A stretch of 20,000 nucleotides of DNA from the NCBI GenBank assembly GCA_003971905.1, contig RSEE01000169.1, forward strand, positions 47,848 to 67,847, in the 5' to 3' direction. Under the pieces are notes generated by a model. It was not told the origin of the DNA. It saw nothing but the letters and a program-made list of their open reading frames with translations, and made no database searches. Both the position numbers and the translations under genes were made by a program. Source of the DNA: Moniliella sp. 'wahieum'. Lineage: Eukaryota. This document shows, piece after piece, positions 1-20,000 of this stretch (position 1 is the stretch's first letter; every line of letters begins with the position of its first letter).

Positions 1-604
1 TAGACTGGCCTTGTTCCCTCCTGCTGCGGCTGGCCGCACGGAGGAGAGAGCGCCCCTCCGCCAGACCCATTATTTTGCAACCGTAAGGAATTCAGACACT
101 CACCCCATACTGTGGTTTTGACGGGCCAACGTACCTCCCTCCAACCCTACCCCTTACTCGGCAGACGCCGCGTGCCACTGCCGCGTGCCACTGGCCTCCC
201 TCGCTGTCCAGGCCTGCGACAAGACGGCGCGGTTGAGCTATCAGCAAGGGTGGTGAGGCCACCAAGCCCCAAGTAAAGTAGACAGTGTCAACGCTTCTTT
301 CTTTCTGAGTTCCGTGTCCTCGTTGAGTAGGCGAGTGGGGGAGGCGAAATCGACGGTCCCGGTGCCCCTTCCGGCCCTTCCATCCCAAGAGGTCGGGACT
401 CCGGACTGAGTACTGAGTAAGACGCAAAGGTTCGGCCGCTGAGGACTGAGGTTGCGGGAGGATCAAATGGCGAGTGCGCCCCTCCCCAACCCCCCCTGGG
501 TCAGCCGGTTCGACTGGCTTGTGACGTGCACACGTGTTGGGGGACAGGAGAGGCTGTTGAGCGGCTGAGCCCTGAGCTGAGGAGAGAAGACACTTGTTTC
601 GTTA

Positions 605-702
605 CCGTCACCGTCACCGTCACCGTGTCCGTATCCGTCCGCACGGCTTGTTCCAGCTGTTCCAGCTGTTCAAGCTGTTCAAGCTGTTCAAGCTGTTCAA
701 GC
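605..702. repeat. Hexamer (CCGTCA)n followed by 9-bp tandem repeat (TTC(C/A)AGCTG) x ~6
   Basis: Read directly: ccgtca x3-4 at 605-626; ttccagctg x2 + ttcaagctg x3 + ttcaagc at 651-702. Confidence 0.9.
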
Positions 703-1218
703 GTCGGTTCCCCCGCCTTCGCCCCCTCGTTCATTAGTCACTAGTCACTCCACCTACCTACCTTATCCGTATCCCGTAGGCAGGAACAACAATAGCTTCC
801 AAAGGGAGTCACAACAATGGCGCAGGGCAACCTGAAGCACTCTACAGAGCGCACGAGGTGCAGAGGAGAGGGAACAAGAGGGGGGGGAAACCAAAAAAAC
901 ACAAAGGCAAGAAGGAGCCGTCAAGCTTCAGCGTCAAGCCTTCAAGCCTTCCAAGCGTCAAGCTCGCGTCAAGCTCGAAGCTAGCTTCCAGGAAAGATAG
1001 AACAGGGTGGCAACTAAGGTACCGTCGTACCAGCCGTACCACCGTATCAGACGCCTAAGCTCATGGGAGTTTGCCAAGCAACAGCAACCCGAAGCCAGAA
1101 TCGGCGAAAGGATAGAAAAGGATATGGGGGGGCGGTGACGCAGTCAGATGGGCATGGAGCATGGAAGAAGAAAGGGGCGGCTAAGGGACGGAAACAAGAA
1201 AACAAGATGCCCGATGTG

Positions 1219-1272
1219 GCATGGACCATGGACCATGGATTATGGTTCATGGTTCATGGTTCATGGTACATG
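1219..1272. repeat. 7-bp tandem repeat (CCATGGA / TTCATGG), degenerate
   Basis: gcatggaccatggaccatggattatggttcatggttcatggttcatggtacatg, just downstream of the PWWP stop codon. Confidence 0.85.
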
Positions 1273-1388
1273 CATCGTTGGGGCCTGTCATCCGATCCTT
1301 TCATCGATCACAACATGGTGCCCAACCACATTCGAATCGGCGGGCGTCGCCTCGTCTGCGTCCGCATGGGGCCCTGCAGCTACTCTGC

Positions 1389-3029
1389 TCAGTTTCCCTC
1401 CAGGAGAGGTTCCCATTTGAGCAGCAACGTGGTCGCGCGTGGGTAAACTGGTACTGCGCCTCCAAGTCGGCCGGAAGCGTGGTTTTAATAATCAACTTGA
1501 GCACCTTGTGGATCTTACTGTGCCGGATGCCCTGGACCGTGACATTGGGCAACGACTCGAGAGTGGTAAGGTGCTGGTGTACACGGCGCATTGACTGGAA
1601 TAGCATACCCACGTTACCACGCAGTAAGTCAGTTAGTAAACAAGTACAGTAAGTTAACGCCCACGGACCAGAAGAGCCCAAGCATGCGCAACATAGCAAC
1701 AGAATAACGTACGTCTACCATATTCTCCTCGCGACCCAAAAACAGTTTCTGTAACTCAAAACGCAACCGCCTCAGGAAACGATCGGAGCTGACCGCCGAA
1801 CTTGATGTCGATGTCGTTGTCGTTGTCGTTGTAGTTGTCGTTGTCGTTGGCGCTGTCGTTGGCGCTGTCGTTGGCGCTGCCGTTGGCGTTGTTTTGTCGA
1901 CTGTCCTACTAGTCATGTCGGCTGTCATGTCAGTCGTGTCCGGCTCGGGTCCGGCACGCGGGTCCGGCACAGGCACCGGATCCAACCGTGGCGACTTGGT
2001 GCTGGGCAAGGAACCGTCAATCGCGCCCTCTGTCGCAGCGGCTTGTTGGACCACAGGAGGCTGCTTGGAAGGACGTCCACGCTTCCGCGGCGCAGGCTGG
2101 GACGAAGGCTCCAAACCCTGGTGGGTCACGGGCTGAAAGGGAACAAACCGAGCCACTTTCAGGAGGGCGGTCGCGCTTGCGCGGCACAGATGGAGACAAG
2201 GGGGGTGGGATGGGGGCCGTCTCTGGCTTTGGCTCTGCTGGCTCCGGCTGTGGCTTTGGCTCTGCGGGAGCGGCATCAGTAGCGACAGCAGTAGTAGCGA
2301 GCGGTTCCGGCCTGGGTGGCACAGGCACTGACGCGGACGAAGGCTTGGGTCCTGGGGCGGTCAAAGCTGTCTTGGCGGTCTTGGCGGTCTTGGGGCGTCC
2401 GGGAGGACGGGTACGTGCCTTGACGCGGCTGCTTAGCACCTGCTTGGCTTGCCTCACGCGTTCGTCGTGCTCCCGTGCCCACGCGATCGGGTCGGCCAGG
2501 ACAATCTCGTACGCTTGGAGCAAGCCGGTGGGGGGCAGGCGGGGAGCGTGTTTCTTTTGGCGAGGAATTCAGCCGCGTCGGCAGTAGTCAGGGGGGTGAG
2601 TTCAGATGTGTGGAAGAACGCGCTGCGGGGGGAGAGGAGAAGATGGTGAGTGACGCGTGGTGTGGAGAAAGGAGAATGGAGAGGGAAGGCAGGGGGACGT
2701 ACTAGTCGGCATCGGGGATGAAGCGGACAATGTTGGCCTTGGTGGCGTTGTGGCGACGTTGGCGAACGGCCATTACGTCGGATGGGACCTGGTCGGGTCG
2801 ACGACCTGCAGGGCGCCAGCCAAGAGAATCGGTTAGCTCGGCCAGGGTGGGCCACGCGAGGGAGGACATGTGCATACCATGGCGGGCCAGGGGCGGTATC
2901 CGCGCAGCTGCGCAAGCACGAGCGTGTCGCGTTCGCTGCGGAGCGTCGGCCAGGAGACGCGCAGAGGGTCAGCCAGTGTGCCGACGGAGAAGAGAAGAGG
3001 CAAACGTACAAGCGAGGCGATGCGTCCAT
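1389..3029 (-). CDS. PWWP-domain chromatin protein with AT-hook(s) and C-terminal LEDGF-IBD/TFIIS-N-like helical domain (fungal Pdp3/LEDGF-like); 5 exons, about 4 apparent frameshifts
   Basis: Manual splice model, all GT-AG: exons 3029-3010, 2935-2878, 2805-2703, 2622-1713, 1594-1389. Gives MDASPRFERDTLVLAQLRGYRPWPAMVVD(P)DQVPSDVMAVR...NIVRFIPDADYAFFHTSELTPL...LLQAYE (PWWP), then RPPGRPK and PRKRGRPSK (AT-hook-like), a poly-Thr tract, and RRLRFELQKLFL...LESLPNVTVQGIRHSKIHKVLKLI...QF.(P)RATTLLLKWEPLLEGN*. The frame must be corrected at ~2796, ~2556, somewhere in 2100-2276, and ~1442. Confidence 0.85.
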
Positions 3030-3616
3030 GGTGGGTCAACGCGCAGTAACAAGTCGAGACGTCAGCGGCCAGCACACCCAATCCCACCCCCGCCCCTACC
3101 ACTCAAGTCCTCTTTAATCCACGCTGTTCGCGGCGCGTCGGCTGCTTACGTACGCCGTTGCTGGCGTCCCTCGGAGGCTCCGCACTAATAAAGACGTCGA
3201 ATCCCGTCGTTGGCGTTGGACATGCTGAGCAATCAATCCCGCCCAGCACCACCAAGTCCCCGCGTCCACCCCATCGACCATCCTTCCCTCCTGCCATCTA
3301 TCTCCACCGCGCATAGTATGCTCGGCGTCTTGCCCTTCGTACCATGCAAGCTGGTCATGATGCCAACCTCAGCATACAATTTTAGGACAGGCGCCTCCCC
3401 GGCCGTAGGCCTGCCAGTCTCCAACAGAAGAGCGTAGGCACAGCAGGCAGGTGATCGAAGAGACCGCTGCCGCAACATACATCATCGGAGCAGCTGTTTC
3501 GCCCCACCAAGGTCCAGTCGGGCACAGCACAGTAGCAGCGCTGGGGACGAGACCGAGGACCGAAACACCGCATGATCGATGACGAGGGAAGGACCTGCTG
3601 GTCCCAACCAGGCCAC

Positions 3617-4013
3617 TTAGATGTTCAGCTTGGTCCGGCGCCAGTTGCGGCGGAACTTATTGTACTGGATCTTGTTGTCCGTCTTCATGCGGAACCACTG
3701 GGGGATCGGGCTGGCAAAAAGCGAAAAAAAATCGGTCACAGGTTAGTTAGGATTCCAAAGTCAACGGGGAAAAGACAATTGGAGTGCCGGCCGGCGCAGA
3801 GTCTGGCCTCGCACCTCGAACTCCCATCGCATCGCCCGACACGGCGTGCGGGACGGCAAGGCACAAGGAATGCAAGCACCAGGATGTCTGCGTCCAGGAG
3901 AAAGAGGAACGCGGGAATGAGAGGGAGGAAAGGAGGGATCGATCTACGTACCGGTTCTTCCGGCCGGCCTTAGCCAGGGTGGACTTGGTCCGGAACGTCT
4001 TGTGGGAAGGCAT
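3617..4013 (-). CDS. RPL39: 60S ribosomal protein L39 (eL39), 2 exons
   Basis: Exons 4013-3952 and 3710-3617, with intron 3951-3711 (GTACGT...CTAAC...CAG). Splices to 51 aa [51 protein letters not shown], an unmistakable eL39. Confidence 0.97.
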
Positions 4014-4673
4014 GGTCGCTGCACAGAAGGGGAATACGAGTCAGTAAACACAGCGTTCCAAGGAAGGCCCGTAGCCATGCACAAGGCCATGCACAGCAAC
4101 GCCACCGTCCGGGCAGCATCCACTCACCTGGTCTCGCAAAGTTCAGGGCTGGCAGAACCAAAGACGAGTTGCGTCGCCGCTAGCGTCGATGGGCTGGCGC
4201 AAGGCAGGGCGGTAGGGTTGGACTGGCCATAACCCTACTAGTGCGATTGCGGAGCTGCCGCAGCTTTTTTCAGCCCCCGTGGGGCTGGAAGCTGGAGGCT
4301 GGTGGATGCATGAGGTGCCTGGATATGAAATGTTGAAGGCGGGATGGTAGGTACCAGGTGGAAAAACCCCGCACGTGCCTGCTTGCAACGCGCTCGCTCG
4401 CCCCAGTCGGTTGCACCTAAGATCCAAGGACGGGCCATGGGCCATGCAACTCCGAGAGCCGTGCCACCGCCTCTACCCCACTCGACCGTAATGACGCCGT
4501 CGTCGATATGAGCCGGACGGACCAATTCCCTCCTTTGCTCTCTTGCGCATCGTTCTCACCAACCTCACATGCAGCCTGAGTCGGCGCCTACCTCATTACC
4601 ATCATCCTCGTATGTGCATGCGATCGTTCTGCCTTTCCAGTTGGCACAAGTGCGATCCTTGCTTACAAGGACC

Positions 4674-5839
4674 TTACTCGGTCGTGAACACAATCTTCCT
4701 CACCTTGCGTTGGGAGAAGAGGTCGTAGTACGTCGCTGCCTCGTCCAGCGGGGCCACCTTCTCCACAAACGTGGCGAATCGGTCCACATTTTTGGCGAGA
4801 AGCGAAAGAGCCGGCTGGGAAAAAAGGTAAGGATGGGAATGGTTAGCAAGCGTCCTGTGGCTCTTAGATCTTATGTTGTAAGTCTCCTACTTACCTTGAA
4901 CACGGAGCGGACGGGACAGCGGCCAAACTGAAGACGAATGTTCTTGTTGTACAGCGCTGGTCCGTTCAGGAGCACGTCTTGAGTAAAGATGCCGCAAGAG
5001 GCCACCGCGCCAAACGGACGAACCAGGTTGATGGCCGTGCGAAGGGCAGAAGGTGCACCCACCTTCCAACGCAGCATCCGCCCCGCGTCCCTCTGTCAAT
5101 TCCAACACCCGCGTCTGGACCGACGTAGCATCCATATCCGCAGGCAACTGCACCGTCTCGTCTGCGCCCATTGTACGTGCTTCCTTCAGTCGGTCAGGAC
5201 CGAATCAATCGCAATCACATGCCCAAAAAACGATTTGGCAGCTAACACTGCGCACAAGCCCACCGGTCCACACCCAACCACCACGGCCGTAGTGGGCTTG
5301 GAGCGCTCCACCTCGTTGAGCAAATTGTACGCATTGGATGCGACAAAGTAACCAGTCGGAACCACGTCGGCCATAAGTACCTGCAACGGCAATGGCACCA
5401 CCGACTCGTCCAGGGCATGGTACAGCGTCGTAGCAGCCAATTCAACGCGCACGTACTCGGCCTGTGCACCAGCTAAGAGCGGCGTACCAAAACATTTTCC
5501 ACCCTGCAGGCACCGCCCCGACTCGCCCCGCTCACAGTAAAAGCAAGTTCCACACGACGTAGTGAAGGGCGACAAGACTTGGTCACCAGGCTTGAACTGC
5601 GTCACCGCCGATCCCACTTCCACCACTGTGCCGGTAAATTCGTGGCCCATGATGATCCCGACCTCAGGCACTTTCTGACCACCGTGGTAGTAGTGCATGT
5701 CGGACGCACACAGCGCCGTACGGGAAACTTTGACGATGGCATCGGTGGGGGCTTGGATGGTGGGCGTAGGTACCTGCTCGACCGACACTTTGTAGGGTGC
5801 GTGCAGCACGACGGCTTTCATCTGGGTCGGGAGTGCCAT
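4674..5839 (-). CDS. Zinc-binding medium-chain alcohol dehydrogenase (GroES-like + Rossmann; formaldehyde-dehydrogenase-like subfamily), 2 exons, 2 apparent frameshifts
   Basis: ATG at 5839 (MALPTQMKAVV). Motifs LCASDMH, GHE, CGTCFYCERGESGRC (structural Zn), ADVVPTG and GCGPVG. Continues after indels at ~5197 (DSV(P)DRLKEAR) and ~5062 (LE(V)VGAPSAL). Intron 4894-4815 (GTAAGT...CTAAC...CAG). Ends KVRKIVFTTE* at 4674. Confidence 0.92.
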
Positions 5840-6275
5840 GGCGCAAACAGAGAGGCGAAGGAGAGAGGGAGGGAGAAAGGGAGGGCGGGAAACAGAAAGG
5901 CGGGGGGATGGTGGCTCCCTTTTTTGGTGGGGGTTGGGGTGGGAAGAGATGGGATGGCTGTGTAGGAGCGATGTGGGGCGACAGGCGACACGCATCATGC
6001 ATCACTTAGTCACTCTGGGGCAGTCGGGCACAGGGACACAGGCGGAGAGGGTCGGAGAGGGTCCGTGCGCACCCGGCTCCTGCCTGGACCGAGGGGAGCG
6101 CTTGGGCTGGATGGCTTGGGAAGCACAGTGCGTATCCAACCAATACCGGCTGTGATGGGGCGCGTGGGCCGGTGGTCACACGTCACACCCACCGCCCATC
6201 GATCCAATCCCCCCACACGCCTTGGCGACGGGAGCGCATCCCGATTAGGTAATGAATGTGACCAGCCGGGTTACA

Positions 6276-7080
6276 GGTCTTAGCGTGGACGAGCTCAGGA
6301 AAGGTGGAGGTGTGTGTGGTAGCTTGTTCATTCAGAGCATAGCAAAGCATCTCCTTTTTATACCCCAAAGAAAGAGGGTAAGCGAACGTATTGAAGATAA
6401 GGCAAGGCAGATTCGGGATTATGGAGGAGAAAAACGTGAGATAACGTGAGATAGGACGGAGGAGGAAGAACACAGCAGTACTATACACAAAAGAGCCTGA
6501 AATACTACAAGTTTTCTCGCACGTGGTAAAGTATTGTGTGATGACAGTGGAACAGACAAACAAAGGCAAAGAGGAGGATAATCGATAACCCAAACGAGTG
6601 ATGGATCCTTGTATGTACCTCTTCTTGAAGTTATTGATGGCTCCAGCAAAAACGGCATCCACATCCCAAAATGCGCGCGGATTATTATTGCACAATGCGA
6701 AATTGGCTCTGTTTTTTCCGAATGTCGAATGAGAAGACGAATCTCGTCAACTCAAAAGTCTATCTTGCCTCCAGCTACATGAGAGCGCAAAAATGGTGGA
6801 CCTCCAGGCTGTGCTCACGTTTGGAAGCACCCAAGGACGGGACGTTTGATCCATTTTGGGAAAACAACTGCACGGAAGAATTCTGCAAGAAATGGGCCAC
6901 GACGCCAAAAAAAGGTCCAAGCTGAGCTTCGTAAAACTAACTACACACGGAAGAAGGACTATGAAGGTTATCATCTCATCACTAAGCAATCTCCAAGTGG
7001 ACTCAAATGACAAACGTACACGAAACGTAAGCGGATGACGTTTGACGCCACAAGTCTCAAAAAATGGAAAGGCCATCTGT
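6276..7080 (+). mobile_element. Degenerate Ty3/Gypsy-type LTR retrotransposon gag remnant
   Basis: Frame-broken translation NSKVYLASSYMR-AQKWW...DPFWENN..EEFCKK...KKVQAELRK.NYT...DYEGY (~6750-6970) follows the retrotransposon gag capsid pattern (K..A.SY+.G.A..WW ... EF ... A..EL..L.Q). A-rich, multiple stops and frameshifts. An LTR-end-like GTTACA at 6270-6275 precedes it. Recognised by eye, not by search. Confidence 0.55.
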
Positions 7081-7124
7081 GTCGCCTTTGAAAGTTCCTT
7101 CCATGTGCGGAGGAGTGAGAGAGA

Positions 7125-7330
7125 GAAACGGAATTTCCTGTGGCCGTTTTTGCCCTACAAGTATATGGACATGACACTTCCTTGACGCGAAGTCGTCCTC
7201 ATAGTCCTCGCATGCTGCGCCTGTACCTTCATATAGTATTCTCTGTCGGTACAAGTGAATACCGCATATGTGTTTCTTCTTCGTTCTGCCCTTCACCGGC
7301 CTGACCTGCATTTCTTTTTTCCTCATTTCT
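7125..7330 (-). mobile_element. Possible degenerate gag nucleocapsid zinc-knuckle fragment, opposite orientation
   Basis: Minus strand reads VKEVSC(P)YTC then, after a frameshift, GKNGHRKFR (~7186-7125). This resembles a decayed C-X2-C-X4-H-X4-C knuckle preceded by basic residues; the last Cys is absent. Confidence 0.3.
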
Positions 7331-10181
7331 CACCCTGATTTGTGATTCTTTACATCGGTGGGAGGTGACTATGACTCGTCCACCTCGTGCCCTCGGCTTC
7401 CTCTCTGCCTACAACTTGGCCATCGCTGATGGAGACTGACTAAATGGAGTCCACAGATCGGTGGGAGTGTCAGATTCATATATGCCGTGCCAGGGGATCC
7501 TTGGCCTAACCCCTTCACCCGCGTGGGAATTATAGCGTGATTCACGTACTGTAACCACATCATTGACAAAGCTTATGGCTGAGAACAGCGGAGGCGAACT
7601 CGAACCGGCGAAAACATCGCACGTTAAACGGCCACCGGTCGCAACTCAATGCGTCTCAACTCAACGTACCTTAACGTACCCTTAACCCTCATCGACCTCT
7701 CTCATCGACTCAGCACTGGTACTCACAACGTTCAACGTGTTCAACGTCGTCCGCAGTAGGCCTCGTCCGGGCTTCCTCACTGTCACCTCCTGCACGAGAA
7801 CTCACGCAACGTAGGTTAAATCAATGAAGGGATCAGTTTGACTGTACGCGGGAAGGAGAAGGGGAAACTGGTTATAGTACATCATATACGAAGGTATCCA
7901 GGTGGTAGAAAACCTTGAAGAAGAACTTGAATAGCTGTGTATTGTAAAAAGGGTGGGGGGTCTGAGACCCGGGTCACTTGAACCTTGAACAGCTTGAACG
8001 TGAGCGTTTTGAGCGCTGAGCGGATCAATGTGTTACATGTTTTTGTGATGTGACATGTGATGCATGATGATCGAGATGATCAACACGTCGTTTCGGAAGC
8101 TTGAGACGCGTACAGTAGTGCGCGTATTAGCGCGTCAACGCGTCAACGTTCAACGTTCAACGTTGCTGGCTGTATATGAGTACACTCAGGAGTATGAATA
8201 TGGCGCCTGCGACATTGTGACTGTTACATGTGACGGTGGCAAAGTCATGAATCGAAGAACCGACGAACTTGTTGAACACGTTGAACGCACAAAAAAACTG
8301 CACGTCTGCTGTGCGGTGCCACCATTCCCAGCGTCGCTACGGAATAAAATCGACGTGAATTGTTTACTGAAGACGCTGACATGTTCGCGAGCTTCACATT
8401 AGGGAACCGAAACCCTGGTTTTACGGGTCCCGCAGGGCTCTATCTGTCCGGATTCGATACACCGACCCCCCTTCGGACCCCGCTGAGTACCGAGTAGTGA
8501 CGGTGGGATTGCGGCATCTCATCGATCACCAGCGGAGACCTTCCCTGCCCATCGGAGACAATTAGACTCACTGAGAACTGAACGATGAGTTCCACAGATC
8601 CAAAGTCAAGGAACACTGGCGTGAATTTAGGAGGGCCGTGAGTAGTCCATTCCTAGTGGTCGGGCAGAGCCATGCAGCGTCCGGGAAGGAGACTGCGCGT
8701 TATAGGTTCCGGACGTGAAAGCGTGGAGCTTCAACGGGCGAAGGAGGCCTGCGAGCGAGCTGATTGAAAGGGAGGAAGATTATTTAGGGCCTAGAAGAAG
8801 GAGTAGGGGAAAGGGAGCCAAGAAGCAATAATAGCAACGATTATAATGATACCGGAGCGAAGGTGTGGCTGGCAAGGCGACTTCGTCGTTGCCCTACAGC
8901 CGTTACCACCTCCTAACAAGCTGGATCGGCATCAATATTTTTTGTGCCGGGTACATATATGCTCTTGCTAAAGCTGCAATGTCCCCCCTATTCATCGCGC
9001 GCGCCCCTATGTTGAACACACACCAGGGACGTCAGATCTCAGAGATTTAGGTGAGGAAGTGGCAGTGGCAACGTACTTTTTTGGGATAGAGTGATGTTCT
9101 GTGGGCTTCTTCGGCTGGTGGTACAACGATATCATCTGAGGGTCTTGCGTTTTGTTTCTTGGAGCATTTTTTCTCGTCCGTAGTCGAGTAGTCCCAGTAG
9201 CAAACTATTTGGCCACCCATACCGAAAACTACAGCAGACTACTATAAACTACTGTCTATTAAAGCCCCCCTGCTCGTCACGTCCCATAATCTCAGTCACT
9301 GGCTCTGTCACATGCAGGGGCACCTTGTTCGAAGACGTGTCGCATCATTTTCCAGGTCACACACATGTCACATGTCATACGGCATACATTTGTTCTGGCG
9401 GGCTCGGGCCGTGTATTACAGAGTGCAGGTGATTTGCGTGGAGCTTGTGAACAGATGGACGCCGAACCTAGCTACCAAACAGGGTGCAACTTCCTCGTTC
9501 CCACGGTGTTCCCACGGTCAGTAACTGAATAATGCCAAGTGTAGTGCACTGCGCAGAACGTGTTTCCAACGCCCCGCAGTACCTCTTCTTCTTAGTGTGA
9601 AGAAAACGGGTGTGACGCGGCCAAAAAACTCTTCATGTGTAAAACAAGGAGAGAGCGATGAGGAAACCAAGTGAGCCTAATACTGTTATCGTCTGGTGTC
9701 CCATGTGCCTCTTCCCCCTTGGAAAATAACTATACCCGGCTATACTGCGTGTACTCTATCGCATCGATCAGCATATCAACATGCGACTACATCTATAGGA
9801 TTTTCCCGCTATTATACTACCAACCCCACATACCTTGTTCATACTGTGGACTCCGGCCATCGGCTGTCCCATGCCCCACGCTGTGTCGGCACGTCTGCAC
9901 ATCTCACCTCTCTTGGACTTCATAATAACCGTTTTCGGTTTGGGCAGGCGGGATTGGACGCTGGACGTTGGACGAAGGTGTTGGAAAAAGAACTGTGTGT
10001 TGGGCCGGCAAACATGCATCCTCACAAACACGCCACGTCACTCGCGGTACGTGATATGTGATACCAATTGTGCATGACAGTCTCGGACCTATGATGCTCA
10101 CACATGCCATAATGGTAGCCATAGTGGATGGCATGCCACCTGCCGATCCCCCCCCTCTGGCATCTTCTGGGATCCATCCAG

Positions 10182-10262
10182 TGTCACATGTCACTAGTCG
10201 CTAGTCGCTAATCACTACATGTTCATTTGCCACACTTCACTCGCCACTAGTCACTAGTCACT
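10182..10262. repeat. TNA-centred heptad array
   Basis: TGTCACA TGTCACT AGTCGCT AGTCGCT AATCACT (10182-10216) and AGTCACT x2 (10249-10262). Confidence 0.85.
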
Positions 10263-11039
10263 CGATGGGCGACGTGTCAAATGAACTTAGCTACAAGTAT
10301 AGTAACTACTAGTAACTGCTAATGAATCAAACCGGCACAGGTTAAACCTCGTCGTCTTCGAGCGCGAGACACATGTTATGCACTCTCTGCGGCCCCGACC
10401 AACGTCCAACACTCACATGCATCACAACGACAGCAAGCACAAAAGAACCACATCACAACTAATGTCACACGCATCACCTACTCCGACTTTTCAAAATCCG
10501 TACACACCGCTCACAACTCAGTATATACTCTGAGCGCTGAGCATGCGCGTACTCTCCCACTTCAAGCTTCACGCACCTTTTTTTGTAACGCTTGGAACGT
10601 TGAAAACGCACGTGTTGCAAGGACGCCGGCCGGCTATCCCCCCCCGCGTAAAGCGGGGTGACCGGTGAAAAGACACCTTCGTCGCTATATATACTTTGGC
10701 CGCTTTTATGCGTTACGGCTATTCACAGAAGGTAGTACCCAGTCCCGAGAGAAAGAGGTTTTGCAGGGAGGGAAAAGTCGGTGCACATTTAAGGGTGTCT
10801 ACACCAAACCTCGCTATTACATGCTGAGAACATGAAAGGGGTGTATAGATGTGTGCCCCTGGTGTATAAACTTCCTCGAGGCGCATTTTTGGAGTGTTCT
10901 TTTCTATCGTGTGTGCTTCTCGTCTTCTCGTGACATGTGACAACTCTTCTGCTTAATTGCTCAAGGCCATGGTGTCAACCAACCTCTCGTGGCCAAAGCG
11001 TCGCCTGCCTCCTCCTATTGTTCGAGAGAAGGGCCGACG

Positions 11040-11180
11040 TATACAATACAGTGCGTGTGAGGAGCCGTCGGTCATTGGTTATTACGGACACGTACAATAC
11101 GTTTTCAAGCACAAAATCTCAAAAGCAACAAAACGAGCTTCACACACTCTCGTTCTTGTACTTCTTCTTGCCAAGATGCA
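11040..11180 (+). mobile_element. Possible decayed CACTA/EnSpm-type transposase C-terminal fragment
   Basis: ORF 10957-11220 contains YYGHVQYVFKHKI...SHTLVLV, resembling the Y(F/Y)GxVQY(F)FxH...HxLAxV pattern of fungal CACTA transposase C-termini. No catalytic domain or TIR seen. Confidence 0.25.
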
Positions 11181-11600
11181 CACTGATGTGCTTATTGAAG
11201 GGCTTCTCGCCCCTCTGTAATCCCGTGTATTTTTTGGTGCCTGTGTGTGTCAGTACTCATTACTTAGTAAATAGAAGCGCCGGGCCTTTGACAGAAGTAC
11301 ATATGTGTTGATCATGTTGATCGGCGAGCGCTCTAGGCTGATTAATTACTAGTGAAAAAAGCTGTTGAAGATCGAGAGATGAATGCATTATACGTTAGGC
11401 CTTTGGTCTCTCGATCGTTGATCTTGCCGATCGTGAGCACCAACCTATTGACAAGGCCTCCATCTTGTTTATTTGTCCCGCACAGATCTGCTTGGATCTG
11501 TTACTTCTGTCAGGTAGAATGGATGTGTTTAACATCTGCCCTATATCCTGCATTCAATATTCGTATCCTTGGCGCCTTGGCACTGGCAATTACGGTATGC

Positions 11601-11787
11601 AGACACATCTCACATGTCACATGTCACATCTCAAGATCTCAAGCTTGAAGCTTGAAGCTTGACAGTCTCAGAGATCCCTAGCGTCGTTTAATGTTTAGTA
11701 CTTAGTTGTTACCAGAGTTGGGACTACTTACGCAGCGTTACGCGTTACGCCTCTCTCGACAACATGAATTACGTGTTACGTGTTACG
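11601..11787. repeat. TNA-centred heptad arrays
   Basis: TCTCACA TGTCACA TGTCACA TCTCAAG a TCTCAAG CTTGAAG CTTGAAG CTTGACA (11608-11664); GTTTAGT ACTTAGT (11693-11706); CGTTACG x2 (11736-11749); AATTACG TGTTACG TGTTACG (11767-11787). Confidence 0.85.
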
Positions 11788-12569
11788 ATCGTACCGGATG
11801 GGCGAGCTTCTGCGGTGTGCCGGACGTATATGCCTCGTGTGCCGAGCTCGAAACTGTTTCGCGTTTCGTCCCAGTCCCTGGCACTTAGATCTATAAGCTT
11901 TTGCAACTGAGATGGATTCGACAGGTACCGCCGGTCCGTCCCGGCCATCTGGCATGCAACACATGCACATCATTGATCACTCGATCACTGATCATCCATC
12001 CTGTTACAGTGCTCGTGACTAGTGCTAGTGATTGCCAGTGACTGTCACATGTCACTGGGGAAAGTCGGGACAATGCTAGTGCCGGTGCAAGTGCTAGTGC
12101 TAGTGATTAGTGATGGATCAACAAAAGATCAAAAACCTTTTCTTGTGTTTCTATTCCCGCAAAGCAACCCCAGGTTCCGATCAGCTGCTGAGCTCCGCCA
12201 GTCAAGCTACGTTTGGACGTTAGGTTGTGCGCAGTGGCGGTTCCTAGGTGCGAGGTATACTTACAGGAGGCTACATTCCAGTTGAGAAGGACGCAACGGT
12301 GATCATCTCACGGATCGATGATATGGTACTGCTTAGGCTAAGCGCTAAACCCCACCATGAGTGCCTGTCTCGAGCCGTTCAATCTTATATGCGACGAGTT
12401 TTACACTACTTTCCTTCGTGCTACTCCATCTCAATGTGCTGGCTCGCTGCTTCGAGGCGCGAAGAAATGGTTCCGATTGCACGGCTCGTTGGAGGAGAGA
12501 GCAACATTCCGACCTCTTGTGTGCTTGAGCTCATGAGTGTCATGGCGTGCCTACTTCAAGGTTATACAC

Positions 12570-12624
12570 GTTTAACGTTTAACGCTTAACGACCAACGCT
12601 CAACCTTCAACGTTCAACATTAAC
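12570..12624. repeat. TNA-centred heptad array
   Basis: GTTTAAC GTTTAAC GCTTAAC GACCAAC GCTCAAC CTTCAAC GTTCAAC in register. Confidence 0.85.
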
Positions 12625-12905
12625 TTCGGCCGGCGAATGTCGGCGACACAGACCAGTTGTGGCCACACACCTACACTCAATAGATGACCTGCCCAACACA
12701 ACAGCATGCCGCTGTCCAACCAAACACTTAGTTACTCAAAGAGGGGTATCCTAGGGTACCCTCCCGCCCTCTCTTCTCCTTCGCGACTGGGGTACCGTCG
12801 GTGATTGATGATTCTACAGAATCTTTGATCACCTCTTCTCTCAGATCTCACATCGCATCGGCTCATATCGCTCTCTCTCTCCGTTCCTAGCCACGTGCGG
12901 AGGCA

Positions 12906-12940
12906 CATGAGTATTGAGTACTGAGTACTGAGTACTCATC
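12906..12940. repeat. TNA-centred heptad array
   Basis: CATGAGT ATTGAGT ACTGAGT ACTGAGT ACTCATC, with an orientation flip creating the palindrome TGAGTACTCA. Confidence 0.85.
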
Positions 12941-13123
12941 GATCGATCATCAGCATACATGGGAGGGTACATGGCCTACCGTCACGCTCCCTTAACCATT
13001 ATCGAGTATCGCAGAGAGAGCTATCATTTAGCAACTTAACAAACTGTGGGCCTGAGAGGCCTGAGATCTGAGACCTAGGGACCGGCACCGACAACCTTGG
13101 AGCTTGGCCGGACCAAAGAGACG

Positions 13124-13229
13124 GCAGTAGAGTACAGTAGAGCAACAATAGAGCGCACCACTAAAGCACAGCACTACAGCATTAGGGACCTGCAGATCAC
13201 TTTGGAGCACTGTAGAGCACAGTGGAGCA
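13124..13229. repeat. Degenerate ~10-bp repeats (CAGTAGAGCA consensus)
   Basis: cagtagagta, cagtagagca, caatagagcg, cactaaagca, cactacagca, ctgtagagca, cagtggagca. Confidence 0.6.
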
Positions 13230-13688
13230 ACGTCGATCGAACAGATCAGCGGCATATTATGCTTTCTGATATGGTACGAGCATCACATGCACTGTATAGC
13301 GTGCGGTCGGGGTTCCTATCTCATCAATCGTACCACCTTTTCTCTTCGTTTTGCCCTTCGTGTACCCTATACGTCGCCGCGCGCCGGGGTGTGTGAAGGA
13401 CATGGGACGATGGTTGATTCACGAAGAACGCGTAACGAGGCAGTCGTGCTGCAATTAAGGGGACAGGAAGACCCACCTACCAACAGAACGACAACATGTA
13501 ATGTATTTGGAACAGAGGCACTCCCGCTCTCTGCCAGTGCTTTTCCTCCTCATATTGATTGATGCTTGTGTACCTCCCCCACCCCTCATATAAAACGGAG
13601 AGAGAGAGAGGCTTTCTATGGGATCCCCATCCCACTTGTCCCCCCTTCCACTCCTTTACACTCCAAGTGTCCCTCCCCAGGCCCCAAC

Positions 13689-15266
13689 ATGCACCTCCGC
13701 TCTTTTATTCCGTTCGTCGCATTCGCTTTCTCTTTGGCCCGTGCCGATCCCATCCGCGGTGTCAGTCTAGGGTACGTTTCCCAGTATCTGTTTATTTATT
13801 TCCCCTTCTTGTATACTGCAAAATGGGGTATACGGGAGGCTGTGTGCTCCTTCATCTGCTTCCCCGCGCACTATCCTACCCCGTATCTATTTCCGAGCGC
13901 ACAGATCGAGAGACTGACACTGTTGATGGATTCCCGTACTCTTTCGTACACAGCGGCTGGTTGCTGGCTGAAAAGTGGATGGTACCATCGCTCTTCCAAC
14001 AGACGGGTAACGATAGCGTAGTGGACGAGTGGACGTTTGGATCGGTCTCCAACGCCCAGGAGTTGCTCACCAAACATTGGGAGCATTTCATCACCGAATC
14101 GGATTTCCAAAAGATGAGCGATGCTGGACTCAACTTTGTTCGGTACGTTTCTCTCCCCTCGTTTCCCTTGCCAAAGAAGAGGCTCTAGGCCATGCCGACG
14201 GAGGATGCCCATGATGCCCAGGAGAGGTGGTTTCAAAGCCACGGAACACTCACTGACTTGCTGGAACATCAACCCGGCTACCCAACTACACAGGATCCCG
14301 ATAGGCTATTGGGCATACGACAAGGATGACGACGAACCCTATGTCAAGGCCAACCAGACCGCCTACCTGTCGCGTGCGGTTGGATGGGCCAACCAGCACG
14401 GAATCCAAGTCATGGTCGATCTGCACGGCGTGCCAGGCTCGCAGAATGGGCAAGCCACCTCGGGCCATAAGGGACCGATCGCATGGCAGAAGAGTGCCTC
14501 GAATGCCCAGCGCGCCCAAGCAGTTATTTCCCAAATCAGCAACGACCTCAAAGGCAAAGTAAGTCATATTGAACTGATCAACGAGCCTTTTCTCGACCGC
14601 CCCATTGCCAACTTGACCACCTACACCAAAAACTATTACGAGGCGGCGTACCCGACCACCCAGCCGAGCTTCACCGGGGTTCTGCACGACGGATTCCTTC
14701 CCCTGTCCAGCTGGGACGGCTTTTTGCCAGGAAGCATGCTGGATACCCATATCTACATTGGCCTGCAACCGTACCGTGGCATGGATCGTACGTCTCCTCC
14801 CCCCCTCCCCCTTTGTGCCGAAGCGAAAAGAGCGGCTGTTTTGCGCATGGTCAAGGGACTGTATAGCTGACCTCGGTTCACGTGCCCAGCCAATGCGACG
14901 GTCCCAGCGTACGACAACATTACCGACACGAACCTGCGGCAGATCTGCCAGCTCAAGGGCACGTTGGCCGCAAGCCAAGCGCACCACGCGACGCTGGTGG
15001 GGGAGTTTACGCTGACGCAGACCCCGTCTTCGGCGCAGCGGCGGGGGATGGTGGGGGTGCATAAGAAGCGGGCGACGCGGGACCAGGTGGCGTACCGCAA
15101 GGCGCTGTTTGACACGCAGCGGGCGGTGTACGAGGAGAATGGGGCGGGGTGGTCGATGTGGACGTGGAAGATGGACTATGCGAGTCCGTGGAGCTACGAG
15201 ACGGGGCTGCGCAACGGCTGGATCACACGCGACCTCGCGTCACGGTGCGCGGCGGCTGCGTGCTAA
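13689..15266 (+). CDS. Secreted glycoside hydrolase family 5 (GH5_9-like exo-1,3-beta-glucanase), 4 exons, intact
   Basis: Exons 13689-13771, 13954-14142, 14294-14787, 14890-15266 (all GTACGT...CAG introns). Signal peptide MHLRSFIPFVAFAFSLARA. Motifs IRGVSLGGWLLAEKW, DEWT, HWEHFITE.DF, VRIPIGYW, VDLHGVPGSQNG, ELINEP (acid/base), HDGF, DTHIY, VGEF (nucleophile) and GWSMWTWK. Confidence 0.95.
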
Positions 15267-15513
15267 GCCTTAGCGCTAAGGGTAGATTGGGATGGGATGG
15301 GATAGCAATGGGACACTGGCGATCCACATCGCAGGGATTACGTACAGACGCAGATAGCGAGATACTAGACGAAATGTTCAACTGCATTCCGCCGTGTCTG
15401 CTCCGCTGCGGCTGACCAGCGGTGGCCGCGACGAATGGGAAGAAATACGAGCACTCGCTCCCGCTCCTCTGCCCGACCTTCCCGCCCCGCCCCGCCGCCC
15501 CACACGGGCGCCC

Positions 15514-17533
15514 ATGGCCGCCCTCGCCACGCTCCGGCCCAGCCCGCGCGCGTCGCTCCTTGCGCGCCCCAGCCCATGCCCCTACACACCCTCCCTCCCC
15601 TCCCCCCGCGCCGCCTCCCCCCTTCCCTCCCCCCTCCGACCCGCTCCTGGCCAGCCTCCTGCGCAGCACCCCCCCGCCCCGCCCCGCCCGCGCCCCGCCC
15701 GCGCCCGCCCCCTTCCTTTCCCTGCACCTTTCCTCGCCCTCCCCCGCCCCCGCCCCCGCACGCCCCCGCCACGCCCCCCCCCGCCCACGCCGCCATCTGC
15801 TCTCGCTCCAGCGCCTGCGTCCACACTGACCGCCTCCTCCACCGCTGCTGCCGCGCCCTCTTGCAGCGCCGCCTCTCCCCCCAGGACGCCCTGCCCAGCT
15901 CTACCACGATCTCCTCCACGCCCTCCGCCCTGCGCCCGCCAGCGAGAGCGCATCGCCAACGAGGCCGCTGTTCTTCTTCTCGCCCGCCTCGTCAGCATCA
16001 GCATGCCCGACCAGGCCTGTCTGCCGAAAAAACGCCGCCCCGCCATCCGCACCCTCAATCGGCCCACGTCGCCCGTTCCCTCCTCCCTGCCAAATCCGCC
16101 CCGTTCCAAGCACCGCGCAACCGGCCCCACTTCCACTCCCCGCTCCAGTACTGGTACTTTATCATGGCTCAGTTTGCTCCCCCCCGCTGCTGTCGGAACG
16201 AAACGAAGTGACGGTGCTGCTGCCGCTCCCGCAGGCTTCGGTGGAGCGTGTGCAGGTTGCTTGCGAGTTTTACCAAGCCATCTGCCCCACGGTGGACAAG
16301 CGCGAGCACTGGACATTGCCAAGGTCCAGAACAAGACACTCTATTATCTCTTTGACCTGCTCTTTGCCCAACTCTCCCTGGCCCTCTCCGATCTCCGGGC
16401 CGGCGAGGTGCCCGACCCACATAAGCTCCTTGCTCCCCAAGGTGAATTGCACTTTGTCCTCCACCCCTCTCCTTCTCTTGGCCGATCCCATTCTTCGTCC
16501 AACCATGGCCCGCTTGGCCACACGACGCTTGATTGCCCTCTTGTCGGAACATACCCGTCTCCTCCTCCGGGTCGCCAACGACGCCCACCATGCCGCATCC
16601 ACCTCGTCCCCCAAGCGCCGGAGAAACCTTGCTCACATCCTTGACCAGGCTCACAACAGGGTACCCACCTTTTCCGACAAACCCTCCTGGATCATATTCC
16701 TTGCTTTGACGGCGCTCGCTACCGCGGCTTGAGCTTTGAACACGACACGGGGGCTCAGACATGGTACACGCTCTTGTCCACCTTATCTTTGGACGTGGCC
16801 ACTCACCCCCTCCTGCTCGCTATGGTCCAAAAGCTGAGACGACAATGGCAAGCTGCATACACCACCCCAGGGGTGTGGGACAGCTTTCGCCCCGACGTGG
16901 ACCGACGGCGAGTGGTGGTGTTGATGCAGTCGCTGTTGCTCCTTCGAACGATGGTCAACTCTGGACGAGCGACCGCATTTTCCCCTCCGACCTCAGATGC
17001 TCGTTGCGCCCAACGGAGAACAAGTGGAACTGTGCCCTGAGAGCCACCGTACCGCTCTCCATCTATTCCACCTTCTCCCCCGCGCTGCTCGTAGCCGACA
17101 GCTCGCCCATCTCCTCCTCTCGGTCTGGGGGAACATCCACTCAACCATCTCCGCCCGCTCCCTCCGGCACCGGGAACCCAAGATGCCTTGTCTCCGGCCC
17201 CACCTAGCCTCACGGGCATGGACTCAAATCTCAACATGGACATGGACATGGATATGGATACGGATACGGACGTGGGCATGGACTCGGGCCTTACCCGTGC
17301 TCACACTCGTCCTCATCCTCATGCTCGGCCATTCGACCCGGCTGCAGGACAGGAGGCGCTGCATGCAGCCATGTGCTACGTACCTTGCTTCCTACCCTGT
17401 CGGAGCAGATACGTTCCGCGCCCGCTTTGCCTCGCACCTGCTCCATGGCGCTGCGCACCGCATCGACGAGGACCTGGCTTACCTCCGTGCCCAAGGACAG
17501 CACGCACTCTTGCGTGCGCTCCTGGACAGATGA
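15514..17533 (+). CDS. Hypothetical, largely helical protein with possible N-terminal mitochondrial presequence; multiple frameshifts
   Basis: A chain of overlapping + strand ORF segments with protein-like Leu-rich sequence: RERIANEAAVLLLARLVS; ALDIAKVQNKTLYYLFDLLFAQL; LADPILRPTMARLATRRLIALLSEH; WYTLLSTLSLDVATHPLLLAMVQKL; RIDEDLAYLRAQGQHALLRALLDR* ending at 17533. ATG 15514 gives MAALATLRPSPRASLLARP (Arg/Ser/Ala-rich, no acidic residues). Start is uncertain. Confidence 0.5.
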
Positions 17534-17603
17534 GATGGACCAACATGCATCATGCCTGGCGTGTGGTGGGACGGGTGCTGTGCTCGTATTCGTACTGGTA
17601 TTC

Positions 17604-17763
17604 GTAGGGATGGAGGCAGGGATGGAGGCAGGGATGGAGGTAGGGATGGAGGTAGGGATGGAGGTAGGGATGGGTAGGGATGGAGGTAGGGATGGAGGTA
17701 GGGATGGAGGCAGGGCGTGCGGAGTGCGAGTGAGAGTGCGAGTGCGAGTGCAAGTGCGAGTGC
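17604..17763. repeat. 12-bp minisatellite (AGGGATGGAGG(C/T)) x ~9 followed by (GAGTGC)n
   Basis: Read directly, downstream of the stop codon at 17533. Confidence 0.92.
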
Positions 17764-18283
17764 CGGCTGCTGCGATCCATGAGAGCATGCCGGTCGGGGC
17801 GACAATCGAGGCGGCATGAGGTGTTGACACGGTGGATGGGGTGTGAGATCGCATGTGACGGGCAGCTGCACGTGAGTGGGTTGTGAGCCCTACCATTCCG
17901 ATTCCTCGATCCTCAATCACGCGAATCACGATCATTAATTTCTTAGTCATTCGTCGCTCAGAAGCAATCCTCACGCCCTGCGTTGAGCCATTATGCATTG
18001 GTTCCCAAGTGTACAAGTGTATCACGCCGACAGAGCTCTCAGAGGACCTGTAGTACTTAGTACTTAGCATGTCACACCAGTCGCCTGAGCGGTGCTGGAC
18101 GCGGCCTGGATGCTGCTACTGACTCACCTCATGCCCTGCCTCTTCCCACCACCCGCACCTTCCCCGCCCACCATTACCACCGCCACCGCCCACCGCCACC
18201 GCCACCGCCACACCAACACCCACACCCACACCCGATGCAGACCGCCGCCGGCTGCCCGCCCGCACGCCCGCGCCAGGCGGTCG

Positions 18284-19412
18284 ATGCCGCTGCTCACTTC
18301 CTACGACGTTGAGCCCCGCGCCTCCGCCACTGCCCGACGCGCATTCGACCTGCAACCCGCCGAGCTCGTTCGCCGTCGTGCCTCCTCCTCCTTTCTCGCC
18401 CGCCCCCCTTCTCCTGCCCCTTCCGATGCCGACCAGGCCGACGACGAGGGCACCTGCACCTCCTTTGATCGCCCTCGCACGTACTTTGGTTCTGCATCTG
18501 CATCCGCATCCGCATCCACATCCGCATCCACATCCGTATTCGCACCACATCCTCTGCTCACCTCGCTCGACGACCACATTGGTCCCGATCCCCTCGTCTG
18601 TCGTCGCTGCCTCTCCACCTGTCCCTCCCTCGCCCGATGCCGGTGCCCGTGCCGGTCGGTGCCTTCCCCCTTTCCCCCTCTACCCTTCCACCCCCCCACT
18701 CACCCCGCACACACACAATATTCCTACTCGGCCCTTACTATCTCGTCTTCTCGTACCCTCCTCTCCCCTGTCTTGCCAACGACTGGCCCACTGCCTCGCC
18801 CACCAAGAACTCGTCTACCAACCGCCCGTCTACCACGCACTCGCCTACCAAGGACTCGCCTAGTAAGAACTGGGACATCTCCGACCTTCTCCAGCAGATT
18901 GACGAACTACGCTTCCCCGTGTCCCCATTAACCTGGCCTGCGCCTCTGCGCCTGAGCTGGACATGGGTCCGGGGTTGATGAGACGAGGATGCCCTTCCTC
19001 TCCTGTTGTTCCTACCGAGGAAGAAGATGACATTGCCCTAATCGGTTCGGGTTCTGGTTCGGACGAGGAGAAGGAGAAGGCAAAGGAGAAGGACAGGAAG
19101 GAGAATCCGAAAGAGAGGGAAAAGGAATACGAGGGGGAGCTACTACCTTTTGCCTCGTCGACCGGGATCGGAAAGGACGTGTGGGCGGCTCCCGTGTCAG
19201 CAGAGGGCTATGCTGCGCTTTGGGACCTAGCTACCGTCCCTCCCGAATGGGCGGACGAACCGTTCGGGTTGGCTCTTGCAGAGCCAGAGGGGAGCACCAG
19301 CGTAGGTCTCGTTCCTTCTTCTTCGTTCCTGTCTACGCAGCGCGCGTCACCTTCTTTCGACTTTTCCCCCGTGTCGATCGGGAGGGGACGAACATGTTGG
19401 AACAGTGGGTAG
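18284..19412 (+). CDS. Hypothetical low-complexity (Ser/Pro-rich, acidic/basic) protein; frameshifted, boundaries uncertain
   Basis: ATG 18284 MPLLTSYDVEPRASATARRAFDLQP..., a Cys cluster CRRCLSTCPSLARCRCPC, then in other frames SPTKNSST...SPTKDSPSKNWDISDLLQQIDELRFP and EEEDDIALIGSGSGSDEEKEKAKEK...GYAALWDLATVPPEW. Confidence 0.45.
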
Positions 19413-19868
19413 ACCTCAGGAACGTGTTGCTTCCCTTTCGCGTCACGTTGCGGTGCTGGTATCGACTTGGCTTACGTTTATTTCGCTGGTGCTCTGTGCA
19501 GGCGTGTTCCTCTTGTCGTACGTCCTCTTTTTTCCTTCCTACCCCGCCCTCCCCTTGCTCTCCTATGCGATGCGGGTGCATGCTGGGCCAAGAGCTACGC
19601 TGACCCTTGTTGCTTTTAGACGGGGACCTCGTCGAACCCTTGCCTTGTCCAACGGCCGGTATTGTTGATGTGCCAGACTTTGTTTTGTCTTGTGTGGTTT
19701 GTGTGTGTATTATGCTGTTTCATGGGGCGCATCAATTGGTATGCATGTATGGGTAACTGGACAAGGCCTAATGGGCCGCCTTTTGCATGCTTCGCAGTCA
19801 AGGATAGAGGGAGGTAGGGGGAGGTAGGTGGAAGTAGTGGAGGGATAGGTGGACGGGACGACGCCAAA

Positions 19869-20000
19869 CTAGCCCATCAACTTGTACTTATCCCAATGCA
19901 TCTCTTGATGCAGAACGCCATCCAGGATGAGCTCTGCCGTCCAGACTCGGACGGGACTGCCATCAACACACGTCCCCGCTCAGTTGCGCCCACCGCCGAT
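19869..20000 (-). CDS. 3' end of a probable Rtt107/Brc1-like BRCT-repeat protein (partial; continues beyond the window)
   Basis: Minus strand RRWAQLSG / TCVDGSPVRVWTAELILDGVLHQEMHWDKYKLMG*, with stop at 19869-19871 and one frameshift at the run 19974-19977. Matches the terminal BRCT pattern W..L....P(I/V)(Y/W)..EL(I/L)L.G.L.QE..W. Not in the supplied ORF track. Confidence 0.55.

Follow-up and report, generated by a model that had tools for sequence, protein, structure and literature searches.

Tandem TNA-centred heptamers as probable excision scars of a transposon family in Moniliella sp. 'wahieum'

Transposon excision footprints are usually observed in small numbers, by means of reporter assays. 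The hairpins formed by RAG lie flush with the border, the target duplication of Transib is 5 bp, and tandem subterminal repeats are a trait of CACTA elements. PMC5499845 documents host-opened flank hairpins for hAT, Transib, RAG and Muta1, and Artemis is described as opening hairpins either at their tip or 2-4 nt away from it (PMC13041557). For Candida, 28 footprint types are given among 128 Ds excisions (PMC5873905), and excision of Muta1 is described as mostly precise, at about 90% (PMC5225508). According to PMC12730594, the duplications of the whole CMCT clade measure 2-5 bp. Here we analysed a stretch of 20,000 nucleotides (the window) from Moniliella sp. 'wahieum' (contig RSEE01000169.1, positions 47,848 to 67,847), which is rich in tandem heptamers with a TNA centre. 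Known footprints are more varied, or more often precise, than these heptads, and this counts against reading them as products of excision.

Heptamer motifs in the window and beyond

The strict motif, defined as T-N-A, a 4-bp palindrome and an identical T-N-A, was counted 38 times in the window, at 32 loci, where 60 local dinucleotide shuffles gave 0.9 +/- 0.8. This excess is real and far above chance. Control spacers of 2 bp (1 vs 2.9 expected) and 6 bp (0 vs 0.3) were at chance, as were the control cores ANT (1 vs 0.9), CNG (1 vs 1.8) and GNC (5 vs 2.1). An earlier, sequence-only reading had reported about 20 such loci outside exons and had proposed comparison with shuffled controls and other spacings. 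Its 13 quoted examples were all present, the loci proved more numerous, and the enrichment was confirmed together with the non-coding placement: none of the 32 loci fell within hand-called exons (3,112 bases with 85 of the 814 TNA sites; P about 0.03). Three genes lie among the scars:

3617..4014, minus strand: ribosomal protein L39 gene, spliced (PF00832, E 2.9e-14); hand-called exons scar-free
4654..5839, minus strand: zinc alcohol dehydrogenase gene, spliced; one intron scar (4864), none in exons
13689..15266, plus strand: GH5 glucanase gene, spliced (PF00150); exons scar-free

The palindrome was made from the flanking dinucleotide in 33 of the 38 motifs (left only 13, right only 11, both 9), so that each of these consists of a direct target copy and of bases that complement the flank next to them. 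Outside the window, motif density was about 1 per kb in fetched DNA of the same genome, with 317 motifs in 290 kb of contig C13 and 429 in 116 other loci (399 kb), 96 of which held at least one. Standing left-arm and right-arm scars were symmetric (74 vs 60), whatever N is.

Selected protein-binding sites in promoters, with bZIP- or homeodomain-like TGA/TCA half sites at fixed spacing, would agree with the non-coding placement and with the bias to TGA/TCA (53 of the 64 fitting haplotype indels of at least 7 bp). However, 15 of the 16 possible palindromic spacers are used, each predicted by its own flank, and scars are gained and lost between haplotypes in exact steps; we regard such selection as extremely improbable.

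Perfect period-7 runs obeyed the rule in 11 of 22 cases in the window and in 99 of 200 in 290 kb of C13, and runs of period 5, 6, 8 and 9 were likewise above shuffles. With half of the period-7 runs off-rule, ordinary slippage must be active too. The same runs would also suit a signature of replication or repair, in which template switching or snap-back synthesis at TNA is followed by slippage and no transposon takes part, and so would the changes of palindromic arrays by whole units between haplotypes. However, the fixed TNA centre, the zero-loop inversion, the retention of N between the two TNA copies (317 same vs 29 complementary) and a TIR family with an identical 7-bp TNA-centred duplication (see below) are left unexplained, and we consider this origin very unlikely.

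Differences between haplotypes

Contig C13 carries a second haplotype, 3.3% divergent from that of the window, in which scar units appear as single indels. The individual scars and arrays (without strand) were as follows:

405..418: +7 scar, both arms, (ACTGAGT)2; identical in C13
649..702: period-9 array, 7-mer GTTCAAG plus palindromic CT; C13 three units fewer
736..749: +7 scar (AGTCACT)2
956..973: period-11 joint CGTCAAG + CT + CG + CGTCAAG, a full 7-mer plus 2 palindromic bases per flank; further arrayed in C13
6577..6590: left-arm +7 scar GA-TAA-TC-GA-TAA; C13 without the 7 bases
7550..7556: unhit site TGTAACC; C13 has the +9 scar TGTAACC-GG-TGTAACC
7730..7747: period-9 joint GTTCAAC + GT + GTTCAAC
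8131..8164: compound array, period-8 joint (CGTCAAC + G), then +7 units GTTCAAC
9030..9043: right-arm +7 scar CG-TCA-GA-TC-TCA-GA; C13 without the 7 bases
9366..9379: left-arm +7 scar TG-TCA-CA-TG-TCA
10301..10317: period-10 joint AGTAACT + A + CT + AGTAACT, by sequence reading
10529..10542: right-arm +7 scar; C13 7 bases shorter, scar missing
10560..10573: left-arm +7 scar CT-TCA-AG-CT-TCA; C13 without the 7 bases
10929..10942: right-arm +7 scar TGA-CA-TG-TGA-CA
11604..11662: compound array with changing cores, TGTCACA units, period-8 joint, CTTGAAG units
11629-11643: period-8 joint TCTCAAG + A + TCTCAAG inside the 11604..11662 array
11693..11706: right-arm +7 scar TTA-GT-AC-TTA-GT; C13 without the 7 bases
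11736..11749: (CGTTACG)2; C13 one unit more
12043..12056: left-arm +7 scar TG-TCA-CA-TG-TCA
12568..12618: period-7 lattice, GTTTAAC plus drifted units; C13 one unit fewer
12839..12852: left-arm +7 scar TC-TCA-GA-TC-TCA
12908..12936: (ACTGAGT)n array; C13 21 bases shorter
13051..13073: period-9 joint CCTGAGA + GG + CCTGAGA, then right-arm +7 unit at the same site
17915..17930: +9 scar AATCACG + CG + AATCACG; C13 a single AATCACG
18051..18068: ACTTAGT array; C13 one unit more

Over 269,119 aligned columns, 52 of the 107 clean 7-bp indels between the haplotypes fitted the scar rule. Inverted bases were needed in 29 of the fitting indels (14 left-arm, 15 right-arm) vs 1, 1 and 3 for the control cores; 17 of the 52 lay within palindromic arrays, where slippage may explain them. 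Indels of 8 bp fitted in 5 of 23 cases and those of 9 bp in 7 of 20 (controls at most 2 and 0), and none of the 49 clean 10-13-bp indels did. The indels of 7-9 bp needing inverted bases numbered 41, or about 41 scar events per 8,996 substitutions. Both the left and the right arm were found at one site. The indels were compared between two haplotypes, with no outgroup for their polarity.

An artefact of long-read assembly might be suspected from the many 1-2-bp indel differences between near-identical contigs, and no short reads are listed for this genome. However, none of the 128 indels that separate a near-identical second contig (9,447 columns) is of seven bases, which argues against such an artefact; moreover, many scars are common to the C13 haplotype, with point differences, and exons are free of them. 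We regard an artefact as practically negligible.

A TIR family with TNA-centred duplications

A TIR family with ends CTCACTGA(G/T)CCG... was found in this genome in five both-ended copies, four of about 5 kb and one miniature, all of one family:

C20:546811-547188: family copy, 378-bp miniature
C23:154552-159519: family copy, about 5 kb
C29:72158-77127: family copy, about 5 kb
C34:500340-505284: family copy, about 5 kb
C35:43991-48846: family copy, about 5 kb

All five have an exact 7-bp TNA-centred target duplication (GATGATG, GATCATG, GTTGATG twice and CATCAAC), with flanks that are all different. The inverted repeats are imperfect, about 60-97 bp long, and 10-bp subterminal repeats, the CACTA trait, occur in both ends. 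A TIR element with a 5-bp (or 3- or 7-bp) TNA duplication had been anticipated; the element was found with 7 bp, and the 5-bp form was not borne out. The host repeat of the miniature has a paralogue with a single GATGATG. One element end adjoins an exact +7 scar (GA-TGA-TC-GA-TGA-AG), and a second adjoins a +9 scar with one mismatch.

The loose pattern TNANN-CTCACTG gave 412 matches vs 238 in the control, with a family end at only 1 of the 30 loci read. A tighter pattern gave 40 matches, of which 19 were read (13 family ends and 6 non-family). All 13 ends start with CTCACTGA; the search pattern imposed the TNA centre for 12 of them and admitted 32 heptamers, so that equality of the two flanking heptamers was not imposed. 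In 896,625 blind bases a single family end occurred, and it was TNA-centred; under random targeting, the eight pattern-matching loci have a P of about 1e-4, which is conservative. The family is thus rare, with an estimated tens of ends beside roughly one scar per kb, and this small size counts against it as the source of the scars.

Matches to PF02992 were found on C17 (with an allelic copy on C62) and weakly on C34, outside the 5-kb family copies, and no inverted repeats were detected in 20 kb around each of these genes. In this genome there were no matches to PF05699 (hAT; two candidates, a weak test with a silent control), to PF10551 (MULE; control positive in 3 of 14 genomes), or, exon by exon, to PF18758 and PF13359 (KDZ, DDE_Tnp_4; KDZ control silent). 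A homologue search among longer proteins found nothing, and de novo scans of the fetched DNA for TIRs plus duplication gave no element with a TNA-centred 7-mer. The frames behind the single end on C4 had no Pfam family over the cut-off and Atlas scores of 0.77; two matches to heavy-metal-binding proteins were CxxC-driven and judged spurious.

Other families were rejected as the source. The genome also contains a CNEST-like CACGG family and Tnp2 genes; the CACGG-ended family has a 2-bp duplication at its sole both-ended copy and no TNA centre in 19 left 7-mers (22 loci, 3 with damaged or truncated ends). A repeat family ending ...TAGAGAT and starting ACGAGG has a variable duplication of 2-8 bp or none, and its apparent tie to TGACATGTGAC arrays was query bias. 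LTR and solo-LTR insertions have 5-bp duplications and no TNA rule.

A same-type or domesticated transposase might also attack TNA 7-mers with no insertion that lasts, for instance when an aborted strand transfer is resolved via hairpins, and most scars would then never have held an element. Scars do exceed elements about a thousandfold, no element-versus-scar allele pair was seen and none of the large indels examined over about 270 kb of haplotype alignment belonged to the family, and a Tnp2-type gene that lacks inverted repeats within 20 kb sits in the same place on two haplotypes. However, a full 7-bp copy on both sides with a flush palindrome requires that both flanks be filled in ahead of hairpin formation, and a completed insertion provides this directly. 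Furthermore, intact insertions with exactly matching duplications exist, and the scar events counted per substitution would require no unusual rate. We consider cutting of this kind unlikely.

Proposed mechanism and comparison with known systems

The target duplication is the symmetric 7-mer nnTNAnn (ab-TNA-cd), not 5 bp, because the 8- and 9-bp indels retain palindromic bases together with a complete 7-bp copy, products of the left and the right arm are about equal in number, and the element duplications are of 7 bp. The entire 7-mer is also retained in single 10- and 11-bp examples. A duplication of TNA only was rejected, TNA-TNA not being enriched (107 vs 112.6), and an asymmetric 5-bp duplication was rejected since both arms are used equally. 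The '5-bp duplication plus 2 P-like bases' of the sequence-only reading is therefore replaced, '5 + 2' being the commonest repair outcome. Its central proposal, hairpin footprints of a TNA-targeting cut-and-paste element, is supported by the haplotype indels and the TIR family, and we hold it probable that the heptads are excision scars of the CTCACTGA-ended family, formed via flush flank hairpins and end joining.

In the proposed mechanism, the target of insertion is a symmetric 7-mer, ab-TNA-cd, which is thereby duplicated. At excision each flank would be sealed as a hairpin flush with the element border, as suggested by the joint structure and the known RAG/Transib/hAT/MULE chemistry. The host would open the hairpins 2-3 nt off the tip, leaving overhangs cd-d'c'(T) and (A)b'a'-ab. 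End joining would mostly retain one overhang and drop the other, probably with the inverted copy pairing at T...A of the opposite flank's TNA, so that the products are always +7, either ab-TNA-cd-d'c'-TNA-cd or ab-TNA-b'a'-ab-TNA-cd; rarer joints keep more (+8, +9, +11) or less (+6). Scars restore TNA sites, which may be re-hit and, with slippage extension, grow into arrays, and scars that shift the frame would be purged from exons. The earlier idea that sites are re-hit found support; as to how arrays grow, re-insertion and slippage probably both act.

Tentatively, an undescribed lineage (CTCACTGA ends, 7-bp TNA target, flush hairpins) of a few dozen copies could by frequent hopping have left about one scar per kb, given rise to half of the heptamer repeats in the genome and hit its own scars again. 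If this is true, intergenic DNA was largely written by an insert-excise ratchet, and if the sampled density holds, some 75,000 motifs are present in the 69.5-Mb multi-haplotype assembly. The outcome is so uniform that thousands of natural footprints can be recognised here in the sequence by itself. The scars count past transposition that is hidden by the element copies, show in natural DNA how a basidiomycete-like fungus opens hairpins and joins ends, and explain concretely where one class of microsatellites, which does not start with slippage, comes from. A titles-level search of the open-licence literature found no description of a genome-wide scar pattern of this sort.

The MULE domain and an 8-10-bp duplication, which define MULEs, were both missing (PF10551 without matches, 7-bp duplication). 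Galileo, of the P superfamily, reportedly has a 7-bp duplication like the family here (PMC4168063); P-type excision is not known to form a flank hairpin. Muta1 shares flank hairpins and subterminal repeats, but is described with an 8-9 bp duplication, no target preference and about 90% precise excision (PMC5225508, PMC5499845). The hAT7 elements of rust fungi are likewise basidiomycete elements with 7-bp duplications, as described in PMC12730594; however, this genome has no hAT domain match (a weak test) and the joints here are not Ac-type.

Ac/Ds (hAT; plants, budding yeast, Candida albicans) is alike in duplication with deletions, hairpin P-nucleotides and microhomology, by the description in PMC5873905. 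However, it duplicates 8 bp rather than 7, its palindromes have at their centre the complement of the base beside the element, whereas the scars here are flush (cd|d'c'), and only the latter have a single dominant length, genome-wide in natural DNA. Ac-type joints were not enriched (double transversion 0, one-sided classes 20 and 8), and one-sided cases that are not also flush numbered only 2 and 2, with 11 for each of the remaining two bases. With no PF05699 match either, in that weak test, the hAT chemistry invoked earlier is not favoured.

In the CMCT clade (EnSpm/CACTA, Plavaka, ESTA, CNIRT6, CNEST) the ends likewise contain CACTG, as described in PMC12730594 and PMC12810828. The family here begins with CT, not with the 5'-CA..TG-3' termini of that clade, and its five both-ended copies all have 7 bp, outside the 2-5 bp of the clade. 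With CACTA-like ends and such a duplication, the family, known here from its ends, may represent a new lineage of transposons. Transib excision and the coding joints of RAG resemble the proposed mechanism in their P-nucleotides and in flank hairpins that the host opens a few bases away from the tip, according to PMC5499845 and PMC13041557.

Probable heptad scars and haplotype alleles

The assembly containing the window comprises 69.5 Mb in 223 contigs. The region was found three times in it, as two near-identical copies (on C169, where the window spans 47848-67847, and C69:1-9534; 24 substitutions in 9,447 columns, with many 1-2-bp indels) and one about 3.3% divergent copy (C13), so several haplotypes are present. 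Ribosomal protein L39, a zinc alcohol dehydrogenase and a GH5 glucanase are encoded in the window by spliced genes, which makes the host a fungus. Other features of the region and of C13 are:

Window 1760-2520 (- strand): long open frame of low complexity, containing TTTT tracts and an AT-hook-like RKRGRP; nothing in Pfam matched it
Window 17604-17763: tandem arrays of 12 bp (GTAGGGATGGAG) and 6 bp (GTGCGA), outside the TNA rule
C13 589008-594064 and 805637-810680: two 5-kb LTR retroelement copies, 99.3% identical, with 160-bp LTRs, both missing on the other haplotype
Several solo LTRs, with 5-bp duplications

The scar motif (TNA, a 4-bp palindrome and the same TNA) occurred 38 times in the window, at 32 loci, against 0.9 +/- 0.8 expected from 60 local dinucleotide shuffles, while neither other spacings nor the cores ANT, CNG and GNC exceeded chance in the window's shuffle controls. 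In 33 of the 38 matches the palindrome was a flanking dinucleotide plus its own complement. All 13 examples quoted in the sequence-only reading were present, its proposed enrichment check came out in its favour, and the absence from exons that it noticed was borne out (0/32 loci in hand-called exons of the window, P about 0.03). On C13, 290 kb contained 317 motifs, and 399 kb from elsewhere (116 loci fetched for unrelated reasons) contained 429. That reading had also argued that ordinary slippage would not produce a shared TNA core. The excess of the TNA motif agrees with it; however, only about half of the runs with a perfect period of 7 follow the rule and further periods also exceed shuffles, therefore slippage contributes too. 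Period-7 arrays on CCATGG without a TNA core (CATGGAC, CATGGTT, GGGCCAT; window 1220-1272 and 4432-4446) are probably slippage or drifted scars.

The haplotype alignment spanned 269,119 columns and contained 8,996 substitutions; an indel was kept only if 14 columns to either side of it were free of gaps and no more than 4 mismatches were present. Alleles had been expected to differ by exact 7-bp steps, and 52 of the 107 7-bp indels did fit the excision model (15 right-arm, 14 left-arm, 6 plain and 17 in palindromic arrays, the last being ambiguous), but 8-bp (5/23) and 9-bp (7/20) steps fitted as well, all of which require inverted bases. None of the 49 indels of 10-13 bp fitted. Control cores requiring inverted bases gave 1, 1 and 3 (7 bp), 1, 2 and 0 (8 bp) and 0, 0 and 0 (9 bp). 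For example, C13 is without the 7 bases at window 6577, 9030, 10560 and 11693 and without 9 bases at 17915, and has +9 at 7550; a single upstream site on C169 carries, when compared with C13, one unit of the left arm and one of the right. Since the long allele obeys the rule, we read the change as an insertion, from that allele and not from an outgroup.

Duplication length and proposed excision joints

For a site ab-TNA-cd, 190 kb of C13 held 74 left-arm (ab-TNA-b'a'-ab-TNA) and 60 right-arm (TNA-cd-d'c'-TNA-cd) products, each below 0.5 in shuffles, with 65 matching both arms and 21 plain duplications; TCA and TGA cores were equal in left- and right-arm counts. Longer joints hold the whole 7-mer twice with palindromic bases in between, and at non-palindromic 7-mers this was true of 10/13 period-8, 7/18 period-9 (the remaining 11 stem from 5 loci) and 1/6 period-11 matches. 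The N of TNA was the same in 317 cases, complementary in 29 and other in 38. TNA-TNA was not enriched, nor were Ac-type joints once flush ones were removed; the joints are flush. The duplication behind the scars is 7 bp, a symmetric 7-mer centred on TNA. A 5-bp duplication was rejected because both arms occur (74 vs 60), longer joints keep the 7-mer and the element duplications described below are 7 bp. Such a symmetric target would be the expected choice of a two-fold symmetric enzyme; a target of 5 bp that had TNA at its edge would not.

Insertion copies the 7-mer, as seen in five element copies, and excision would leave flank hairpins opened by host enzymes, as outlined for hAT, Transib, RAG and Muta1 (PMC5499845). 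Artemis opens hairpins at their tip or 2-4 nt away (PMC13041557). A flush hairpin opened 2-3 nt off its tip would give the overhangs cd-d'c'(T) and (A)b'a'-ab. If one overhang survives while the other is lost, or if the two pair through their terminal A:T, exactly both +7 products would result and N would stay as it was; overhangs that overlap in part may give +8 and +9, and retention of both +11. Precise excisions would be invisible. Clear events number roughly one for every 220 substitutions, for which a modest hopping rate should suffice.

A candidate source family

Domain searches of the genome for hAT, MULE, KDZ and Harbinger found nothing, and three repeat families were ruled out as scar source. 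An end-search pattern, which fixed the TNA centre and left the two flanks free to differ (chance of equality 1 in 32 for each copy), gave 40 matches vs 8 in the control; 19 of the 40 were read, of which 13 were ends of one family with CTCACTG-type ends and 6 were not. Five both-ended copies, all in different flanks, carry identical 7-bp direct repeats.

Both-ended copies of the family (contig; length; duplication)
C20; 378 bp (miniature); GATGATG
C23; 4,968 bp (4,982 with duplications); GATCATG
C29; 4,970 bp (4,984); GTTGATG
C34; 4,945 bp (4,959); GTTGATG
C35; 4,856 bp (4,870); CATCAAC

Judged by their ends, the four long copies and the miniature form one family. Its inverted repeats match in 54/60 to 83/97 columns, and 10-bp tandem repeats come after them; the miniature forms a fold-back structure (z -8.1). 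Single ends were also read, one each on C4, C38 and C23. A paralogue of the repeat struck by the miniature has one GATGATG. Blindly fetched DNA, 896,625 bases in all, contained only one family end, which was TNA-centred (background 0.039). Even with ~430 ends, taken as an upper bound, random targeting would produce 8 matching loci with a probability of about 1e-4. Furthermore, an exact +7 scar precedes one family end and a +9 scar with one mismatch another, a placement that re-targeting predicts. It is thus likely that the scars are excision footprints of this family, known here from its ends alone. The search for inverted-repeat elements with TNA-containing duplications, suggested by the sequence-only reading, therefore succeeded; its hairpin-excision explanation was right in kind and is now tied to a specific family, but the unit is a 7-bp duplication, not 5 bp plus two P-like nucleotides.

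Other elements and known systems

A 4.7-kb CACGG...CCGTG inverted-repeat element with a 2-bp duplication lies at L001:2969-7686 (a fetched stretch of C13) and in L108-L129, with 22 end matches genome-wide; it is missing from the C169 allele and had no Pfam match in the six frames tested. It resembles CNEST of Cryptococcus, for which PMC12810828 gives CACGG ends and 2-bp duplications, in its ends and duplication, and is one of the families ruled out above as scar source. A Tnp2 (PF02992) transposase-like gene with broken frames (L130:587-3234 on C17, allelic at C62:282-283 kb) lies at the same position on two haplotypes and had no inverted repeats within 20 kb, which suggests a domesticated gene or a copy fixed long ago. 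At window 10907, C13 has a 90-bp insert (L006:5010-5105) from a repeat family with 653 candidates, also in L058-L107; one of its ends is fixed (...CATAGAGAT) and the other varies. In a related family of 1 kb, copies start ACGAGGAAG, end TAGAGAT and have variable 2-8-bp duplications. Both look Helitron- or non-LTR-like.

The scars work like P-nucleotide footprints. We did not place the family in hAT because its joint type differs. Among basidiomycetes, 7-bp duplications are known from hAT7 of rusts (PMC12730594), and PMC4455052 refers to hAT entries whose annotation gives a 7-bp duplication. It was kept out of CMCT because its ends begin CT and its duplication is 7 bp, compared with the 2-5 bp stated for CMCT in PMC12730594. 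In searches of an open-licence library no account of a genome-wide pattern of this kind came up; such termini may be listed in subscription papers or in the supplements of PMC12730594. Compared with these scars, the Ds footprints of Candida vary more (PMC5873905), and excision of Muta1 is mostly precise (PMC5225508).
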